64,000 nucleotides of DNA, taken from NCBI GenBank assembly GCA_013166775.1, contig JABLTJ010000001.1:160001-224000 (forward strand), read 5' to 3'. Within the stretch, counting starts at the first letter, position 1. Every line of letters begins with the position of its first letter. A program made the position numbers and the translations under genes. This DNA comes from Promethearchaeati archaeon. GTDB taxonomy: Archaea; Asgardarchaeota; Heimdallarchaeia; Heimdallarchaeales; Heimdallarchaeaceae. This document shows positions 1 to 64,000 of this stretch, piece after piece. The notes under the pieces are model-generated. The model had not been told where the DNA came from, ran no database searches, and was given only the letters and a program-made list of their open reading frames with translations.

Positions 1-232
1 ACCTGAAGAATTTTTACTTGATGATGGTGATTTTCTCTGGGAACAATACTATGAAACACAGTTCTTGGAACAGAGACTGAATACACGATTGTTTCATCGA
101 TTCATTCCAAAGTATGTAATGAAAAAAGCCAATATGGATATTGAGAAGAAATTCTCTGAAGAAGTTTTGGAAAAACCTGAAGAGACAAAAACACTTGATA
201 GTTTTTTCAAAAAGAATGCAATAGTAAAATGA
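1..232 (+). CDS. Partial (3' end) DUF4130-like DNA-metabolism protein with a C-terminal PIP-box-like motif
   Basis: Not in ORF track. Frame from base 2 reads PEEFLLDDGDFLWEQYYETQFLEQRLNTRLFHRFIPKYV...TKTLDSFFKKNAIVK*. The W..YY....E.R.N..L...FIPK pattern resembles DUF4130. Confidence 0.6.
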   Translation, partial: PEEFLLDDGDFLWEQYYETQFLEQRLNTRLFHRFIPKYVMKKANMDIEKKFSEEVLEKPEETKTLDSFFKKNAIVK

Positions 233-279
233 TTATAAGTCAGAAAGAAAACTTCAAAAGCCATAGTACGGACTGATTT

Positions 280-714
280 TTGGTTACTATGTCATCTTTT
301 GGTATATATCAAATTGGAACTGTAAAAATTGAACAAGAAGCGTGCTATATAGAGATTCATCAATCTTATCTTTCCGGGTTAAGACATATTGAGAATTTTA
401 GTCATATCTTTGTTTTATGGTGGATTTCTATGAGAGACAATCCTCAAGATAGATTACAATTATTAGCATATCCTCCAAAATTAGAGAAAGAAATAGAAAC
501 AGGGGTATTTTCATGTAGGAGTCCCTCTAGGCCAAATCCTATCGGATTGACAAAAGTTAAACTGATTAAAGTAGAAAATGACCGACTTTACATTGATAGA
601 ATTGATGCAATTGATGGAACTCCTGTAGTTGATATTAAACCATATTTGCCAGGAGACACAACTAAAGTTGCAGAATTAAGACTTCCCGAATGGTTTAATC
701 ATCTAAAAGAATAA
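280..714 (+). CDS. tsaA: tRNA (N6-threonylcarbamoyladenosine) methyltransferase TsaA/TrmO family
   Basis: FSHIFVLWW, GVFSCRSPSRPNPIGLT, IDAIDGTPVVDIKPY signatures. Confidence 0.92.
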   Translation: MVTMSSFGIYQIGTVKIEQEACYIEIHQSYLSGLRHIENFSHIFVLWWISMRDNPQDRLQLLAYPPKLEKEIETGVFSCRSPSRPNPIGLTKVKLIKVENDRLYIDRIDAIDGTPVVDIKPYLPGDTTKVAELRLPEWFNHLKE

Positions 715-812
715 ATGTGATAAACCTAATTTTTCACTTCTTTTATTTTTTTATATTTTATTTTTCCTTTATTGAAGAAAATTTTGTACTACAAAAATCA
801 AACTAGAGTATT

Positions 813-2681
813 TTAAGCAGGAACAAAGTACTTTCCTTCTGCTTTTTGCTTTTTGTCTAATTGGGAATCCTTTTTGTTAACTCTGGGTCTAAGTGTTCTT
901 GGATCTTGTCTGAAAGTTATATCCATTTTTCTAAGAAAAGCATTCATTCCATATTGCATCGACCCTATTGAACTGCTACGACCCTTTACACTAGGATGTC
1001 CATCAAAAATAATTAATCTGTCTGAAGTGAAATTAAGCATCATAACATCATGCTCTACAACCAAAGCAGGCATCTCATAGTGAGAGACAACTCTCTTAAT
1101 TACTTTCGCAACATTCACTCTATCTTCAGATGAGATATATGCTGAAGGTTCATCAAGAAGATAAAGGTGAGCTTTTCTACCCAAACAAGCTGCTATAGAT
1201 ACTTTCTGAAGTTCTCCTCCTGAAAGATCCCTTAATTGTGAATCCAATAGTTTGGAAAATTTAAGTGGTTCAATTATCTCTGTTTTATGCCAACCACTAG
1301 ATAGTATTACGGGATTTATCTTTCTTAGATATTCCTCTACTGTCTGTTCTGATTCAGTGTAAAGATATTGAGGTTTGTGACTAACCCTGAAGGAACCAAT
1401 TTTCTCTTCTTCCTCTCTTCTTTCAGAGTCTTCTTCCCTCTTTGTAGCGATATCTACTAAAAGTTCTACAGGTTCCGAAATTGTTGTTGGCTCAAGAACG
1501 CCAGCGAGCATCTTTACAAAAGTTGTTTTTCCTATTCCATTTGGTCCAATTATACCTACTACTTCTCCTTTATAGAGCTCCCCTCCTTTGGTAGATAATT
1601 CGAAACCATTGAATTTTTTTGTCATTTCACCATATCGTAGAGCTAATCTATGTGATATAGCTTTATCTTCCATGCTAGTTTTTTTGAAAATAATTGGTTG
1701 TGGTCTAAATCGCATATTTTCTGATGGAATATAGCCATCAAGAAAAACATTTATTCCTTCTCTTACAGCATGTGGATGGCTAACGATTCCATAAACTCCT
1801 GCTGCTCCATAGTAGATGAATATTTGATCACTCAGATAATCAAGCATTGCAAGATCGTGTTCGACCACAATTAATGTGTGATTAGGTGATTTCATATCGT
1901 TAAGATATTGTGAAATTTTCACTCTTTCTTGAACATCTAAGTAAGATGTAGGCTCATCAAATAAATATACCTCTGCATCACGAACAATAGTTGCTGCTAT
2001 TGCAAACCTTTGCAACTCTCCTCCACTTAGTTTCGAGATATCTCTGTCCCATACTTTTTCCAAAGAAAAAATATCCTTTACCTCATTCTTTAAACCTTTT
2101 TCATCCACTTTATTAATAAGATCAGAAACATTCCCTTTGACAATTTTAGGCAATTTATCAACATTTTGTGGTTTTAGGATAGTCCTTAATTCTTTATGTG
2201 CTAATCTCTCAAAGTAGTTTTGAATTTCCTTTCCTCTGAAATGTTCTAATATTTCATCCCATTCGGGGGGTGAATCATATTTTCCCAAATTAGGTGAGAA
2301 ATTCCCTTGTAAGATGTTTAAGGTGGTTGTTTTTCCTGAACCATTTTGTCCAACCAATCCCGTAACCTGTCCTAATTTTGGCATTGGTAATCTATGAAGT
2401 TTAAAACCATTAACGCTATACCTATGAGTTACTTCTTTATCTAGCTCTTCAGGTAAGTTGACTACAGTTATGCAATGAAAAGGGCATTTCTTAACACAAA
2501 TTCCAACACCTTCGCAGAGAGGTTCATGGATAACAGCTTTATTGCTAGGGGGTTCGAATGAGATTGTTTCTCTCCCTGCTCTGACAGTAGGACATACTTT
2601 GTAGCATAATTTTCCACATTTGTCAGGTCTGCATTTCTCTTGATTTATCACTGCAACTCTAGTCATTAAATCCATGAACAA
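813..2681 (-). CDS. rli1: Ribosome recycling ATPase ABCE1/Rli1
   Basis: N-terminal Fe-S domain (CRPDKC..C...CP, CVKKCPF), two ABC NBDs (GQNGSGKT, GPNGIGKT, LSGGELQ x2), RPRVNK.DS.LD hinge. Confidence 0.97.
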   Translation of the reverse strand: MFMDLMTRVAVINQEKCRPDKCGKLCYKVCPTVRAGRETISFEPPSNKAVIHEPLCEGVGICVKKCPFHCITVVNLPEELDKEVTHRYSVNGFKLHRLPMPKLGQVTGLVGQNGSGKTTTLNILQGNFSPNLGKYDSPPEWDEILEHFRGKEIQNYFERLAHKELRTILKPQNVDKLPKIVKGNVSDLINKVDEKGLKNEVKDIFSLEKVWDRDISKLSGGELQRFAIAATIVRDAEVYLFDEPTSYLDVQERVKISQYLNDMKSPNHTLIVVEHDLAMLDYLSDQIFIYYGAAGVYGIVSHPHAVREGINVFLDGYIPSENMRFRPQPIIFKKTSMEDKAISHRLALRYGEMTKKFNGFELSTKGGELYKGEVVGIIGPNGIGKTTFVKMLAGVLEPTTISEPVELLVDIATKREEDSERREEEEKIGSFRVSHKPQYLYTESEQTVEEYLRKINPVILSSGWHKTEIIEPLKFSKLLDSQLRDLSGGELQKVSIAACLGRKAHLYLLDEPSAYISSEDRVNVAKVIKRVVSHYEMPALVVEHDVMMLNFTSDRLIIFDGHPSVKGRSSSIGSMQYGMNAFLRKMDITFRQDPRTLRPRVNKKDSQLDKKQKAEGKYFVPA

Positions 2682-2783
2682 ATGTTAATATAAAAATCTA
2701 GAGTTGTTGAATTTAGTTATACTAGAAAAGGAATCTATAAATAGAACGCTGTGAAATACTTACAAGAAAGGTGTTAGGATATC

Positions 2784-3440
2784 ATGATAGTTCCAGATAG
2801 CGTCTTAGCAAAAGAATATAGTCTTGTGATGGAAAGAGCTTATGCATTTGAACCTATCGCAGGGGATTTAACTAAATGGAGAGGTTTTGTTCCCGCAATT
2901 TCAGATGAAGGTGAAATTTTAGTAGAAATTGAAATCTATCTAACAGATTCATTTCCAGAAACTCCACCACAAGTGAAAATTATTACCCCTATCACACATC
3001 CAAATTTAACACATGATAATTTTTTAGAAATGAGAATGCTTGCTAGATGGAGATCAAGTTATCACCTTTTTCAAGTGATTGTGGAAACAATTAGGCTATT
3101 TTCGAAAGTTCCTGCAAAAATGATTAAGACAGACGCAGAAACGATTGATCCTCAGAATCAACTTACACCCTTGACAAAACAAAAGGAACAATTGACAATT
3201 ATTCTCGAAGAAAGGAAGAGAGAATTAAACGAAATATCATCAAAAAAACCAAGCCAAGTAAGCAACAAAATATTACAACAAGAGAAACTAAAACATATTG
3301 ACGATGAAATACTGAATGTAGAAAGTGAAATCTTTGCAATAGAACAACAATTTGAAGATTATGAAATTTCTAGTATAGAATTCGCTAAGAAATTCTATAC
3401 TCTTAAGAAAAGATTATTTCTTTTAGAAGCTAAATCATAG
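2784..3440 (+). CDS. UEV (catalytically dead E2) + coiled coil + Vps23/Vps37 steadiness-box domain; ESCRT-I-like protein
   Basis: FPETPPQV..ITPITHPN E2 fold with no Cys in the whole protein; C-terminal ESEIFAIEQQFEDYEISSIEFAKKFYTLKKRLF resembles the Vps37/Vps23 head helices. Confidence 0.85.
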   Translation: MIVPDSVLAKEYSLVMERAYAFEPIAGDLTKWRGFVPAISDEGEILVEIEIYLTDSFPETPPQVKIITPITHPNLTHDNFLEMRMLARWRSSYHLFQVIVETIRLFSKVPAKMIKTDAETIDPQNQLTPLTKQKEQLTIILEERKRELNEISSKKPSQVSNKILQQEKLKHIDDEILNVESEIFAIEQQFEDYEISSIEFAKKFYTLKKRLFLLEAKS

Positions 3441-3446
3441 TTCGAT

Positions 3447-3740
3447 TCATGCAGCACTACTTTTTTCGCTTTTGGTTTTCTTTTCCGTTTTCATTAGTCT
3501 CTTAGTAATGATATACCAAACAAATAACCAAATCCCTACAAACAACAAACCCAATCCTACTTTAATAGCAGCAAGTAAGAAATTTATACCTGGTTTGGTG
3601 GGAACTTCAGGAATAATAACAATAAACGCATTAATAATAAAACAGATTCCTATAAATGAAGCAAATACAAATGCTTCAAGTCCAATGACTTTTGATATTC
3701 TACTTACGATTTTATTATATCTCATTATATCACCAACCAT
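3447..3740 (-). CDS. Small two-TM membrane protein
   Basis: Two hydrophobic segments and a basic tail; overlaps the stop of the upstream GPT gene. Confidence 0.65.
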   Translation of the reverse strand: MVGDIMRYNKIVSRISKVIGLEAFVFASFIGICFIINAFIVIIPEVPTKPGINFLLAAIKVGLGLLFVGIWLFVWYIITKRLMKTEKKTKSEKSSAA

Positions 3741-4753
3741 ATCAGAACCGCTGTTATTAAAGCGAATATCCCACTAATAAAGGTGAGAATACTGAAGCTT
3801 TTAACAACATCTTTCTCATGTAGAGGTTCTTTTTGAATAACCAATCCAACAAGTGTGATAGGAGCTTTCGAATCTCCTGTGGATTGTATTTTCCAATCAT
3901 CAGTCATTTTTGTAGGCCTTGCCATGTCTCTTCTTTCCATCAACCCTCTAACACTACTAATTATACCGAAAGAATTCATAATAAAAGGTATCATAGCAAT
4001 AATCACAACTACTTCAAGCTGTCCAAGTACTGCTATAACTCCTAGTGATGCACCAACTGCTAAACTCCCTGTATCGCCAGCAAAAACTTTGGCTGGATAA
4101 CGGTTGAAAAACCAGAACGCAATTAAAGTTGCTATCATCATTAAGATGAAAACATAAGTCAAATCAAGATTTTGGATTCCCCCTCTAAAAATTATCATAT
4201 TGGCAAAGAATACTGCTACTAGTACTAAAATAGTAGCTAATGCCATTGAGCCATTGAATACATCTAACATATTAACTGCATTTGAAGGAACAGCTATGAT
4301 GAAAGGTAATAGTACATAGTATACTATTGTCAATCTTGTTTTTCCTACAAATGGTAAGATGGGTTCTGGTGAAAACATTCCTGATGCAATAATTGGTATA
4401 GCTGCTAATAGAAGCAATAACGGTTTTAGTATTGCACTAAGTTTAATTATATCATCAATGATTCCTATGATTCCTGCTATCATTACTGTTATACAGAATA
4501 TTCCTATTTTGAGTCTATCTGCGTTATTATCAACCAACAGGATTCCTACTATGGATGTAAGAATTATGGATAAGAGAATTATTATTCCACCCATTTCTGC
4601 TACTTTCGGTTTACTCTTTTTATGAATATCAATTCCAAAAATCCCTTTCTTTAGCATAAACCTTATGTGAAAAGGTAATCCAATGAATGTGAGAATTAAA
4701 GGCATAAAAAATGTTACAACATAGATTGCAATAGGAGGAATTGAAATTGCCAT
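3725..4753 (-). CDS. aglH: UDP-GlcNAc:dolichyl-phosphate GlcNAc-1-phosphotransferase (GPT/Alg7/AglH, glycosyltransferase family 4)
   Basis: GIDIHK, EMGG, GIIDD, NAVNMLDVFNG, FNRYPAKVFAGDTG motifs; multiple TM helices. Confidence 0.9.
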   Translation of the reverse strand: MAISIPPIAIYVVTFFMPLILTFIGLPFHIRFMLKKGIFGIDIHKKSKPKVAEMGGIIILLSIILTSIVGILLVDNNADRLKIGIFCITVMIAGIIGIIDDIIKLSAILKPLLLLLAAIPIIASGMFSPEPILPFVGKTRLTIVYYVLLPFIIAVPSNAVNMLDVFNGSMALATILVLVAVFFANMIIFRGGIQNLDLTYVFILMMIATLIAFWFFNRYPAKVFAGDTGSLAVGASLGVIAVLGQLEVVVIIAMIPFIMNSFGIISSVRGLMERRDMARPTKMTDDWKIQSTGDSKAPITLVGLVIQKEPLHEKDVVKSFSILTFISGIFALITAVLIWLVI

Positions 4754-4801
4754 TAAGCGAATCTTTGAGAACTATATTTGAAATTTCCGATTGTTGGAAC
4801 T

Positions 4802-5659
4802 TTAAAGATCTTCTAGTTTCTTCAAAGCTTTAAGAAGTTCTGCTTTATCACCGCTAACCGCTTCACCAAAAATCTCCGCTGATTTTCCTTCTTCTGGTAC
4901 TGTGGGTTCTTCTTCAGTCTTAAGAACGGAAGGTTGAATTTCTGCAGCATCTGTGGTTACTTCTTTCTTTGGAGGCATAGGTATGCTTCCACTTACCTGT
5001 TTAGAAATGGGGCTTACGTCTCTTTCAACCGCTTCTGTGACTTGTGTTGCAGGTTTAGGCGCAGGTGGTGGTGGTGCTGGGACTTCAGTAGGGGTGACAG
5101 TAGGTGCAACCTTAGGAAGTTCTACTTCCTCAATTTTCTGTGTTGGAGGTGCTGAAGGAATTTCTGCGCTTGGAACTGGAATAGATTCAGGTATAGGTGG
5201 TACGGGAATTGATGTTATTTCCTTCTCAGGAGCTTCTGTAGGAATTTCAAATTCAGCAACTGCTTCTGCTTCTTCGATTGCTGGAACAGGTTCCGGTGCT
5301 ACCGACGGAGCTTCTGCAGCTATATCCTTTATTGCTTGAACATCTGTAGGTTCCACTACAGTTTCATCCTGAACACTTTTTGTTGCTTCTATTAGCAGTA
5401 TTCGTTCATTTAAGCTATCCATTCTTTTTGTTAATTGTTCTATTTTGTTAACTAAACCTGTTGCATCTGCTGGTACAGCTTGAGTAGATGTACTTTGTCC
5501 AGCTTGAGCTTCTAGTATGTCCAATCTTTCCTTTAATGATACTACGACATTATCGTAATCTTTGAAACGATCTTGAACTGCTGAAACAATGCTTTCAACC
5601 ATGTTCTTTACCATGTTAATGGATCCAACAAGTGATTTGAATTCATCTTTCTTTGACAT
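4802..5659 (-). CDS. Coiled-coil + Pro/Glu-rich low-complexity protein with PSAPP motif and amphipathic C-terminal helix
   Basis: Likely start MSKKDEF (ATG 5659); N-terminal heptads; PAPPPPAP and IPSAPPT; ends DKAELLKALKKLEDL. Confidence 0.75.
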   Translation of the reverse strand: MSKKDEFKSLVGSINMVKNMVESIVSAVQDRFKDYDNVVVSLKERLDILEAQAGQSTSTQAVPADATGLVNKIEQLTKRMDSLNERILLIEATKSVQDETVVEPTDVQAIKDIAAEAPSVAPEPVPAIEEAEAVAEFEIPTEAPEKEITSIPVPPIPESIPVPSAEIPSAPPTQKIEEVELPKVAPTVTPTEVPAPPPPAPKPATQVTEAVERDVSPISKQVSGSIPMPPKKEVTTDAAEIQPSVLKTEEEPTVPEEGKSAEIFGEAVSGDKAELLKALKKLEDL

Positions 5660-5728
5660 CTTGAATCTACACCTTACTATTATAATATGAGAATATAAAA
5701 TCATTGCTAAAGGCTAGAAAGCGATTTC

Positions 5729-6256
5729 TCATGATCTCAGATTGTCCTTAATCTGTTTCGAGATTATTTGTTGTATCCAATCGCGATTTGTTCTATCAAT
5801 GTTGTAAAGTTTTACATCTGATCTGGTTTTGATTTCCTTTGTAAAAGAATTATCTCTCATCATAATTGTTCCAAACACTTTTTGTTCTTCTAAGCTATTT
5901 AACAAGAATTTTTTAAAATTCAGTGAGAACAATTCCATTTTACCAATTTCATCTATAACAATCATACTATAAGATTTCTTTCTGCCTTCTTCTTCCAAAA
6001 TCTCAACAATAAAATCAACATTCTCCACAAAAACACAATATTTTCCTACTTTATGTTTGCAAATTTTTTCTTCTTTTGATGCTAATAACTTACTTACTCC
6101 AGTTAAAGTTTCAATAGTAAATCCGTGTCGACTACTCCCTTCTCGTAACTCTTTTGTCACAAATCCAATTGCACTTATTTTAAGTGCTTTCAAGATTTGA
6201 GTTATGAGAGTAGTTTTTCCGATCCCTGGTAAACCAGTAATTAGAATATTGTTCAT
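5729..6256 (-). CDS. Nucleoside-triphosphatase THEP1/NTPCR family
   Basis: ITGLPGIGKTT, GFVTKELRE, IVIDEIGKMEL. Confidence 0.92.
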   Translation of the reverse strand: MNNILITGLPGIGKTTLITQILKALKISAIGFVTKELREGSSRHGFTIETLTGVSKLLASKEEKICKHKVGKYCVFVENVDFIVEILEEEGRKKSYSMIVIDEIGKMELFSLNFKKFLLNSLEEQKVFGTIMMRDNSFTKEIKTRSDVKLYNIDRTNRDWIQQIISKQIKDNLRS

Positions 6257-6378
6257 AAGTTATCCACGCCAGTATTGTGATTCTTTAAGAATTTCTTTAT
6301 CTCAAACTTAAAAAGTCTTATAAATCTGGCACTTTAACTATCAATAAAACTGAACAATATTTACTAAATTACAAAAGT

Positions 6379-7134
6379 GTGATTGCTATGGTACGAGATC
6401 ATGGCGCTATGACCGGAGACAAAAGAATTGATTTAAAAGGTAAGTCTCTTGTCCGATACCAAGCGCATGGAAGAAGATTTGAATTGCTGGTTAATCCAGA
6501 ATCAGCTTGGTTATTTTTGCAGGGAGAAGAAGTGAATCCCGATGATATTTTTGATACATTTCAAGTTTATGAAAATGTTTCTCGTGGTCACAGAGCTTCT
6601 GAAGATGATGTTATAGCTGTATTCGGGGAAGAAGCAAGTGAAAGAGATATTGCTTTACGCATCTTAAAAGATGGTCAGCTTCAATTAACTGCTGAGCAAA
6701 GAAATGAAATACTGAAGGAAAAACGAGCAGAGATTGTTAATTTTATTCATATTCACTGTATTAATCCCAGAGAAAATACTCCTATACCTAAAGATAGGAT
6801 TGATAATGCAATAATGGATTTGGGAGTTAATATTGATTATAAAGAAGAAATTAAAATACAGGCTTTAGAAATTATTGATTTACTTAAACCAATTATGCCT
6901 ATCAGGCTTGAATCAGTAAAATTAGCTGTGAAAATTCCTCCAAGTTTTACGGGATCATTATATGGTTTCGTTCTTTCATCCGGAAATCTAGTTCAAGAAG
7001 AATGGTTATCTGATGGTAGTTTGGCTGTTTTGGTTCAAATACCTTCTGGAACACAAGCAGATTTTTTGGAACAAATAACTTCTCGTACAAAAGGTAAAGC
7101 ACAGATTAAAGTGTTAGAAAGATTGTCAGAATAA
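6379..7134 (+). CDS. sbds: Ribosome maturation factor SBDS/Sdo1
   Basis: G.RFELLV.P, GQLQLTAEQR, INPRENTPIP..RI..A; position in exosome operon. Confidence 0.95.
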   Translation: MIAMVRDHGAMTGDKRIDLKGKSLVRYQAHGRRFELLVNPESAWLFLQGEEVNPDDIFDTFQVYENVSRGHRASEDDVIAVFGEEASERDIALRILKDGQLQLTAEQRNEILKEKRAEIVNFIHIHCINPRENTPIPKDRIDNAIMDLGVNIDYKEEIKIQALEIIDLLKPIMPIRLESVKLAVKIPPSFTGSLYGFVLSSGNLVQEEWLSDGSLAVLVQIPSGTQADFLEQITSRTKGKAQIKVLERLSE

Positions 7135-7153
7135 ATTTTAAAGGTCGAGAAAA

Positions 7154-7855
7154 ATGTCCAAAATAGCATTAGAAAACCATGCAATTGTTATCCCTGGTGA
7201 TATATTAGCTGAGGGAAATGTACGATATGGAGAGGGAATCATAAAGAGGGGAGACTACTACTATTCAACTGTTGTCGGTCTTTTTCAAGATAAAGGAGAT
7301 TTTATTCAAGTAAAATCCTTGAAAGGAAAATATGTTCCCAGATCTGGAGATTTGGTAATTGGAAAAATAATTGAAGTTGGATTAACAAATTGGATAATTG
7401 ATATAGGTTCTCCTTATTTTGCTGTTTTACTAGCAAACAACGCAACTGAAAAGAAATTTGATCCAGTAAAAGATGATGCAAGAAGAATCTTCAATGTCGG
7501 TGATATAATTCTTACCAAAATAGTTAGTTTCGATAGAACCAGAGATCCGCAAGTTATTACAAACGAAAGAGGACTCGGAAAATTGAGAGGTGGCAGAATT
7601 ATTGAAATTGAAGCAGCACACATTCCTCGAGTAATAGGAAAGAAAGGTACAATGATAAACATGGTAAAAAGATTAACTAGAACACAGATTATAACTGGTC
7701 AAAATGGAAGAATCTGGATTCAAGGTAAGAAAAAAGAAGACGAACTGAAAGCAATAGAATCAATAAAGAAAATAGAATTAGAAGCCCATACTCAAGGGTT
7801 AACCGATAGAATTCGAGACATGTTATCGGAAAATAATAACAATGAAATTAGGTGA
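7154..7855 (+). CDS. rrp4: Exosome RNA-binding subunit Rrp4
   Basis: S1 (YVPRSGDLVIGKI) + KH (PRVIGKKG, GQNGRIWI), EAHTQGLTDRI. Confidence 0.96.
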   Translation: MSKIALENHAIVIPGDILAEGNVRYGEGIIKRGDYYYSTVVGLFQDKGDFIQVKSLKGKYVPRSGDLVIGKIIEVGLTNWIIDIGSPYFAVLLANNATEKKFDPVKDDARRIFNVGDIILTKIVSFDRTRDPQVITNERGLGKLRGGRIIEIEAAHIPRVIGKKGTMINMVKRLTRTQIITGQNGRIWIQGKKKEDELKAIESIKKIELEAHTQGLTDRIRDMLSENNNNEIR

Positions 7856-8913
7856 AATTTATGGCAGGAGACGGAACAGTTCAACTAATAGATGAAAAAG
7901 GAAAGAGACTTGATGGTCGAAATTTCGATGAACTCAGACCAATAAGTATCAAAATAGGCGTATTAGAAAATGCGGATGGTTCTGCAGAAATCCGCATGGG
8001 AAATAATATTATTATCGCTGCAGTTTATGGACCAAGGGAACTTCATCCAAAACACCGCGCTCTTCCTGATAGAGCATTAATTCAGTGTTTTTATAGGATG
8101 TCAACTTTCTCTGTTAATGATAGAAAAAGCCCTGCTCCATCTAGAAGAGAAAAAGAAATATCAATGATTATCAGTAACGCACTCACTTCCGTAGTGTTTA
8201 CAGAAAAATATCCCAGAACAACAATTGATGTCTACCTACAAGTGTTACAGGCAGATGGAGGCACCAGGTGTGCAAGTTTAACTGCTGCATCTGTGGCACT
8301 TGCTGATGCAGGGATCCCAATGAGGGGATTGATTGCATCCGTAGCTGGTGGTTTAATTAATGATAAGGTTGTACTTGATCTTTATGATATAGAAGATCAA
8401 AAGGGTTCTGGGGATGTACCACTTGGTTATTGCCCAGTTTTAGATGAGATATCACTAGTCCAATTGGATGGTGTATTTACTTTAGAACAATTTGAAGAAT
8501 GTTTAAAACTTTCAATCAAAGGTGCTACTGAAATTTACGATATTCAAAAGAAAGCACTACAAGACAAATACGCGGCAATACGAGCTGATGTATCTGTAGA
8601 TGCAAAGGAGACAAAAAAAGAAGTTAAACCCAAAGAGGAACCTAAAGCTGAAATCAAGGAAGAATCCCAAGCGGTTAAAGAAGAACCCAAGGAAGCAATT
8701 AAAGTGGCTCCTAAACCTGAAATCAAAGCTAAACCCAAAGAGGAACCTAAAACTGAAGTCAAAGAAGAACCCCAAGCGGTTAAAGAAGAACCCAAGGAAG
8801 CAGTTAAAGTAGCTCCTAAACCTGAAATCAAAGCTAAACCCAAAGAAGAACCTAAAGCTGAAGTCAAGGAAGAACCCCAACCTGAGATTAAAGACGAAAA
8901 GGAGGCTAAATAG
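7852..8913 (+). CDS. rrp41: Exosome catalytic subunit Rrp41 with long K/E/P-rich repeat tail
   Basis: RLDGR..DELRP, AAVYGPRE, ADGGTRCA phosphate-binding motif; ~110-aa C-terminal extension. Confidence 0.96.
   Translation: MKFMAGDGTVQLIDEKGKRLDGRNFDELRPISIKIGVLENADGSAEIRMGNNIIIAAVYGPRELHPKHRALPDRALIQCFYRMSTFSVNDRKSPAPSRREKEISMIISNALTSVVFTEKYPRTTIDVYLQVLQADGGTRCASLTAASVALADAGIPMRGLIASVAGGLINDKVVLDLYDIEDQKGSGDVPLGYCPVLDEISLVQLDGVFTLEQFEECLKLSIKGATEIYDIQKKALQDKYAAIRADVSVDAKETKKEVKPKEEPKAEIKEESQAVKEEPKEAIKVAPKPEIKAKPKEEPKTEVKEEPQAVKEEPKEAVKVAPKPEIKAKPKEEPKAEVKEEPQPEIKDEKEAK
8626..8880 (+). repeat. Tandem 105-bp coding repeat, about 2.4 copies (KPKEEPKAEIKEESQAVKEEPKEAIKVAPKPEIKA)
   Basis: Units start at 8626, 8731 and 8836 with aaacccaaagaRgaacctaaa; few substitutions between copies. 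Confidence 0.95.
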
Positions 8914-9723
8914 ATGGGCGACGATTTTGTAATAAGTGAAATTGAAAAAGATTATATTAAATCCTTACTGGAACAAAAGAAAAGAATAGATGGCAGAGAA
9001 TTCAATCAAGCTAGAAATGTTGAATTCGAACTTAACCTTGTTAAAAAGGCAGAAGGTTCTGCAATTGTAACATTAGGAGGTTCTAAATTAATAGTGGGTG
9101 TAAAAGCACAATTAGGTTCTCCATTCCCCGATACACCAGATACTGGAGTTATCACAACAAGCGCGGAATTATCACCGATAGCTTCTCCCTATTTTGAGAG
9201 TGGTCCTCCAAGTAATGATGCAATTGAACTAGCACGTGTAACAGATAGAGCTATTAGAGAATCCCATTGTGTGGATTTATCTAAATTATGTGTTATACCA
9301 AAAAAATCAGTGTGGATTCTATTCATAGATTTCTACATTCTTAATCATGATGGTAATTTATTCGATGCTGCAGTAATTGGTGCTGTAGCTGCTCTTGCAA
9401 CCACAAAGATTCCCAAAGTAAAAATGCTTGAAGATGATGAAGTGGAAATCCTTGAAGAAGTTGAACCTTTGAAAATTGAACATTATCCTATTTCTGTAAC
9501 TTCATACAAAATTGGAGAATACAATATAATTGATGCCAATTTCAAAGAAGAAAGAGTTAGTGAAGCAAGAGTAACTGTAGGGTTTGATGAAAAAGACCGA
9601 ATTGTATCTTTACAAAAAGGTGCTACAGGAGTCTATAAACCCGATGAACTCTTAGCTGTCATTAAAGAATCTTTGAACGTATCGAAAACTTTAAGGAAAG
9701 AGCTGATGAAAGCGCTTTCGTAA
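8914..9723 (+). CDS. rrp42: Exosome subunit Rrp42
   Basis: RIDGR, KAEGSA, PFPDTPD.G, FESGPP...AIELARVTDRAIRES, DGNLFDA. Confidence 0.96.
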   Translation: MGDDFVISEIEKDYIKSLLEQKKRIDGREFNQARNVEFELNLVKKAEGSAIVTLGGSKLIVGVKAQLGSPFPDTPDTGVITTSAELSPIASPYFESGPPSNDAIELARVTDRAIRESHCVDLSKLCVIPKKSVWILFIDFYILNHDGNLFDAAVIGAVAALATTKIPKVKMLEDDEVEILEEVEPLKIEHYPISVTSYKIGEYNIIDANFKEERVSEARVTVGFDEKDRIVSLQKGATGVYKPDELLAVIKESLNVSKTLRKELMKALS

Positions 9724-9731
9724 GAAAAAGG

Positions 9732-10022
9732 GTGAGAATAATGCCTAAAACAAAGAAAGTTGGTTCAACCGGTCGATTTGGTGCTCGTTATGGTAGTACA
9801 ATAAGAAAAAGAGTCAGAGAAATAGAGGACAAAAGTAAAGCAATTTACAAATGCCCAGTTTGTTACATGCGAACCTTGAAACGATCTGGTCTTGGTATTT
9901 GGGAGTGCACAAAATGTGGAGAAAAACTTACAGGGGGAGCTTGGGAGCCCAATACTAGTGCTGGTAGAAGTATAATACGTAGAGTTACACGTATAGCTGA
10001 AGGTTTAAAGGAGGAAGATTAA
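9732..10022 (+). CDS. rpl37ae: 50S ribosomal protein L37Ae (eL43)
   Basis: KKVGSTGRFGARYG, CPVC...GIWECTKC, GGAW. Confidence 0.97.
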   Translation: MRIMPKTKKVGSTGRFGARYGSTIRKRVREIEDKSKAIYKCPVCYMRTLKRSGLGIWECTKCGEKLTGGAWEPNTSAGRSIIRRVTRIAEGLKEED

Positions 10023-10099
10023 CTCTCCTTTTCTTTTATTATTTTAAAAAGAGTTTACAATCCCTACATTTTAATTATGGTTAATTTCTGTTTGATTAT

Positions 10100-10660
10100 A
10101 TGAGTAGAATTGGATTTACTACTTCACGTTCACCAGCTAATAAAACTCGTTCTTTCGTACATGATATTATTGGGGTTGTTCCCAAGTCAGAAAGGATTGT
10201 AAGAGGATCTTCTAAACTCCTCATGTGTGTCACTGGGATGAAAAATAGAGGATTCGAAACAGCAGTAATTATTCATTCTGTTAAAGGAAATCCAAACTTT
10301 ATGAGAATATTTGATTTGAAAACCGCACCCCAAGAAATCCCTTACGCTGTTAAAATTAGGGGAATCACTCTATCAAGAGAATATCAACAAAAACATAGAA
10401 ATAAGAAACCAGCTTTCGCAGTTCTTATCTCTTCTTTGAAAAATATAGAAGAGGAAAACATAATTAAAAGGATATTTGGGATTACTGAGGACAATATTGA
10501 GAGTATTAAGAGAAAAGAATATGTTACTGTGTATGCAGATTATATAGATGAAGAAGAAAAAATCATATTTATTGAATTTCTCAATGGTCTCAATAAGCAA
10601 GTAGGTCCAAGATTGAAAATGAAAGTGATACCAAGAGAACCTGAGGATTTACTTAACTGA
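10100..10660 (+). CDS. Brix/Imp4-domain ribosome biogenesis protein
   Basis: TTSRSP...TRSF, GNP, C-terminal GPRL; conserved operon position. Confidence 0.88.
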   Translation: MSRIGFTTSRSPANKTRSFVHDIIGVVPKSERIVRGSSKLLMCVTGMKNRGFETAVIIHSVKGNPNFMRIFDLKTAPQEIPYAVKIRGITLSREYQQKHRNKKPAFAVLISSLKNIEEENIIKRIFGITEDNIESIKRKEYVTVYADYIDEEEKIIFIEFLNGLNKQVGPRLKMKVIPREPEDLLN

Positions 10661-10669
10661 TAATAAAAA

Positions 10670-10951
10670 TTGAGGAATAAGACGATGGGTTCTACAATAA
10701 AGAGACTTGAGATTGATCTTGAATTCGAGATGGAAAATGAAAAAATGAGTAATTTACTATATGAAACTTTGATTTTAGAATCTGGTTATAATCCAAATGA
10801 TAGAGCAAAAGCTAGCTTAGAAGTTCATAATAATTTTCTAAAATTAAAAATTGATGCAATAGATTCAATTTCAGCAAGAGCAGCAATAAATTCATTTCTA
10901 AAATGGATTAACCTTTCAATTCAACTCATTAATCAAATTGAAGCAGAATAG
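10670..10951 (+). CDS. pcc1: KEOPS complex subunit Pcc1
   Basis: LKIDAIDSISARAAINSFLKWI motif; operon position. Confidence 0.88.
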   Translation: MRNKTMGSTIKRLEIDLEFEMENEKMSNLLYETLILESGYNPNDRAKASLEVHNNFLKLKIDAIDSISARAAINSFLKWINLSIQLINQIEAE

Positions 10952-10976
10952 AATTTCGAAGTTCTGCTTCCACAAT

Positions 10977-11804
10977 TTAAACTATATTAGCTTTCTTTAA
11001 TCGTCCCTGTACAACTGGTTTAAAGAACAGTTTTCTAATTGAAACTTTCACATAAAGAGGTTTCTTGAAATATTTAGCGACCCTTCGATATGAATCAATC
11101 GCACTCCATACACTAGGATAAGCATCAATCTCATTCACTATTATCTTATTGAATTTTCTTCGTTTCATTTCTTCTAGGATATTTTCAATTGGCATAATAC
11201 CTGCTCCAAAGGAGTAATGGGAATCCTCGTTTATTGTACAATCAGATAGATGTATTTCTTCAAGTTCATCAAAAGGCATCTTATCTAGTAGGTTCATATA
11301 GTTCTTAGGTCCGTTCCTTAAATATGAGTGGGCAACATCAAAAAGCCATCCTTGTAGTTGATCTCCTAGTTTATCCTTAAATTTCACATAAAGATCTTTA
11401 AACTCTTCATCTGAATAATTCTGAATGTTCTCAACAACTAATTTAATATTCAATTGCTTTAGATTCTCCACCAAGGTTTCAAAATTTCCTTTTTCTTCCA
11501 TAGGGTGAAAAACTCCCAAAATTAACTGAAGATCATCTGAATGTTTGTTAATCAATTTGATAATGTCTCCAATCTCCTTCTCTTTGTCTGGATGGGCAAA
11601 ATCATATCCCTCAATACCTTCTACAGGTAAGTGATAGGTTGTTTTCATCTTCCCAAGTGAATTGATTATTTCATTAATATTCTTGAAACTAGTTCCTTTT
11701 GGATTTATTTCACATGCTTCCATACCTAAAAGATTAGCAAAACGAACTAAATGTTCACATCCCAAACCCTCATAAGCTTGTATTGTTTGGCCAATCAGCA
11801 CCAT
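10977..11804 (-). CDS. Sugar-phosphate isomerase/AP-endonuclease 2 TIM-barrel protein
   Basis: YHLP, VFHP, VVEN, FDVAH, EIHLSD, H, VNE metal-binding pattern; likely start MVLIG at 11804. Confidence 0.8.
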   Translation of the reverse strand: MVLIGQTIQAYEGLGCEHLVRFANLLGMEACEINPKGTSFKNINEIINSLGKMKTTYHLPVEGIEGYDFAHPDKEKEIGDIIKLINKHSDDLQLILGVFHPMEEKGNFETLVENLKQLNIKLVVENIQNYSDEEFKDLYVKFKDKLGDQLQGWLFDVAHSYLRNGPKNYMNLLDKMPFDELEEIHLSDCTINEDSHYSFGAGIMPIENILEEMKRRKFNKIIVNEIDAYPSVWSAIDSYRRVAKYFKKPLYVKVSIRKLFFKPVVQGRLKKANIV

Positions 11805-11863
11805 GTTTTTTGTTGATAAAGAGAAATATATAAACCAATCTCTTAGATTTACAATGATTATTA

Positions 11864-12622
11864 ATGAAACATCCATCCAAAGCTTTAGTAAGAAAACCTA
11901 GTGACACTTACAAAAAATGCGTTTCTTCTCACCCTTTACATCACACAGTCGATGTACATAAAGCTAGAGAACAACATGAAAAATATTGTAAAACATTATC
12001 TGAATTAGGTCTTGAGATAATAGAACTTCCAATAAAAAATGATTTTCCAGATTCATGTTTTGTCGAAGATAATGCTGTTGTCCATCAGAATAGAGCATTA
12101 ATTACTCGAATGGGAGAAGAAAGTAGAAGGGGGGAAGAAGTCGATGTAGAAGAAGAATTACAACAATATCTTGCTGTGAAAAGAGCTGTTGCCCCTGCTA
12201 CAATTGAAGGAGGAGATGTAATTCATTTACCTGATAGATTAATTTGTGGAATTACTCAACGAACAAATAATCATGGCGCTAACCAGATGATGGAGTGGTT
12301 GAATGTCAAAGTTAATACAGTTACGAATCCTGATATAGTTCATTTGAAAAGTTATATGAAATATCTTGGTAAAGAAACAATGATTACTACAGAAAAGTAT
12401 AGCGAACATCCCCTACTTAAGAATTTGAGATTGCTTATTGTACCAAAAGAAGAAGGTTATTCAGTTAATTGTTTGGCAATTGGAGATTCTGTAGTTATGT
12501 CCAATAGATTCTCTAACGCAAATGAAATAGTGAGATCTGCAGGCTATGAAGTTATTACTCTTAATATGAGTGAGTTCGAGAAATGTCAAGCATCATTAAC
12601 CTGTCTATCTATTATTTTCTAG
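11864..12622 (+). CDS. ddah: Dimethylarginine dimethylaminohydrolase (amidinotransferase superfamily)
   Basis: FPDSCFVED, SRRGE, EGGDV, HLKS, C-terminal SLTCLS catalytic Cys. Confidence 0.9.
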   Translation: MKHPSKALVRKPSDTYKKCVSSHPLHHTVDVHKAREQHEKYCKTLSELGLEIIELPIKNDFPDSCFVEDNAVVHQNRALITRMGEESRRGEEVDVEEELQQYLAVKRAVAPATIEGGDVIHLPDRLICGITQRTNNHGANQMMEWLNVKVNTVTNPDIVHLKSYMKYLGKETMITTEKYSEHPLLKNLRLLIVPKEEGYSVNCLAIGDSVVMSNRFSNANEIVRSAGYEVITLNMSEFEKCQASLTCLSIIF

Positions 12623-12689
12623 GATAATTAAGACTTAAAACGTTAAAATGTGAATGCAAAAATCTAAATAGTTTAATTGACAAAATTAC

Positions 12690-13298
12690 ATGATTTACAT
12701 GTTCCTAAAGAGATTCTTCAAATCGATTATTGGTTTTATTACATGTACTGTTGTTGTTGTTCTGTTGCTTTACATTATTTGGCCAACTATAGATATGGTA
12801 GAATTAATTGGTCTAAACAATAATATGAAAGCAGATAATGGAACTGGTGGTCATTTCTGGGTTATTTTGCTAATGCTGTTAGTTGTAAACATGTTTTTGA
12901 AAATTGGTATTCCTTTGCCAGATATTTTATCTTCATACAGTATTGATAATCAATTCGGAAATCCAAGAATGTATATTTTAATAATCTTCATCTGGTTGAT
13001 TGGCTCTTTTGCAGGAGGATTAGCATCCAGAGGAGGTCTCAGATCAGGAGCATGGTCTGCAATTTTGTCATTCCTATTTCTTGATTTTATATTCGCAACA
13101 ATGACAGCATCAATGGGTTTGACGTTTGTAGGTTTGAATGGTTTTTCCCTATTTATTGTGATATTTCTAGCAACTTTGGTTCTAGGATCATTTATCTTTA
13201 TACCAATAATTGGGTTAATAGGAGGAATTGCCGGTGGAATCCTTGGTAAAATGCTTTTTAGAAAGGAAAAGCGATTGAAAGATCAAGACGAGGAGTAA
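12690..13298 (+). CDS. Multi-pass membrane protein with Gly-rich helices
   Basis: About 5 TM segments; GLIGGIAGGILG glycine zipper. Confidence 0.7.
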   Translation: MIYMFLKRFFKSIIGFITCTVVVVLLLYIIWPTIDMVELIGLNNNMKADNGTGGHFWVILLMLLVVNMFLKIGIPLPDILSSYSIDNQFGNPRMYILIIFIWLIGSFAGGLASRGGLRSGAWSAILSFLFLDFIFATMTASMGLTFVGLNGFSLFIVIFLATLVLGSFIFIPIIGLIGGIAGGILGKMLFRKEKRLKDQDEE

Positions 13299-13479
13299 CA
13301 ACAAAATTTCTCCATGATTATCTCTCTCAGTTAGTTTCCGGGAAATAAAAACCTTAATATAATTACGAGTTCTGATTCTTTATCTTCTTACTTAGTTTTT
13401 TAAGAAATCTTAATACAGAATTTTTTAAACAAAATAGTAAAGTGTTTATTCTATTAAACAGATAAGAAATTTCTTCGAG

Positions 13480-13487
13480 TTTATAAA
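13480..13487 (+). promoter_or_regulatory. TATA box of the candidate ncRNA
   Basis: TTTATAAA starts 29 nt upstream of G13509, the first base of the first hairpin. Confidence 0.55.
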
Positions 13488-13508
13488 TCAAACTATAGAT
13501 TATTTTAT

Positions 13509-13700
13509 GAGACTTAGGTCTCTTACTGAGTTAAGCCATTGACTTAAGTAAAAGGAAACTTGCTGAAAGATCTAGAAGACAGAAAGAATTGGATAAACGG
13601 AAATCAATGGTTCAGAATAAGGTTCAGTTTTAGATCTTCGCTAAACCTCAGAAATTGTTTGAATTATTCTTAGGATTCTGATTAGCTTCAGCAAGCTTTT
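13509..13700 (+). ncRNA. Unassigned highly structured ncRNA (~190 nt)
   Basis: Five helices plus two possible pseudoknots; G-U wobbles work only on +; TATA upstream and T-tract downstream (details in findings). Confidence 0.7.
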
Positions 13701-13726
13701 CTTTCTTTTTCTTTTTCTTCTTTTCT
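13697..13726 (+). terminator. Archaeal poly-pyrimidine/T-tract terminator
   Basis: ttttctttctttttctttttcttcttttct directly after the closing helix. Confidence 0.6.
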
Positions 13727-13857
13727 AATTAACAAGAACAATATCCATTTCAAGACACAAGAAAAAGATATAATATACGTCTATGAATAGAAATAACAGA
13801 GAGGTGATTTGACTGAAGAGTGGTGTATGTAAACATTACGTTGGGATTAGTGCAATA

Positions 13858-15231
13858 TTGGTAATCCTAATAGGGTTGACTACAACAATAATTGGATGGG
13901 AGAATGTATCTGAACTCACCTTTCCTATAGGTGCAATTCAACCTTCAAGCAAAACCTCTTCCACTCATGTGCCTATTAATATCCTCTCTGACCAAAATTT
14001 TACTGATTATGGCTTTCCAGGAACAGGAACGAGAACAAATCCTTACAGAATAGAAAATTATTCTATTAACACAACAGAAGAGAAAGCAATCAATATCCAG
14101 AATGTGAGTAAATCGTTCATTATCCAACATTGTTTTGTAACTGCAGAGAGATATGGGATATATGTGGAAAATGCTGTAGGAGATACAACCATTATTAGGG
14201 ACAATGAATGCACAAAATGTTGGGATGGGATCTCTATTACCCTAGGGGGAAGTGTAGCTATTATTAATAACACCTGCTATCAGAATGAAAATTATGGTAT
14301 TAGAGCTTATGACATCTATGATTATGTTCTCGTAGTAGAGAATAACTGCTCTTATAATGGGAGGGGATTAGTAGCACATAAAATTAGAGATGCAAAAGTA
14401 TACGATAATCTATGTACATTTAATATTTTTGAAGGAGTAATTATATGGGAAACAGTTGCTATTGTTTATCAGAATGTTTGTGACTTTAATAATGATGGGA
14501 TAACTACAAGGATAACACCTCCTGCACTTATTTACAACAACACATGCAAGAACAATACGGAAAGTGGAATAAGATTATTTGGAGCATCGGATTCTATTGT
14601 TACTAACAATACTTGTGTAAATAATAGGAATGGGATTTATAACATAAATTCTTTCCATACTAAAATCATTAACAATGCCTGTTTTAAAAATGAATATGGC
14701 CTTTTCTTTGATATTGGCTCATGGTATTGCACCGTTTCAGAGAATGATTGTTTTAATAACACCCAAGCAGGTATTGCTCTAGCTCCTTCAAGATTTAGCA
14801 AAATATCAAATAACACTATTCACTATAATCAAGGCTTTGGGATTTATTCAGAAAGAAGTTTAGAGTGTATTATAACTTACAATTTGATTGAAAATAATGA
14901 TGATTATGGAGTGTATTTGGAAAATACAACCAATAAAACACAAATTGCTTACAATTACTTGCTTAACAACAATCCCTCAGGAACTTCTCAAGGCTATGAT
15001 GCAGGGAAGAATAATAACTGGTTTGATGAAGAGAACAAAGCAGGAAATTTTTGGTCTGACTGGAAGGGAAGGGGAAAATATAAAATTGCTGGTCCAGCAG
15101 AATCTGTGGATAAATATCCTTTGAATGAGCAATTGGAGAGGGTGTCTAGTCTTTCCTTTTTATGGCTTAGCCTCTCATTCTTTCTGCTTACTCTCCCAAT
15201 TTTTAGCAAAAAATTGATCAAGAATAATTAA
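13858..15231 (+). CDS. Membrane-anchored right-handed parallel beta-helix (NosD/CASH) surface protein
   Basis: N-terminal hydrophobic stretch, repeated NNTC.NN..GI units, GNFWSDW, C-terminal TM + basic tail. Confidence 0.85.
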   Translation: MVILIGLTTTIIGWENVSELTFPIGAIQPSSKTSSTHVPINILSDQNFTDYGFPGTGTRTNPYRIENYSINTTEEKAINIQNVSKSFIIQHCFVTAERYGIYVENAVGDTTIIRDNECTKCWDGISITLGGSVAIINNTCYQNENYGIRAYDIYDYVLVVENNCSYNGRGLVAHKIRDAKVYDNLCTFNIFEGVIIWETVAIVYQNVCDFNNDGITTRITPPALIYNNTCKNNTESGIRLFGASDSIVTNNTCVNNRNGIYNINSFHTKIINNACFKNEYGLFFDIGSWYCTVSENDCFNNTQAGIALAPSRFSKISNNTIHYNQGFGIYSERSLECIITYNLIENNDDYGVYLENTTNKTQIAYNYLLNNNPSGTSQGYDAGKNNNWFDEENKAGNFWSDWKGRGKYKIAGPAESVDKYPLNEQLERVSSLSFLWLSLSFFLLTLPIFSKKLIKNN

Positions 15232-15271
15232 ATCCTATAACTATCTAACTTCTTTCTTCTGTTTTAACCAC

Positions 15272-15544
15272 TTGAGGTGTTTTTCTAAACACATTACTCG
15301 CTCTAGTCAAGGACGGTTCGTTTGCCACCAGTGCAAGTATGGACTCAATGCTGATTTGAACAGTGCAAGGAACATAGCTAAAAGGTTAATTACCTATGTC
15401 TTAAATCCAAGTGGAGCGTTCAAAACAAAGAACATACTTCGTGACTATCTTTCTGGAGATTTTCATGATTTGGAGGAGTATGGAAGCTTTAATCCCTTAG
15501 GCCAGTGGCTTAAGTATTCCTCAGGGGATACATCGTTTCTGTAG
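15272..15544 (+). pseudogene. tnpB: 5'-truncated tnpB (IS200/IS605/IS607-type RNA-guided nuclease) remnant
   Basis: Partial zinc finger RC...RFVCHQC followed by NADLNSARNI (RuvC-III); no RuvC-I/II upstream. Confidence 0.85.
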
Positions 15545-15550
15545 ATTCGA

Positions 15551-15703
15551 TGGGACAGGTGATATGAGTTACCTCTTGTAACAGGAGATGATTCCCAAGG
15601 ACAGGTTTTCTGTTTTTCAACAGCTGATACCGGTCTAGGATGAGTCCTGAAACGTTCTTTACAATTTCTAGTAAGAAGTTGTCGGAGAAAGTAACTCATA
15701 CAC
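15551..15703 (+). ncRNA. Putative TnpB omega-RNA / transposon right-end structured RNA
   Basis: TATGAGTTAC(15563-72)/GTAACTCATA(15691-700) closes several nested hairpins directly after the tnpB stop. Confidence 0.65.
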
Positions 15704-15729
15704 ACATTTTTTATATTGAAATGTAAGAA

Positions 15730-17265
15730 TTGTATTTGATCGCAATGGCGATGCAGAGTAAAAGCCAAACTATTCCATGGGTAGAGAAGTACCGTCCTGA
15801 AACTTACAAGGATTTTGTTGGCAATAAGGAAGAAGTAAGGAAATTGGAAAATTGGCTAAAGACATGGAATCAGCAAAGAAAAAAAGCTGCATTGCTAGCT
15901 GGTCCTGCAGGTGTTGGTAAAACAAGCGTAGTCTACTACCTAATAAAGAAATACAACTATGAATTTGTAGAAGTTAATGCGAGTGATAAGCGAAATAAAA
16001 AAGCAGTAGAAATGCTTGTTGGTAAATCATCTACTGAAGGGACTGTTCTACAAGGTGCAAGAGTTCGTAAACTGATTCTTGTAGATGAAGCTGATGGATT
16101 ATTTGGAAACGCGGATAGGGGTGGAGGTCAAGCACTTGACAGAGCTATAAAAGCTACAAGAACTCCAATTATATGTACTGCAAACGACCCTTCAGCATCG
16201 GTTTTAAAAGCTGCTAAACGAAATATGCTTGTAGTTGATTTTAAAAGTTTAAAGGATGAAGAAATTCTTACTCTTCTCAAATCAATAGAAGAGAAAGAGA
16301 ATTTGAATGTTGGTGATGATATACTTTTAGCAATTACAAAAAATAGCGGAGGAGATGCTCGTGCAGCTATCAACGATTTAGAGGGTGTATCTGTTGAGGG
16401 CATAAAAGGAGTAACATTTTTTTCTCGAAATCAAGAAAAGAGTTTAGATACTGCTTTAATTAATATATTTCAGGCAGATAGTTATCAATCTGCAAAGAGT
16501 GCTGTAGATGATCTTGATGTTGATTACAGAGAATTACTGATGTATGTTTTCGAACATGCTTACAAACAAGCAAGTACAAATACAGAATTATTCAATATGT
16601 ATGAGTTAATTGCTGAAGCAGATATATACCTCTCTCACTGTTATAAGAAACAAGATTGGAAATTTCTCAAATATTTCTTTACGTTTATATCCTCTGTAGG
16701 TCTAGTTAAAAGTTCACCCTTCAAACATACTAAATTTGGCTTTCCTGGATATTGGGCACTAATGGGGAGACTTAGGGGTAAAAATGCAAAAATTAATTCA
16801 ATAGCACAAAAAAGTATAAAATATTTACATTGTTCTCAGAGAATTTTTGTAAAGGAAATTTACCCCTATCTTAAAATTATTTTCAATTCAGATCCCAAGA
16901 TGGCTGGAGGGATTGCAGCATTTCTTCAATTCGATGAAGAGAACATAAGTTTTCTTACAAATGATTCAAGCAAACTCATTAAGGAAATAATGAAACACAA
17001 AGAGAGTGCATATGTTCAGATGGCTGAACAATGGATGACCAAAGCTAAAGAAGCAGACGTAACAGTTTTTGATTTCATTAAACAGAACAAAACAAAGAAA
17101 TTAGAAGTAAAAGATAAAAAGCCATCAGTGAAAGAAAAGAAAAATGAGAAAACTGTTGTTTCAGAAAAAAAAGAAACAGAAGTGAAGAGTGCTCAAATCC
17201 CAAAGAGCAAGAGTAAGAAGAAAAAAAGTTCACAGATATCTTTAGAGAAATTCATGGAAAAATAA
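15730..17265 (+). CDS. rfcL: Replication factor C large subunit
   Basis: PWVEKYRP, GPAGVGKT, EVNASD.R, DEADG, GDARAAINDLE; C-terminal PIP box QISLEKF. Confidence 0.95.
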   Translation: MYLIAMAMQSKSQTIPWVEKYRPETYKDFVGNKEEVRKLENWLKTWNQQRKKAALLAGPAGVGKTSVVYYLIKKYNYEFVEVNASDKRNKKAVEMLVGKSSTEGTVLQGARVRKLILVDEADGLFGNADRGGGQALDRAIKATRTPIICTANDPSASVLKAAKRNMLVVDFKSLKDEEILTLLKSIEEKENLNVGDDILLAITKNSGGDARAAINDLEGVSVEGIKGVTFFSRNQEKSLDTALINIFQADSYQSAKSAVDDLDVDYRELLMYVFEHAYKQASTNTELFNMYELIAEADIYLSHCYKKQDWKFLKYFFTFISSVGLVKSSPFKHTKFGFPGYWALMGRLRGKNAKINSIAQKSIKYLHCSQRIFVKEIYPYLKIIFNSDPKMAGGIAAFLQFDEENISFLTNDSSKLIKEIMKHKESAYVQMAEQWMTKAKEADVTVFDFIKQNKTKKLEVKDKKPSVKEKKNEKTVVSEKKETEVKSAQIPKSKSKKKKSSQISLEKFMEK

Positions 17266-17269
17266 AACA

Positions 17270-17617
17270 TTATTTATCTTCTTTAGATTTTGTAAACTGC
17301 TCTCCAAGAGGGAAAATCATTCCAGATGATAAAAGAAATTGAAGCATTTTTTTAAAGTTGGAAACATGATATGATTCCTGATTCAATTTCTTTCGAACCA
17401 TGCGGTTGTTCATTAAATAATCAAGACTTTTTCTAACGTCTGATTCTCTGATTCCAGTAACTTCAATAAGCTCTTCTAAACTCATACCTTCTTCGTATAA
17501 GCTTAATGAAACTGCAACAACTCCTACATTTACTCTATCTATAACATCATCTGTCAATTCAGCATTAGTATCTGGTTCTTCCTTGTTCACTGAAAATCTC
17601 CTCTTAGTTATTTTCAT
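17270..17617 (-). CDS. Small winged-helix protein
   Basis: MSLEELIEVTGIRESDVRKSLDYL..NRMV wHTH pattern. Confidence 0.7.
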   Translation of the reverse strand: MKITKRRFSVNKEEPDTNAELTDDVIDRVNVGVVAVSLSLYEEGMSLEELIEVTGIRESDVRKSLDYLMNNRMVRKKLNQESYHVSNFKKMLQFLLSSGMIFPLGEQFTKSKEDK

Positions 17618-18197
17618 GTTTTAATATTAAAGTGAAATATGCATCTACAAGAGATGGAGGGATTCCTATATCTTTTAGTTTCTTACTTATTTCTTTCACA
17701 TTCATAGTATCTCGCATTTGATTATACAAGAAAGCAACAAATTCACCATATTCCCATGGGTAAACTACCCAAGATTGAGTTTCTCTTATGTAATAATCAG
17801 GTTTGAGAATACTATGTTTTTTATAATACAACGTTGCAGTTCTAATCTCTTTAGGATTCATACTTTTGATATGCTCCACTGCAGCAATTAGACTTTTTCC
17901 TGAATCAGCTACATCATCTACTACAAGTACTATTTTACCCTCAACATTCTCCGAAATTTCTTGTGTGATTATCGGCTCGTCAGAAGCTCTGGTAGTATTA
18001 TCATAGAATTCAATTTTGATGTTTGCTGTTCTCCTGTTTCCATAGAAATCGGCCAACAGTCTTGCTGGTATCCATCCCCCCCTAGCAATTCCAACAATTA
18101 TATCTGGAAAAAATTCATCATCAGTGATTTTTTCAAATAAGTAAAATGTCATTTGGTAACTCTGATCCCATGAAACGATTTCATAGTCTACCATCAA
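17604..18197 (-). CDS. Purine phosphoribosyltransferase (type I PRT)
   Basis: GIARGGWIPARLL, VLVVDDVADSGKSL, WVVYPWE. Confidence 0.92.
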   Translation of the reverse strand: MMVDYEIVSWDQSYQMTFYLFEKITDDEFFPDIIVGIARGGWIPARLLADFYGNRRTANIKIEFYDNTTRASDEPIITQEISENVEGKIVLVVDDVADSGKSLIAAVEHIKSMNPKEIRTATLYYKKHSILKPDYYIRETQSWVVYPWEYGEFVAFLYNQMRDTMNVKEISKKLKDIGIPPSLVDAYFTLILKHENN

Positions 18198-18316
18198 TAA
18201 CCACGACTTGAAATTATGTGTCGTTTGTTAAAAAGATTCTTAAAGATGCTAAAGAGCTGTTATTTACAAAAGGTTAATAATTTGAAATCACCCTAGAATT
18301 TTGAACTACTAAATAG

Positions 18317-20569
18317 GTGAAAAAAATGTCTTTTATTGAAAGATTACAATTAAATCCTGAAGAAAAACAAGTTTACCAACTTCTTTTAGGTGGAGGACAA
18401 TTAACTACTTTTGAAATAACGCAGTTTAGCAAGTTACATTTTTCAAAGGTAAAGGTTGCATTAGATTCTCTTCTGAATAAAGGTGCAGTTGGTGCTTCAG
18501 AAGGATATGTGAAAAAATACTACGTGAAAATCCCATTGGACTACTTGGGAGCAACAAGCGATCAACTAAGTGAGAATGTTAAAAGCACTCTTGGAAAGAC
18601 AACATCTTTTCTACAAGAAAAGAAAGGAACATTTAATCAATTGAAAGATAATCTATCTGTTAGCTTAAATGAATCAGTATCGAGAAAAGAAGCAGAATTA
18701 GATCAGAAACTAACACACACATCTTCTTCAATTAAAACCTTAAACCAGCAACAAAAAGAAGATATTAGTCAGAAAACAGGAGATTTTTCAACCAAAATAC
18801 TCTCTGATCAAGATAATCATCGAAGAAACGTTCAAACAACATTGCAGAGTGTATTTGCAGACAGCCTAAATAGCTTGAATGAATCTAAAGCTTCTATCGA
18901 TTCTTCTGTTTCTAATATTAAAGCAAAAAACGAGGAGAATCTTACTACATTCACTACAGAGATAGAGGAAAATTCTCAAGCATCCATTAACAAAATATCA
19001 GCAACTGCACAGGTAGTAAAACCGAAATTTGATGAAATGAATCAACAGTATCTAAATGACATAGATTCAACAATCGCACAAATTAAACAAAACATAGATA
19101 CTACAAAAATGGATGTAAGAGCATTCAACAGAAGTCAAACTGAGAAGTATGTTGGATATTCCACTGAAATAACTAGGGATACTGAACAAACAATAGAAGG
19201 AATTTCAGAAACAGTTTCAAGTTCTCTTACTGAATTAAACAATTCCCTTGATATGGTTTTGAACAACAAAGTAGAAGATATTTCTCTTCAAATTAAGGAA
19301 TCTCTCTCCGCTTTAAACGAGAAAGTATCACAAATTAAAATTAGTTTATTAGAAGAGCTAATGCAGCAAAAAAACCAAGCAATTTCAAGTTCAGTTTCTC
19401 AAATCAGAGAAAGTATGAACTTAAAATTCACTGATTTAGGAAACAAAGAACAAAATCAGAGGAACAATATAGTTAGTGAAAGAGATATATTCATTCAAAA
19501 ACTAGATGCAAAATATACTACTGCAATTAATGAATACAATGAAAAAATAAATGAAGTCAAAGAGACAGCAATTACTCGATTCAGTGGATTTGAGGAGAAT
19601 TTAATAGCACAAATTACTGCATCAACAGAAGAGATTGTAAACAGTATACGAGCTCAATTAGTCAAATTCAAAGAATTATCGACTCAACTAAATACAACAC
19701 TTATTCAAGATCTTGATGCAGAATCGTCATCTTTGAAAGAGAATTGGGGAGAAATATCACAAAGATTAGATTTTCTCTCTCAAGAAACTGAAACAAAGCT
19801 TAATGAAAAATATAATGAATCTAAAAGTCTACTTCAATCAACCATTTCTGAGGTTGTTTCTGGATTAAACAATCATCTTCAAAAAACAATAGAATCTGCG
19901 ATAAACATTTCGAGAGATGCAATTGATAGTTCAAAAAGCGGAATACGAGAGAGTAAGGAGCTTGTCTCTGGTAAGTTGACTGAGGAAGTTGACTCTTCTG
20001 TTAAGTTTATTGAAGCTTCAGAAAGAAAATTAACAGATACAGCTAACTATCTAATAAGTGCTACAATGAAACTAAAAAACGATTTTAGAACCTTAGAAGC
20101 CACATCAAGTGAAACGCAAATTCCTCCCGTTCAAACAACTTCAATTGTAGGATTAGAAGCTGTTTTGGATCACTTGTCTAGAATTGTAAAAGATACAAAG
20201 AGAGGAGTAACTATTATGGTACCTAAAATTGAATATATTCCAACAGAATCTATAAAGCAGCTTCCAGCTACAGCTAAAGTCACTATAATAACTAGTTTAG
20301 ATGAAGAAATGGATAGAGATTGGATAAATACTATAACAGATGTTCAAGCTAATGTGGAATTAAGAAAACTAAGGGATACAGGAACAGGTGCTGAAATGCC
20401 TCGTTTCATTGGTGTCGAACGAGAAAATGAAGAAGTTCTGATTGCTGCTCAAGATGAAGCAACGAATGAAGTTGTTGGTATTCTTAGTAGATCAACATAT
20501 TTCGCAAAATTAGTATCATACATTGTGATTTCTGATTTCGGAAGAGGAAGATCTGTCCAAATAAAATAG
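18317..20569 (+). CDS. TrmB-type wHTH + long 11-mer-repeat helical region + TrmB-like C-terminal domain
   Basis: LQLNPEEKQVYQLLL..GQLT..EI.....L....V...L..L..KG.V; ~530 aa of helical sequence almost free of Pro; C-terminal GLEAVLDHL...TKRGVTIMVP...VELRK. Confidence 0.8.
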   Translation: MKKMSFIERLQLNPEEKQVYQLLLGGGQLTTFEITQFSKLHFSKVKVALDSLLNKGAVGASEGYVKKYYVKIPLDYLGATSDQLSENVKSTLGKTTSFLQEKKGTFNQLKDNLSVSLNESVSRKEAELDQKLTHTSSSIKTLNQQQKEDISQKTGDFSTKILSDQDNHRRNVQTTLQSVFADSLNSLNESKASIDSSVSNIKAKNEENLTTFTTEIEENSQASINKISATAQVVKPKFDEMNQQYLNDIDSTIAQIKQNIDTTKMDVRAFNRSQTEKYVGYSTEITRDTEQTIEGISETVSSSLTELNNSLDMVLNNKVEDISLQIKESLSALNEKVSQIKISLLEELMQQKNQAISSSVSQIRESMNLKFTDLGNKEQNQRNNIVSERDIFIQKLDAKYTTAINEYNEKINEVKETAITRFSGFEENLIAQITASTEEIVNSIRAQLVKFKELSTQLNTTLIQDLDAESSSLKENWGEISQRLDFLSQETETKLNEKYNESKSLLQSTISEVVSGLNNHLQKTIESAINISRDAIDSSKSGIRESKELVSGKLTEEVDSSVKFIEASERKLTDTANYLISATMKLKNDFRTLEATSSETQIPPVQTTSIVGLEAVLDHLSRIVKDTKRGVTIMVPKIEYIPTESIKQLPATAKVTIITSLDEEMDRDWINTITDVQANVELRKLRDTGTGAEMPRFIGVERENEEVLIAAQDEATNEVVGILSRSTYFAKLVSYIVISDFGRGRSVQIK

Positions 20570-20681
20570 TATCTTTTCTTTTTTCATTTTTTTCTGTTAA
20601 ATCTAAAATGCATGCTGATGTAGAAGAATTTAAAAAGGGATGATAAGAGAAGCAAATTAATTAATTTAGGAGTTAGAAAAA

Positions 20682-20858
20682 ATGCCAACAGTTGTAAATG
20701 CTGAATGTTGTACTGCTTGTGAGGCTTGTATAGATATCTGTCCTGAAAATGTTTATGAACTAGTCAAAGATATTTCCGTACCAGTTAGAAAAGAAGAATG
20801 TACTGATTGTGGTCTTTGCATTGACGAATGTCCAAGTGAATGTATAGACTTTGAGTAA
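20682..20858 (+). CDS. 2x[4Fe-4S] ferredoxin (58 aa, missed by ORF track)
   Basis: MPTVVNAECCTACEACIDICPENVYELVKDISVPVRKEECTDCGLCIDECPSECIDFE*: two CxxCxxCxxxCP motifs; AGGAG upstream. Confidence 0.95.
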   Translation: MPTVVNAECCTACEACIDICPENVYELVKDISVPVRKEECTDCGLCIDECPSECIDFE

Positions 20859-20981
20859 AACATTTTCCTTTTTCTCTTATTTATATTTTTAACTAGTATT
20901 ATTTATGTTTGTATCTTCTAAAGATTCTCTTTCAACCACATATACTACAACATCTTTATTTACTAAACTCTCATTTGTAAA

Positions 20982-23957
20982 ATGACAATGGCAAACTTAG
21001 CAGGTGTATATATTAAAACTCTTTCAAGTTCTAATAGTGACAATCCTCGCTCAACAATTCTAGCTACAATCAAGAAAGAAAATGTTGTGATAAATCTATG
21101 GTCGCCTTGGCATGATATAGGTGAATATATACAACCTTTCACATCTTTTAGAGTTTTTAACGCAGAAAAAAAAGAGAAGGATGATGCTATTTTTTATTCA
21201 GTTGGTTCGAAATCAATTTTCATAGTAGATTCTGATATCTTGATTAATGCAACTGCTATAAATAGTGTGTCTTTTTGTCCTCGAAGTTACTATTTAAATG
21301 AAATTGTGGGTGAATTACCCTCTCCTTACGTAGCTATAAGGGGATCAATTGTTCATGATTGTTTGAATTCTGCTATAGTAAGTAAATCCAGACCATCAGA
21401 GGAGCTTTCGGCTGTACTAGATGCGTTTTCACTACAATATGAAAATATTGGATATACAAAAGAAGCTGTTTATCAAGATGTTCGAGAAATGGCTGAATGT
21501 CTTGATCCTTTTGTTGAGAATTTGAAAGGTCAAACTATACCTGAAATATTGTTTCTATCCCCCTTTTATGGAATTAGGGGAAGAATAGATATACTACATA
21601 ATGACCATATTTTTGAATTAAAAACAGCAAAACTAACAGAAGATAAGGAAATACGTTTTTCAGATCTACTCCAAGTAACAGCGTATCGTTATGGTTTGGA
21701 AAATTTTACTGAGCAAACTAAACCAAATGAGGGGACAGTAATCTATGTGGGTACAAAAAAAGTTGTAGAAAAGAGTGCTGCACCAAATTGGGGTTTGTTA
21801 AGATATGCAATGATTCAAAGAAACACCGCATACAGAGTTTCTTATTTAGGCTATGAACCTAATATTCTCCCACCCAAAGATAAGAATAAATGCAGAAATT
21901 GCTTTGTGAAACACTATTGTGCAATTGTGTGTGCAGGTTTAAACCAAGAACGCAATTGTTCTACATGTCATCATGAATCATATTGCACAAAAAAAACATT
22001 GCCGAAGTCTCATCAGGACTATTTCAACAAATATACACGTTGGGTAAGAGAGGAGAAAAATGAATCTCGTAGGAATTTCTCTGATTTGTGGAAACTCAAA
22101 GTTGAACAAAGAGTTGCTAAAGGTAAATCAATTGATAATTTAGTTTTGGAAAATGAAACTCAAGAAATAGGACATTCTCGTTTACTATTTTCATGCAATA
22201 ATCAGTCAGAATTGCGTGAGGGAGATATTGTTGTTCTTAGTCAAGGTGATATTCTCAAGGGATACATAGTGACAGGAGTGGTGTCTTCCATAAGCGGTTC
22301 TTCTATTGAAATTATTCTTCGTTCAATGTCAGAAAAGATTACAGTTGTGGATCAGTATTCAATTGACGTTGGTTTCAGAAGACAACAAAGAGGTCTTTTC
22401 AATCTAGTATTTCGGAAAAACAAGTACAAGGAATATGTAATTGAAGAAAAACCTCCTGATATAAAACATGCGAAAGGGAATTACATCTCCAATAACCAAA
22501 TTCAGAATCAAGCAATTGAAAGAATATTGGGGACTCAAAATTATTGTCTTATTCAAGGACCAGCGGGAACAGGGAAAACCTATGTAATTGCAAAAGCAGC
22601 TATTACTCTTGCAAACAAAGGTGAAAAAGTATTACTTGCTGCTTTTACAAATAGAGCGGTTGATAATATTTGCAAATATTTGCTGGAAAATGGATATAAT
22701 GGATTTGTAAGGCTTGGTGAAACTCACTCTATTCAATCAGAAATCCGCAACTTTACTCTGAAGGCATATAAAGAAAAGAACGTGGATAGATCCATAACAA
22801 AGATTCTTGAGGATATTCCAATTATAGTATCGACAACTTCCACAATTTCAAATCCTATTTTTGAGAAGATGGGTATTCAAACTGTAATTATCGATGAAGC
22901 CAGTCAAATGACTGAAACAACAGTTCTATCTGCACTGATTGAAGGAGATAGATTTGTTCTTGTTGGTGATCATAAACAACTCCCACCCGTTATTCAAAAT
23001 CCAAAGGTATTACAAGAAGGATTGGGGATTTCAATATTTGAAAGATTAGCAAACGCGTATTCTGGAGATATACATCTTCTGACGAGACAATTCAGAATGA
23101 ATGAAAAATTAATTGAATTTTCAAACAACGAATTTTATGATGGAAAATTGGAATCCTTTGATGAAGGGATTAGTTCACAATCTCTATCAAATTTAACTAA
23201 TTTCAAAGAGAAATTTGAAACTCTCAAAAATGCTGAAATCTACAATCCAGAAAATCCTTTAGTTTTCCTTCCAACTAAAGGTGTTTTTGTACATGATAAA
23301 AAACTCAACAAGGAAGAAGCAAGAATAATAAGTGAAGTTGTTCCAAATCTTCAGAAATTAGGATTGGAGAAAGAACAACTTGGTATAATATGTCCATACA
23401 GAGGTCAAGTTAGTGAGATTAGAAGAAATCTACCAACTGCTATTACAGTGGACACTGTAGATCGATTCCAAGGAAGTGACCGTGAAATTATAATTATCTC
23501 ATTAACAGAATCCGAATTTCATGGTAACAAAGGTTTTGCTGATAATCGTAGGTTAAATGTTGCCATTACTCGAGCAAAGAAGAAACTAATAGTTGTTGGA
23601 GATCCAGACATCAGCAAAGGAACTCTAGGTAATTACATGAATTATCTTCAAAATAATGCTAAAATAATTGGAACAATTAAACAAAAAGTTGAGTCAAAGA
23701 AACCAATTATGCAGGAAACAATAATAATTGCAGACAGAATTCTCAAAAAAGCGGAAGAAGTTGACATAGCAAAGTTGAAAGATAAAGAAACCTCAAATAA
23801 ATGTATCATCTGTCTAGAACCTGTTTATGAGAATGGGATAGAATGTCCTCTCTGTGAGCACATCTTTCATTTCAACCATCTGACAACCTGGATTAAAGAA
23901 AAAGAACGATGTCCTTTTTGTAAAACGAAATTAACTCTACTTTCTCCTTCTTCTTGA
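20982..23957 (+). CDS. dna2: Dna2-like Fe-S nuclease/SF1B helicase fused to a C-terminal RING-H2-like domain
   Basis: CPR; GRIDIL..FELKT; QVTAY; CRNCFVKHYC; QGPAGTGKT; DEASQ; GDHKQLPP; TVDRFQG; RRLNVAITRAKK; CIIC...CEHIFHFNH...W...CPFC. Confidence 0.9.
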   Translation: MTMANLAGVYIKTLSSSNSDNPRSTILATIKKENVVINLWSPWHDIGEYIQPFTSFRVFNAEKKEKDDAIFYSVGSKSIFIVDSDILINATAINSVSFCPRSYYLNEIVGELPSPYVAIRGSIVHDCLNSAIVSKSRPSEELSAVLDAFSLQYENIGYTKEAVYQDVREMAECLDPFVENLKGQTIPEILFLSPFYGIRGRIDILHNDHIFELKTAKLTEDKEIRFSDLLQVTAYRYGLENFTEQTKPNEGTVIYVGTKKVVEKSAAPNWGLLRYAMIQRNTAYRVSYLGYEPNILPPKDKNKCRNCFVKHYCAIVCAGLNQERNCSTCHHESYCTKKTLPKSHQDYFNKYTRWVREEKNESRRNFSDLWKLKVEQRVAKGKSIDNLVLENETQEIGHSRLLFSCNNQSELREGDIVVLSQGDILKGYIVTGVVSSISGSSIEIILRSMSEKITVVDQYSIDVGFRRQQRGLFNLVFRKNKYKEYVIEEKPPDIKHAKGNYISNNQIQNQAIERILGTQNYCLIQGPAGTGKTYVIAKAAITLANKGEKVLLAAFTNRAVDNICKYLLENGYNGFVRLGETHSIQSEIRNFTLKAYKEKNVDRSITKILEDIPIIVSTTSTISNPIFEKMGIQTVIIDEASQMTETTVLSALIEGDRFVLVGDHKQLPPVIQNPKVLQEGLGISIFERLANAYSGDIHLLTRQFRMNEKLIEFSNNEFYDGKLESFDEGISSQSLSNLTNFKEKFETLKNAEIYNPENPLVFLPTKGVFVHDKKLNKEEARIISEVVPNLQKLGLEKEQLGIICPYRGQVSEIRRNLPTAITVDTVDRFQGSDREIIIISLTESEFHGNKGFADNRRLNVAITRAKKKLIVVGDPDISKGTLGNYMNYLQNNAKIIGTIKQKVESKKPIMQETIIIADRILKKAEEVDIAKLKDKETSNKCIICLEPVYENGIECPLCEHIFHFNHLTTWIKEKERCPFCKTKLTLLSPSS

Positions 23958-24010
23958 AAGATAGATATTCTAATTCAAATTAATGATAACTGCGATTTTT
24001 TTTTCTGAAA

Positions 24011-24460
24011 CTAACTATATATTAGTGTCAAAATTCTCCACATGATTGTAGTATAAAGTAATAGCAATACTCCTGCGAAATAGTAAGTAAAAGCATTGAA
24101 AGTGGCTTCACGTATACTATCTTTACTAATTGGATCAGAACCCACTATTTTTTCCTTCAAATTTGAAACTACAACTGATTGACCAAAATTCCCTATGCAT
24201 GCCCCTAGAAAAATTACTAAACCTGCCTCTCCAAAAGTAAAATACTGCATAAAATAGAGAATATAAAGCATATCCTGGCTAAAACCGAAATAAAGAATTA
24301 ATCCAATTATCACATCAATTATTACAAATGCTAGAGATGTAATAAAACCTAGAAAAGCAATTCTTGGCCAATTTACTCGAATTTCTTTTTCTTCCTTCTC
24401 CTCTTCTAATTCAATATTGTCTACTTCTTTGTTTTTCCATTTTTTTTCCAGTTCATCCAT
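24011..24460 (-). CDS. Three-TM membrane protein
   Basis: Hydrophobic segments; start overlaps the ABC ATPase stop. Confidence 0.7.
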   Translation of the reverse strand: MDELEKKWKNKEVDNIELEEEKEEKEIRVNWPRIAFLGFITSLAFVIIDVIIGLILYFGFSQDMLYILYFMQYFTFGEAGLVIFLGACIGNFGQSVVVSNLKEKIVGSDPISKDSIREATFNAFTYYFAGVLLLLYTTIMWRILTLIYS

Positions 24461-25491
24461 TAGTTTTCACTGTCTTGTGTGATTACTGCACCACAATTAG
24501 AGCAGAAATTTGATTTAGTTTTCTCCAAATTTCCGCAAATCCTACATGTTCTAGCTGGTGTATTCTTGTTGAAGAGATTTGTGTATGTTATAGGTTTCAG
24601 TACAATATTTTTGTTTTCTATAGAAATTGAGAAATTTTTTGGATTATCTATCTCTTGTAATATTGATTTTGGAATAGCTAACCTATTTTGTCTGTCCACA
24701 GATAATATTCTGCTTTTGTCTAATTTTCTTAGTTGTATTTTGCTACTATGTTGACCTTGAACAATACCATCCTTCAATTCCAATATTCTATCAGCACGTG
24801 TAGCAACTTGTTGGGAGTGGGTAACTATACATATGGCAATTCCAAGTTCCTCATTAATTTTGTCAAACAAATCTAGAATATTCTCTGCTGTTACTACATC
24901 AAGATCTCCTGTGGGTTCGTCCCCGATCATTATTGTTGGATTAGTGATTAATGTTGTAGCAATAGCTGCTCGTTTTCTTTCTCCACCAGACAGTGTGTTT
25001 TGTTTCTTATTCCTTTTATCCCATATCCCTAAGAATTGCAAAAGGAATTCAGTCCTTTCTTCTATTATGTGGGATTGAACCTTTGCATAGTGTCCCGCTA
25101 ATACAATATTCTCCTCTACTGTAAGGTGTGGTAAAAGTCTGCTATCTTGAAAAATTACACCTGCAAAATTCCGTCTTGCTTTAATAATTTCTTCAAGTGA
25201 TGATCTTGTAATGTCCTTTGCTAAGTCTTTCCAGAACACTTTTCCAGAAGAAGGTTTCACCATCCCAGCAATTATAGAAACTAAAGTGGTTTTTCCAGAA
25301 CCACTTGGACCTATTAGAAATAGTTTTTCTCTCGGTAATACTTTGAAGGATACCCCTCTCAATGCTTGGGTTTCTATTTTTCCTGTCTTATAAATTTTAA
25401 TGATGTCTTCAACTTCTAGAATAGGTATTGATTCAATATCGATACTTAATGTTTCATCTCCTGATTGTATATTGATATCTGAAGGCATCAA
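24460..25491 (-). CDS. LolD/MacB-type ABC ATPase with C-terminal AbrB/MraZ-like domain and zinc ribbon
   Basis: GPSGSGKT, LSGGE, GDEPTGDLD, VTH; VDRQNRLAIPKSI; CRICG...FCSNCG. Confidence 0.85.
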   Translation of the reverse strand: MMPSDINIQSGDETLSIDIESIPILEVEDIIKIYKTGKIETQALRGVSFKVLPREKLFLIGPSGSGKTTLVSIIAGMVKPSSGKVFWKDLAKDITRSSLEEIIKARRNFAGVIFQDSRLLPHLTVEENIVLAGHYAKVQSHIIEERTEFLLQFLGIWDKRNKKQNTLSGGERKRAAIATTLITNPTIMIGDEPTGDLDVVTAENILDLFDKINEELGIAICIVTHSQQVATRADRILELKDGIVQGQHSSKIQLRKLDKSRILSVDRQNRLAIPKSILQEIDNPKNFSISIENKNIVLKPITYTNLFNKNTPARTCRICGNLEKTKSNFCSNCGAVITQDSEN

Positions 25492-25631
25492 AAAAATCTC
25501 CTTTTAAGCACTAATAAGATTGTTTATCTTGTTAAAACTTTGCTATTTACATGATTTACTAACCGCACCAATACTGAATAATCCCAAATAGAAAGAAATT
25601 AGATAATTTGTCAATTGACAAATTATCCTTT

Positions 25632-26639
25632 TTAATTTTCAGTGCTTCCTTCAAATATTAACTCTGGAGTTTGTCTTGCTTGGATAAATTCTTTGATCTT
25701 TCGAACTGGAAAATCTATGTTCTTCCACAAATTATCAATATTTCCTATTATTATTAAGAAACCATAAACAATCAAGAATGGAACCAAATTGATTAACCAC
25801 ATAGTGAAAGTAACTCCAATAGGGTGATATTGACCTCGCAACCCATACTCAAACCCATATTCTAGAAAATTATTTGTAACTCTTTCAATGAACAGAGAAT
25901 AGAATATATCTTGAAAATTTAATCTAATATCACCAGTCATCAGAGCTAAAGCTGTTCCTACTATTAAGCTACCCACAAAGATAGCAACCAAGAAAGTACT
26001 TGCTTTTGGTAGATATTTTGTTTTCTTTATTTTCTTGAATACTATGAAATTGTAAACAGCTGTAATAAAAGCACCCAATAAGATGGGTATCCAAACAATC
26101 CAGAAGTAAGTTTGCGTGCCTTTTGGACTAGGATCGTTTAATATAATTGAAGAACCATTTATGTGAACATTTGAGCCCCAAATATTAGGTGCATTGAAGA
26201 ATCTATGTTTTTGATTAAAAGCAATCTCTGAAATGGGATCTGCTCCGTTTCTGAAGAATCCACTATCAGTGAGCATGAAAAGTGTAAACCCAAATAATAG
26301 TGTTACAATTGGTGCAAAAAACCAAATTACAAAAGGCTTTGCGATAAATCTTAAGTTAGGATTTTGATTAGAATTAAGTCCATAAGTAAGAAAAATATCC
26401 ATCCAGTATCTTGGACCTTCAAAGAAACTTTCGCCTCTTAAAGTATTAGTTATACATATAGACAAGATACTTACTAACCATGTGGCGATAAGATATATTC
26501 CAAATGGTGAATGAATTTTCTTCCCAATGAATTTTAATGAAGCTAAAGACCAATCTTTCCATACTTCCCCAAACGAACGAGGACGCATATCTGTGGAATG
26601 AGCTGCTTGCTCTTGTGATTCAGTACTTTGCGAAACCAT
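25632..26639 (-). CDS. Multi-pass membrane protein, unknown function
   Basis: About 5 TM segments, 335 aa. Confidence 0.7.
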   Translation of the reverse strand: MVSQSTESQEQAAHSTDMRPRSFGEVWKDWSLASLKFIGKKIHSPFGIYLIATWLVSILSICITNTLRGESFFEGPRYWMDIFLTYGLNSNQNPNLRFIAKPFVIWFFAPIVTLLFGFTLFMLTDSGFFRNGADPISEIAFNQKHRFFNAPNIWGSNVHINGSSIILNDPSPKGTQTYFWIVWIPILLGAFITAVYNFIVFKKIKKTKYLPKASTFLVAIFVGSLIVGTALALMTGDIRLNFQDIFYSLFIERVTNNFLEYGFEYGLRGQYHPIGVTFTMWLINLVPFLIVYGFLIIIGNIDNLWKNIDFPVRKIKEFIQARQTPELIFEGSTEN

Positions 26640-26776
26640 AATTATACACGTGCCTATAAAACAATAAACATTTTAAATCTTTTCTCTTAATATTCATTTT
26701 CGTTTAAGAAAATGCTTCAACCAAAATGCTTTAAGATGTTTTTATTGTGGAAAATTTAATCCCTTGAGGAAAGCTC

Positions 26777-28210
26777 ATGACTGATGAACATGTTATAAGC
26801 TTAGTAAGCGCTGGAATTGATGTAGGAACTACAACTTCTCATTTAATTTTCTCGAAGCTTAAACTAGAGAAGGTTTTTACTCCCAGAGGTGTGAAATTCG
26901 AAGTAACAGAACGAGAAATTCTCTATAAAGGAAATATTATCTTGACTCCTCTGCTTGATGGACAAGTTATAAATTATTTAAAATTGGTTGAATTTCTGAA
27001 ACAAGAATACGAAGCAGCAAACATTTCAATAGAAGATATCGATACTGGAGCTGTTATTATAACAGGAGAAAGTGCAAAAAAGGAGAATGCAGAAGAATTA
27101 GTTAAAGCTTTAGCACATAAAGCAGGGAAGTTTGTGTGTGCAGCTGCTGGTCCTAATTTTGAGTCTGTTATCGCAGCTATGGGATCTGGGGCAGTAAATT
27201 ATTCAAAAAACGAAAAGAAAACAGTTGTGAACATAGATGTGGGTGGAGGAACTAGTAACATAGCTATTGTAAGGGACGGGGATATAGTTGATGCTGCTTG
27301 CGTTAATGTTGGCGGAAGATTATTAGCTTTTGATCGGGAAAACAAGATAATAAGAATAGAATCCCCTATAAGAATATTCGAAGATGATATAGGAGTTAAG
27401 TTTGATTATGGATTAAAACTCTCGGAAAATCAAAAAAGAATCCTAGCTAGAAAACTCGCAGAGTGCTTGTTTGAAGTGTTGAATCAGAAAATTCATTCTA
27501 ATTCTGCAAAAAAGCTTCTAATGACAAATCCATTAGATTATGAGGGGAAGATAGATGAATTTATGTTTTCAGGAGGAGTAGCAGAATATATTTACAAAAA
27601 AACTGATCATGATTACAAGGATTTAGGTAATTATCTTAGTGATGAAATTCAGCGAATAATTAGAGAAACCGGAATAGTGATTCATGAACCAACAGAATTG
27701 ATCCGAGCAACAGTCATTGGAGCTGGGCAGTATACACTACAAGTATCTGGTGTTACTACTCATATTTCAGATCCAGATGTTTTACCTTTGCATAATTTGC
27801 CAGTAATAGAACCCAAAATTAACACCAAGAATATTACTGAAAATAATATTACAAATTCTATTCTAAAGAGTCTTGATCTATTTGATATTGAAGAAGGAGA
27901 TGAAATTGTTGCTCTCTTATTCAAAGGTGCTATTGGTGGTTCTTACGCAGGATTAACTACTTTTACTAAAGGAGTAGCCAATGCTTTGCAAAATACAATA
28001 AGAAAAGAAAAACCTGTTATCATGGTTTTTGATAGAGATGTGGGAAATTCTGTTGGAAATGTTATGATGAGAGAAACGACTGCAACAAAGAATATAATTT
28101 CAATAGATGAAATTTTAGTTGAAGAGGGAGATTTCATTGATATTGATATACCAAAAGCTGAAGGACAAGTAGTTCCTGTTGTTATAAAATCCCTGATTTT
28201 TTCAAACTAG
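26777..28210 (+). CDS. eutA: Ethanolamine ammonia-lyase reactivating factor EutA
   Basis: SAGIDVGTTTSHLIFS, TGAVIITGESAKKENA, AGKFV.A.AGP..ES, NIDVGGGTSN, IRATVIGAG, VPVVIKSL.F. Confidence 0.92.
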   Translation: MTDEHVISLVSAGIDVGTTTSHLIFSKLKLEKVFTPRGVKFEVTEREILYKGNIILTPLLDGQVINYLKLVEFLKQEYEAANISIEDIDTGAVIITGESAKKENAEELVKALAHKAGKFVCAAAGPNFESVIAAMGSGAVNYSKNEKKTVVNIDVGGGTSNIAIVRDGDIVDAACVNVGGRLLAFDRENKIIRIESPIRIFEDDIGVKFDYGLKLSENQKRILARKLAECLFEVLNQKIHSNSAKKLLMTNPLDYEGKIDEFMFSGGVAEYIYKKTDHDYKDLGNYLSDEIQRIIRETGIVIHEPTELIRATVIGAGQYTLQVSGVTTHISDPDVLPLHNLPVIEPKINTKNITENNITNSILKSLDLFDIEEGDEIVALLFKGAIGGSYAGLTTFTKGVANALQNTIRKEKPVIMVFDRDVGNSVGNVMMRETTATKNIISIDEILVEEGDFIDIDIPKAEGQVVPVVIKSLIFSN

Positions 28211-28215
28211 ATGGT

Positions 28216-29847
28216 TTACCAACCAATAGCTAATCCGTCTGCACGGGGACTAGAACCACCACAGAGGACACCATTTTTTGGGTTACGAGTTATAATCTGT
28301 CCTCTCCCAAAAATCATACGAGATACACCTGAGGTAGGAATGATTTCATGACCCATATTGCTTAATGTGCTCATTGTAGCAGTGCTAATCCCTTCTTCAA
28401 GAGCCACTCTTCCACCACTTGTTCCATCTCGAATAGTAAATCTTGGGGCATTAAGGGCTTCTTGTGGATTCATTTCAAAATCAACCATATTACATATGAC
28501 CTGAGCATGACCTTGAGGTTGATTGAAACCTCCCATTACACCAAAACTCGCATAAAGTTCATCATTCTTTGTTGCCATTCCAGGAATAATTGTGTGATAT
28601 GGTCGCTTTTTTGGTCCTAGAGCATTTGGATGATTTTCATCAAGAGAAAAGTTTGCTCCTCGATTCTGTAGTGTAAATCCACATCCTTTAGGTATCAAAC
28701 CAGTACCAAATCCCATATAGTTTGAGTTTATAAAACTACAAGCATTTCCTTCTCCATCCGCTACAGAAAAGTAAACAGTATCTGAACTAGTAGTTGGGGA
28801 TCCTCGTTGAACATCAATCGTTGCTTTCTTTAAATCAATCAATTCTCTTCTTTTAGCCGCGTATTGTTTTGAAATTAATTCCTTTATTGGGATATTCACG
28901 ATTGCAGGATCTGCAACATACCAGCGAGTATCTGCAAATGCTATTCTCATAGCTTCGATCATCACATGTAGATGTTCGATTGAAGAGTGTTCCATTTTGC
29001 CTATGTCAAACTCTTCTAGAATATTAAGAGCAATAAGAGCAGTAATTCCTTGACCATTTGGAGGGATTTCATAAACCTCTACTCCTCGATAATTAGTTGA
29101 TATAGGTTCATCAAATGTACTGTGATGATTCTTTAAATCTTCGAGAGACATTGTACCTTCTTTGGATTGGATTAATTCAATAATTGCTTCTGCGATTCTT
29201 CCTTCATAAAATCCAGCTTTTCCATGCTCAGCAAGTTCTTTGAAAGTTTGTGCGAGGGTTGGATTCTTCATGAGTTCTCCCTCTTTTGGTGCTTCGCCAT
29301 TTAGTAACATTTCTTCAGCGAAAGGACCCATTTTCAATATTCTTGTACTACGATTCCAAGCTCTAGCAGTAAATGGAGCAACTGGGAACCCTTCTTCAGC
29401 TAACTCAATAGCTGGAGCTAAAATTGTTTTAAGCTCCAAAGTACCGAATTTTTCTATTGTATCAGTCCACCCAGCAGCTGCACCTGGAACAGTTATTGTA
29501 TGAACACTCAGGGATGGTAAAGACTCTGTTATTCCTTGTTCTGAAAGAAATTCTAGATTAAGATCTGCGGGTGATCGACCACTTGCATTGAGTCCAGACA
29601 CAGTTTTAGTTTTATTATCAAAGAATAAACAAAAGCAATCCCCACCGATTCCTGTTGAACATGGTTCTGTGACGTTCAATGCTGCAGCTGTGGCAACAGC
29701 TGCATCTGCCGCATTTCCTCCTTGTTGAAGAATTCTCATTCCTGCTTCTGAAGCTAATGGTTGACTAGAAGCTACTATCCCTCTTTTACCATAAACAGGA
29801 GCGCGATAAGAATCAAAACGCAAACTCATGATGTTAAGATAATTCAT
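28216..29847 (-). CDS. ggt: Gamma-glutamyltranspeptidase
   Basis: GGNAADAA, EPCSTGIGGD, PPNGQG, catalytic Thr in SDTVY, KRPYHTIIP, GVMGG..QPQGH. Confidence 0.95.
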   Translation of the reverse strand: MNYLNIMSLRFDSYRAPVYGKRGIVASSQPLASEAGMRILQQGGNAADAAVATAAALNVTEPCSTGIGGDCFCLFFDNKTKTVSGLNASGRSPADLNLEFLSEQGITESLPSLSVHTITVPGAAAGWTDTIEKFGTLELKTILAPAIELAEEGFPVAPFTARAWNRSTRILKMGPFAEEMLLNGEAPKEGELMKNPTLAQTFKELAEHGKAGFYEGRIAEAIIELIQSKEGTMSLEDLKNHHSTFDEPISTNYRGVEVYEIPPNGQGITALIALNILEEFDIGKMEHSSIEHLHVMIEAMRIAFADTRWYVADPAIVNIPIKELISKQYAAKRRELIDLKKATIDVQRGSPTTSSDTVYFSVADGEGNACSFINSNYMGFGTGLIPKGCGFTLQNRGANFSLDENHPNALGPKKRPYHTIIPGMATKNDELYASFGVMGGFNQPQGHAQVICNMVDFEMNPQEALNAPRFTIRDGTSGGRVALEEGISTATMSTLSNMGHEIIPTSGVSRMIFGRGQIITRNPKNGVLCGGSSPRADGLAIGW

Positions 29848-29881
29848 GTAAAAATAAATCTAATGGTATAGTTGCATCTTC

Positions 29882-30685
29882 TTATGATAGTTGAAAGAAT
29901 TCGTTTAGCATTTGAAAGAATTTCATTCTATTCCAATCAATTTCCTCTAGACCATAGTCCTCAAAAAAGTATTTGACCCACTCTCCCCCTAAATTATACC
30001 CAATGCTCCATGCAACAGCTGCAAAATCAAAGTATCTATCATTTATCCCCCCAAACGACCAATCAATAAAGCCACTTAATTCTTTGTTCTTAACAATTAC
30101 ATTGGGTAAACAGTAATCTCCATGTGAAAAAACATAATCGTACTTTCTAGGTTTATTCTTTAGTATCTCCTGAAATAATTCTTCAGGTGTTTTATCACTC
30201 CATCTTTCATCAAATTTACTATTATCAATTTTTTTATTCTCCAGTTTATCTTTTGCAATTTGTAGAAGGTTATCTGGGGAATTATTTATTGGACAATCAG
30301 AATAATCCATGGAATGAATCTTTTTTAGTCCTTCAGCTAGTATCTTAACGTTTTGTCTTTTTATTTCATCTGAATTTGCCTTAAAAGAAACTTCACCTTC
30401 TATTTCTGACATAAGCAAATACTCCTTGCCCTTGTATTTACAAAAAAAGAGTACTTGTGGAACAAGCAATTTACTTTCTAGCCATTTTAAAATTGTTTTT
30501 TCCCTTTCCAAATTAAAAACTGATTCTGGTTTGTTTATTTTTAAATACAATGTCTGGTGTCTATTATCTAGTTTGAAAACTTCGGTTCTTGAACAACCAA
30601 TTGTGTTTACTACCCAGTCATACTCTTCTAAGATTATTTTAAGCTCTGGAGGGAGTTTGTGTTCTAAGATAGTATTCTTGTCCAT
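29882..30685 (-). CDS. APH(3')-family aminoglycoside phosphotransferase homolog
   Basis: G.S...V.KL, LYLK, HGDYCLPN, FIDW, DRYFDFA, terminal LNEFF. Confidence 0.85.
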   Translation of the reverse strand: MDKNTILEHKLPPELKIILEEYDWVVNTIGCSRTEVFKLDNRHQTLYLKINKPESVFNLEREKTILKWLESKLLVPQVLFFCKYKGKEYLLMSEIEGEVSFKANSDEIKRQNVKILAEGLKKIHSMDYSDCPINNSPDNLLQIAKDKLENKKIDNSKFDERWSDKTPEELFQEILKNKPRKYDYVFSHGDYCLPNVIVKNKELSGFIDWSFGGINDRYFDFAAVAWSIGYNLGGEWVKYFFEDYGLEEIDWNRMKFFQMLNEFFQLS

Positions 30686-30867
30686 TAAATCAATACAGAA
30701 TACTCACTATCTTTTATATTACTTTAGACTTTTACAAAAAGACAAAAATGAAGGTATTTACCTAGATTTATTTCCAAAATTTGGGCACGCTTTTATATGT
30801 ATTCCAACTTCATAATAGCATTTAGTACAGGATTTGGTTGATCCTGGGGGAGATTAAGAGGAGTGAA

Positions 30868-31446
30868 TTATTGTTGCTTGTTCATTTTCATAGGACTCTG
30901 TTTTTTCCTTTTTGACACTCGAATAGCTATGAATGTTAGAGGTGCAAGCAATATGGTGAATAAAATATAGAAGCGATTCGACAACTCATTTTCTCTAACA
31001 AATATTTCTCCTCCATAAAATCCATATGTGCTAAGCGTAATAGTTATTTTTGAATCGAAAAAACTTTTTGAATTATCAATTACAAGATAATATCTGCTCT
31101 TTTCATTTAGATGTAGATAGTAATCACCATCTGGGTTATATGTTGAATTAATGAATTTATACGAAAAATCCTCTTCCCAATTTTTAAAATTCTCTTTATC
31201 AAAGATGTATATAGTAACTGGATTATATCCGTATATGGATTCAGTTGTAAGTTTTACATTGAATGTTTGATCTCCTGTACTTGCTATTATGTATTCATAA
31301 TCATAAGCATCAATTGCAAAGGTTTTAACATAATAAGAGTATGCTCTGGAATTAGTGGATAATAAAACGAGAAGAATAATTGTAATGACAATGATTAGTA
31401 TGCTTCTTGTTATTACATTTTTCATCCTTCTGCTTATATGATTCAT
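30868..31446 (-). CDS. Signal peptide + GOLD/p24-like beta-sandwich + C-terminal TM protein
   Basis: Cleavable-looking N-terminus, YYLVIDNSKSFFDSKITITL strand motif, TM then basic tail. Confidence 0.6.
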   Translation of the reverse strand: MNHISRRMKNVITRSILIIVITIILLVLLSTNSRAYSYYVKTFAIDAYDYEYIIASTGDQTFNVKLTTESIYGYNPVTIYIFDKENFKNWEEDFSYKFINSTYNPDGDYYLHLNEKSRYYLVIDNSKSFFDSKITITLSTYGFYGGEIFVRENELSNRFYILFTILLAPLTFIAIRVSKRKKQSPMKMNKQQ

Positions 31447-31705
31447 CCTAAGAACTTTCGTTTTCTTTTATAAAAACATTTTCGTTAAATGCCCCTCTAA
31501 TATGAGAATCGTTAATTTTATCTGTTCTCTGCTTTTTTTTAAATGATATCAGAATTATTTATTTAACATGAGAAAAGTATCTTTAATCACTCTTCTAACA
31601 AAGAGATATATTTAATATGATACCTTTTTAGAACCCAGTATGAACTATCTGTAGAGTATACTACAGTTTCGGAGAACTAGTTCAAATAGTTGTAATATTA
31701 CATCG

Positions 31706-32050
31706 TTGGTTTCTTCCCACTTGATGATAGATATTCCCTCATCTAATAATCTAGCAAGAGTTGCAATCTTCTCGTCTATATCTATAGAACAATGTAGTTT
31801 CATCTCTCCTCCAAAAACCATTGAAACATTAGTAAAAATGTTACGAAAATCAGTTGAAATCGGAACCTTAAAAGATGTAAATGTAGAAAAACTGGTATTG
31901 TATTTGTGGTCTGTAGTTCACGGTGCTACTTATGTTTCACATTCTGTTGTTTTTTATCCGAGTGCAGAAATGTCTTATTTTGGTGCAGCAGACGATTTCC
32001 AAAGATTTGTTATAGCACTGTTAAAAGAACAATTAGAAGCTTTCATTTAG
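31706..32050 (+). pseudogene. Degraded TetR-like regulator, C-terminal fragment
   Basis: LRKSVEIGTLKDVNVEKLVLYLWSVVHG resembles a TetR C-domain; no HTH in the ORF. Confidence 0.5.
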
Positions 32051-32140
32051 GGTTAAATTCGAGCACTGGAATCACTTTATTTTTTGCATTCCAATAATTA
32101 AAATGACATACTATATAAGTGTCTGAACAAGCGCAAGCTT

Positions 32141-32225
32141 GAGAGGTACAGCGAGGAAAATTAAAATTAGTCCGTCCATTAATTTCAGTTCTTTTAACGA
32201 TCTGCTCCCTCCTGTACCTCCTTTC
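32141..32225 (+). ncRNA. Candidate ~80-nt stem-closed small RNA
   Basis: GAGGTACAG-C-GAGG pairs with CCTC-CTGTACCTC; TATATAA at 32112. Confidence 0.45.
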
Positions 32226-32287
32226 ACCTTGCAAGCTTTATCGTATATTTTGTACTTTTTAATTAGGAAATTTTCTGTATTCCATTA

Positions 32288-32551
32288 ATGTTACAAAGAA
32301 TTAATAAAGGAGTTTCATTAGTTTCCATAGATAAAACAATTGAATCCATACAGAAGAAACAAGGCGATTGTATGAGCGAAATAGAAAAGGAAGAGTTACT
32401 GAAAAACCTAAAACGACCTACAGATCAAACATCTACAATCGATATGGATGCAGTTGATTTTGTTCTTTTAAAATTAAATGAAATTAGACATGAAGTGAGT
32501 CTTAAACTAAAAGATCATGAAAATAAAACAAAGAAAAAAAGCGTATCTTAA
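32288..32551 (+). CDS. Small hypothetical protein (start possibly MSEIEK)
   Basis: Charged helical ORF; no family recognised. Confidence 0.45.
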   Translation: MLQRINKGVSLVSIDKTIESIQKKQGDCMSEIEKEELLKNLKRPTDQTSTIDMDAVDFVLLKLNEIRHEVSLKLKDHENKTKKKSVS

Positions 32552-32597
32552 TTTCATCTGTTAACACTAAAATAAAACTGCTTTTGCTTTCAGAGAA

Positions 32598-33809
32598 ATG
32601 AAATCTATGTTAGATTCGATAAAATATATATCTGATAATTTTGGACCTCGAATAGCGGGTTCAGAAGCTGATCATAAAGCTATTGAATACATTGAACAGC
32701 AATTTAGATCATTCTCCTCTGATGTTGAACTAGAATCTTTCCCTGTTGTAGGTAGATCTCTACAATATTTGATACAATTTCTAGTTTGGGGATATTTCAT
32801 CTCTACAGTCTTTTACTTTATCTTACCACCATTAGCAATTTTTATATCGATTTTAATGTTGTTAATTTATTATCTAGCTAGATTTCGAGATAAGAACTTA
32901 GTTAATATGCTTGTGAAGAAGTCACAAAGTAAAAATGTAATAGCTAAATTTTCTCCAACTGATAAAAAGAAAAAATTGCTTATTTTTTCAGGGCATCATG
33001 ATTCAGCATTTCATATGCCTCTTTTTGAAAAGAATGTTGCGAAAGTTGATTTAATCCAAAATGGTGCAATCTTGGGTATTGTATTTCTACTTGTATCAGG
33101 AATATGGAAATCAATCGCATTCTTTCTACCTTCCGCGGGGATAGTTGAACTCTTTAGTTATAATGTTGGAGTGATTTCTATATCCTGGTGGATTTTGCCT
33201 GATATTCTTTTCATACCTGCGCTTTTTGGATTAATATTGGCATTTTATTTCTTATCGAATATGGTTACAAAAACACCTTTGATAGGTGCAAATGATAATT
33301 TGACTTCAGTTTCAATGCTGATAGCAATAGGGAATTATCTAAAAGAGAATCCTCCAAAAAACTTGGAGGTAAGATTAATATCGTTCGGTGGAGAAGAACC
33401 GGGATTGGTCGGAAGTACTCATTATGTCAATAAACGATTAAATGAACTAAATGATGTGATCAATATTAATTACGAGGTTTTAGGACGCGGAACCCTAGGT
33501 ATTATTTCCAAGGAGAGAGATAATAATGTGATACATGATGAAGAATTGGTTGTTTTCATCCAAGAAGTAGGAAAGAAATTAGAAATGGAATTGCGAGCAA
33601 TTCAAATACATTATGGCAATACAGATGCAGGAAGCTTCTCCAAGAGAGGATTCAAAGGAGCAACTATTGCTTGTTATGGGAAAAATAATGTTTTTGATCT
33701 GTGGCATTCAACAGAAGATACAGATGAAAATGTGGATGAAAAGCTTCTGCAAGAAGCCTATAAACTAACTATTGCAATTATCAAAGAAATGGAAACAGGT
33801 GCGTTTTAG
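32598..33809 (+). CDS. Membrane-embedded M28 family metallopeptidase
   Basis: GPRIAGS, GHHDS, GANDN, GGEEPGLVGS, TDA, WHS.ED; TM inserts. Confidence 0.9.
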   Translation: MKSMLDSIKYISDNFGPRIAGSEADHKAIEYIEQQFRSFSSDVELESFPVVGRSLQYLIQFLVWGYFISTVFYFILPPLAIFISILMLLIYYLARFRDKNLVNMLVKKSQSKNVIAKFSPTDKKKKLLIFSGHHDSAFHMPLFEKNVAKVDLIQNGAILGIVFLLVSGIWKSIAFFLPSAGIVELFSYNVGVISISWWILPDILFIPALFGLILAFYFLSNMVTKTPLIGANDNLTSVSMLIAIGNYLKENPPKNLEVRLISFGGEEPGLVGSTHYVNKRLNELNDVININYEVLGRGTLGIISKERDNNVIHDEELVVFIQEVGKKLEMELRAIQIHYGNTDAGSFSKRGFKGATIACYGKNNVFDLWHSTEDTDENVDEKLLQEAYKLTIAIIKEMETGAF

Positions 33810-34216
33810 CAATAACATGGTTCTTGAACATATATTGTGATTGTTTTATCGTTGCAATGAACAGTCCAATTTCCTGGGAGAGGAAAAATTATTTGAAATA
33901 AATAATTCATATGATAGAAAATTCCAGGACAGATGACTCTTCTCAGTAATTTAGATTTTATAGTAATAAGAACCGTGTATTCCTGCTTTTCAGAAATCTC
34001 CACAACAGGTGTTTTCATGCGATAACATCCACTAGTTCTAGCAGAAACATTTAGCGTCCATTCTTCTCCTGCTGTAGGATTGAGCTCATATGAGATTATT
34101 GTAACAGGAGGATAGTAGATGTTACTATAGTGAAAATATAGAGGAAGACCTACAGAAAACGAGACTATGATTGCAGCTGTAACAGCTGTAGTAATAATGA
34201 GATTTTTACGATTCAC
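33806..34216 (-). CDS. N-terminally anchored small beta-rich extracellular protein
   Basis: Single N-terminal TM; SGC...C cysteine pair. Confidence 0.6.
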   Translation of the reverse strand: MNRKNLIITTAVTAAIIVSFSVGLPLYFHYSNIYYPPVTIISYELNPTAGEEWTLNVSARTSGCYRMKTPVVEISEKQEYTVLITIKSKLLRRVICPGIFYHMNYLFQIIFPLPGNWTVHCNDKTITIYVQEPCYC

Positions 34217-34264
34217 TTTTGTTTAATTAGTGTAGAAACTGATAAAGATTTTGTAAAAGAAATT

Positions 34265-34366
34265 TGGTAGCGCCGAATGGACTTGAACCATTGATCTTCG
34301 GGTTTCTCAACCTTTAAGGTTAGAATTTATGAGCCCGACGGGTTTTCCATGCTACCCCACGGCGCT
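34265..34366 (-). tRNA. Initiator tRNA-Met(CAT) with 24-nt intron (34304-34327) at 37/38 and encoded CCA
   Basis: AGCGCCG/CGGCGCT acceptor stem with A1:U72, GGG/CCC anticodon stem, CTCATA|A loop, TTCAAGT T-loop, BHB with CTCA/TGAG central helix. Confidence 0.97.
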
Positions 34367-34484
34367 GCGTCTATCAATTTCTTTCAACCTCATTCTTTTA
34401 AGTCTTTTTCTTACTGTTCAATTGAAGGATTTAAGGATTTAAATCATAAGATTTTTTTACTAATGAAATTTAAGATAATCAACG

Positions 34485-35396
34485 ATGCTGTGGATTATTG
34501 TAGCGATTTTATTGGGATTATCCTTACTCACGTGGATTTTCTTAATCTACTCTTTGTTTCAAGAATATCGCTATGCTACTCTTTTCATAGATATGTTACC
34601 TTTCTATCAGCCATTGAACTTCTTTGCTTTACTATCAGTGGTTGTTAGTAGCTATCTTATCCTCTACATCTATGAGTGGTCACCTCCTCAATGGATAGCG
34701 CCTCTAGTACTCAGTATCGGATTAATATTGAACCTTTCCTTAATCTATTTTTTCAGAAAATGGAGTAATTGCTACAAATTGAGTGTGTATGCTGACTTTC
34801 TAGACGAATTAAAAAAGGAACAATACTCAGTAAAGCGTTTTAGTGAATTTAATCAGACTCCACAACTTGATAAAAACAAGATACATGTTTTTCTTAGACA
34901 TGATGTTGATTTATCCCTCAATAGACTCTTAAACATAATAAAAATAGAAAAGGAAAAGAATATCTCTTCTACATTATTTTTCAGATTACATTCTGAAAAA
35001 TATATTTTTGAGAAATCAATACCTATTATACAATATTTGCATTCAGAAGGTTTTGAAATCGGTTTTCATTACGAAGTTTTAAGCCAAACAGAAGGAAATA
35101 CTGAAGAAGCCCTAGTCCTATTTACGAAGGAATTAAATAAATTAAGAGAGTATACACCAATCAAAGTGGTATCCCCTCACGGGGATAAATATTCAAACCA
35201 GAAGATTTGGTCTTTAGTAGACAAAGCAAAACTTGATGTTTGGTCTACTTATGATATGAAAAGAGATATCTATATAACAGATGCAGGTGGGAAGAACATG
35301 TTTAAACAACATGGGTCCCACATCTTTGACAAATTAAAAGAAGCTAAATTAGGAGATGTTGTTCAAATACTAATTCACGCTGATTGGTGGTATTAG
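34485..35396 (+). CDS. Three-TM protein fused to a polysaccharide deacetylase-like domain
   Basis: LRHDVD, STLFF, EIGFHYE, SPHG, QILIH..WW. Confidence 0.8.
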   Translation: MLWIIVAILLGLSLLTWIFLIYSLFQEYRYATLFIDMLPFYQPLNFFALLSVVVSSYLILYIYEWSPPQWIAPLVLSIGLILNLSLIYFFRKWSNCYKLSVYADFLDELKKEQYSVKRFSEFNQTPQLDKNKIHVFLRHDVDLSLNRLLNIIKIEKEKNISSTLFFRLHSEKYIFEKSIPIIQYLHSEGFEIGFHYEVLSQTEGNTEEALVLFTKELNKLREYTPIKVVSPHGDKYSNQKIWSLVDKAKLDVWSTYDMKRDIYITDAGGKNMFKQHGSHIFDKLKEAKLGDVVQILIHADWWY

Positions 35397-35417
35397 AGAT
35401 ACTGGAGTAAAAAGCTG

Positions 35418-37253
35418 ATGAGTCTAAAAAGAATTCTTTCAATAATGAAGCGGATGATTACTGACAAGAAGTTTAGAAATACGGTACTTACTAGACTCAC
35501 TCAAGAATATAAACAAGCAGCTCGGCCTATTAATATAGCAACTGAACTTCTCAAAGAAGATAAAGAATTCTTAGCACAACAAAGAATTGCATTTGTTGGC
35601 GGGTGTGAATTAGAATTTATGAAAGAGTTTTTTGAAGCAAATGGCGTTTCATGTTATTTAACATTTGATTATAATGAATCACCTGATCCTAATCTGGTTT
35701 TAAGTGATTTCAAAAGTGGAGTATATACATTCAATCCAAACATTGTTGTTTTGAGTGATGTTCAGTTTATTAGAAGTGAAATAGGTTCTATTCAACATAA
35801 TAAATCCGATTTCAAATCGCAAGATGAGCAGCTGGAATTCGTTAAACAACGACTTCATAATGGTATAAAGCAAGCTAAAACAAAGCTTAATGCAATATAC
35901 TTTATTATGACCTATCCTCTTGTAATAAGACCTGCTTTTGGAAGATTTGATTACAAGAATTTAGAGCGTAGTTATAGTTTAAGAGAGTTTTTGAATAGAT
36001 TGGAATCCTCTTTCTATGATTTAGCAAAACAAGATGAAGATTTGTATGTTCTATCTGTCAATGAAACTTTTCTCAAAGCAGCAACTGGACTTCAAATCAG
36101 AGAAAATGATGCTGATGGCGTTTATGAGCATTTCACAAGAGAGGGTGCAGTTACAATTTCAATGGAACTTGTAGATCATCTCAAGGTTGTGAAAGTTCAT
36201 GGTCGAAAGATAAAATGCGTAGTTTTAGATCTAGATAATACTCTGTGGGATGGAATATTGAGAGATGATGGAGTTGAGGGTATCAATGTCTATCATAATC
36301 GCTTAACAGTACTTAAATTCTTAACACGAAGAGGGATTATTTTAGCAATTGCAAGTAAAAATGACAGCACTATAGAACCATTAGTTAACAAGGTTTTAGG
36401 ACCAATTGCTGAATCTATTGTGGTCAAGAAAATCAGCTGGAATGATAAAGCCCAGAGTATTATGGAAATCGCTGAAGAGCTCAATATAGGACTAGATTCT
36501 GTAGCGTTCTTTGATGATAATCCCTATGAAAGAGATCAAATTGAATTATTTTTGCCAGAAGTCTTAGTTCTACCAGAAACTGACCTAATACACACACTAA
36601 ATAGAGTTGAATTCGAACCAGTTGGTAAATTAACTGATGAGAGTGCAAAACGAACTCAATTGTATGTTGAGCAAAAAAAACGAGAAGTAGATGAAAAGAA
36701 GTTTGCTTTGGATAAAGATGGTTTTCTACTTTCATGTGATTTAGAGATTTGGATGAGGAAAGCTAAAGATGAAAATATTGGAAGAGTAACCGAACTCATA
36801 CAAAGAACAAATCAGCTGAACGCAACTGCTGTACGCTATTCAAAAGATGAGTTATTGGAATTTCATAAGTCACAAGATTATGGAATTTATGTAGTCAATC
36901 TCTATGACCGATATGGAGAATATGGACTAATTGGTGTTACAATTGTTAAGAAAGAGGAAAATAAATGGACGATGGAAATCCTAACTTTCTCATGTAGAGC
37001 AATGGGTAAAACAGTAGAAGAAACATTCCTCTCTTATCTGATTAAAGAAGCAATGAAAGAGGATGTAAAAGTGGTTATTGGAAAATACCAAAAAACTGAA
37101 AGAAATGAAGCTATGGAGAGGCTTTTTACTGAATCGAATTTTAACAAAATTTCGACTGAGGGTGGATTGTTAATTTGGGAATACAATGCGGAAGAAAAGG
37201 GTGTTCCAACTTTTCCTAAATGGTTTAAAATCCTAAGCAAAGAAAAGAAGTAA
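35418..37253 (+). CDS. FkbH-like HAD-IIIC phosphatase/glyceryl transferase
   Basis: KCVVLDLDNTLWDG, ASKND, ELNIGLDS..FFDDNPYER, QRTNQLN, DRYGEYG, SCRAMG. Confidence 0.92.
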   Translation: MSLKRILSIMKRMITDKKFRNTVLTRLTQEYKQAARPINIATELLKEDKEFLAQQRIAFVGGCELEFMKEFFEANGVSCYLTFDYNESPDPNLVLSDFKSGVYTFNPNIVVLSDVQFIRSEIGSIQHNKSDFKSQDEQLEFVKQRLHNGIKQAKTKLNAIYFIMTYPLVIRPAFGRFDYKNLERSYSLREFLNRLESSFYDLAKQDEDLYVLSVNETFLKAATGLQIRENDADGVYEHFTREGAVTISMELVDHLKVVKVHGRKIKCVVLDLDNTLWDGILRDDGVEGINVYHNRLTVLKFLTRRGIILAIASKNDSTIEPLVNKVLGPIAESIVVKKISWNDKAQSIMEIAEELNIGLDSVAFFDDNPYERDQIELFLPEVLVLPETDLIHTLNRVEFEPVGKLTDESAKRTQLYVEQKKREVDEKKFALDKDGFLLSCDLEIWMRKAKDENIGRVTELIQRTNQLNATAVRYSKDELLEFHKSQDYGIYVVNLYDRYGEYGLIGVTIVKKEENKWTMEILTFSCRAMGKTVEETFLSYLIKEAMKEDVKVVIGKYQKTERNEAMERLFTESNFNKISTEGGLLIWEYNAEEKGVPTFPKWFKILSKEKK

Positions 37254-37329
37254 GAAATTTGAGCTTGAGCTTGACCTTAGGTCGTTTTAACGAAAACTTC
37301 ATAACTTTCCTCGAAGAAGATTCTATTAA

Positions 37330-38142
37330 ATGTTTCAAGACTCAGATGAATCTTTATTTGTTCAAAAGGAACGTCTTAGAGTATCAACCATATTTCTCCT
37401 TCTCCTTATAGATGCTATAGTTTATTTTATACCGTACCGTAACAATGTTTCAATTGGAGAATTATTTGGTATATCTCTCTGGTTCTATTTCGGAGTTTTG
37501 AATGCTATGTTGTTGATCCTAGTATATACGCTTGTCAAAGGTCAAGTTATTTTGGATTTCTCATCAAAGAAATTAATTTTCAATGAATTTAAGAGAAAAA
37601 AGAGTTGGGATTTCTCTGAGCTTTTGGGTATCTACCTTTTAGCCTATGAAGGAGAATATCTGATCAGAGTAAGACCAAAACGACTTCTAACCTTGGATGT
37701 TCAAGTTAGTTTTGAACATGCATACAAACTATTAGAGAAATTTGAAGACCTAGGTTATAAATTCAAAACAGTAAGATCAAATGAACCAAAAAGAATTACC
37801 TATCCCTTTCCAGTACTCTTCTCTAAATTTGAGAAGAAATCAGGTGGTTTCAATCCTGAGATACCTGAATGGTATCGCGGAATCACATTTAGAACCAAAA
37901 TGATTTCTATCACTATATCTCCCCTTCTCTATGTAATAGGTGGAACTCTGATAGCACGAATGCCATACCTTGTCGAGGGTCTATCTGCTACAAAGGGGAT
38001 CGTATATTTCATATATATTTTCACTGTCTTTCTTCTCTTCGATGGCGGTTTATATTTTCTGTTTGGTGTATCTTTTCTTGTAGTACTTGCAAAACAAATA
38101 CGCAAGGTCTCTTCTGTATCCCATCAAAGCGATAAACTCTAG
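37330..38142 (+). CDS. Four-TM membrane protein with central soluble domain
   Basis: 2 TM + beta-rich loop + 2 TM. Confidence 0.7.
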   Translation: MFQDSDESLFVQKERLRVSTIFLLLLIDAIVYFIPYRNNVSIGELFGISLWFYFGVLNAMLLILVYTLVKGQVILDFSSKKLIFNEFKRKKSWDFSELLGIYLLAYEGEYLIRVRPKRLLTLDVQVSFEHAYKLLEKFEDLGYKFKTVRSNEPKRITYPFPVLFSKFEKKSGGFNPEIPEWYRGITFRTKMISITISPLLYVIGGTLIARMPYLVEGLSATKGIVYFIYIFTVFLLFDGGLYFLFGVSFLVVLAKQIRKVSSVSHQSDKL

Positions 38143-38194
38143 ATTATTGTATCAGAGAGTAAAGTTAATTTTGTATGAAATTCTAAATGTGTTG

Positions 38195-38746
38195 ATGGAG
38201 TATCCTGGTTTACTTATTTCAAGTGCAAGAACTTTGGAAAGAAGTGCTTCAAGTGAGGTTTATTATTTATTATCAGAAATTCTAGGTTGCTCTGATATTG
38301 ATGTAAAACCTGTTAGAGAAATACCTGGGTTATCAATTGCAACTTTTTCTGATGACCCTATCCTTATACTTGAAAAAATAAGAACAGAGATTGAACAAGA
38401 TCAATCGTTTTTCCAATATACACTGAAAATAATACCAATTCAATACAGAACAAGTACATCACTAGACAATCTTAGCCAAATAGCTTTAATCTTCAATGAT
38501 ATAATTGATAATGATAAAACTTGGAGGATAAATCTTCGTCGTCGACATTCGCAGCTTTCCAGAGAAGAAATTATAGGTGCTGTAGCTGAAAAAATTACTA
38601 AAGGCAAAGTAATGCTAGAAAACTCAGATTATTACATTTATATTGAAACTCTTGGGAAATGGACCTACTTATCAATATCAAACCAACCTGAATTCTCAAT
38701 CTCAAAACTAAAGATTGATGAGAATAATGATACTTTTACTTTCTAA
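38195..38746 (+). CDS. THUMP-domain RNA-binding protein
   Basis: LKIIPI, TWRINLRRRH...REEII..VA, KV.LEN.D..I.IE.LG; likely start ATG 38195. Confidence 0.88.
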   Translation: MEYPGLLISSARTLERSASSEVYYLLSEILGCSDIDVKPVREIPGLSIATFSDDPILILEKIRTEIEQDQSFFQYTLKIIPIQYRTSTSLDNLSQIALIFNDIIDNDKTWRINLRRRHSQLSREEIIGAVAEKITKGKVMLENSDYYIYIETLGKWTYLSISNQPEFSISKLKIDENNDTFTF

Positions 38747-38829
38747 TCTTGAAGGTTAAAGGAAAAAATAAAAAAATAAAGGGGAAAGTTTTAACTTTCT
38801 TTTACTTATCTTAGAGGTCTCTGGCTTTC

Positions 38830-39000
38830 TTAAAGGTCTCTTGCGGAAACTGTCTTTCTTCCATTTGCTTTAGCTCTGTTAGCTGCTAACTTAACGATTT
38901 TAGCTACTTTTTCGTCTAAAGCTTTTAGAAGATCTCCACCAACCTTATAATCACCGAGTTCTTTGACATAATCTCGAACTTTAGATTGCACGATCATCAT
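38830..39000 (-). CDS. Short histone-fold protein (56 aa; truncated-alpha3, 'face-to-face'-like type), missed by ORF track
   Basis: MMIVQSKVRDYVKELGDYKVGGDLLKALDEKVAKIVKLAANRAKANGRKTVSARDL*: RKTVxxxD L2 motif; TATA TTTTTAATAA at 39075-39066. Confidence 0.92.
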   Translation of the reverse strand: MMIVQSKVRDYVKELGDYKVGGDLLKALDEKVAKIVKLAANRAKANGRKTVSARDL

Positions 39001-39308
39001 TTTAGATGCACTTCTGTCGGTTTTTGACTTACCTAGAGGGTAAGTACGTGATAACCTTGGAATCCTTATTAAAAACCTTTTCGGTCATGTCGAAAAATTC
39101 GCGTATTACAAACCGTCTAATTAAAGAATACAAGAAATTAGATTTTTTTAGGGCTTTAAACATTAATATTATCAAGCTAGAACTCATTTCGCTCTTAAAT
39201 TGCATTCTTTTAAGGATTCTGCCCGAGTTACAACGATTTAAATGCAACAGAAAATCGTCTCAAATTTCACTATAAAATGAGAGAAAAAATTGTTTATAAA
39301 TTAAGTTT

Positions 39309-40595
39309 TCATAGATTTTCGCTTAGAAGCTTTCCTAGTTTTCTAACACCAACATCAATCATTTCTTTGGGTAAGAGTGAGTAACCTATTCTCATTCCTC
39401 CTCTTATCACCTTCAGATGCTCTATTTTTCTCGCTTCTGGATCATATGAATGTCCACTAGGTGGATAAAAAGCAGAACCTGGAACAACTAGAATCTCGTT
39501 TGGGAGTAAAATTTCTTGGTTGAATTTATTGACGTCAAAGGTAAGAGCCTTTTCATCCTTTGGTTGCCACCAGATAAAGAATCCTCCTGTTGGATTAGTA
39601 TATTCACCTTCTGGAAAAGTATCTAAAAGCGCATTATATGCAGCCTCTTTTTGTCTTTTATATTTCTGAAGAATCGTGGGTAATTCCTTATCTATATATT
39701 TTACATAGTATAATTCGGCAATTCTTTGAGTGATTGTAGGAGTACACAGATCTAAATATCCTTTTGATTTTTCAGCTTCGTAATGAAGCCTATCAGGCAT
39801 AAATGTGTAACCTATTCGTAATGGTGCAGCTTCTTTTGAAGATGACGATGCATAAATAACTCGTGAATTATCTTTATCTAAGGTTTTTAGAGATGGAATT
39901 CTTTCTTCGAACTGCATCTCTTTATATGCACTATCACTGAGAATAATTACATCGTGCTCTTCTGCTATATTGTATAATTGTTCTCTTCTTCTAAATGGGA
40001 GTGTTGTACCTTTGGGATTGTCACTATCTTCGACTACGTATAGGATTTTCACTTTCCTACCAAATTTCTTTTCCGCTTTAATGATAGTGTCTTCAACATA
40101 TTCTGGTATCAAACCTTCAGAATCTGTAGGTGCTGTAACAACATGTCCTCGCTTTTTAACAATTGCAGTTACAAAACCTAAATATGCTGGTGAAGGCGTT
40201 ACGACAATATCTCCAGGATTAATCAAAATATCCAAGGCAATGTAAATTGCCTGCTGAGAACCTGTGGTTATTAATATCTTCTCCCAATCTTCAGCACCAC
40301 TGATATAATCTATTTTATCTCTTCTACGGATTCTTTCTGCAAGTACTTTTCTTAGTGAAGGAATTCCTGCAGTAGGACCATACTGAAATTCATTGATAAC
40401 ATTCTGCTCATCAGAATCATAGTAATCCGCAAGTTCTCTCAAAATCTCTGGAAAAATTTTTGTGGGGAGGTTTCCAGGTAATCCTCCTGCAAGATAATAT
40501 TTAGTTTTGCTCTTTAGTAATCTTCGTATTTCGCTTTCGGGGACTTCTTGTGTCCAATCAGCTAAAATCTTCCTCATTGGATCCATTTCATTCAC
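39309..40595 (-). CDS. PLP-dependent class I/II aminotransferase (LysN/Aro8-like)
   Basis: LAGGLP, QYGPTAG, ITTGSQQA, NPKG, D.AY, SSSK....LRIGY, GGFFIW. Confidence 0.9.
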   Translation of the reverse strand: MNEMDPMRKILADWTQEVPESEIRRLLKSKTKYYLAGGLPGNLPTKIFPEILRELADYYDSDEQNVINEFQYGPTAGIPSLRKVLAERIRRRDKIDYISGAEDWEKILITTGSQQAIYIALDILINPGDIVVTPSPAYLGFVTAIVKKRGHVVTAPTDSEGLIPEYVEDTIIKAEKKFGRKVKILYVVEDSDNPKGTTLPFRRREQLYNIAEEHDVIILSDSAYKEMQFEERIPSLKTLDKDNSRVIYASSSSKEAAPLRIGYTFMPDRLHYEAEKSKGYLDLCTPTITQRIAELYYVKYIDKELPTILQKYKRQKEAAYNALLDTFPEGEYTNPTGGFFIWWQPKDEKALTFDVNKFNQEILLPNEILVVPGSAFYPPSGHSYDPEARKIEHLKVIRGGMRIGYSLLPKEMIDVGVRKLGKLLSENL

Positions 40596-40720
40596 TCCAT
40601 ACTCAAGTATGTGTTCTCAAACTGTGTTCAATAAAATCTGTATATCAAAAAAACCTTTCCCTATCACACTATATAAAAAAATCCCGTTAGATTTTTGAAT
40701 TACCCTCTTAAATATGAAAT

Positions 40721-41893
40721 ATGGAGGAAATTGATGTTGCAATAGTTGGCGGTGGTCCATCTGGATTGCAGGCTGCAATTTCCTTAGCTAGAAAAGGTCA
40801 TTCTCCTATAGTATTTGAGGAACATCCAATTATTGGGCAACCAATTCAATGCGGTGAAGGAATAAGCTTAAACGCTCTCGAGGAATTCGATTTAGTTAAA
40901 AAGAGCAAATCCTTTGTTGTGAGAGAGTATGAAAATTGTAAAATTTATTTTCCTTCTAATGATGTTATAATGGGGGATATCCATTCTTATACAATAAATA
41001 GGGATATTTTTGATCAACATTTAGCAAAAGAAGCACAAAGAGCGGGTGCGGAGGTAAAACTTTCTTCAAAAATAAATGGTGCATATAAAAAAAACGAGAG
41101 TATAATCATAAAAACTACGAGTGAAAAAAAACAAGAATACAAATGTGAAATGTTGATTCTTGCAGAAGGACCACAAGGTCGTCTTGCAAGTAATTTGGGT
41201 TTTTCTCCACCTTCTCCTTTGATAAGTGCATTCGAGTATAGGGTAGAAGGTGAATGGGGAGATACACTTGAATTTTATTTTGACAAAGAAAAATACCCTT
41301 TTGGATACTGTTGGATTTTTCCAAAGAAGGGTGAAACTAACGTAGGTATTGTAACAACCGCAAAAGAACGAAAAACAAGGTTAGATAGATTTCTTGAAGA
41401 GAAGAAAATAACTGGAAAAAAAATCAAAATGGTGGGAGGTCAAATCCCAATGAACGGTCCATCTAACAAACTATATGACAAACAGATAATGCTTGTTGGT
41501 GATGCAGCAGGTATGGTAAATCCTATTTTCTATGGAGGAATACGATTGGCGATGCTAAGTGGGAAAATAGCTGGTGAAGTTGCTGCTACTAATCTTGAAA
41601 GAAAAGAAAATGAGTTTTCTTATTCCTGTAAAGAATATGAATCAAAGTTGAAGAAATATGAATTTATGAAAAAAGTAAATCTCAAGTGCCACAATTCTTT
41701 CTATGGTTTTTCTAACAAATCACTTAGTAAAATCGGAACTATATTTAATAATAAATACATTAATCGAATAGAAAAATTGGAAAAACTGGAAATCTTTTGG
41801 AAGATTCTTAAGAATCCTTCCATTTCCAGAAAAATTAAAGACTTATATTACATGTACAGAGGGTTTAAAATTGCAAGAGATTGGGGTTTCTAA
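40721..41893 (+). CDS. Geranylgeranyl reductase family FAD oxidoreductase
   Basis: GGGPSG, PIQCGEG, GYCWIFPK, VGDAAG.V.P..YGGI. Confidence 0.92.
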   Translation: MEEIDVAIVGGGPSGLQAAISLARKGHSPIVFEEHPIIGQPIQCGEGISLNALEEFDLVKKSKSFVVREYENCKIYFPSNDVIMGDIHSYTINRDIFDQHLAKEAQRAGAEVKLSSKINGAYKKNESIIIKTTSEKKQEYKCEMLILAEGPQGRLASNLGFSPPSPLISAFEYRVEGEWGDTLEFYFDKEKYPFGYCWIFPKKGETNVGIVTTAKERKTRLDRFLEEKKITGKKIKMVGGQIPMNGPSNKLYDKQIMLVGDAAGMVNPIFYGGIRLAMLSGKIAGEVAATNLERKENEFSYSCKEYESKLKKYEFMKKVNLKCHNSFYGFSNKSLSKIGTIFNNKYINRIEKLEKLEIFWKILKNPSISRKIKDLYYMYRGFKIARDWGF

Positions 41894-41938
41894 ATATCTA
41901 CAACCATAATAGTTAAATGTATATTAATTGAAAGAGGC

Positions 41939-42139
41939 TTGACTGAAATGATTATTCCAGTAAGATGTTTTACTTGTGGATTCCTAATTGCTGATAAATG
42001 GGATGAGTACAAAAAGAGAATTGATGAAGGCGAAGACTCCGATAGAATCTTAGATGATTTAAACGTGAAAAGATGGTGCTGTCGTAGAATGCTAATTTCT
42101 CATGTAGATCTAATTGAAGAATTTCTACCATTTACTTAA
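41939..42139 (+). CDS. rpo10: RNA polymerase subunit Rpo10 (N)
   Basis: [21 protein letters not shown]. Confidence 0.97.
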
Positions 42140-42255
42140 TTTTGCAGAAGAATCTAACTGAATGAACAGAAAGTTTTTAATCAAACCTTATGAGGTCTTA
42201 TTGCTCAAATATAGAGAGAATAACGTGTATAATTATAAAATATTGAGGATTTGAA

Positions 42256-42891
42256 ATGTCAGAAGAAACAGGAGAAAAAGCAGAAGAAGAAATGCTCCTG
42301 ATTCCAAGAGACACATATCTTGTCTCTGGAATTCATATAGGAACCAGTGTATGTACAAAATTCATGGAACCCTTCAAATACAGAGTTAGAAATGATGGAA
42401 TTTACGTCCTAGATGTGAATGCAACAGATGAGCGTATTCGTATTTCAGCTAAATTCATAAGTCGTTTCGAGGCATCAAGAGTTGCAGTTTTTGCCACAAG
42501 GCAATATGCATCTGTACCAAGTACAAAAATGGCAAGACTCTGTGGTTTCAAAGCAGTTCCAGGAAGATTTATCCCCGGAACATTAACAAATCCATCATAT
42601 GATGGTTATATTGAGCCGGAAATCGTTATTCTAACTGATCCAAGAGCAGATAAGCAAGCTTTAACTGAAGCTGCCTCTCGAGGAATTCCTATTGTTGCTT
42701 TATGTGATACTGATAATGCAACAAGCTATGTTGATTTAGTATTACCTGTTAACAACAAAGGAAGAAAATCACTAGCACAAGTATATTATCTTTTAACAAG
42801 AGAAATCCTGAGAGCAAGAGGAGAACTTGGAGAAACTGAAGAATTATCCGTCACAGTTGAAGATTTTGCATTCAAATTAATAAGAGAGTAA
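42256..42891 (+). CDS. rps2: 30S ribosomal protein S2 (uS2)
   Basis: GIHIGT, GRFIPGTLTNP, DPRAD.QA, P.NNKGRKS. Confidence 0.97.
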   Translation: MSEETGEKAEEEMLLIPRDTYLVSGIHIGTSVCTKFMEPFKYRVRNDGIYVLDVNATDERIRISAKFISRFEASRVAVFATRQYASVPSTKMARLCGFKAVPGRFIPGTLTNPSYDGYIEPEIVILTDPRADKQALTEAASRGIPIVALCDTDNATSYVDLVLPVNNKGRKSLAQVYYLLTREILRARGELGETEELSVTVEDFAFKLIRE

Positions 42892-42946
42892 CTTTTTCTC
42901 TCCCTCTTTTGAAAAACATTTTATTTGATAACTTTCTATCTCAGAT

Positions 42947-43909
42947 ATGGATATTGAAAAAGTAACCTTCTCAGCTCCAGGAAAGGTTATTCTTTTTGGA
43001 GAACACTCTGTGGTTTACGGATATCCTGCTATAGCATCTGCCATAGGATTACGTGCAAAGTGTTCAATAAATTCAACATCACTAGAAAAGAACTCAATTT
43101 CAATACCTAACATAATACCTGCTAGGAAATTCATATTAGGAAACGAAATTCCTGGTGTTTTAAAATCACTTGAGTTTATTGTACATCATATTCTCAAGAA
43201 GACAAAAAACCAAAAAAAACTTGAAATGGAAATTCTTTCAGATTTACCAGTGTCAGCTGGATTGGGATCAAGCGCAGCTGTATCTGTATCAGTTGCTGCA
43301 AGCCTTTTTTCCATTTTAGGTATTGAACATAATTTGGAGAATGTAAATGAAGTTGCATTTGACGCTGAAAAGATTATTCATGGAACTCCCTCAGGGATAG
43401 ATAATACGATTTCCACTTTTGGAGGAAGTATTATTTTTGAAGAGAGCAACATCAAACAAATACCAATTAATCTTCCATTATCTCACTTTATAATAGTCAA
43501 TAGCTTGGTTCCAAGGAATACTAAGGATTTAGTATATTCTCTGAGAGATAGATATAACAAAGATACAAAGAAATACTCACAGCTTTTTGAGAAAATAGGG
43601 GAGATTGTTGAAGAGAGTCAGAAGAATCTTAAGCTTGGAGATTTGGAAAGAATAGGTGATTTAATGAATAGGAATCATATCTTACTCGACGAGCTAGGGG
43701 TGGGGAACAAGCATATAAAGAAGATAGTAAGTATATTGAATAATCAAAAAGCATTTGGTTGTAAGCTAACAGGAGCAGGGGGAGGCGGGTGCGTAATTGG
43801 GTTATTCGAAGATAGAGAAAACATCAATAATGTAATTGAATTACTTCATCAAGAAGGATATAATGCTTTCATTACAGATATTTCCACACAAGGGGTTAGA
43901 CATGAATAG
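42947..43909 (+). CDS. mvk: Mevalonate kinase
   Basis: APGKVILFGEHSVVYG, P.SAGLGSSAA, HGTPSGID, KLTGAGGGGC. Confidence 0.96.
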   Translation: MDIEKVTFSAPGKVILFGEHSVVYGYPAIASAIGLRAKCSINSTSLEKNSISIPNIIPARKFILGNEIPGVLKSLEFIVHHILKKTKNQKKLEMEILSDLPVSAGLGSSAAVSVSVAASLFSILGIEHNLENVNEVAFDAEKIIHGTPSGIDNTISTFGGSIIFEESNIKQIPINLPLSHFIIVNSLVPRNTKDLVYSLRDRYNKDTKKYSQLFEKIGEIVEESQKNLKLGDLERIGDLMNRNHILLDELGVGNKHIKKIVSILNNQKAFGCKLTGAGGGGCVIGLFEDRENINNVIELLHQEGYNAFITDISTQGVRHE

Positions 43910-44717
43910 AGAAAGAATCGACATAATAAAACTAGGTGGTTCTGTAATCACTGATAAAACAAGTTATAAAAAACTGAAAAAAAACACACTGCAAGATTTA
44001 ATTAGAATAATAAGCATATGGGATAAGAAATGCATTGTTGTGCATGGTGCTGGTTCTTTTGGGCATATTTTAGCAGAAAAATATTCTATAGTCTCAGGAT
44101 ATCAAAATAAAGAACAGTTAGCGGGATTAGCACAAATAAGATATGATCTGAATGATTTAAAGCAGAAGATACTTGAGGTTTTTAATGAAAAGGGAATAAA
44201 TGTTCTTGATTTTCAAACAAGTGCTTTGGCTTACCAGAAAGCAGGAAGTGCTGATAAGGAAATTTTCATAGCGCCTGTTTTGAAAGCCTTGGAAATTGGT
44301 TTGTTACCATTATTGTCTGGAGATATACTCTTCACCGATGACGAATCATTCACAATCTATAGTGGTGATTCACTTATTGATCTTCTAGCCCAAAATTTCG
44401 ACGTGAGTCGTGTCATCTTTTTAACAGATGTTAATGGTTTAATGGTTACTGATTCTACTTCCAACATAGTTAAACTGCTGGAAAATGCAAGTTTTGAGGA
44501 ATTCAATAGAATTGAACCTGCTGATTATTCTTCTGAAGGAAAGGCTGACGTTACAGGTGGTATGCTTGGAAAGATTGACACTATTAAAGCAATTCTCAAT
44601 AATGTGGATGAAATCATTATCGTTAATGGAAATTATCCTGAGAGAATTCAAAAAATACTTGATCGTGATAGAACAATTTGTACTGTAATCACAGGAAGAA
44701 AATCTACAAAAAGATAA
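43902..44717 (+). CDS. ipk: Isopentenyl phosphate kinase
   Basis: KLGGSVITDK, VHGAGSFGH, SGD, DVTGGM.GK; start ATG 43902. Confidence 0.95.
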   Translation: MNRERIDIIKLGGSVITDKTSYKKLKKNTLQDLIRIISIWDKKCIVVHGAGSFGHILAEKYSIVSGYQNKEQLAGLAQIRYDLNDLKQKILEVFNEKGINVLDFQTSALAYQKAGSADKEIFIAPVLKALEIGLLPLLSGDILFTDDESFTIYSGDSLIDLLAQNFDVSRVIFLTDVNGLMVTDSTSNIVKLLENASFEEFNRIEPADYSSEGKADVTGGMLGKIDTIKAILNNVDEIIIVNGNYPERIQKILDRDRTICTVITGRKSTKR

Positions 44718-44747
44718 GTCTTTTAAACTCAATATAAATTCTGTTTA

Positions 44748-44782
44748 TACCTAATGAAGGCACTTTCTTGGTGTCCGAGGTG
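44748..44782 (+). promoter_or_regulatory. K-turn in rpl7ae 5' UTR overlapping the SD (autoregulatory element)
   Basis: TACC-TAAT-GA-AGGCAC / GTGTCC-GA-GGTG: C-stem, bulge, tandem G.A pairs, NC-stem; GAGGTGA SD in 3' strand; TATA at 44721. Confidence 0.7.
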
Positions 44783-44789
44783 AAATAAA

Positions 44790-45149
44790 ATGTATAAGAA
44801 GTTTGATATTCCTGAAGAAATTATTAAGGAGTCTTTGAATATTTTAGAGACTGCATCAAAAACTGGACAAATTAGAAAAGGAACAAATGAAGTTACCAAA
44901 GCTATTGAACGTGGTACTGCAAAATTAGTTTACATTGCAGAAGATGTAACTCCACCTGAGATTGTTATGCATCTCCCATTGCTGTGTGAAGAACACAAGA
45001 TTTCTTTCACATTCGTAGCAACAAAGGATGATTTGGGAAAAGCTGCTAGTCTTAAGGTTGGCTCCGCTTCAGTTGCTATAGTTAATGCTGGTGAAGCAAA
45101 AAACGCTTTGAAAGGATTAAATAGTAAATTGGACGAATTCAGAAAGTAG
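44790..45149 (+). CDS. rpl7ae: 50S ribosomal protein L7Ae (eL8)
   Basis: KGTNEVTKAIERG, IAEDV.PPEIV.HLP.LCEE. Confidence 0.97.
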   Translation: MYKKFDIPEEIIKESLNILETASKTGQIRKGTNEVTKAIERGTAKLVYIAEDVTPPEIVMHLPLLCEEHKISFTFVATKDDLGKAASLKVGSASVAIVNAGEAKNALKGLNSKLDEFRK

Positions 45150-45154
45150 ATTAG

Positions 45155-45391
45155 GTGAATTTAATGAGCTCAAAATCTAGAGGCGATGACGAAGCTATTC
45201 CTGCAGAAATTATTCAGGTTCTTGATAGGACAGGAAGTGTAGGAGAAGTAACACAAGCAAGAGTAAAAGTGTTAGAAGGACGAGACAAGAATCGTATCCT
45301 CACTCGAAACCTGAAAGGCCCCATCAGAAAAGGGGACATTATAATGCTTAGGGAAACAGAGAGAGAAGCAAAGAAGATACGAAGAAGGTAA
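45155..45391 (+). CDS. rps28e: 30S ribosomal protein S28e
   Basis: [22 protein letters not shown]. Confidence 0.97.
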
Positions 45392-45401
45392 GTGATAAAC
45401 A

Positions 45402-45593
45402 ATGTCAAGAAGATCAAGAAAATGCTCATTCTGCGGAAAGGAAATTGAAACTGGAAGAGGCATGCTATTTGTTCAAAGAGCAGGTTCTGTTCTATATTTT
45501 TGCTCCAATAAATGCAAAAAATCTCAAATTAAGCATAAAAGAGATCCAAAGAAATTAAAATGGACAGAAAGGTACGAAAGAAAAATCATGTAA
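45402..45593 (+). CDS. rpl24e: 50S ribosomal protein L24e
   Basis: CSFCG.EI..G.G, FCS.KC, P.KLKWT. Confidence 0.97.
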   Translation: MSRRSRKCSFCGKEIETGRGMLFVQRAGSVLYFCSNKCKKSQIKHKRDPKKLKWTERYERKIM

Positions 45594-45713
45594 ATATCTT
45601 CTTTACCTACTTCTTTTCATTTATTCTCAAAGAAAATTTTTCATTTTTATTGTTCAAAACAATTAATTTTTAATCTCCTTCAAAAAAGTTCCTTAATTAT
45701 AAGGTGAATAAGA

Positions 45714-46163
45714 TTGGAAAAAGAATTTATCATGATTAAGCCCGATGGAGTACAAAGAGGATTAGTTGGAGAAGTAATTAGAAGAATAGAGAAAGTAGGC
45801 TTCAAAATTATTGCAATGAAATTACATAAAGTTACAATGGAACAAGCTGAAAAACATTATGCAATACACAAAGGAAAACCATTCTATGAAGGACTGCTAG
45901 AATATATCACAAGCGGACCTGTGGTTTCAATGATAGTTGAAGGAAAGGAAGCAGTCAAAATAACTAGAAAAATTGTTGGTGCAACTAATCCAGTTGACGC
46001 AGAGCCGGGGTCAATTCGAGGAGATTATTCATTGGAAATTGGTAGAAATATAATTCATGCTGCTGATTCACCTGAAAATGCTATTATTGAATACAAGATT
46101 TACTTTGCTGAAGAAGAATTTGAAGTTTATCAAAAAAGCGATGAAGTTTGGATATATGAGTGA
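45714..46163 (+). CDS. ndk: Nucleoside diphosphate kinase
   Basis: IKPDGVQRGL, GATNP, PGSIRGD, NIIHAADS. Confidence 0.97.
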   Translation: MEKEFIMIKPDGVQRGLVGEVIRRIEKVGFKIIAMKLHKVTMEQAEKHYAIHKGKPFYEGLLEYITSGPVVSMIVEGKEAVKITRKIVGATNPVDAEPGSIRGDYSLEIGRNIIHAADSPENAIIEYKIYFAEEEFEVYQKSDEVWIYE

Positions 46164-46232
46164 ATTATAGAACATTATTGTTCTCTTCGTCTTTTGTTTT
46201 AAAAAAAAATAAATTGTGATTTTCACAATTCA

Positions 46233-48464
46233 TCACTTTTTAATAAGAAATTTGAGCTTTCCTTTCTTGTTAAGATAGAAAAATGCTCCAGTACCACCTC
46301 CAAGTACTATCACTGGTATTGTGAGACCAAGAGCTAACGCTGTAGCAGGAAATTTAGGATAACTACTTGAATTGAGCGGATCTGTTCCTTTCTTTATTTC
46401 TTTGCCATCTGAATAACCGTCTCCATCAGTGTCTTCATTAAATGGATCAGTTCCGTATGTAAATTCCTCAAGATTAGTTAAATCATCTTTATCAGGGTCC
46501 TCAGCTGAATCATTCACTAAAGCATCAGTCCCATAAAAAACTTCCCAGAAATCATTCATACCATCGTCATCGCTATCATTGTCGAGTGGATCTGTTCCAT
46601 GAATATTTACCTCATCACCATCAATTAGATTATCGTCATCGCTGTCATCATCAAGTGGGTCAGTTCCATAATCAATGATCTCTTCTCCATCTAGGAGCTT
46701 ATCGTCATCAGTGTCATTATAGAAAGGATCTGTTCCATAATCAAATATTTCCTCGAGGTCATCTATTCTGTCTTTATCTGTATCACTTGATGGATAGTGA
46801 TCAAAAATAGGATCCCCTTCGCTGTAGATATAATAACTTCCAACGCCATTCCAGTCATCCCAGTAATTCCCTTCAAGCAAAAAAGCATCATACCATGTGT
46901 TTTCTGTTCCCTCATCCCTGGCTTGTGAAGAAAGCGTGATGCTATTGTTAAAGAATATGTTGTGGTCTATTTTATTGTACTCTGATAAATAATCTAAAGT
47001 TATTGCATAATTTAGATCATCTATTATTTTTGCATTATTTAGGAAAATATTATACCTTATTGTGCTATTATCTGCATCTTCAAAGTATATTCCAATTTCC
47101 AGATTATCATAGAATTTATTATAGTTTATTGTACAATTAGATAAATCAGAAGCATCTATTCCTATGGAATTATTAAAAAAGACATTGTTTGATATTATTG
47201 CATTATCACTTTCATCAATTACCAGAGCAGTTTCACTGTTATCTTCAAAACTATTATTCATTACTTGTATACAATGCTGTGTATAAAGTTCTATTCCCCA
47301 TCTATTGTTTCTGAAGGTGTTTCCAGTTATATTTGCTTCTAATACATAATTCATTTCACTTGACGACGCTGAAATTCCTGTATTCTCATTATTCTGAAAT
47401 ATATTATCTGCTATTTCTATGTAAAAAGTATCTTCTAATTCCAAACCTCTAACATTGTTATAGAATCCATTATCATGTATAAATGTATAATTCGATTTCT
47501 GAATATCTATCCCTTCTTCATTTTGTGCAAGATAGCAATTTTGAATTTCCGCACTATTCGATCCAACTATTTTCATTGCGTAATTCACTTGCTCAATATT
47601 CTGGTTAGTTATCTTGATATCTGAACAATCGAAAATGAATAATTGACCATATATACTTTGATCTATGATAATTGAATTTTGACCTTTGAAAAAACCATGA
47701 AGCTTATCATTAACATAATTATTCTCGAAGTTATATAAAAGATAATCATCTATTGAATACTCTTCTATATACATTCCACCATTATAGATTCTATTGTTGG
47801 TTATTTCAGAATTAAGTGCTGATCTTAATCCTATACAATCATCTTGTTTTGTTCCATATATTTTATTATTATCAATTTTACAATTGTTGGAATTAAAAAT
47901 GAAAACTGGTCTATTAGAAGTGCATTCTCTAATTTCATTGTTTGATATAGTTGTGTTATGTGCTTCTCTTGTATATATAGCTTCATTATTTTTCTGCATA
48001 GTATTATTATCTATTATACAACCTTCTATCCACATAAGCTGGATCGCTCTGTTTCCATTGTTTACAATGGTATTGTTCACAATTTTAGCAGTAAAAGGAC
48101 CAACATAAGAGAAGTAGATACCATCATTATCAGCATCAACATAACAATTTCTTAGTATGAAATGTTCATTTGTTTGTCTAATGGAGATTCCTCTAGAATC
48201 TGTTGTCGTGACATTATAATTCTCAATGATATAAGGATTGATTTCCGACCCATTTCCAGAAGTTGCATAAGTTGTGAAATCACTATCCGAATTAATAGTT
48301 ATGTTATCTATAGAGACTAAAGATTTGATTTGAATAGGTATATGGTAATTCCCTGTTTCTGCTATTATGTCTGTTTTTTCTGAATAAATATTCAATTGTA
48401 GTATAATCAAAAAACAAATTATGAACCCTATATGCATTTTTTTTATTTTTATTCTTTTATTCAT
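46233..48464 (-). CDS. Surface protein: signal peptide, parallel beta-helix (NosD), Asp-rich Ca-binding TSP3-like repeats, C-terminal TM
   Basis: NN.F.NN..GI repeats, GNYWDDW, about six DxDxDxLxDxxE..YGTDP repeats. Confidence 0.88.
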   Translation of the reverse strand: MNKRIKIKKMHIGFIICFLIILQLNIYSEKTDIIAETGNYHIPIQIKSLVSIDNITINSDSDFTTYATSGNGSEINPYIIENYNVTTTDSRGISIRQTNEHFILRNCYVDADNDGIYFSYVGPFTAKIVNNTIVNNGNRAIQLMWIEGCIIDNNTMQKNNEAIYTREAHNTTISNNEIRECTSNRPVFIFNSNNCKIDNNKIYGTKQDDCIGLRSALNSEITNNRIYNGGMYIEEYSIDDYLLYNFENNYVNDKLHGFFKGQNSIIIDQSIYGQLFIFDCSDIKITNQNIEQVNYAMKIVGSNSAEIQNCYLAQNEEGIDIQKSNYTFIHDNGFYNNVRGLELEDTFYIEIADNIFQNNENTGISASSSEMNYVLEANITGNTFRNNRWGIELYTQHCIQVMNNSFEDNSETALVIDESDNAIISNNVFFNNSIGIDASDLSNCTINYNKFYDNLEIGIYFEDADNSTIRYNIFLNNAKIIDDLNYAITLDYLSEYNKIDHNIFFNNSITLSSQARDEGTENTWYDAFLLEGNYWDDWNGVGSYYIYSEGDPIFDHYPSSDTDKDRIDDLEEIFDYGTDPFYNDTDDDKLLDGEEIIDYGTDPLDDDSDDDNLIDGDEVNIHGTDPLDNDSDDDGMNDFWEVFYGTDALVNDSAEDPDKDDLTNLEEFTYGTDPFNEDTDGDGYSDGKEIKKGTDPLNSSSYPKFPATALALGLTIPVIVLGGGTGAFFYLNKKGKLKFLIKK

Positions 48465-48632
48465 TTGAAACTCTCTATAAAATTGAAAGTGTTAAATATA
48501 TTAAGAATTGTTCTCTAATTTTTTGAAGTATTCATTAAAGTATGTGATTTTATGTTCAACCAATTTGTTTTTATTTAAATTGTTAAGAAGTTGGATTATA
48601 TTATATCTGGATTACTCTAAAAACAAAATGCA

Positions 48633-50450
48633 GTGATTAGAATGTCTAAAATAATTGATGAAAAGGAAGGAAAAAGAATCAGAAGTCCAATAGGAGTAAT
48701 CCTAGGACATGTGGATTCTGGAAAAACAAGTTTACTTGATAAGGTAAGAGGTACAGCGGTTCAAGCGAGAGAAGCAGCTGGTATTACTCAACATGTTGGG
48801 GCATCGTTTTTCCCTTCTGAAACAATTCTAAATGTTTGTGGAGCATTGATGGAAGCAACTAAAGTACAATTGAATATTCCGGGAATATTGATTGTAGATA
48901 CACCAGGGCACGCAGCTTTTATGAATTTAAGAAAAAGAGGAGCTTCAGTTGCAGATATAGCTATACTGGTTGTAGATGTTACTCGCGGTTTCCAAGCTCA
49001 AACCTATGAATCTTTAGATATTTTAAGAGCTAGAAAAACACCATTCATAATTGCAGCAAATAAAATTGACAGAATCTCTGCATGGAAATCAATTCCAAAT
49101 GCAACATTTCAGGAAACCTATAGTAAACAGAATGAAAAAGCAAGTGCAGACATGGATAACAGAATATATGAGATCATGGGAGAACTATCTGAGCTAAGAA
49201 TGGAGGGAGAAAGATATGATAGAGTAAAGGATTTTAGAAAATCAATTGCTATTGTACCAACTAGCGCACAAACTGGTGAAGGCATACCTGATTTGTTTTT
49301 AGTTCTTTCCGGTTTAACTCAACAATTTATGATGGATAAGTTGGAATACAGTGAAGGACCGGGAATAGGTACTGTTCTTGAGGTGAAGGAAGAGGAAGGT
49401 TTGGGAACAACTATAGACGTTATTCTATACGAGGGAGTAATGAAGAAAAATGATAAAATAGTGGTTGGAGGAAGGGAAAAACCAGCTCTTCTCAAAATTA
49501 GAGCTCTTCTAGAGCCAAAGGATCTCGATGAAATGAGAGATCCAAGAGATAAATTCAAAGGTGTTGATTCAGTTTTTGCATCAGCTGGTGTAAAAATATC
49601 TGCTCCTGGTTTAGAGGATGCACTAGCTGGTGCTCCTATACGAGTTGCTCCACCTGGAGAAGAAGATGATGTTTATAAGGCTGTTGAGAGCGAGCTTGAG
49701 AGTTTCAGAATCGAAACAAAAACAAATGGATTAATTCTTAAAGTGGATACTCTTGGAAGTCTTGAAGCAATTGTTGATATGATAAAAGAAAAAAACATCC
49801 CAATCCAGAAAGCTGATGTTGGAGAAGTTAACAAGAAAGATGTTATTGATGCTGCAATAGTAGCAGATAAAACACCAGAATATGCAGCAATTTTATGCTT
49901 CAATGTGAATGTTCATTCTGATGCTCAAGAAGAAATCGAAGTGAACGATATCAAAGTTTTCAGTAATAATGTTATTTACAATCTAATAGATGATTTTGAG
50001 AGATGGATGATAGACACTAGAGAAGCAATAAAAACTGATTCACTGAAAGATTTACAGATGCCAGCAAAGATTGAATTACTTCCTGATCATACTTTTCGAT
50101 CAAGTAAACCTGCAATTGTTGGTGTTGAAGTGTTAGGAGGGAAAATTCACCCTCAACAAATGTTGATAAGACAAGATAACAAGAGAGTGGGAAGAATACG
50201 TCAAATTCAAGAGAGACAAGAATCAGTTCAAGAAGCTACTAAAGGTAAACAAGTTGCAATATCAATCAGGGGTCCAACAGTTGGTAGACAAATAAAAGAA
50301 GGAGATGTTCTCTATGTTGATATTCCTGAAAGGCATGCAGTTTTACTGATGAAGAAATATAGAGATATGATAACTAATGATGATGCAAAGATTTTGGAAG
50401 AACTTGCAGTAATTAAAAGAGAAAACGTCAGTAAGTATTGGGGATGGTAA
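48633..50450 (+). CDS. infB: Translation initiation factor aIF5B/IF-2
   Basis: GHVDSGKT, AAGITQHVGA, DTPGH, ANKID, DTLGSLEA. Confidence 0.97.
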   Translation: MIRMSKIIDEKEGKRIRSPIGVILGHVDSGKTSLLDKVRGTAVQAREAAGITQHVGASFFPSETILNVCGALMEATKVQLNIPGILIVDTPGHAAFMNLRKRGASVADIAILVVDVTRGFQAQTYESLDILRARKTPFIIAANKIDRISAWKSIPNATFQETYSKQNEKASADMDNRIYEIMGELSELRMEGERYDRVKDFRKSIAIVPTSAQTGEGIPDLFLVLSGLTQQFMMDKLEYSEGPGIGTVLEVKEEEGLGTTIDVILYEGVMKKNDKIVVGGREKPALLKIRALLEPKDLDEMRDPRDKFKGVDSVFASAGVKISAPGLEDALAGAPIRVAPPGEEDDVYKAVESELESFRIETKTNGLILKVDTLGSLEAIVDMIKEKNIPIQKADVGEVNKKDVIDAAIVADKTPEYAAILCFNVNVHSDAQEEIEVNDIKVFSNNVIYNLIDDFERWMIDTREAIKTDSLKDLQMPAKIELLPDHTFRSSKPAIVGVEVLGGKIHPQQMLIRQDNKRVGRIRQIQERQESVQEATKGKQVAISIRGPTVGRQIKEGDVLYVDIPERHAVLLMKKYRDMITNDDAKILEELAVIKRENVSKYWGW

Positions 50451-50498
50451 TCCGTCTAAAGCGCGGTAAGTTTAAATATTCTTTTACATTCTTTTTAT

Positions 50499-50560
50499 TA
50501 ACTGAGTACTAGTTTTTCAACCTTTACTCAGTTAGTTCCTGAGGTCCACTTGGGAAGGGA
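50499..50560 (+). ncRNA. Candidate two-hairpin small RNA or terminator structure between infB and tiaS
   Basis: TAACTGAGTA/TACTCAGTTA and TTCCTGAG/CTTGGGAA; TTTAAATA at 50471. Confidence 0.35.
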
Positions 50561-50566
50561 TTATTT

Positions 50567-51922
50567 TTACTTACTAGCGTACTTTTTCCACCAGTTATTT
50601 ACAAAATGAAAAGTGTTTTTTGAAGGCAATTTATACCTGATTAATGGTTTAACTAGATGTCTTTGTGCTTGAGCAGGTGGAATGTATAAACCTAGTTGGA
50701 TTTCTCGCACAATAGGAATTTTTAACTTGGAAATATGACGATTTTTCTGTCCACATTTTCTACATTTATATCCCTTCTCTTTTCCATCACTAGTCATTCG
50801 TTTTCCACATTCTGGGCAGAAAGGGGATTCTTCCTTAAATTGATCTGCAATGGAAATGATTTCACATTTTTCCAATTGAATTGTAAAAGACTGAAATTCT
50901 CTTTTATATCTTACACTACCATAGGCTAGAATTTTATCTCCAACCATTAATTTTTCAATTATTCTTCGAAAGCTCTTACTTGGCTCGAAAGCTGCTACGT
51001 CAACAATTTTGCTTGATTCTGTAACCGTACCTTTGAAAATTATATGACCTCCAACGAGAGCTCGAGGGGGATTGATAACCTCGATTTCACCCTTGAATGT
51101 ATTAAAGTTGCGAATTGCTGAAGTTGAATATTTAAAGTGTTGGTCAGTACCTTGATTCGTTCTAAAAATACAATAAGCTTCCATTGGTTCTTTTATTTGT
51201 ACTATCTCTAAAGCTTTCAACAGAACTTCTGCTTTTTCTCCTCTTATACCATAAAGCACTGGATCAAGTCCTGTGGGACATATAATCGCTTTTCCCGTTT
51301 CTTCATCAATGTTATTAAAAACAAGTGGTGATAGCTCACTATCCATTTTTTTTATGGATTCGAAATCTACTTTTCTTTTTGTACCAATAGAATGTGAAAT
51401 CCGATATGTCAAAAGCTCGAATGTAAAATCCTCTTCCTGTGGACTAAGAGTGTTTCCAATTGCTGCTAATGCACCAATTATCCCTCTACCGTTTCCAATT
51501 AAATGATATTCTAAACACAATTTCTTAGCTACTATCTTTGCATCATTAATTGAAATGACATCTGTAAGTGCTCTCTGAGCAAATTCTTTGAGTTCCAAAG
51601 GTATACTCCCTTTAATAACAGCAATACCTGGGTTTGTATTTGGATCCTTTTGGTAAAGTTCTTCAATTGTCTCAATAGACATAGAAATGATTTCTTTCAA
51701 ATCTTCTTCTTTAACCCCCAATGTCAAAGCAATGGCACCATTACCTCTTGTTCGCCATGGAACATTGGGATTATTACGAATTAATCTTGGATAATCTAGA
51801 AAATCTACTCTGTTGTATATTTTTTCTATAATCTTAGTTGCCAAATGTGTGGTACAATTTCCTTTAAGAGAATCTGTATCATCAAAACCAATGTGCAACG
51901 TAGTTTGTGAACTAGACGTCAA
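50567..51922 (-). CDS. tiaS: tRNA(Ile2) agmatinylcytidine synthase
   Basis: IGFDDTDS..G.CTT, TRGNGA, GRGIIGALAAIG, DPVLYGIRG, TNQGTD.H, C-terminal zinc ribbon, RHL.KP. Confidence 0.96.
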   Translation of the reverse strand: MTSSSQTTLHIGFDDTDSLKGNCTTHLATKIIEKIYNRVDFLDYPRLIRNNPNVPWRTRGNGAIALTLGVKEEDLKEIISMSIETIEELYQKDPNTNPGIAVIKGSIPLELKEFAQRALTDVISINDAKIVAKKLCLEYHLIGNGRGIIGALAAIGNTLSPQEEDFTFELLTYRISHSIGTKRKVDFESIKKMDSELSPLVFNNIDEETGKAIICPTGLDPVLYGIRGEKAEVLLKALEIVQIKEPMEAYCIFRTNQGTDQHFKYSTSAIRNFNTFKGEIEVINPPRALVGGHIIFKGTVTESSKIVDVAAFEPSKSFRRIIEKLMVGDKILAYGSVRYKREFQSFTIQLEKCEIISIADQFKEESPFCPECGKRMTSDGKEKGYKCRKCGQKNRHISKLKIPIVREIQLGLYIPPAQAQRHLVKPLIRYKLPSKNTFHFVNNWWKKYASK

Positions 51923-51961
51923 GATTTCTCAATTCAAAATAAAAAGAGGAAATATAAAAAA

Positions 51962-52726
51962 TTATATAGAGTACCAAATCTCACCGGATCTGTCTTTTGA
52001 GATATTTATGCATCCTATTTGTTTCGCTAGATTCTCTATTCTATCTTTTAGGTCTCCTCTCCAAATTCGCATTATCTCTGCTAACTCGGAAAGAGATACG
52101 CGATTTTTTGGTTTGGTGATAATTACTTTGAAGATATTTCTGAATATTTCTCTGTCATGGTAATCAAAGAGGATTTTTTCAATAATTTTGTTAAATCTAT
52201 AGTATGCTTCATTGATTTCTTCAGCATACTTATTGCGTTTCTGATCTAATTCTTTAATCTCTTGGGCTTTGTTTTTAATAAAAACTTGAATGTCTTTTGT
52301 TTCCTTTTTAAGCTCATCTATCAGTTTATTTCTATGTGCTTCTTGTTCTGATGCCTTAACTGGTTTTGTTTTTATTTCTTCTTCTATAATTTCTCCTGTG
52401 GGTAGATATTTAACATTGAATGTGCTTTGACCTACATCTATTATTAGTGAAAATGCTTTGTTGAGACTTGCATATCTTCTATCTGGACCTTTGCTACTTT
52501 TCTCTTCTCTAATGGAGATCAACCCTAATTTCTCCAAGTCCTCAAGATACTTACCAATAATACGCGGTGATACATTCATCATTCGAGATAATTGAAATGG
52601 ATATAGATCTTCCTCTCCAAGAAGTTCAAGGAGCTTTCTTCTTGTTGAGCTAGATAAAAACTCTAATAATTCAAAAACATCCATTTCTTCTTTATCATCT
52701 GTTCTGCCCATCATTTTTCTCACCAT
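51962..52726 (-). CDS. ArsR-type wHTH + coiled-coil regulator (Phr/HSR1-like heat-shock regulator candidate)
   Basis: LSSSTRRKLLELL, GP.RRY; co-oriented directly downstream of hsp20-cdc48. Confidence 0.8.
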   Translation of the reverse strand: MVRKMMGRTDDKEEMDVFELLEFLSSSTRRKLLELLGEEDLYPFQLSRMMNVSPRIIGKYLEDLEKLGLISIREEKSSKGPDRRYASLNKAFSLIIDVGQSTFNVKYLPTGEIIEEEIKTKPVKASEQEAHRNKLIDELKKETKDIQVFIKNKAQEIKELDQKRNKYAEEINEAYYRFNKIIEKILFDYHDREIFRNIFKVIITKPKNRVSLSELAEIMRIWRGDLKDRIENLAKQIGCINISKDRSGEIWYSI

Positions 52727-52745
52727 TAATACAAAAATTTAGGGT

Positions 52746-54974
52746 TTAAACAAACCCTGTCTCGTCTTTTGAAATCTCTTTTCTTGCTTCTTTCACCATT
52801 GCATTGGCTCTCTCATCTGTAGGTTTAATTTGTTCCAGTGCTTCTAGAAGAATTTCTTGAGTTATTTTACATTCGCATTTTTCTTCATCGAATTCTCCAC
52901 TCTCTAATTCTTCCTCATGTTCTGCAACATAATTTTTTATTGCGATAAGCTTTCCTTCACTACAAATTGCTGCAATGTCTGCCCCTGAAAATCCTTCAGT
53001 TTCACGTGCAAGGTCTTCTAAATTAACATTATCAGATTTAGGCGCATCCTTTAAGTGTATCTTAAATATTTCCTTCCTTCCTTCAAAGTTTGGTGTTATC
53101 ACTTTTACTAAACGATCGAATCTTCCTGGTCTCAACAATGCAGGATCTACCATATCTGGTCTATTTGTTGCAGCTATTACAACTACATTCCTTAATTCTT
53201 CAAGGCCATCTAACTCAGTTAGTAATTGACTGATTACTCTTTCAGTAACACCAGAATCAGAGCTTCTCCCTCTTATTGGGGTAATTGAATCTATTTCATC
53301 TAAGAATATAACACAGGGAGCAGCTTGCCGAGCTTTACGAAAGATTTCTCTTATAGCTTTTTCACTTTCTCCAACCCATTTAGAAAGTACTTCTGGACCT
53401 TTTATAGAAATGAAATTTGATTCAGATTCATGAGCAACTGCTTTGGCTATGAGTGTTTTACCTGTCCCGGGTGAACCATACAGTAGAATTCCTTTTGGCG
53501 CATCTGCTTTCATGGCTTTGTAAAGTCCTTTGTACTTCAATGGCCACTCAACTGCTTGACGCATCTCTTTCTTAACTTCGCTTAATCCTCCTATATCATC
53601 CCATGTTACATTAGGATCCTCAACAAAAACTTCTCTAAGCGCTGAAGGTTCCACTGTTTTTAGTGCATTCAGAAAATCTTCGTTTCTTACATCTATCTTC
53701 TGCAAAACATCTAGAGGGACTTCTTCATCTTCTAAATTAATCTCTGGTAAAACTCTTCGTAATGATTGCATGGCTGATTCTTTAACTAAAGCTGAGGTAT
53801 CAGCTCCTACAAAGCCATGTGTTAAATCTGCTAATCGTCCTAAATCTACATCTTTATCGATAGGCATTCCACGAGTGTGAATTAGTAGAATTTCATAACG
53901 TCCATCTCGATCAGGTATCCCTATTTCTATTTCTCTATCGAATCTTCCTGGTCTTCGCAATGCTGGATCTATGGCGTTTGGTCTATTAGTAGCTCCGATA
54001 ACAATTACTTGACCTCGAGATTCTAACCCGTCCATTAACGCAAGTAATTGAGCTACTACCCTTCTTTCAACCTCACCTGTTACTTCCTCCCTTTTAGGTG
54101 CAATAGCATCCAATTCATCTATGAATAAAATACTAGGTGCATTATCAGAAGCTTCCTTAAACAAATCTCTGAGTTTTTGTTCAGATTCGCCATAAAATTT
54201 GGACATTATTTCAGGTCCTGATAGTACATAGAAACTAGCTTCAGTTTCATTAGCAACTGCTCTAGCTAGGAGGGTCTTTCCAGTCCCTGGAGCTCCATGG
54301 AGCAGTACTCCTTTAGGAGGTTCAATTCCTAATCTCTTAAACAATTCAGGATGACGTAGAGGTAATTCTATCATCTCTCGAATACGCGAAATTTCTTCTG
54401 ATAAACCCCCAATATCTTCATAGGAAATTCTCTTCACATCTGCTGCTTTGACATCGTCCCAAGGTTTGTCACTGATTTGGACATTTGTTTCTGAAGTCAT
54501 AATTACTGCATCTGCTGCTGGAGTTATCGCTGCTACACCAAGATAGATTCTTCGTGACATTCCCAAACCGATTGGAATAATATCCCCAGCTGTTAGAACT
54601 CTGTCTTCTAGAGTTTGTTTCAACCAGGAATCAATCCCCTTAACTTGTACCTTTTCAGTTGGAGCAAAAACAATTTTCAGTGCTTTTTTAGCTGAAGATT
54701 TTTCTATTGCTGCTCGATCATCAATTCCTATTTCAGCATTCATTCTAACCATTCGATCAAGACGAACTATGCTCTTACCAAAATCTTCTGGAGTTCCTCT
54801 CCAAGCTCTTGCATAGGTTTTCTTCCCGCCTTCAATACTAACAATATCTCCAGTACCTATACCTAATTCATCAGCAACATCCTGTGATATCCTAATAATA
54901 CCCCTTCCAACATCTCTTTGAAGGGCTTCTTTGACTCTTAAAAACTTCTTATTTTCTTCTTCTTTTTCAGACAT
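52746..54974 (-). CDS. cdc48: CDC48/VCP AAA+ ATPase
   Basis: DVGRG N-domain; two AAA modules ([40 protein letters not shown]). Confidence 0.97.
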
Positions 54975-54996
54975 ATAAACACCTTGTTTTCAAAAA

Positions 54997-55662
54997 TTAG
55001 TTGATAGGGATGTCAGTTTCATCACCGTTTGCAGCATCAAGAAGTTTTAGTTTAACTTCAAGAATACCATGTTTCATTGTAGCAGAAATTTTCTCATCCC
55101 TATCAATTACTTGTTCAATGGGAATTCTGGTATTCACCTGTTTTTTCCCATTGTTGGCAGCAAGTAACAATCCGTTTTTTACCAGCTTCAGATTAACATG
55201 ATTTTTGGCAAAACCAGGTAATTCAACAATAAGATAAAGTTCATTTTTATCTTTATCAACTTGAAGATCATAAGCTACTTCATAAGATAAATTTTCATCT
55301 TTCACAGAACTAATTGCTTCTTCTTCTTTAGCAGATACAAGTTTAGGTTGTTCAAAACCACCAAATATTCTATCAAAAGATGGAAAGATTTCAGCGAAAC
55401 GTTCCAAAGTTTGAGAGAAAAAGTCATTATTCCAATCAAAGGATCTAGTGATATTGGTTAAACGATCTATGAAATCATTACCAAAATCTTCTGGTATTTC
55501 ACCTATTTCTCGATATTCTTCTTTTCCTTCAGAATCTCGTTTATAGTCGTAGCCATATTCTTTTTCTAAACCATTAATGTTAGAATAAAATCTTACACTT
55601 CTGAAAGCCTTATTTAATCCTTTAAGGTATTCATCTATGTCCTTCTTATCCTTCTTATTCAT
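54997..55662 (-). CDS. hsp20: Small heat-shock protein Hsp20
   Basis: VELPG, ATMKHGILEV alpha-crystallin motifs, C-terminal IPI. Confidence 0.9.
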   Translation of the reverse strand: MNKKDKKDIDEYLKGLNKAFRSVRFYSNINGLEKEYGYDYKRDSEGKEEYREIGEIPEDFGNDFIDRLTNITRSFDWNNDFFSQTLERFAEIFPSFDRIFGGFEQPKLVSAKEEEAISSVKDENLSYEVAYDLQVDKDKNELYLIVELPGFAKNHVNLKLVKNGLLLAANNGKKQVNTRIPIEQVIDRDEKISATMKHGILEVKLKLLDAANGDETDIPIN

Positions 55663-55696
55663 TTTTACTCACTGTAAATCGTTTTAAACAAATGCC

Positions 55697-55730
55697 CAAA
55701 ACTCAAACCAGTATTTACTTTTGGGTTTTG
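55697..55730. promoter_or_regulatory. Inverted repeat in the leader of the hsp20-cdc48 operon
   Basis: CAAAACTCAAA-N12-TTTGGGTTTTG, downstream of minus-strand TTAAATA (55767-55761). Confidence 0.5.
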
Positions 55731-55860
55731 AACCTTATGTATACTACTGTCGTTTATTGATATTTAAGTGTTTGTATTCATAAAATGAATGTGATTCCTA
55801 TTATAGATTTAAATTTCTTGCCTAAACTTCATTAAAAGAAGAATTAGAGATATTTGTTTA

Positions 55861-57954
55861 TTAAAGCTCAATGTTGCATCTGTCACAGAAGATTTTTATT
55901 GCATAAACTTCTTCATTGCATTTTTTACATATTGCTTTCCCACTATCAGACTTTTCTTCTTCATAAATATTCTTCAGCTTAACTATATCAATACCTGTGT
56001 CTTCGAATTGATAATCCAATAATTCAAGTCTGTCAAAATAATCCAACCATGCACTGATTGCTATGATTACTGCTCTTCTGACTTCAGGATTATTGTGTTC
56101 TAGATGTTCTTGTAGAACCCATATAACTTCGATACAATCATAGATATCAAAATTAGTTTGATTTTCTCTATACATCCTCTGTAGTATAGATGCAATATGT
56201 ATTTTAAGAAAATCATTTGACTTCTCAAATAAATCTAAGTAAGGTCTATAGAAACTATAACATTCAACCTCTTTGATTACTTCAAACAGTTCTTCTTGAA
56301 CGGTTTCATCATTTATTTCAATAGCGTCTAATATTGCTAAACATAAATCTTCTTGGAAAAAAAATTCTCCAATCCTGTAACACTTTTCGAATAATTTGTA
56401 AATCAAATTTCTAGCTGTATCATCTTTAAATTTCCCTTCTTTAAATAATTCTTTTATATATGATTGCAATGATTTTCGAAAATCAAATTTTCCTACTATT
56501 TCTAAGATTTTCCAAGCAATTTCATCAGATAGTCCCCATTCAAAAAGGAATAATAATTTGATTAAATCTGATGACTCTTTTACATTATATTTATCCTGTA
56601 TTTCGTATGAGAAGTAATCATTGAAAATTTCCATTATCGCATTTAATATCAATTCCTTCATTTTGATTTCTTCTTTCGAAGCACTCTCAATAAGAGGTTT
56701 TACTACTTCTGGATTACTAGTTTTGCTTAGGAATTTCACAGCCTTTTTTCTAATGTTCCCATCTTTACTTGATAAATCTTTTATGTAAGGTTCTAATATC
56801 TCTTTATCTCCTAGCTTCCCTAGAACTCTTTCTGCTTCTTTTTGTACATCAGAATTCTGATCCTTCAGCATTTCTCGAAGAATATTTTTAGAATCATAAG
56901 TATCCAGGAAACTCAGCAGTATTATCACATTTCTCCTTATTTCCCAGGATTCATCTTTTAACAATGAAAGAAAATAATCTATTGATGTTAGATTTTTATT
57001 CATCTTTTTAATAAGAGTTCTTACAATATGGAAATTTATCTCTCCATCTGCATCTACTATTCTATTAATAAGTGAATGAGTTGCTTTTGGTTCATCTAAT
57101 TCTCCTAAAGCCTTTACAGCATTTAAGTGTATAAAACTCATCTCTTCGTTTAATGCTTGAATAAAGATATTTAATGCCTTTTTAGTTTTTAATTCTCCTA
57201 AAATTTCTACAACATTACTTCTGACATGTGGATTTTTATCTTTATATGCATTTATTAATGCTTCAATAACTTTTGAATCACTGAAATTCCCTAGAGCAAG
57301 AACTGTAGCTTCTCTTACCTCATCACTAGTATCATCTAGCATTTCTATTAAGTATGGAATAGTTCTAGAATCACTTATTTTACCTATCGACTTAATTGTC
57401 CTTATCTTAATAGCTTCATCTTCATCTTTAAGTAGGTCAATTAGCTGGTCTATAGGCTCAGATATACCTATTGAGCCAAGTGCATCAATGACTTCAATTC
57501 TAGCTTTATCCTTATTATCATATAAATTATCCAATAGAATTGGAATTGAACGAGAATCTTGCAGCTCTCCGAGAGTCTTAATGATCCAAACTGACCTTGT
57601 AATCCCTCTATTCAATATCTCTATTAAAGATGGAACAACAGAGGAATCTCCAATTTTTCCTATTGTTTCAAGAATCTCTTCTTGAGTGAGTATTGTTTCA
57701 ATTTCGAGAAGTCTTAAAAGAAATGGTAAATACTTATTATTTCCAGATTTTCTTATATTCTTGATAATATAAGATTTATCATTGCTTTTTATTTGTCGAA
57801 AAGATTCTCCTAAAACTTCTAGAATTTCATCATTTGAATCAGTTTCAATCGCTTCATTTATCTCTTTCTCTAATTTTCTTAAATCTAGATTATACAGAAG
57901 ATCGTTTTTTTTCTTTTTAATTCTTTTAGAAATATCCTCCTCATTTCCTTCCAT
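55861..57954 (-). CDS. HEAT/PBS-lyase repeat protein with C-terminal zinc ribbon
   Basis: About ten L.D....VR..A...LG repeats; CKKC...FCDRC. Confidence 0.88.
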   Translation of the reverse strand: MEGNEEDISKRIKKKKNDLLYNLDLRKLEKEINEAIETDSNDEILEVLGESFRQIKSNDKSYIIKNIRKSGNNKYLPFLLRLLEIETILTQEEILETIGKIGDSSVVPSLIEILNRGITRSVWIIKTLGELQDSRSIPILLDNLYDNKDKARIEVIDALGSIGISEPIDQLIDLLKDEDEAIKIRTIKSIGKISDSRTIPYLIEMLDDTSDEVREATVLALGNFSDSKVIEALINAYKDKNPHVRSNVVEILGELKTKKALNIFIQALNEEMSFIHLNAVKALGELDEPKATHSLINRIVDADGEINFHIVRTLIKKMNKNLTSIDYFLSLLKDESWEIRRNVIILLSFLDTYDSKNILREMLKDQNSDVQKEAERVLGKLGDKEILEPYIKDLSSKDGNIRKKAVKFLSKTSNPEVVKPLIESASKEEIKMKELILNAIMEIFNDYFSYEIQDKYNVKESSDLIKLLFLFEWGLSDEIAWKILEIVGKFDFRKSLQSYIKELFKEGKFKDDTARNLIYKLFEKCYRIGEFFFQEDLCLAILDAIEINDETVQEELFEVIKEVECYSFYRPYLDLFEKSNDFLKIHIASILQRMYRENQTNFDIYDCIEVIWVLQEHLEHNNPEVRRAVIIAISAWLDYFDRLELLDYQFEDTGIDIVKLKNIYEEEKSDSGKAICKKCNEEVYAIKIFCDRCNIEL

Positions 57955-58343
57955 AGAATAGATATATTTTATTCATATAAAAATATCAAGTTCATTATTT
58001 GAATATACTGCAAATATTGAAATAACTTCAACCAAAAATGAGCCAAAAGTATTTTTTTCTGGAATGGGTGAATTCTTCTCAAACAGATATCTTTAACACT
58101 TTCAAGGACCCTAGATAATATTGAAGTTATATGTTAAAGCAGAAGACAATAAGAAGAGCAAGTTATTTCTTTAATGATGAATTAGATGAAAAGGATGTTC
58201 AAGCAATAACTAAGAAGCCTACAAGATCTATTTATGAACGTGTTGCTACAAAATCTCGGAAATGGATGAAGTACATCAAACTTCGCTTGAAGAACTCCTA
58301 ACCCATTTTTCCTGTTTTTCAGTAAATTCATAATTACAATTTA

Positions 58344-59132
58344 TTATTCATTCTTGATGTTTTGGTCTTTGTCTTTCAAAGGTTTATCAAAGATAGATGG
58401 CGCAATAACAAAAGAACAATTTTCTCTCCATTCACCGATTTTCTTTGAACTTATTATAAATGGTGCTGGTGTTATTTTGTTAGCATAGATTAGAGAATCT
58501 CCATGATTTCTTTCTAAAAAGTCTTGAACAATTCCATACAATTTTGGAGATAAATAATACTCAATCTCTGGATGATGAAGAACTGATATTATTTGATTTT
58601 TTTTATCTACTTTCTTGCTGCCTATTTTTCTTATAATTTTAAAATCAGTGACATTCAGCTGCTCGTAAGTGTCCAAAATTTCGTGTTCTTTATCTAAAGT
58701 CATAATCCCTAAAATCTTGTTTTCATCCATAATAATTTCAATTCCTTGAAAATCTGATACCTCTTTATCCATAATTATACCTGTTTCTTCCTCAAACTGT
58801 TCTGCAATATTTAAAATACTCATTTTTCCGCCTCTTAATATTTTTTCTAGTTCTTTCCATTTTTCGTCAATATCTTTGAGGTATTTGGAAATCTCTCTTC
58901 CTTTTTCTGTAAGTTTATACACTATACCTTCTTTAGTTATTATTGAATTCTTCAAAAGGAAATTAAGGTGATAGTTGAAATTTCCAGTACTATTTAATGG
59001 TAAAATATAGTCAGTGGAATCAAGTAAATCGGAATAAGCTGCTTTTTCAGCTTCATCCAATCTAGTAATAATAATATTTCTTGTAGGATTTGTTATTAAA
59101 GAGAAGATATCTTTTTTCCTCAAATCTATCAC
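58344..59132 (-). CDS. ArsR-like wHTH protein with uncharacterised C-terminal domain
   Basis: NPTRNIII, STGNFNYHL, Y.LTEKG. Confidence 0.8.
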   Translation of the reverse strand: MIDLRKKDIFSLITNPTRNIIITRLDEAEKAAYSDLLDSTDYILPLNSTGNFNYHLNFLLKNSIITKEGIVYKLTEKGREISKYLKDIDEKWKELEKILRGGKMSILNIAEQFEEETGIIMDKEVSDFQGIEIIMDENKILGIMTLDKEHEILDTYEQLNVTDFKIIRKIGSKKVDKKNQIISVLHHPEIEYYLSPKLYGIVQDFLERNHGDSLIYANKITPAPFIISSKKIGEWRENCSFVIAPSIFDKPLKDKDQNIKNE

Positions 59133-59169
59133 TATTTTATATTTTTCAGAATTTTATTTAGGGATTTTT

Positions 59170-59184
59170 GACTAAGAGTTAGTC
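59170..59184. promoter_or_regulatory. Palindrome in the divergent ArsR/tag intergenic region (candidate operator)
   Basis: GACTAA-GAG-TTAGTC. Confidence 0.35.
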
Positions 59185-59271
59185 TTCAAAGCAAAATTAT
59201 CAAGATATTTCATTATAAAATGTTGTGAAGAAAAAGAAATTCTTATTATGTCTTAAGAGACGAGTTTAGAT

Positions 59272-59850
59272 ATGGTAAAAATAATAAAAAGATGTTGGGG
59301 AGAGAAAGATGATTTAGCTAGAGCATATCATGATGAAGAATGGGGTGTTCCTGTTCATGATGATAAAACACTGTTTGAGTTTATAATATTAGAAGGTGCT
59401 CAAGCAGGTTTAAACTGGATGACGATTCTTAGAAGAAGAAAAGGGTATCATAGAGCTTTTGATGAATTCGATTTTAATAAAATAGCAAAGTATGATCAGA
59501 AAGATGTAGAAAGATTACTTCAAGATGAAGGTATTATACGAAATAAGTTGAAAGTAGCTGCAACTATTCAAAATGCTAAAGTATTTTTAGAAATAAGAGC
59601 GGAATTTGGTACTTTTGATAAATATATCTGGGATTTCGTAGACAATAAACCTATAAATAACAATCCTAAAACTTGGAAAGAAGTACATCCAACAACAGAA
59701 GTTTCGGATGCTATTTCAAAGGATTTAAAGAAACGAGGGATGAAATTTGTGGGAAGCACGATTATCTATGCTTTCATGCAAGCTGTTGGCATGGTAAATG
59801 ATCACCTTATAGAATGTTTCAGACATAAGGAAATTGTCTCATCGTATTAA
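59272..59850 (+). CDS. tag: DNA-3-methyladenine glycosylase I
   Basis: RCW, YHDEEWG.P, LEGAQAGLNW, IIRNKLK, QAVGMVNDH..EC. Confidence 0.96.
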   Translation: MVKIIKRCWGEKDDLARAYHDEEWGVPVHDDKTLFEFIILEGAQAGLNWMTILRRRKGYHRAFDEFDFNKIAKYDQKDVERLLQDEGIIRNKLKVAATIQNAKVFLEIRAEFGTFDKYIWDFVDNKPINNNPKTWKEVHPTTEVSDAISKDLKKRGMKFVGSTIIYAFMQAVGMVNDHLIECFRHKEIVSSY

Positions 59851-59939
59851 GATTAATACCTTGTTTCAATGTAAGATTTATGAACTAGTGGAATCAGCAA
59901 AATTACTAAATTCAATAAAATAAAACATAGGTAGTAACA

Positions 59940-60578
59940 TTGCTAGAACGTGAAAGATTTGCTGTATATTCTCATTTAATTGGACTTATAATAGCTATAG
60001 GAGGTTCAGCATTTATGGTTTACACCGCTATTATAAATGCTACTCACCGTTTTATAGCTCCTTTATACAGTTTTTCTGTTATCTTGATTTTTGCTTCTAG
60101 TACTCTTTATCATTTTTTTAAGAAAAAAGAAGACGAAATTTCTTTTTGGAGAATTCTAGATCATGTAGCTATATTTGTAATGATAGCAGGATCTTATACT
60201 CCTTTATCTTACATCTATTTATCTGGAGCTTGGCGTTGGGGTATAATATCTGCTCAATGGTTTCTGGTTCTATTAGGATTAATTCTCAAACCTTTTTCTC
60301 TCCATATACCTAGATGGATCGAGACATGTATTTATTTGCTAATGGGGTGGATGGCTATTTTTCCAATTAGACAATTTATCTCAATTATGCCAATAACTGT
60401 AATGATTTTAGTTTTCACAGGAGGCTTAGCTTATACTGTTGGAGCAATTCTCCACATAATGAATAAACAGGTTATTCCTGGAGTTTTTAGCTTCCATGAC
60501 ATTTTTCATATTTTTATCATTATAGGAGCAGCTTGTCACTATTTTGCGGTCTATATTGCAATTACTACTCCTTTTTGA
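59940..60578 (+). CDS. Hemolysin III/PAQR family membrane protein
   Basis: SSTLYH, LDH.AIF..IAGSYTP, GG..YTVGA, FHDIFH. Confidence 0.93.
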   Translation: MLERERFAVYSHLIGLIIAIGGSAFMVYTAIINATHRFIAPLYSFSVILIFASSTLYHFFKKKEDEISFWRILDHVAIFVMIAGSYTPLSYIYLSGAWRWGIISAQWFLVLLGLILKPFSLHIPRWIETCIYLLMGWMAIFPIRQFISIMPITVMILVFTGGLAYTVGAILHIMNKQVIPGVFSFHDIFHIFIIIGAACHYFAVYIAITTPF

Positions 60579-60593
60579 TTTGACTGAATTTCT

Positions 60594-62360
60594 TTAATTA
60601 ATGGGTAATAACGTGGACAAAGTCCAAGCAAATAAGAAAGCATTCAACAATGCTCCTGATTCAAGAGTTCCTGTTCTATCATACAACCAAGTAGTAATTA
60701 TTGTATAAATTATAAACAAGGGCAGTAGCATAATTATGAACAGCATACTAAAACCTAGAAACCCAGATAGTATTTTGAAGTCGAAGAGTATAAGCGGAAT
60801 ATATTGTATTAATAACACTAATACTAGAGGTAAGATCTTAATTCCAACAATCTTCGCGATTGTTAATATTCTCGCCGATAATGTTTTTTCTTTAATCTTA
60901 GCTTTGTAAATACCAGAGATAAATATTCCATCTACTGAGAAAAATAAGAACATAAATGGTAGGAGAATTAAAAGCATCGCCATTCTCAACCAAGAGAAAT
61001 TATTGAATAAAGGAACTATTAATTTCATACTTATTCCTGGAATTTGCTCTACTATTAGATCGATTATAACGAGAATCAGAAAGCACTCAAGAGCAAAAAT
61101 TAGCATCCTCCAATTCGAGAAACGTTTTGCTATATCTTTAATTATTTCTTTATAGCCTGTATCTGGATTCTTTCGCTTAAGATTAATTAGAATCCATATA
61201 CTTCCTACTATTGCTAATGAAAATACCCAAAATATAGCCGTGAAACCTAAAGAAAGTGGTATTATTACAGACCCCATACCAAACAGAAGTATAGGGGGAA
61301 CAAACAGAACTATATGAAGAAAACTCCAGATTAATCCTGTTTTCCATAAACTAAACTCTACATCCACTTGTTCTTCTTCTGTTTTTTGTTTTCTGAAAAA
61401 AGAGATATCAGAAGCAATGCTAGCCAGAGGAATAAAGAATCCTACAAACAAAAAGAAGCTAACAGTAATGAAAATATCACGATAAGGATATAATAAAACG
61501 CTTTTGTTATCTTCACCATCAAAAGCTTGTAACATCCAATCAATTGATTCCTTTACTAACTTTCTATTACTAGGTTCAAAAAGATGATTGGTTTTCGGTA
61601 CTATCAATTTTCTTGCAGATAAATCTGAGAAACTACCATAAACCTGATCAATTACTACCTTTTCTGTAGTTCCAAATACTGGTTTCAGCTCGCTTTCTAC
61701 TTCATCTAAATCATCAAATACTTCATCGTATTGTCCAATTGCAATTAAGAGATTGCTTGGTGTCGAATTATTTAACTCACCATAAATTGTAGCATCTGAG
61801 GAAAGAGACAAACCTCCAATGAAAATATGTGCCTTTACATTTCCTTCTATTAAAGATGCTGCACGTATCGCACCTACTCCCATACTATGACCAGCAAGAC
61901 CTATGTTACTTGAATTAACATAGGTAAGGGATCTTAGGTATTGTATTGCTGAAGATACTCCTAACGTTGAATCTTCTGTACTATCTCGTCTTCCTCCTGT
62001 ATTACCATGACCTATAGCGTCTATTGTTAGAGCAATAACACCTCTTCTAGCAAGTTCTAATGATATTCCACTCATAGTTTCTTTAGCATTCATAACACCA
62101 TGAATAAGCACAACAGCTGGCAAATTACCCAATGCTTCAGCGTTTTTGGGTTCGTATAAATACCCATTCACTGGGATACCTGCGTTATCCAGAACTATAG
62201 ATTGAACTCTTACTTTACCAAATCCAGAATTAAATAATTGTGCAAACGCAATTAACGAGCTAAAAACTAAAATGTAGACTAATAGGATTATCAATAGTTT
62301 GCTGATTTTTCTCATTAGAGCATCTTTAAAATAGCTAAAATAAAAATTTAATCCAAGCAT
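60594..62360 (-). CDS. Alpha/beta hydrolase with multi-pass membrane domain
   Basis: HG, GHSMG nucleophile, YDE, NHLFE; about 8 C-terminal TM segments. Confidence 0.88.
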   Translation of the reverse strand: MLGLNFYFSYFKDALMRKISKLLIILLVYILVFSSLIAFAQLFNSGFGKVRVQSIVLDNAGIPVNGYLYEPKNAEALGNLPAVVLIHGVMNAKETMSGISLELARRGVIALTIDAIGHGNTGGRRDSTEDSTLGVSSAIQYLRSLTYVNSSNIGLAGHSMGVGAIRAASLIEGNVKAHIFIGGLSLSSDATIYGELNNSTPSNLLIAIGQYDEVFDDLDEVESELKPVFGTTEKVVIDQVYGSFSDLSARKLIVPKTNHLFEPSNRKLVKESIDWMLQAFDGEDNKSVLLYPYRDIFITVSFFLFVGFFIPLASIASDISFFRKQKTEEEQVDVEFSLWKTGLIWSFLHIVLFVPPILLFGMGSVIIPLSLGFTAIFWVFSLAIVGSIWILINLKRKNPDTGYKEIIKDIAKRFSNWRMLIFALECFLILVIIDLIVEQIPGISMKLIVPLFNNFSWLRMAMLLILLPFMFLFFSVDGIFISGIYKAKIKEKTLSARILTIAKIVGIKILPLVLVLLIQYIPLILFDFKILSGFLGFSMLFIIMLLPLFIIYTIITTWLYDRTGTLESGALLNAFLFAWTLSTLLPIN

Positions 62361-62407
62361 CTGAAACTAAAAAAATGCTCTGGCTATTCATTTTACAGTC
62401 GTTCAGA

Positions 62408-63106
62408 TTAATTGTTTAATGGTTCCTTAAGCTGATTGTAAATCATATTCATACGATCATAGAACCCTTTGGTATGAAATGTGCTGTTCAGTTTTAATTT
62501 GTGTTTGTCGTAATGATGGCCCCACTCATGAATTAGTGTTCGTAGAAACGTTTTTGGTGCTACATATTTCTGTGTTTTAGCAGTTCTACTATATACCGAA
62601 ACTGAATGTCTTGTTTCTTGACTTCCTCTTGTTCTATATACACCATAATATTGACCCCCACTTCGAGTCATTCTTCGTTTTCCACCAGTATATACCTTAA
62701 GGTGTGGTAATCTGTAGATTAAATTCAATTCTGCTATCATCTCATTAGTAAATTCATTAATAGCAGCTTCTTCACCGTTTTTTAGAGCCTCGCCTAATAA
62801 TCTAACTGCGATATGAAGAGTCCTTAATCTTTTATTTGTAATTGGATTTATCACAGTTGATAGAGATTTTTGATAATCTTTAGATTGTGTTTGAGACCAT
62901 TCTCTTGATTTCTTGCTTGTTTGTTTTGTTGTCTTCGGTTTGGGTGGTTTTAGCTTTGGTGTAAGCAGAGGATAAGGAACGCGAAATGTGTGTTGATCAG
63001 TCTCTACAGTAACTGTTTTTCTGTTTAATCTAATCACAGTTCCAATTAAAGACTCACCTTTGTATGGAAAACTCACAGTTGTTTTTTCATTCATTGTAGA
63101 TCTCAC
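62408..63106 (-). CDS. SH3/KOW-like domain + SprT/WLM-like zinc metallopeptidase
   Basis: GTVIRLNRKTVTV...RVPY.LL; TLIHEWGHH...FHTKGFY. Confidence 0.75.
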   Translation of the reverse strand: MRSTMNEKTTVSFPYKGESLIGTVIRLNRKTVTVETDQHTFRVPYPLLTPKLKPPKPKTTKQTSKKSREWSQTQSKDYQKSLSTVINPITNKRLRTLHIAVRLLGEALKNGEEAAINEFTNEMIAELNLIYRLPHLKVYTGGKRRMTRSGGQYYGVYRTRGSQETRHSVSVYSRTAKTQKYVAPKTFLRTLIHEWGHHYDKHKLKLNSTFHTKGFYDRMNMIYNQLKEPLNN

Positions 63107-63161
63107 TTTATTGATCTCATGTAACGCTTTTAATTTCTGTAATTCTCGAATGATATAATAT

Positions 63162-64000
63162 TTATCTATTTTTTATTGAACTGATAAATTCCTCGAGTTT
63201 AGGTATGGATAAATTAGTTTTCTCTCTTACTAATGAATATATGTTTTCGATATGGAAGACTGTGTCTTTAATTTGTTGAAGTGCTTCTTCCCTACTGCCA
63301 TGTTCGTTTGGACTGAATTTAAACATTATTAAAATATCAGAAAATCTTCTGAAAGCAGCTAAAACTTCAAAATAATCTATTTCTTCTACTTTAGAACCTA
63401 GTTTATTTTCATATGCCTTTAGGATAGCATTGCGTATTTCACTAGAAGTGTATGCTGAAACTAACAGTAGTGTCCAACCTAGATCTTGGCGGAAATCACC
63501 TACATTACAAGATGGCCAATCGACGACAAATGGTTTTCCATCATCAGCTATAATTATATTATGAGGATGAAAATCTTGGTGAAGTACTGATATTTTTTCA
63601 GAGGGAACATTATCTCTTCTTTCCTTAAGCCAATTTAGAATAGATTGAAGTTCATGAAGTTCATACTCCTCGATCTTCTTTTCAAAGGAAGCTAATCTTC
63701 TATCAATGAAGAAATAGGGATTAATTGTTTCCTTTTTAATGATATCTGCTGGTATAATCCTCCAATCCAAATCATGTAACTCTACAAATAATTTACATAC
63801 TAAGGGCAGAAGTTTTTCAGTTAGTGTTTCCATATCTTTTGTTTCAATGGCATTAAAGAATTCCTCACCCATATCGACGCCAGCTATTCTATCCATGATT
63901 ATGAAGGGTTTTCCGAAGAACTCCTCATCTAATTCAAGTAAATGCGTTCTTGGAACTGGGTATCCAGCATTGAATAAAGCTATAAGAACATCATATTCCC
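63162..64000 (-). CDS. APH/choline-kinase family phosphotransferase (5' end outside window)
   Basis: Frame open to window edge (EYDVL...GYPVP...PFIIM); LHQDFHPHN, VDW. Confidence 0.85.
   Translation of the reverse strand, partial: EYDVLIALFNAGYPVPRTHLLELDEEFFGKPFIIMDRIAGVDMGEEFFNAIETKDMETLTEKLLPLVCKLFVELHDLDWRIIPADIIKKETINPYFFIDRRLASFEKKIEEYELHELQSILNWLKERRDNVPSEKISVLHQDFHPHNIIIADDGKPFVVDWPSCNVGDFRQDLGWTLLLVSAYTSSEIRNAILKAYENKLGSKVEEIDYFEVLAAFRRFSDILIMFKFSPNEHGSREEALQQIKDTVFHIENIYSLVREKTNLSIPKLEEFISSIKNR

What the first reader, a model, noticed from the sequence alone, without database searches (positions are those of the whole stretch)
2784..5659. Candidate ESCRT adaptor pair: PSAPP-motif protein near the UEV gene
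Seen: the 4802-5659 protein has an N-terminal coiled coil, a long Pro/Glu-rich linker with an exact PSAPP (DNA 5144-5158), a MIM2-like ELPKVAP, PAPPPPAP, and a terminal helix. It lies ~1.4 kb from the UEV gene. Known: P(S/T)AP is the ligand of the TSG101 UEV domain (Hrs, viral late domains). Inference: a PSAP-dependent ESCRT-0-like recruiter; I am not aware of one described in archaea. Caveat: PSAP can arise by chance in a Pro-rich region.
Basis: partly seen in the sequence, partly recalled or inferred. Interest (0 to 1): 0.75.

Follow-up and report, generated by a model that had tools for sequence, protein, structure and literature searches.

The report
Coiled-coil tether protein beside UEV gene
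The PSAPP motif is real but occurs at chance level in a proline-rich spacer; the protein belongs to an undescribed Heimdall-archaeal family (helical hairpin, disordered spacer, invariant end helix) whose gene stays near a ubiquitin-E2-variant gene.

Summary
Observation confirmed. Window 4802-5659(-) encodes a 285-aa protein ("P2") with an N-terminal helical hairpin, a ~160-aa Pro/Glu-rich disordered linker holding PSAPP (DNA 5144-5158), and a terminal helix. It lies 1.36 kb from a Cys-less E2/UEV gene (2784-3440).

Interpretation not supported as written.
- P[ST]AP is not conserved. It occurs in 24/51 same-genus homologues at four or more non-homologous sites, and in 8/19 diverse family members.
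- Dipeptide-preserving shuffles give 5.6/19 (P=0.13), so this is chance level.
- The neighbouring UEV is the "UEV_X" paralogue. It is not the ESCRT-I UEV-Vps23-Vps28 fusion, which sits on another contig. ESCRT-III/Vps4 lie ~108 kb away.
- P2 has no ESCRT-0 modules.

What is conserved:
- the hairpin;
- an over-represented IPxP motif (18/19, P<0.001);
- a nearly invariant C-terminal helix, ELLxALKxLExI/L-COOH.

New result: P2-like genes occur in at least three families of the order. They stay 0.7-2.6 kb from UEV_X in unrelated gene contexts (RLI/GT4/SBDS versus rpS12/rpoA''/EF-2).

Best reading: P2 is a flexible tether or adaptor working with UEV_X, and PSAPP is incidental. Binding is untested.

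First readers of this scan flagged orthologues in six other genomes. No completed follow-up on them was shown; one follow-up overlapping my stretch was withheld.

The parts
4802..5659 (-). P2: 285-aa protein made of a helical hairpin, a Pro-rich disordered linker and a C-terminal helix (probable orthologue of HeimAB125_11730)
   Evidence: ORF and translation. 57 homologues, all Heimdall-type. AF2 model. No Pfam or NCBIfam family.
5360..5659 (-). N-terminal antiparallel helical hairpin (aa 1-100)
   Evidence: AF2 helices 2-55 and 64-100, pLDDT about 90. Conserved block in alignments A1, A2 and A4. Only generic coiled-coil matches in PDB and Pfam.
4880..5359 (-). Hypervariable Pro/Glu/Thr/Ala-rich disordered linker (aa 101-260; 21% Pro)
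   Evidence: pLDDT <50. Length and sequence vary, and other genera have tandem PxP repeats here. IPxP is over-represented.
5144..5158 (-). PSAPP (aa 168-172), the flagged motif
   Evidence: Present. Kept only in the clade of 79% identity or more. Chance-level across the family.
4970..5026 (-). Family-f1 conserved linear motif ERDVSPISK-x5-IPxPP (aa 212-230)
   Evidence: Invariant or near-invariant columns in A1. Retained in distant f1 genera. Not recognisable in f3.
4805..4849 (-). C-terminal amphipathic helix DKAELLKALKKLEDL-COOH (aa 271-285)
   Evidence: Invariant in genus g1. Consensus E-L-[LM]-x-A-L-[KR]-x-[LI]-[ED]-x-[IL]-COOH across f1 and f3. The only tail of this kind in the genome. 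AF2 helix with pLDDT about 80.
2784..3440 (+). UEV_X: Cys-less UBC/UEV domain (aa 1-110) plus three C-terminal helices (aa 123-217)
   Evidence: Pfam UQ_con 2e-10; UEV PF05743 at 15.3 bits, below cut-off. Glu at the Cys position. AF2 pLDDT 86. Top Foldseek hits are canonical E2s. Mod_r/Vps37 hits in 12/30 family members.
3725..4753 (-). GT4 (AglH/MraY-type polyprenyl-phosphate sugar-1-P transferase), immediately downstream of P2
   Evidence: Pfam Glycos_transf_4 1.7e-28. Same position in all f1 genera examined.
3447..3740 (-). 97-aa small membrane protein downstream of GT4
   Evidence: ORF. Conserved in f1 loci. No Pfam family.

Best explanation
P2 is a member of an undescribed protein family restricted to one order of Heimdallarchaeia. 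Three features define the family: (i) an N-terminal antiparallel helical hairpin, probably an oligomerisation or assembly unit; (ii) a fast-evolving Pro-rich disordered spacer carrying recurrent IPxP motifs; (iii) a nearly invariant amphipathic helix at the extreme C-terminus. I read it as a flexible tether or adaptor. The hairpin would anchor it in a complex, the spacer would give reach, and the terminal helix (plus, in family f1, the ERDVSPISK..IPxPP motif) would dock a conserved partner. The most likely partner system is the neighbouring UEV_X protein, a Cys-less E2 fold with a Vps37/Vps23-like helical tail, because the two genes have stayed together through genome rearrangements. The PSAPP tetrapeptide is a compositional by-product of the spacer, not the conserved interaction determinant. 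Shown: the architecture, the conservation pattern, the gene linkage and the chance-level P[ST]AP frequency. Inferred: tether function and partnership with UEV_X.
For: Architecture: AF2 model; alignments A1, A2 and A4. Family range: 30/30 genomes of family f1 with the profile. Only about 10 clusters at 50% identity among 1.84 billion proteins. P2-like proteins in f2, f3 and f4 found by neighbourhood inspection and confirmed by a reciprocal hit (f3 query hits f1 P2 loci, E 4e-8) and by N-terminal and C-terminal HMMs. C-terminal helix: near-invariant across f1 and f3 while the N-terminal domain falls to 11-16% identity; unique in the genome. Linkage to UEV_X: same contig, about 1.4-2 kb apart, in essentially all f1 genomes. 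Also 0.7-2.6 kb apart in G025 (f2) and in G026, G028, G033, G037 and G039 (f3), where the flanks are rpS12, rpoA'', EF-2 and a beta-CASP gene instead of RLI, GT4 and SBDS. Motifs: IPxP occurs 35 times in 18/19 diverse members, against 15.9 in 10.7 for dipeptide-preserving shuffles (P<0.001). P[ST]AP occurs 11 times in 8/19, against 7.8 in 5.6 (P=0.13).
Against: No binding or complex prediction could be run. The genes are never adjacent: one or two unrelated genes always intervene. Orientation differs (convergent in f1, divergent in f2 and f3), so co-transcription is excluded. In f3 both genes also sit near rpS12, so part of the linkage may be inherited position. In G030 and G035 they are 7-11 kb apart. 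In f4 (G031) they are on different contigs. UEV_X-like genes in families f5-f7 have no P2-like neighbour within 8 kb. P2 is more tightly coupled to its downstream genes: GT4 is 48 nt downstream in f1, and a PAP2 gene is 49 nt downstream in f3 genus g3.
Confidence: 0.55

Rival explanations
1. First reader's model. P2 is an ESCRT-0-like recruiter whose P(S/T)AP motif inserts into the groove of the neighbouring UEV domain, as Hrs and viral late domains do with TSG101.
For: PSAPP is present. P[ST]AP is rare genome-wide. It occurs in about 40-47% of family members and is 2.8-5 times above mono-residue shuffles. Several instances share the context E-[IVM]-P-[ST]-A-P. The gene pair is conserved. 26/30 UEV_X family members match Pfam UEV PF05743. 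A preprint (10.1101/2023.07.25.550441) reports a PxxP-dependent UEV/Vps23-domain interaction in a Helarchaeial UEV-Vps23.
Against: The motif is not positionally conserved and sister sequences carry PEAP. It is absent in G042-G044 and in 8/10 f3 members, including proteins that are 34-39% proline. It is not enriched over dipeptide-preserving shuffles (P=0.13). Other Pro tetrapeptides are equally or more enriched. P2 has no ubiquitin-, lipid- or clathrin-binding modules. The UEV is UEV_X, not the ESCRT-I UEV. Foldseek ranks canonical E2s first, not TSG101.
Confidence: 0.1
2. The C-terminal helix is a MIM1-type ligand of the Vps4 MIT domain, possibly assisted by a MIM2-like Pro motif. P2 would then be a Vps4 adaptor or substrate.
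For: Leu at positions 0, +4 and +7 at the extreme C-terminus, as in MIM1. The genome's own ESCRT-III tails read DLExE[LI]QxL[KR][KR] with the same spacing and have LPxV motifs upstream. IPxP motifs are conserved.
Against: Positions +8/+9 are acidic or Gly in P2 but basic in both ESCRT-III tails of this genome. There is no Snf7 core. ESCRT-III and Vps4 lie about 108 kb away. ELPKVAP is confined to the closest clade.
Confidence: 0.1
3. P2 is a cytoskeletal regulator. It would combine an oligomerising coiled coil, profilin-binding proline tracts and a WH2-like actin-binding terminal helix.
For: The layout resembles VASP or WASP-type factors. One Heimdall profilin binds a polyproline peptide weakly (PMC8410842). 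The tail contains LL..L and LKKL.
Against: Runs of three or more prolines are not conserved; the spacer is of the PxP/IPxP type. The LL-to-LKK spacing is 3 residues, with no linker between helix and LKK, which does not fit my recollection of the WH2 layout. No actin-related neighbours were seen.
Confidence: 0.07
4. P2 has no functional tie to UEV_X and the proximity is inherited gene order. It would instead act with the membrane enzymes encoded directly downstream (GT4/AglH in f1, PAP2 phosphatase in f3 genus g3), for example by organising lipid-carrier glycosylation enzymes at the membrane.
For: GT4 starts 48 nt after the P2 stop on the same strand and holds that place in all f1 genera. In G026 and G028 a PAP2 gene (2e-20) starts 49 nt after the P2-like gene. 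Both enzyme classes act on polyprenyl phosphates. UEV_X is on the other strand.
Against: PAP2 and GT4 are not found next to P2 in the other f3 genera, where rpS12 or L11 are the neighbours. UEV_X is the only neighbour shared by f1, f2 and f3. P2 has no membrane segment.
Confidence: 0.18

Closest known systems
Hrs/Vps27 (ESCRT-0) and viral late-domain P(S/T)AP ligands of the TSG101/Vps23 UEV domain
   Same: P2 contains a literal PSAP in a disordered Pro-rich region and is encoded near a UEV-type protein.
   Different: The motif is not conserved and is at chance frequency. P2 has no VHS, FYVE, UIM, GAT or clathrin box. The neighbouring UEV is a separate paralogue outside the ESCRT cluster.
CdvA of Thermoproteota (helical hairpin similar to the steadiness box, disordered region, C-terminal ESCRT-III-binding peptide; PMC10936438)
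   Same: Same general layout: helical hairpin, then a disordered spacer, then a short conserved C-terminal docking element.
   Different: P2 has no PRC barrel. Its tail is helical rather than a strand-forming peptide. Asgard ESCRT-III lacks the winged helix that CdvA binds. No sequence similarity was detected.
ESCRT-I stalk and headpiece subunits (Vps37/Mod(r), Mvb12, Vps23 core)
   Same: These also use helical hairpins as assembly units. The partner candidate UEV_X shows Mod_r (Vps37) matches in 12/30 members. There is a weak local hhalign match between P2 helix 1 and the UEV_X terminal hairpin (a Q-x-x-F-x-D-Y-[DE] motif; probability 15%).
   Different: P2 itself shows no significant similarity to Mod_r, Vps23_core or Vps28. 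The C-terminal docking helix and IPxP spacer have no ESCRT-I counterpart.
UEV_X group of Asgard UEV proteins (preprint 10.1101/2023.07.25.550441; HeimAB125_11700 in PMC9192718)
   Same: P0001 matches the description: a Cys-less E2-like domain with a helical tail of about 100 aa, about 218 aa in total, in Heimdallarchaeia. The locus-tag spacing to HeimAB125_11730 (named for P2 homologue P0039) matches the gene order here.
   Different: Neither paper describes a partner, a neighbouring P2-type gene or a function. The orthology to those accessions is inferred, not checked by sequence.

Membership tests
ESCRT-0-type P(S/T)AP recruiter (Hrs/Vps27-like) | P(S/T)AP motif in a disordered region | tested here: met
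   PSAPP at aa 168-172, in a region with pLDDT <50.
ESCRT-0-type P(S/T)AP recruiter (Hrs/Vps27-like) | Motif maintained by selection among orthologues | tested here: not met
   24/51 genus members at four or more different sites; 8/19 diverse members against 5.6 expected from dipeptide shuffles, P=0.13.
ESCRT-0-type P(S/T)AP recruiter (Hrs/Vps27-like) | Cargo- or membrane-binding modules (VHS, FYVE, UIM, GAT) | tested here: not met
   No Pfam or NCBIfam domain in P2. The N-terminal part gives only generic coiled-coil matches.
ESCRT-0-type P(S/T)AP recruiter (Hrs/Vps27-like) | Direct binding of the motif to a UEV domain | not testable with these tools
TSG101/Vps23-type UEV protein (for the neighbour, P0001) | UBC fold lacking the catalytic cysteine | tested here: met
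   UQ_con 2e-10. Glu aligned to the UbcH7 active-site position. AF2 pLDDT 86 with E2 structures as top Foldseek hits.
TSG101/Vps23-type UEV protein (for the neighbour, P0001) | Match to the Pfam UEV model PF05743 above its cut-off | tested here: inconclusive
   P0001 scores 15.3 bits against a cut-off of 27. 26/30 family members match at E<=1, best 1.4e-10.
TSG101/Vps23-type UEV protein (for the neighbour, P0001) | P(S/T)AP-binding groove residues | not testable with these tools
   No residue-level alignment to TSG101 could be obtained. TSG101 was not among the 48 listed Foldseek hits.
TSG101/Vps23-type UEV protein (for the neighbour, P0001) | Stalk plus steadiness-box hairpin | tested here: inconclusive
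   Three helices at 123-217. Mod_r (Vps37) hits in 12/30 members, best 1.7e-5, but none for P0001 itself.
TSG101/Vps23-type UEV protein (for the neighbour, P0001) | Encoded with other ESCRT or ubiquitin genes | tested here: not met
   The E1-like, UEV-Vps23-Vps28 and Vps22-like genes are on contig C27. ESCRT-III (two genes) and Vps4 are at C1:273.8-276.4 kb.
MIM1 (Vps4 MIT-interacting motif) | C-terminal helix with Leu at 0, +4 and +7 | tested here: met
   L275, L279 and L282. Conserved across the family.
MIM1 (Vps4 MIT-interacting motif) | Basic residues after the third Leu, as in this genome's ESCRT-III tails | tested here: not met
   P2 has E-D/G at these positions, whereas the two ESCRT-III tails have [KR][KR]K.
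CdvA | N-terminal PRC barrel | tested here: not met
   P2 starts directly with the helical hairpin, and no Pfam hit was found.

The most novel reading that the evidence does not exclude
UEV_X and P2 form a second ESCRT-I-like module specific to Heimdallarchaeales. In this reading the P2 hairpin assembles with the Vps37/Vps23-like helices of UEV_X, and a proline motif of the spacer (the conserved IPxP/IPxPP, with P[ST]AP as an occasional variant) occupies the UEV groove. That would be an archaeal forerunner of late-domain-type UEV-proline recognition, with the invariant C-terminal helix recruiting a downstream factor.
Probability: 0.1. Interest if true: 0.8.

Novelty: new variant of a known kind. 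Interest (0 to 1): 0.42.

Why it matters
ESCRT-0-type upstream recruiters have not been identified in Asgard archaea (PMC10936438), so a PSAP-UEV pair would have been a notable eukaryote-like trait. The data argue against that specific claim. They do define an uncharacterised, lineage-restricted protein family that is genomically tied to the uncharacterised UEV_X paralogue. This gives experimenters working on Asgard ubiquitin-ESCRT biology a concrete candidate partner and two short conserved peptides to test: IPxPP and ELLxALKxLExI-COOH. It also shows that literal eukaryotic short motifs found in Pro-rich archaeal linkers need a dipeptide-aware null model before they are interpreted.

Tried and rejected
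- Pfam and NCBIfam on P2 gave nothing.
- The ESM-Atlas feature search gave only scores of 0.79 or below, which is uninformative.
- VIA-align against 48k PDB chains with the P2 model returned only generic long helices (Z at most 6.5).
- An N-terminal profile searched against 1.84 billion proteins found about 10 true family clusters; the remaining hits were multi-stretch coiled-coil noise.
- The f1 full-length profile missed the f3 relatives (0/16). These were found only by inspecting UEV_X neighbourhoods.
- A mono-residue shuffle suggested 2.8-5-fold P[ST]AP enrichment. I rejected this as evidence because relatedness and dipeptide bias explain it.
- hhalign of the P2 hairpin against UEV_X gave probability 15%, which is not significant.
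- A search for other proteins in the genome carrying the P2-type tail found none.
- A search for P2-like genes within 8 kb of UEV homologues in families f5-f7 found none. The weak N-terminal HMM hits there are a different family, coiled coil plus winged helix.
- The WH2 and MIM1 readings of the tail were considered and down-weighted on spacing and charge.
- The TSG101 groove comparison was not possible with the tools available.
Full report
**What is there**

The window is G000:C1:160001-224000 of a Heimdallarchaeaceae-type Asgard MAG of 3.85 Mb in 115 contigs (source names of homologues).

The flagged ORF 4802-5659(-) encodes a 285-aa protein, here called P2 (P0002).
- AlphaFold2 with a 27-sequence alignment gives a confident helical hairpin (helices 2-55 and 64-100). 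Residues 101-260 are disordered and residues 271-284 form a terminal helix.
- ATG 5659 is the probable start. Conservation begins there, and a TATA-like element lies 33-41 nt upstream.

The neighbour 2784-3440(+) (P0001) is a 218-aa protein.
- It has a UBC fold (Pfam UQ_con 2e-10).
- The catalytic Cys position is Glu.
- Three helices follow the UBC fold (AF2 pLDDT 86).

**Which UEV is it?**

G000 has three E2-like loci.
- The ESCRT-I UEV-Vps23-Vps28 fusion is at C27:8750-10159. It sits beside an E1-like gene and a Vps22-like gene.
- The AB_125 orthologue of that fusion was shown to bind ubiquitin (PMC9192718).
- The two ESCRT-III genes and Vps4 are at C1:273.8-276.4 kb, about 108 kb from P2.

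P0001 corresponds to the untested Cys-less HeimAB125_11700 of that paper. This is inferred from locus-tag spacing: P2 homologue P0039 is named HeimAB125_11730, and the gene order matches. P0001 also fits the 'UEV_X' group mentioned in preprint 10.1101/2023.07.25.550441.
- Foldseek ranks canonical E2s first.
- The Pfam UEV model is matched below its cut-off by P0001, but by 26/30 family members at E<=1.
- 12/30 members match Mod_r (Vps37), best E 1.7e-5.

UEV_X is therefore plausibly an ESCRT-I-like paralogue, but it lies outside the ESCRT clusters.

**Does P[ST]AP persist?**

It does not.
- Among 57 homologues, P[ST]AP occurs in about half.
- Alignment A1 places these occurrences at different sites:
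  - AE[IV]PSAPP, only in the clade of 79% identity or more;
  - E[IV]P[ST]AP next to KPATQVT in another clade;
  - EMP[ST]AP early in the linker of a third clade, where sister sequences have PEAP;
  - DP[ST]APEEGK in a fourth.
- Other genera of the family have tandem PxP-repeat linkers. G042, G043 and G044 have no P[ST]AP. In genus g13, PSAP overlaps a different conserved motif.
- In family f3 only 2 of 10 members carry it, although some of these proteins are 34-39% proline.
- Mono-residue shuffles suggest 2.8-5-fold enrichment. P[ST]PA, APP[ST], [ST]PAP and P[ST]IP are as enriched or more so.
- On 19 diverse representatives with dipeptide-preserving shuffles, P[ST]AP is at chance: 11 occurrences in 8 sequences, against 7.8 in 5.6 expected (P=0.13).
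- IPxP is genuinely over-represented: 35 occurrences in 18/19 sequences, against 15.9 in 10.7 expected (P<0.001).

**What is conserved**

- The N-terminal hairpin.
- In family f1, the motif ERDVSPISK-x5-IPxPP (aa 212-230).
- A C-terminal helix whose consensus across f1 and f3 is E-L-[LM]-x-A-L-[KR]-x-[LI]-[ED]-x-[IL]-COOH. Over the same range the N-terminal domain falls to 11-16% identity.

No other ORF in the genome ends this way. The family is small: about 10 clusters at 50% identity among 1.84 billion proteins.

**Gene linkage**

Within family f1 (five genera, 30/30 genomes with the profile) the whole block is syntenic: TrmO-RLI-UEV_X-TM97-GT4-P2-(NTPase)-SBDS-Rrp4. On its own this says little about the pair.

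Inspecting UEV_X neighbourhoods in other families revealed P2-like proteins with the same architecture and tail.
- They were confirmed by a reciprocal search: an f3 query hits f1 P2 loci at E 4e-8.
- They were also confirmed by HMMs of the N-terminal and C-terminal pieces.
- Distances to UEV_X are 1.7 kb in G025 (f2) and 0.7-2.6 kb in G026, G028, G033, G037 and G039 (f3).
- Distances are 7 kb in G035 and 11 kb in G030.
- The genes are on separate short contigs in G032, G036 and G038, and unlinked in f4 (G031).
- The flanks there are rpS12, rpoA'', EF-2 and a beta-CASP nuclease. None of the f1 neighbours is present.

UEV_X is thus the only neighbour shared by all contexts. This supports a functional tie, although the genes are never adjacent or co-oriented. 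No P2-like gene was found within 8 kb of UEV homologues in families f5-f7.

**Mechanism**

I favour a tether or adaptor model. The hairpin would mediate assembly, the IPxP-bearing spacer would give reach, and the invariant C-terminal helix would dock a partner, with UEV_X as the likely partner system (confidence 0.55).

Rivals:
- The PSAP-UEV model (0.10).
- A MIM1/Vps4 ligand (0.10). The Leu spacing fits, but the charges after the third Leu are opposite to this genome's own ESCRT-III tails.
- A profilin/actin regulator (0.07; PMC8410842). Polyproline runs and my recollection of WH2 spacing do not fit.
- A function with the downstream polyprenyl-phosphate enzymes, GT4 in f1 and PAP2 in f3 genus g3 (0.18).

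None of these could be tested physically.

**Novelty**

I found no description of the P2 family or of a UEV_X partner in the Asgard ESCRT papers read. ESCRT-0 orthologues are reported as not identifiable in Asgard archaea (PMC10936438). First readers of this scan flagged orthologues in six other genomes with the same PTAP/PSAP, MIM1 and WH2 ideas, with no follow-up result shown for them; one follow-up report overlapping my stretch was withheld.

**Verdict**

The motif-based claim is ordinary, a chance-level occurrence. The conserved gene pair and the invariant tail are moderately interesting leads.

Noticed in passing
L029:7260-7778 (G028) and L030:11349-11864 (G026); compare window 3725-4753: In f3 genus g3 the gene 49 nt downstream of the P2-like gene is a PAP2-superfamily membrane phosphatase (2e-20). 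In f1 the gene 48 nt downstream is a GT4 polyprenyl-phosphate sugar-1-P transferase. Both enzyme classes act on lipid-carrier phosphates.
   Followed up: partly
L061:12906-13559, L062:12770-13390, L063:3081-3671 (family f7): A conserved protein of about 200 aa, coiled coil plus a C-terminal winged-helix-like domain, lies about 4.2 kb from a UEV-Vps23-like gene in three f7 genomes. It is not a P2 relative, and there was only a weak coiled-coil HMM hit.
   Followed up: no
G000:C27:5468-11247: The ESCRT-I/II-ubiquitin cluster comprises an E1-like gene, the 469-aa UEV-Vps23-Vps28 fusion, a 104-aa ORF and a 244-aa protein that I read as Vps22-like (by inspection, not checked with Pfam). Next to it lies a 522-aa ORF that looks like a TnpB-type nuclease (by inspection).
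   Followed up: no
L027:622-1152 (G025), L029:7713-8357 (G028), L031:15479-15892 (G030): A 176-214-aa protein with a weak Arf-family match (3.6e-4) and an incomplete P-loop recurs near P2-like or UEV_X genes in f2 and f3.
   Followed up: no
window 5540-5570 (P2 aa 29-36) and 3330-3360 (P0001 aa 186-194): P2 helix 1 and the last hairpin of UEV_X share a local Q-x-x-F-x-D-Y-[DE] motif that is also seen in f3 orthologues. hhalign gives probability 15%, which is not significant. It could hint at related hairpins.
   Followed up: partly
window 8544-8913: The Rrp41 gene ends in a K/E/P-rich tail encoded by near-identical tandem repeats.
   Followed up: no
L032 and L033 (family f4 UEV_X, G031 and G027): The f4 UEV_X orthologues have lost the HPN motif (DGINV... 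in its place). In the same family the P2-like gene is unlinked (G031 C216) or was not found.
   Followed up: no

Follow-up and report, generated by a model that had tools for sequence, protein, structure and literature searches.

Cas12 descends from TnpB elements, which are known to require one RNA, the right-end guide. This omega RNA or reRNA (the sotRNAs of IS1341-type tnpB) shares sequence with the 3' part of tnpB and extends to the right end of the element, and the flank serves as its guide (PMC8612924, PMC4615843). In IStrons, a group I intron is found at the left end of TnpB elements (bioRxiv 10.1101/2023.11.20.567912). The IscB/IsrB omega RNA (HEARO, RF02033) is encoded upstream of the effector, in the left part of an IS200/IS605-family element; it lies directly at the left boundary, and its guide comes from the flank. 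IS10 RNA-OUT and IS200 art200 are cis-antisense transcripts of approximately 70-90 nt that overlap their target and limit the translation of transposase. The sRNA41 of Methanosarcina mazei and RsaE/RoxS of Firmicutes are C-rich, anti-Shine-Dalgarno (anti-SD) sRNAs, which are chromosomal regulators of metabolism.

The locus studied here lies in a 64,000-nt stretch of an Asgard (Heimdallarchaeota) genome, and this whole stretch is referred to as the window. The RNA is located in a gap of 560 nt, which is bordered by a membrane-protein ORF (12690-13298) and a NosD/beta-helix ORF (13858-15231). In the labels, G denotes congeneric Heimdallarchaeota MAGs, C contigs and L loci, whereas "own" refers to the genome of the window. 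The preferred reading, of moderate confidence, is that the locus is a non-coding RNA gene that forms the left-end module of TnpB-ended mobile islands, and that its product would act in trans and mask the ribosome-binding site (RBS) of tnpB.

The left-end RNA resembles the omega RNA/reRNA in being structured, non-coding, 150-250 nt long and encoded by an IS200/IS605-type TnpB element. However, it lies at the opposite end, 1 to more than 10 kb from tnpB, and is preceded by a promoter of its own. Between the boundary and its start lie 150-190 nt, and beyond its 3' end comes cargo, not the flank. The covariance model of the family (R1) had no match in the right-end regions. Identity with the omega RNA/reRNA was rejected because of the wrong end and the lack of a flank-derived guide. 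A structured RNA at the left end of a TnpB transposon is also present in the IStron, but the RNA studied here has a separate promoter, and no match to the group I intron (RF00028) was obtained in Rfam at E <= 10. Moreover, the left-flanking gene was on the opposite strand in the five islands checked (C38, G006, G024, G013, G007), and splicing from a host transcript is therefore impossible. The IStron was thus rejected, given the missing group I core and the wrong strand. The left-side position upstream of the effector is shared with HEARO, but here that effector is a TnpB, which has a right-end RNA region of its own. No Rfam match was obtained, and a HEARO-type RNA was rejected.

Two further comparisons concern the mode of working. 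Like RNA-OUT and art200, the left-end RNA is a transposon-encoded small RNA proposed to pair with the RBS of a transposon gene, but it is trans-encoded, 215 nt long and conserved in its fold, and it would presumably target the TnpB nuclease instead of the transposase. It shares with sRNA41 and RsaE/RoxS a CCUCC-type motif that is predicted to be exposed and could occlude Shine-Dalgarno sequences, whereas it is larger and transposon-borne, and the window copy is without the motif. In its presumed working, the left-end RNA would be most like RNA-OUT/art200 and the anti-SD sRNAs. In the literature search, such an RNA was not described.

The features of the window copy and of the insertion around it are the following.

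13316..13467, + strand: left-end region of the inserted element, directly after the flank ...TTTCTCCAT
13468..13492, + strand: BRE/TATA-type promoter TTTCTTCGAGTTTATAAATCAAA, approximately 25 nt upstream of H1, conserved
about 13505..13699, + strand: RNA, window copy of approximately 195 nt, placed by model R1, with a presumed transcription start
13509..13522, + strand: H1 hairpin GAGAC/GTCTC, conserved
13523..13551, + strand: H2 hairpin, conserved
13562..13584, + strand: 5' strand of the closing stem, GCTGAAAGATCTAG ... GACAGAA, from the family alignment
13601..13613, + strand: invariant block AAATCAATGGTTC, identical in 8 of 8 members
13640..13695, + strand: rearranged 3' third, from the model-based alignment
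13696..13726, + strand: T-rich tract, read from the sequence
13858..15231, + strand: NosD/parallel beta-helix cargo gene inside the insertion (Pfam NosD 6.8e-32, Beta_helix 6.5e-28)
15272..15544, + strand: TnpB C-terminal stub, last 90 or so amino acids (tblastn, 75.6% identity to residues 448-537 of the G006 TnpB)
15545..15699, + strand: transposon right end, matching that of the G006 element at 90% identity

The left-end region showed 76% homology to the sequence upstream of the RNA in G013, L043 and L046, the BLAST match to G013 beginning at window position 13322, and carried the near-palindrome TTTCCGGGAAA. The left boundary is ambiguous by 3 nt because CAT occurs at both junctions. Within the promoter stretch, TTTATAAAT occupies 13481-13489. 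The T-rich tract, which from its letters is a possible archaeal terminator, was peculiar to the window copy, and the other members had no comparable tract. The right end contained a subterminal hairpin (ACAATTTCT/AGAAGTTGT) and the terminus ...GGAGAAAGTAACTCAT; its junction with the adjoining flank ACACACATTTTT was fixed by the empty-site comparison. By its position, this right end is the region where the TnpB guide RNA scaffold would be expected. Elsewhere in the window (34268-34366, minus strand), a tRNA gene spans 99 nt against a 71-position model (52 bits) and probably contains an intron.

The RNA family was searched for by BLAST, the covariance model and pattern scans, and eight members and one distant paralog were obtained. 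Two members (window and contig C38) and the paralog belong to the own genome, and nhmmer found exactly these three copies in the whole of it. Four of the 24 congeneric genomes (G006, G013, G024 and G007), all deposited as Candidatus Heimdallarchaeota MAGs, gave one member each by BLAST, and two metagenome contigs with a member (L043 and L046) were found by the pattern scans. The family is thus restricted to 5/25 genomes of one genus and two metagenome contigs. Model R1 had no match in the 22 other genomes of the order, and the family was not found in viral contigs. The C38 copy aligned with the window copy at 92% over 182 nt in BLAST and was 97% identical to it across 13498-13620. The window copy scored 150.5 bits with model R1 (E = 1.8e-32, full model length); the model recovered the copies found by BLAST and added the paralog as the third copy of the own genome, at 31 bits. 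A match in G005 was discarded as a chance match within an ATP-grasp gene.

The paralog lies outside the window, at C1:282338-282547 of the own genome (locus L031:1501-1710), and has the same promoter as the family. Its closing stem GCUGGAA/UUCCAGC is a compensatory change relative to GCUGAAA/UUUCAGC, and a hairpin loop GCUUG occupies the position of the ACCUCC of the family. It stands directly after a HEPN-domain gene, and its island also holds DUF7019, SAP and HerA-like genes.

In cmscan searches, the RNA was matched by no Rfam 15 family, whether the query was the window (gathering score), 13250-13900 (E <= 10) or the six homologous loci (E <= 5). A comparison with Rfam and a collection of homologs had been advised by the first-pass annotation; the former returned no match, and the latter yielded seven homologs and the paralog, all from Heimdallarchaeial genomes or metagenome contigs. 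Of its proposal, the following was upheld: the genome is that of an Asgard archaeon (Heimdallarchaeota), and its + strand carries the gene of a non-coding RNA that has a separate archaeal promoter and belongs to no catalogued family. It had also seen no sign of SRP or RNase P RNA, which agrees with the results, since both RNAs are located elsewhere in the own genome and these identities were thereby ruled out. An uncatalogued, structured RNA family of approximately 215 nt is very probably real.

The fold of the window copy was compared with those of seven homologs and the paralog. In the seven intact members, the RNA of approximately 215 nt consisted of H1, H2 and then a rod. In the rod, GCUGAAAGAUCUAG and GACAGAA paired with UUCUGUC and CUAGGUCUUUCAGC near the 3' end. 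The rod comprised 20 bp (a closing stem of 13+7 bp; nucleotides ~58-80 against ~190-215) and enclosed a branched interior with the invariant block AAAUCAAUGGUUC, one or two hairpins and the unpaired UUU(U)ACCUCCU. On the model-based alignment, 91% of the cells were paired versus 31-47% with slid partners, and the same core fold was given by an independent MAFFT/RNAalifold run. H1, H2 and P1 were conserved across the family, and P1 was part of the closing stem. The promoter motif was kept in 8/8 members and in the paralog.

The changes in the helices were mostly one-sided and of the wobble type, and they were legal only on the + strand; the remark at first pass that the wobbles fit the + strand was borne out by these changes among the homologs. 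G-U and U-G variants of H1 occurred in C38 and G007. In H2, a compensatory change from G-C to A-U was found in G007 and wobble-to-Watson-Crick changes in G013, and the 5' strand of the closing stem was invariant or changed by wobbles only. Truly compensatory changes amounted to approximately three pairs only among the seven intact members, with the window copy and the paralog left out, and the covariation was thin because the members are closely related. The predicted folding energy of the + strand gave z = -2.2, a modest support in that 4/200 shuffles folded as well. The value for the minus strand was z = -3.3, which is beyond that of the + strand, and hence energy alone leaves the strand undecided.

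These helix changes also bear on whether the locus could be a small-protein gene with a leaderless mRNA from ATG 13507. An ATG or TTG is present at the predicted transcript start in all members, and longer open frames occur in G024 and L043. Nevertheless, the frame in the window stops after 11 codons, and one-nucleotide indels, judged by eye, shift the reading frame over the invariant block, so that it differs between G024, L043 and the window. Furthermore, the substitutions preserved helices and not codons, and a protein product is scarcely conceivable.

All of the elements on which the first-pass annotation had built its model (TATA, H1, H2, P1, P2, P3, two long-range complements and the T-tract) were present in the sequence where it had placed them. 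Its helices were reproduced by the + strand centroid fold, which gives H1, H2, P1, P2 and P3; P2 and P3, however, do not belong to the fold of the family. The rearranged 3' third of the window copy lacked the 12-nt UUUACCUCCUGAAAU (ACCUCC) region of the family, and about 10 nt were missing from the 3' strand of the closing stem. The family partners were kept only by GCTGAA (with 13687-13692) and CAGAA (with 13676-13680). The rearranged part formed the copy-specific P3 and retained TTCAGCAAG (13687-13695) as P1. ACCUCC was invariant and predicted to be unpaired in 7/8 members, the window copy being the exception, and no ACCTCC motif was found anywhere in the window. In the folding model, the 5' strand of the closing stem, freed by the deletions, can pair with UUUUAGAUCU (i.e., P2), and the new hairpin P3 can form. 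P2 was possible only in the clade of the window, C38 and G006, where it competes with the closing stem of the family, and both P3 and the AGAATAA/TTATTCT pairing occurred in the window copy only.

Hence, the three-way junction proposed at first pass arose from the loss of sequence in the 3' third of this single copy; the proposed switch is likewise no part of the family fold. Of the two proposed pseudoknots, AGAATAA/TTATTCT is confined to the window copy; for AGCCATTGA/TCAATGGTT, the complement was lost in G024 and L043 (CAGCTGA) despite an invariant partner, and the pairing is therefore unsupported. Nothing points to a ribozyme or a sensor. The first-pass model of a stand-alone RNA of a new Asgard class, be it a ribozyme, a scaffold or a sensor, with its three-way junction, switch and pair of pseudoknots, would agree with the in silico folding of the window copy into P1/P2/P3, with the lack of an Rfam match and with the visible constraint on the 5' two-thirds. 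This reading is nevertheless very unlikely, because the other members either lack P2, P3 and the two pseudoknots or give them no support, the gene lies within a 2.4-kb insertion, and the distribution is limited to 5/25 genomes of the genus and 0/22 others of the order.

Only about four-fifths of the promoter region was identical, and the TnpB stub was about 80% identical to its relatives, versus the 97% identity of the 5' two-thirds of the RNA to C38. Selection or gene conversion has therefore kept the 5' domain constant. Half of the rod and the ACCUCC region were lost and tnpB is only a stub; consequently, the window copy is either a functionally altered variant or a decaying relic.

The position of the RNA was established by comparison with empty sites. 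Window position 13314 is joined directly to 15697 in the closest relatives, G019 and G006, where the empty site is TTTCTCCAG/ACACACATTTT. The 2.4-kb insertion (~13316-15699) contained, in order, the left end, promoter, RNA, beta-helix gene, TnpB stub and right end. The RNA, which had been taken for stand-alone, is instead the left-end module of this TnpB-bounded insertion, and the insertion is absent from the closest relatives. In the layout of the island family, the flank ...CCAT is followed by a left end of 130-190 nt, the BRE/TATA promoter, the RNA, the cargo, the leader with tnpB, the right end ...GTAACTCAT and again the flank. The RNA was at the left junction of the island in 6/6 genomic members, and empty sites or matching flanks were found for 6/6.

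In the G006 island, TTCCAT is followed by the RNA cassette, a CHAT fragment, the 330-nt leader, an intact TnpB with a Cas12f1-like TNB domain and ...GTAACTCAT; its site is empty in own C76. The left flank of C38 and the right flank of a TnpB right end (end of C27) are adjacent in G019, at the site ATATCCAT/TACTATTCCTCC. For G024, the left junction (C23) and the right junction (C103) both map just upstream of the L44e gene in own C76. G013 C117 and C63 map to own C76:22472 and 22507, the junction base being not exact, and for G007, the matching positions upstream of atpA are own C1:21596 for C12 and 21787 for a right-end remnant on C2. The junctions of the C38/C27, G024, G013 and G007 islands lie on separate contigs, and each was taken to be contiguous because its two junctions share an empty site.

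The left flanks end in TCCAT, TCCAT, TCCAT, ACCAT and GCCAT (CCAT in at least five), and the right ends of the islands finish in CTCAT. Together, these are the signature of an IS200/IS605-type insertion beside a target motif. The terminus GTAACTCAT was read in five elements (window, C27, G006, G024 and G013), and G007 has only a diverged right-end remnant without the exact terminus. A tnpB gene, a shared right end and a subterminal hairpin, by which a TnpB transposon is recognized, were all found. The first-pass annotation had held that a match to an IS end would speak against its RNA; the RNA is not an IS terminal repeat, yet it belongs to a transposon. Y1 TnpA (PF01797) was not found in the own genome, which is 89% complete, and elements with TnpB of the same family but without the RNA occur in G001, G022 and G017. 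The genes next to the RNA differ at every locus and no conserved neighbouring protein gene was found; the cargo (HEPN, CHAT, YgjP/hsdR, HerA-like, SAP, RING and DUF7019) is often defence-like. A displaced 3' fragment of the RNA, in the style of tRNA-type integration, was found neither in the genome nor in the window. On these comparisons, there is high confidence that the RNA family is a left-end module of TnpB islands.

Several further observations concern the islands. The insertions of the window, C38 and G006 show no target duplication. A 9-nt repeat (ATCAGTCAC) in G024, at the start of the left end of the island and at the start of the right flank (L041 ~2610-2625; L084 3383-3392), resembles a target duplication, and the first left-end bases of G006 and C38 also resemble the right flank. 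Target duplication is not expected for IS200/IS605 elements. An ORF of 72-78 aa without a Pfam match (...YKLGKVDLETENAYLAIIDNFTD..WVPKSV..IKQWFINQKDKELKDF) is common only to G013 (C117:37985-38221, minus strand), G024 (C23:9930-10136) and own C1 (280322-280543). It is immediately downstream of the RNA and convergent with it in G013 and G024, and lies in the island of the paralog in the own genome. Several islands are inserted at, or a few bases from, the start codon of a divergent host gene (ATP-grasp, Pat-like acetyltransferase, L44e, atpA), with left junctions at L028:~1374, L039 rc 4590, L041:~2600 and L038:~6560. Such an insertion displaces the native promoter and 5' UTR of the host gene, and the left end would therefore have to provide signals for outward expression; its reverse strand shows CGGAG and TATA-like runs.

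The inverted repeats might also act at the DNA level, as single-stranded structures for transposition, with any transcript being incidental. IS200/IS605 elements move as one specific DNA strand, the cassette starts exactly at the insertion boundary, and strand-specific G-T "wobbles" would suit a DNA hairpin as well. However, the structured part begins 150-190 nt inside the boundary, and its repeat arms are approximately 130 nt apart, unlike the short subterminal hairpins of the right end. The sequence between the boundary and the promoter is of two unrelated types, which also disagrees with a DNA structure. Moreover, all copies keep the BRE/TATA motif approximately 25 nt before H1, and a protein-coding ORF in G022 is preceded by the same motif. 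An action as DNA is thus considered unlikely.

According to the preferred reading, the RNA would be transcribed from its own BRE/TATA promoter and would act in trans. The intact members are predicted to expose UUU(U)ACCUCCU, which would serve as a copy of the 16S rRNA 3' end and would pair with the tnpB RBS of the own element. The 16S rRNA of the own genome ends in ...CACCUCCU, and ACCUCC equals this 3' end. The tnpB RBS AGGAGGUAAAA was conserved in G006, G013, G024 and G001. Between UUU(U)ACCUCCU and the RBS AGGAGGUAAA(A) of the same element, the complementarity was perfect over 10-11 nt. Another 5-6 bp were possible just upstream of the RBS, where the sequence differs among G006, G013 and G024 and the pairing is kept. 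The match and these extra pairs together suggest that the RNA would mask the tnpB RBS and hold down TnpB translation. Predicted energies of the RNA/tnpB duplex were -18 to -21 kcal/mol, compared with -11.4 for the 16S end. In the own genome, GGAGGT occurs in the RBS position at 83 ORF starts only, and AGGAGGTAAA at 3 only. By the crude measure of duplex energy, 828/3,908 GGAGG sites in the genome scored at least as well as the tnpB RBS, and 259 sites had a 10-nt complementarity to the loop region. The tnpB RBS is invariant among the elements. The window copy kept the promoter and the 5' two-thirds and lost the presumed working motif, in an element from which tnpB was lost as well. The conserved structure of 215 nt is far beyond the needs of RBS masking, which counts against the masking reading, and repression of TnpB translation by the RNA is proposed tentatively.

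The tnpB genes of the island family have a conserved non-coding leader of approximately 330 nt upstream, which was located in G006 L039 (reverse strand, rc 5803-6135), own C93:9465-9800, C27:5131-5465, L084, L085 and L087. It contains long hairpins (AAGAATTAC...GTAATTCTT and ATCAxTGGTTCCTCT...AGAGGAACCAxTGAT), an unusually strong RBS (AGGAGGTAAAA) and a TTG start, and possibly represents either a structured 5' UTR or, in the basic insertion sequence, the inner left end. The invariant block of the RNA was complementary to a strand of the leader hairpin, perfectly over 11-12 nt in the more distant elements C93 and C27; such a complementarity was reached by 3-18 of 400 random controls, and the closest leaders (G006, G024 and G001) had a central mismatch to the block. 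Full-length RNAduplex comparison of the RNA with the tnpB leaders was no better than that with random genomic segments, and nhmmer detected no homology between the RNA cassette and the tnpB leader above shuffled controls. In the 16S rRNA of the own genome, an insert of approximately 33 nt with a perfect 16-nt palindrome (CTAGAAGATCTTCTAG) lies inside helix 45, just before GGATCACCTCCT; it was seen on the minus strand of own C52 (near 58087-58160) and at the start of C35. Either a genuine expansion, a mini-insertion or an artefact of the assembly could explain this insert.

The exposed loop also allows a different target. The RNA could be a passenger sRNA at the left edge of the island that acts not on tnpB but on host or island genes, such as defence genes or the few mRNAs with a strong Shine-Dalgarno sequence. 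The ACCUCCU loop complements any strong SD, and the cargo is rich in defence-like genes (HEPN, CHAT, YgjP/hsdR, HerA and DUF7019). The RNA persists in the window and in G007, where tnpB was lost, and G007 retains ACCUCC; furthermore, the paralog in L031 differs in its loop (GCUUG) and adjoins a HEPN gene. Against this stand the position at the extreme left end in 6/6 islands with two types of upstream sequence, which is unlike random cargo, and the perfect 10-11 nt match to an RBS type that is found on only about three other ORFs. A passenger sRNA therefore has some chance of being correct but is doubtful. Regarding the preferred reading, it is possible, although not probable, that the left-end RNA is an integral working part of Asgard TnpB (OMEGA) transposons, either as a dedicated repressor that limits the translation of TnpB or as a factor by which the outer left end is set. 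If it were a factor of the latter kind, a simple tnpB insertion sequence could mobilise kilobases of defence cargo.

For annotation, the "empty" gap of 560 nt is explained, and window positions ~13316-15699 are marked as recently acquired DNA in a lineage close to eukaryotes. The new RNA family is narrower in distribution and more ordinary in architecture than was first proposed. What was unexpected is that it consistently marks the left end of cargo islands bounded by TnpB, and this is worth following up. If the proposed role is true, a second conserved RNA, kept at the left end despite the decay of tnpB, would add a regulatory or structural layer to these elements, and it would show how a minimal insertion sequence grows into a cargo island that moves defence genes between archaeal genomes.

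Follow-up and report, generated by a model that had tools for sequence, protein, structure and literature searches.

The window, i.e. the whole 64,000-nucleotide stretch of DNA that was analysed, contains a gene whose single open reading frame joins three modules, a Dna2-type Fe-S PD-(D/E)XK nuclease, an SF1B helicase and a C-terminal RING domain, all detected with Pfam (Table 1). Dna2 is an enzyme for the processing of 5' flaps and DNA ends, and consists of an Fe-S PD-(D/E)XK nuclease and a 5'-3' SF1B helicase. The gene is present in one copy and represents the sole PF08696-type locus of the genome.

Table 1. Position of the Dna2-RING gene, its modules and the adjacent ferredoxin gene within the window
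Feature	Position	Strand	Remarks
Ferredoxin gene	20682..20858	+	58 aa, 2x[4Fe-4S]; Fer4 families
Whole Dna2-RING gene	20982..23957	+	single ORF, 991 aa plus stop
Dna2-type PD-(D/E)XK nuclease with 4Fe-4S cysteines	21078..22001	+	residues 33-340; Pfam Dna2, PDDEXK_1
Extra Cys motif C317-x8-C326-x2-C329-x5-C335	21930..21986	+	follows the Fe-S motif immediately
Middle region between nuclease and helicase	22002..22481	+	residues 341-500; 55.6% identity within the family
SF1B (Upf1-like/Dna2) helicase core	22482..23621	+	residues 501-880; AAA_11/AAA_12
Lys-rich variable linker	23622..23795	+	residues 881-938; connects helicase and RING
C4H2C2 RING domain	23796..23933	+	residues 939-984; zf-RING_2

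The neighbouring genes encode an RFC-like clamp-loader subunit, a phosphoribosyltransferase and an ABC ATPase, a gene neighbourhood which points to no substrate. The ferredoxin gene is oriented in the same direction as the Dna2-RING gene and located 123 nt upstream of it. At 24 of 27 Heimdallarchaeaceae loci (once on the opposite strand), a ferredoxin gene precedes the orthologue by no more than 1.2 kb; this applies to none of 20 loci in other families. The ferredoxin is a possible companion of the Dna2-RING protein.

Nuclease, middle region and helicase

The Dna2 family (PF08696) matches residues 33-181 with 49.5 bits, compared to a cut-off of 22.4, and the PDDEXK_1 match spans residues 89-313 (both Pfam). 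Among 21 class-wide sequences, Asp203, Glu212, Lys214, Gln231 and Tyr235, which constitute the RecB-type D, E-x-K, Q-x3-Y site, are invariant. The same holds for Cys304, Cys307 and Cys313 of the motif C...C-x2-C-x5-C, for which a 4Fe-4S cluster is predicted, while the first cysteine, Cys99, is found in 19 of the 21 rows, the remaining two being N-terminally truncated. The extra Cys motif is present in 17 of these sequences and deleted in all four from Hodarchaeales. The middle region matches no Pfam family of its own and may correspond to the barrel-stalk of Dna2/Upf1. It is followed by the AAA_11 and AAA_12 SF1 helicase domains (residues 505-875, Pfam), in which Walker A (Gly526-Thr533), Walker B (Asp638-Glu639), Gln666, Arg705 and Arg864 are invariant in the class-wide alignment. 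Taken from the sequence, these features support that the N-terminal 880 residues carry the defining properties of Dna2, and the complete Dna2 architecture claimed in a preliminary description of this DNA is borne out by the domain matches and the invariant catalytic residues.

A phmmer search identified mouse DNA2 as the closest solved relative (PDB-ID: 5EAN; 8.7e-64), with the helicase half alone being aligned; the value for UPF1 is 3e-38. As in the archaeal protein, an Fe-S PD-(D/E)XK nuclease precedes an SF1B helicase in mouse DNA2 (5EAN, 5EAW, 5EAX), and the Cys...C-x2-C-x5-C, D/E-x-K, Q-x3-Y and Walker A/B motifs are shared with eukaryotic Dna2. In contrast to the mouse enzyme, Dna2 of Heimdallarchaeales possesses a second Cys motif behind the Fe-S motif. 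The most prominent difference resides at the C-terminus: mouse DNA2 ends about 20 residues past the helicase, whereas the archaeal protein adds a linker and a RING, together about 110 residues. The earlier statement that the well-studied eukaryotic Dna2 proteins have no RING agrees with this, since the mouse DNA2 match stops about 20 residues before the C-terminus. The protein is thus best explained as a Heimdallarchaeial Dna2 orthologue to whose C-terminus a flexible linker and a RING have been added. A protein search with the class-wide alignment yielded neither further distant Dna2 relatives nor eukaryotic Dna2; in a published tree (PMC12680538, Extended Data Fig. 5b), eukaryotic Dna2 appears related to some Asgard homologues. 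The same publication treats Asgard Dna2 without the words 'RING' or 'ubiquitin', and no description of a Dna2-RING fusion was found in a full-text literature search.

Distribution and conservation of the fusion

Full-length orthologues are present in 30 of 30 Heimdallarchaeaceae genomes, and the fusion extends over four families of Heimdallarchaeia (Heimdallarchaeaceae, two families here termed f2 and f4, and f5 of the Hodarchaeales). Identity to the protein of the window amounts to 53-91% within the family, compared to about 27-36% for the three others. Relatives without a RING exist as well. More than 50 independent assemblies, produced in different studies, contain the same uninterrupted ORF; CP084166, CP084167 and CP070760 are among 50 named assemblies with the fusion, and two complete genomes as well as a third chromosome-level record are included in its carriers. 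An assembly chimera, which had been considered from the outset, is refuted by this distribution, and the fusion can be regarded as genuine and vertically conserved. Beyond the fact that the source is a metagenome-assembled genome of 115 contigs, nothing was found in favour of an assembly or gene-calling artefact. Against such an origin, which is extremely improbable, stand its recurrence in chromosome-level records, the uniform nucleotide composition along the whole gene and the purifying selection acting on the tail.

This selection is evident from a comparison of the modules. Within the family, identity is 63.6% in the RING, 64.5% in the helicase and 39.6% in the linker, which drops to 17.8% class-wide. 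The dN/dS ratio is 0.07-0.08 for the RING, a value resting on just 14-15 substitutions, versus 0.19-0.25 for the linker. The RING is about as constrained as the helicase and is under purifying selection.

Since the helicase half also matches components of anti-virus systems (PLuB with 278.9 bits; Mokosh MkoA with 229 bits, PADLOC), the protein could belong to a mobile defence system as its nuclease-helicase and use the RING as an effector or sensor. Such a role is very unlikely. The matches are confined to the helicase, the MkoA match covers residues 606-901 and the PLuB score lies far below the curated cut-off of 999. Moreover, the single-copy gene is retained throughout the family, its identity falls off towards the other three families, the family has conserved the adjoining ferredoxin gene and the flanking genes form no defence island. 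Neither a patchy, horizontally transferred distribution nor a conserved linkage to known defence genes was seen. An assignment to Mokosh MkoA or PLuB was rejected, as no full-length match above the cut-off was obtained.

The C-terminal C4H2C2 RING domain

In the whole protein, zf-RING_2 matches residues 939-981 with 28.2 bits, and on the isolated tail the score rises to 34.8 bits versus a cut-off of 27.3 (Pfam). Orthologous tails were read straight from their loci, and 39 of 39 match zf-RING_2 at E <= 0.01. Eight ligands are invariant in these tails, namely Cys941, Cys944, Cys955, Cys958, His963, His966, Cys977 and Cys980, giving the consensus C-x2-C-x10-C-x2-C-x4-H-x2-H-x10-C-x2-C. The spacing over the tails (x2, x8-11, x1-2, x4-5, x2, x6 in f2 or x10, x2) is compatible with a RING. 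Because the eight ligands are invariant over four families whose linkers are only about 18% identical, the feature is far beyond chance.

The Cys/His string on which the preliminary description was built is present exactly as given there, and its designation as a RING-H2 variant holds in so far as the domain is a RING by profile and fold. The ligands, however, are not those of RING-H2. Cys958, His960, His963 and His966 had been taken as ligands 3 to 6, whereas Cys958 is ligand 4, paired with Cys955, and position 960 is variable (His, Gln, Ser, Tyr, Asn, Arg, Lys or Thr). Since Cys955 is invariant while His960 varies, the pattern is C4H2C2. Canonical RING-H2 domains (C3H2C3) have His at ligands 4 and 5 and Cys at ligand 6, spaced C-x-H-x2-H-x2-C; here, ligand 6 is a His and the ligand-4 position His960 is occupied by His in just 15 of the 39 tails; the set departs from canonical C3HC4 as well. 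The invariance of His966 confirms the proposed His at ligand 6.

An AlphaFold model of the RING, calculated with a 150-row alignment, reaches a pLDDT of about 90 in the core (mean 80.9; 27 residues at 90 or above) and displays a predicted beta-beta-alpha fold with strands at residues 952-954 and 961-963 and a helix at 964-974. The top 50 matches of this model comprise RING or U-box domains throughout, both with Foldseek (TM 0.53-0.76) and with VIA-align (Z 7.3-4.8), and include the E3 domains of Rad18, RNF165, HRD1, RING1B and TRAF6. In the predicted arrangement, zinc site 1 is formed by Cys941, Cys944, His963 and His966, and zinc site 2 by the two knuckles Cys955-Pro-x-Cys958 and Cys977-Pro-x-Cys980. 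The cross-brace pairing of the ligands would follow from the fold match of the zinc-free model. The linker is predicted to be helical in a low-confidence single-sequence AlphaFold model (residues 880-991, mean pLDDT 41).

Compared to PHD fingers (C4HC3), ligand 6 is a His, and Pfam gives weak matches to zf-HC5HC2H_2 (E 0.006) and to PHDvar_NSD (4 of 39 tails); PHD fingers are absent among the top-50 structural matches listed by Foldseek and VIA-align. Prok-RING_1 (PF14446) gives weak matches to 11 of 39 tails as well as to several C4H2C2 RING proteins of Asgard archaea, but all scores are under the family cut-off and zf-RING_2 scores better for every tail. The best 149 profile matches contain 224 domains, of which 114 show the C4H2C2 signature and 45 belong to the classic RING-H2 type. 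The C4H2C2 pattern characterises a large subfamily of RINGs in which every named member comes from Asgard archaea, and domains of this type are located at the C-terminus of many Asgard proteins that are not related otherwise. In a FastTree phylogeny of 150 RING domains, 82 of 147 branches are open and the Dna2 tails fall into five groups, which neither supports nor contradicts one common origin of the fusion.

Putative ubiquitin-ligase function

Positions that would contact an E2 are largely retained over the 39 tails: Ile/Val/Leu943 and Trp970 in 38 each, Pro978 in 35 and, next to the last Cys, a basic residue (Lys/Arg981) in 34. The Trp typical of E2-binding RINGs, as had been noticed before, is thus nearly universal. 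In the Hodarchaeales tails, Pro978 is replaced by Val and Lys981 by Gln, and the f2 tail has no Trp at position 970, so that the surface for E2 activation differs among the tails. Potential partners for the RING are encoded in the same genome, in line with the ubiquitin system expected for an Asgard archaeon: two ubiquitin genes with adjoining ThiF-type E1 genes, a JAMM gene and four UQ_con (E2) matches, one of them UbcH5-like with a YPFKPPKV and a TPA loop. The sequences of the mature ubiquitins lie at C27:11419-11616 and C102:26182-26343, the E1 genes at C27:10489-11226 and C102:26607-27506, the UbcH5-like E2 gene at C1:94861-95232 and an operon E2 gene at C102:21191-21664; PCNA is encoded at C1:10250-10603. 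For a modelled complex of the UbcH5-like E2 and the RING tail, the median score is 0.31, just short of the mark of 0.32 (controls 0.00-0.02), and counts neither for nor against the pairing.

The small RING protein srfp of Caldiarchaeum subterraneum and the RING E3 of a Helarchaeial operon are, like the tail described here, archaeal RINGs, and both use their cognate E1 and E2. Activity of srfp requires an Ile after Cys1, a helix Trp and a basic residue that follows the last Cys, and the exchanges I30Q, W58A and R69A impair ubiquitylation (PMC5654768). Ile943, Trp970 and Lys981, matched to these residues by position alone, are separated by 27 and 11 residues, versus 28 and 11 in srfp. Like the tail, srfp has an additional Cys (C3B) close to ligands 3/4 (PMC5654768). 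Reconstitution has been achieved for an Asgard cascade (bioRxiv 10.1101/2023.07.25.550441), and archaeal E1/E2/RING cascades function in vitro (PMC5654768; bioRxiv 10.1101/2023.07.25.550441). Srfp and the operon RING, which were compared with the tail by description and position, are small and stand-alone, with their genes located in ubiquitin operons, whereas here the RING is fused to an 880-residue DNA enzyme whose gene lies away from the ubiquitin clusters of the genome.

In combination, these observations favour a Dna2 orthologue whose linker and RING act through E2-dependent ubiquitin transfer, with a probability of roughly 0.58. The nuclease-helicase body would bind single-stranded DNA, flaps or resected ends, the tethered RING would recruit a ubiquitin-charged UBC-type E2 from the same genome, and ubiquitin transfer would be stimulated either to Dna2 itself or to proteins on the same DNA structure. 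E2 binding, ligase activity, substrates and DNA dependence of the protein are accordingly termed putative.

Alternatively, the tail could be a non-catalytic zinc module for dimerisation, docking or nucleic-acid binding, which positions or regulates Dna2. The non-canonical ligand set, the exchanges at the Pro and Lys positions in Hodarchaeales, the missing Trp in f2 and structural matches among which several RING or RING-like domains serve chiefly in scaffolds or heterodimers, such as Bmi1/PCGF, Nse1 and Prp19, are consistent with this. Even so, the near-universal residues 943 and 970 are those expected of an E2-binding groove, a C-terminal C4H2C2 domain on many unrelated proteins is the usual layout of modular E3s, and E3 activity is known from related archaeal RINGs (PMC5654768), which renders a non-catalytic tail rather unlikely.

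If the RING is an active E3, Dna2 might be its main target, with auto-ubiquitylation limiting amount or activity of the nuclease. RING E3s often auto-ubiquitylate, the linker is rich in Lys, and a scan for a substrate-recruiting motif, i.e. a conserved PCNA-interaction motif (PIP-box), found none in the protein; as far as described in PMC12280927, the abundance of eukaryotic DNA2 is controlled by proteasomal degradation. Yet the present data fit auto- and trans-ubiquitylation alike and degradative ubiquitin signalling in Asgard archaea would have to be presumed, leaving self-targeting as the main function doubtful.

Eukaryotes direct replication stress and repair largely via ubiquitin, and Heimdallarchaeia are the archaeal class usually placed nearest to them. 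With the sole Dna2 of a Heimdall-group archaeon bearing a RING, the fusion bears on the origin of the link between ubiquitin and repair, and suggests that DNA maintenance and ubiquitin tagging were coupled prior to the emergence of eukaryotes. That it might be a precursor of ubiquitin-based DNA-damage signalling, as previously proposed, is an evolutionary idea. Tentatively, E2-dependent transfer by the Dna2-RING protein may be extended to a DNA-structure-guided ligase which, once bound to flaps, gaps or resected ends, would attach ubiquitin to proteins of the replisome or of repair, or to itself. Ubiquitin-dependent control of replication and repair would then already have existed in Heimdallarchaeial ancestors of eukaryotes, which would later have divided both activities into Dna2 and separate RING E3s. 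As the fusion is kept class-wide, the question of origin is directly testable with few recombinant proteins of one genome. Other RING proteins examined in the genome have no recognisable partner domain. Dna2-RING is a rare Asgard RING protein with a biochemically recognisable partner domain and therefore provides a good entry to the first physiological substrates of an archaeal ubiquitin system.

Eukaryotic proteins with a comparable layout are Rad5/HLTF/SHPRH and Rad18, which likewise combine a DNA-binding or translocase module and a RING in one polypeptide. It is established that their RING ubiquitylates a replisome protein, as outlined in PMC11871451, and the RING of Rad18 (2y43) is among the best structural matches of the tail (VIA-align: Z 6.5, rmsd 2.0, 61 residues). 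None of these proteins has a sequence relationship to the Dna2 body; Rad5 and HLTF are SF2 Snf2-type ATPases without a nuclease, in which the RING is embedded in the ATPase. ZNFX1 shares with Dna2-RING a helicase of the SF1 Upf1-like/Dna2 superfamily (9q9z, 2.2e-18) and is, according to two preprints (bioRxiv 10.1101/2025.10.14.682297; 10.1101/2025.09.05.674436), also reported to be an E3 ligase. It differs in lacking a nuclease domain, in containing NFX1-type zinc fingers and in acting on RNA in animal innate immunity.

Domain layout and conservation of the fusion

The Dna2-RING gene forms one uninterrupted open reading frame encoding 991 amino acids, is present as a single copy in the source genome and lies in a stretch of low GC content and even composition. 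Pfam assigns nuclease and SF1 helicase domains to the body of the protein and a RING domain to its C-terminal tail (see table). The zf-RING_2 score, at a cut-off of 27.3 bits, amounts to 28.2 bits for the whole protein and to 34.8 bits for the tail alone or in a six-frame genome search.

Coordinates of the features described (G000, source genome; G090, genome of another family of the same class)
Feature	Location	Strand	Residues	Remark
Dna2-RING gene	window 20982-23957	+	1-991	
Dna2 (PF08696)			33-181	Pfam, 49.5 bits (cut-off 22.4)
PDDEXK_1			89-313	Pfam
SF1 helicase domains AAA_11/AAA_12			505-875	Pfam
zf-RING_2			939-981	Pfam
Second Cys motif, C-x8-C-x2-C-x5-C	window 21930-21986		317-335	directly after Dna2 Fe-S motif
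2x[4Fe-4S] ferredoxin gene	window 20682-20858	+		58 aa; same direction as Dna2-RING, 123 nt before it
UQ_con protein gene	window 2784-3440	+		218 aa
RFC large-subunit/Rad17-like gene	window 15730-17265	+		3.7 kb upstream of Dna2-RING
Winged-helix protein gene	window 18317-20569	+		750 aa
EutA-like gene	window 26777-28210	+		full length, 473.8 bits
Ubiquitin cluster 1	G000 C102:21191-27506			E2, JAMM, RING protein, ubiquitin, E1
Ubiquitin cluster 2	G000 C27:9779-11616			E2-like segment in 474-aa ORF, E1, ubiquitin
RING-less locus L034	G090:C13:5000-9000	-		~1157 aa

The fusion is not an assembly chimera, a possibility raised in the preliminary description, as full-length orthologues are found on independent contigs from several sources. 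A protein search retrieved about 30 of them, about 990 amino acids long and 51-79% identical. When 399 genomes of the phylum were searched in six frames, full-length matches were observed in all 30 other genomes of the window's own family, Heimdallarchaeaceae (f1); three further families of the class Heimdallarchaeia also gave matches (f2, 1/1; f4, 10/12; f5, Hodarchaeales, 11/22), and outside these four families, matches were at the helicase level only. C-termini read directly at 12 loci of f2, f4 and f5 displayed the same zinc-finger pattern without exception. According to a scan of named genome records, Heimdallarchaeaceae include Heimdallarchaeota AB_125 and the complete genomes of Ca. Heimdallarchaeum aukensis (CP084166) and H. 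endolithica (CP084167); the majority of the f5 records are labelled Hodarchaeota, and chromosome CP070760 is among f5. A few submitter labels (Thor-, Promethearchaeota) conflict with the genome-taxonomy placement. Dna2-like proteins without RING exist in metagenomes (proteins P0034 and P0037), and locus L034 encodes a RING-less PD-(D/E)XK nuclease and SF1 helicase from which the Pfam Dna2 match is absent; two readings are offered for this protein, a paralogue or a divergent Dna2 in which the RING was either lost or never present.

Class-wide, nuclease, Fe-S cysteines and helicase motifs are intact, which bears out the Dna2 architecture claimed previously. In an alignment of the Dna2 part of 21 sequences from the class, the nuclease residues D203, E212, K214, Q231 and Y235, the cluster cysteines C304, C307 and C313, Walker A (G526-T533), Walker B (D638-E639) and the helicase residues Q666, R705 and R864 are invariant, and C99 occurs in every row reaching that position. 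The closest solved protein is mouse DNA2 (8.7e-64), with UPF1 far behind (3e-38). Since the match to mouse DNA2 stops about 20 residues short of the mouse C-terminus, the mouse enzyme has no counterpart of the RING tail. A 2025 study (PMC12680538) reports a phylogenetic relationship between eukaryotic Dna2 and some of the Asgard homologues; the words 'RING' and 'ubiquitin' are both absent from its text. A defence-helicase identity (PLuB, MkoA) was rejected, the matches being confined to the helicase and far below cut-off.

The last three cysteines of the second Cys motif repeat the C-x2-C-x5-C spacing of the Dna2 Fe-S motif. A possible second metal site, this motif is conserved in f1, f2 and f4, and the Hodarchaeales sequences have a deletion there. 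To our knowledge it has no counterpart in eukaryotic Dna2 and, specific to Heimdallarchaeales, it is a new observation.

Ligands, predicted fold and constraint of the RING domain

The Cys/His string on which the preliminary description was based is found in the protein; its reading as a RING-H2 variant with H960 as ligand 4 has to be revised. Since C941, C944, C955, C958, H963, H966, C977 and C980 are invariant in 39 orthologous tails while position 960 is His in just 15, the domain is C4H2C2 and not a singly substituted RING-H2. Two C-P-x-C knuckles would make up zinc site 2.

An AlphaFold model of the tail, built from a 150-row alignment, reached a mean pLDDT of 80.9 (core blocks 87-92), with a predicted β-hairpin (residues 952-954 and 961-963) and a helix (964-974) bearing H966 and W970. 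The top 50 Foldseek matches in the PDB are all RING/U-box E3 domains (TM 0.53-0.76), including RNF165, HRD1, Arkadia, RING1B, gp78, TRAF6, RNF8 and Rad18. An independent all-against-representatives search with VIA-align likewise gave RING/U-box domains for the top 50, with Z of 7.3 to 4.8; on an absolute scale these values are intermediate, in keeping with a domain of 50 residues. For the modeled fold, the informative point is the uniformity of the match list, RING/U-box throughout.

At the sequence level, the positions by which RING E3s hold and activate E2 are conserved in the tail: Ile, Val or Leu at 943 and the previously noted Trp970 each occur in 38 of 39 tails, Pro978 in 35 and Lys or Arg at 981 in 34. 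Hodarchaeales tails carry Val for P978 and Gln for K981, and in the f2 tail the Trp is missing. In a small RING protein of Caldiarchaeum, which has an extra cysteine near ligands 3/4, ubiquitylation is impaired by I30Q, W58A and R69A (PMC5654768). Its Ile-Trp-basic spacing is 28 and 11, compared with 27 and 11 in the Dna2-RING tail, by position and not by alignment.

Identity within the family is 63.6% for the RING, 64.5% for the helicase and 39.6% for the linker (residues 881-938), and class-wide 41.7%, 46.6% and 17.8%, respectively; the RING equals the helicase in conservation, whereas the linker falls behind. Relative to two orthologues of 91% identity, dN/dS of the RING is 0.07-0.08 (small counts), compared with 0.10-0.14 in the helicase and 0.19-0.25 in the linker. 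No conserved PIP-box was found in the orthologues.

A profile of the tail yielded 4731 matches at E <= 0.001 among 1.84 billion representative proteins. Of the 224 domains in the best 149 of these proteins, 114 have the C4H2C2-plus-Trp signature and 45 are classic RING-H2. The only five clusters with source names belong to Heimdallarchaeaceae, Hodarchaeales and Freyarchaeota; the annotation is RING finger or E3 ligase protein for four and zinc-ribbon protein for one. The RING usually lies at the C-terminus of these proteins. By its sequence, the tail falls into a RING subfamily of C4H2C2 type in which every named member is Asgard. The source genome harbors 16 zf-RING_2 ORFs (loci L005-L016, L102 and L103 among them), and 5 of 12 examined, including the Dna2 gene, carry the exact pattern C-terminally. 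A Pfam scan of five RING proteins of this genome (163-708 aa) detected no domain besides RING.

A literature search found no description of a Dna2-RING fusion, and public annotation of the orthologues reads 'AAA domain-containing protein' or 'Dna2'. The fusion combines known kinds, Dna2 and RING E3, the E3 role being predicted from sequence and model; new here are the corrected ligand set, the placement in the C4H2C2 subfamily and the per-domain constraint figures.

Ubiquitin genes and genomic neighborhood

In line with the ubiquitin system expected for Asgards, the source genome possesses ubiquitin, ThiF-type E1, E2 and JAMM genes, and reconstitution of E1/E2/RING cascades has been achieved for archaea, Asgards included (PMC5654768; bioRxiv 10.1101/2023.07.25.550441). 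A ThiF-type E1 gene lies beside each of the two ubiquitin genes. The four UQ_con matches include a 155-aa UbcH5-like E2 with YPFKPPKV, catalytic Cys and W-TPA loop, and an operon E2 adjoining the JAMM gene. Within the window, the 218-aa protein has a partial UQ_con match (40.9 bits) with HPN kept, no catalytic Cys and a long predicted helical tail thereafter; it resembles the inactive E2s of the UEV type, and a relationship to the Asgard UEV-Vps23 proteins is possible (bioRxiv 10.1101/2023.07.25.550441).

A near-identical ferredoxin gene is located <=1.2 kb upstream of the orthologue at 24 of 27 Heimdallarchaeaceae loci and at none of 20 loci of other families. This neighbor, conserved at the family level, is a new observation and may reflect mere conserved gene order among close relatives. 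No ethanolamine-utilization genes accompany the EutA-like gene among the ten neighbors scanned. Upstream of Dna2-RING, the RFC large-subunit/Rad17-like gene is of the AAA+ clamp-loader type, and the 750-aa protein combines an N-terminal TrmB-type winged helix with a long helical middle weakly matching apolipoprotein repeats.
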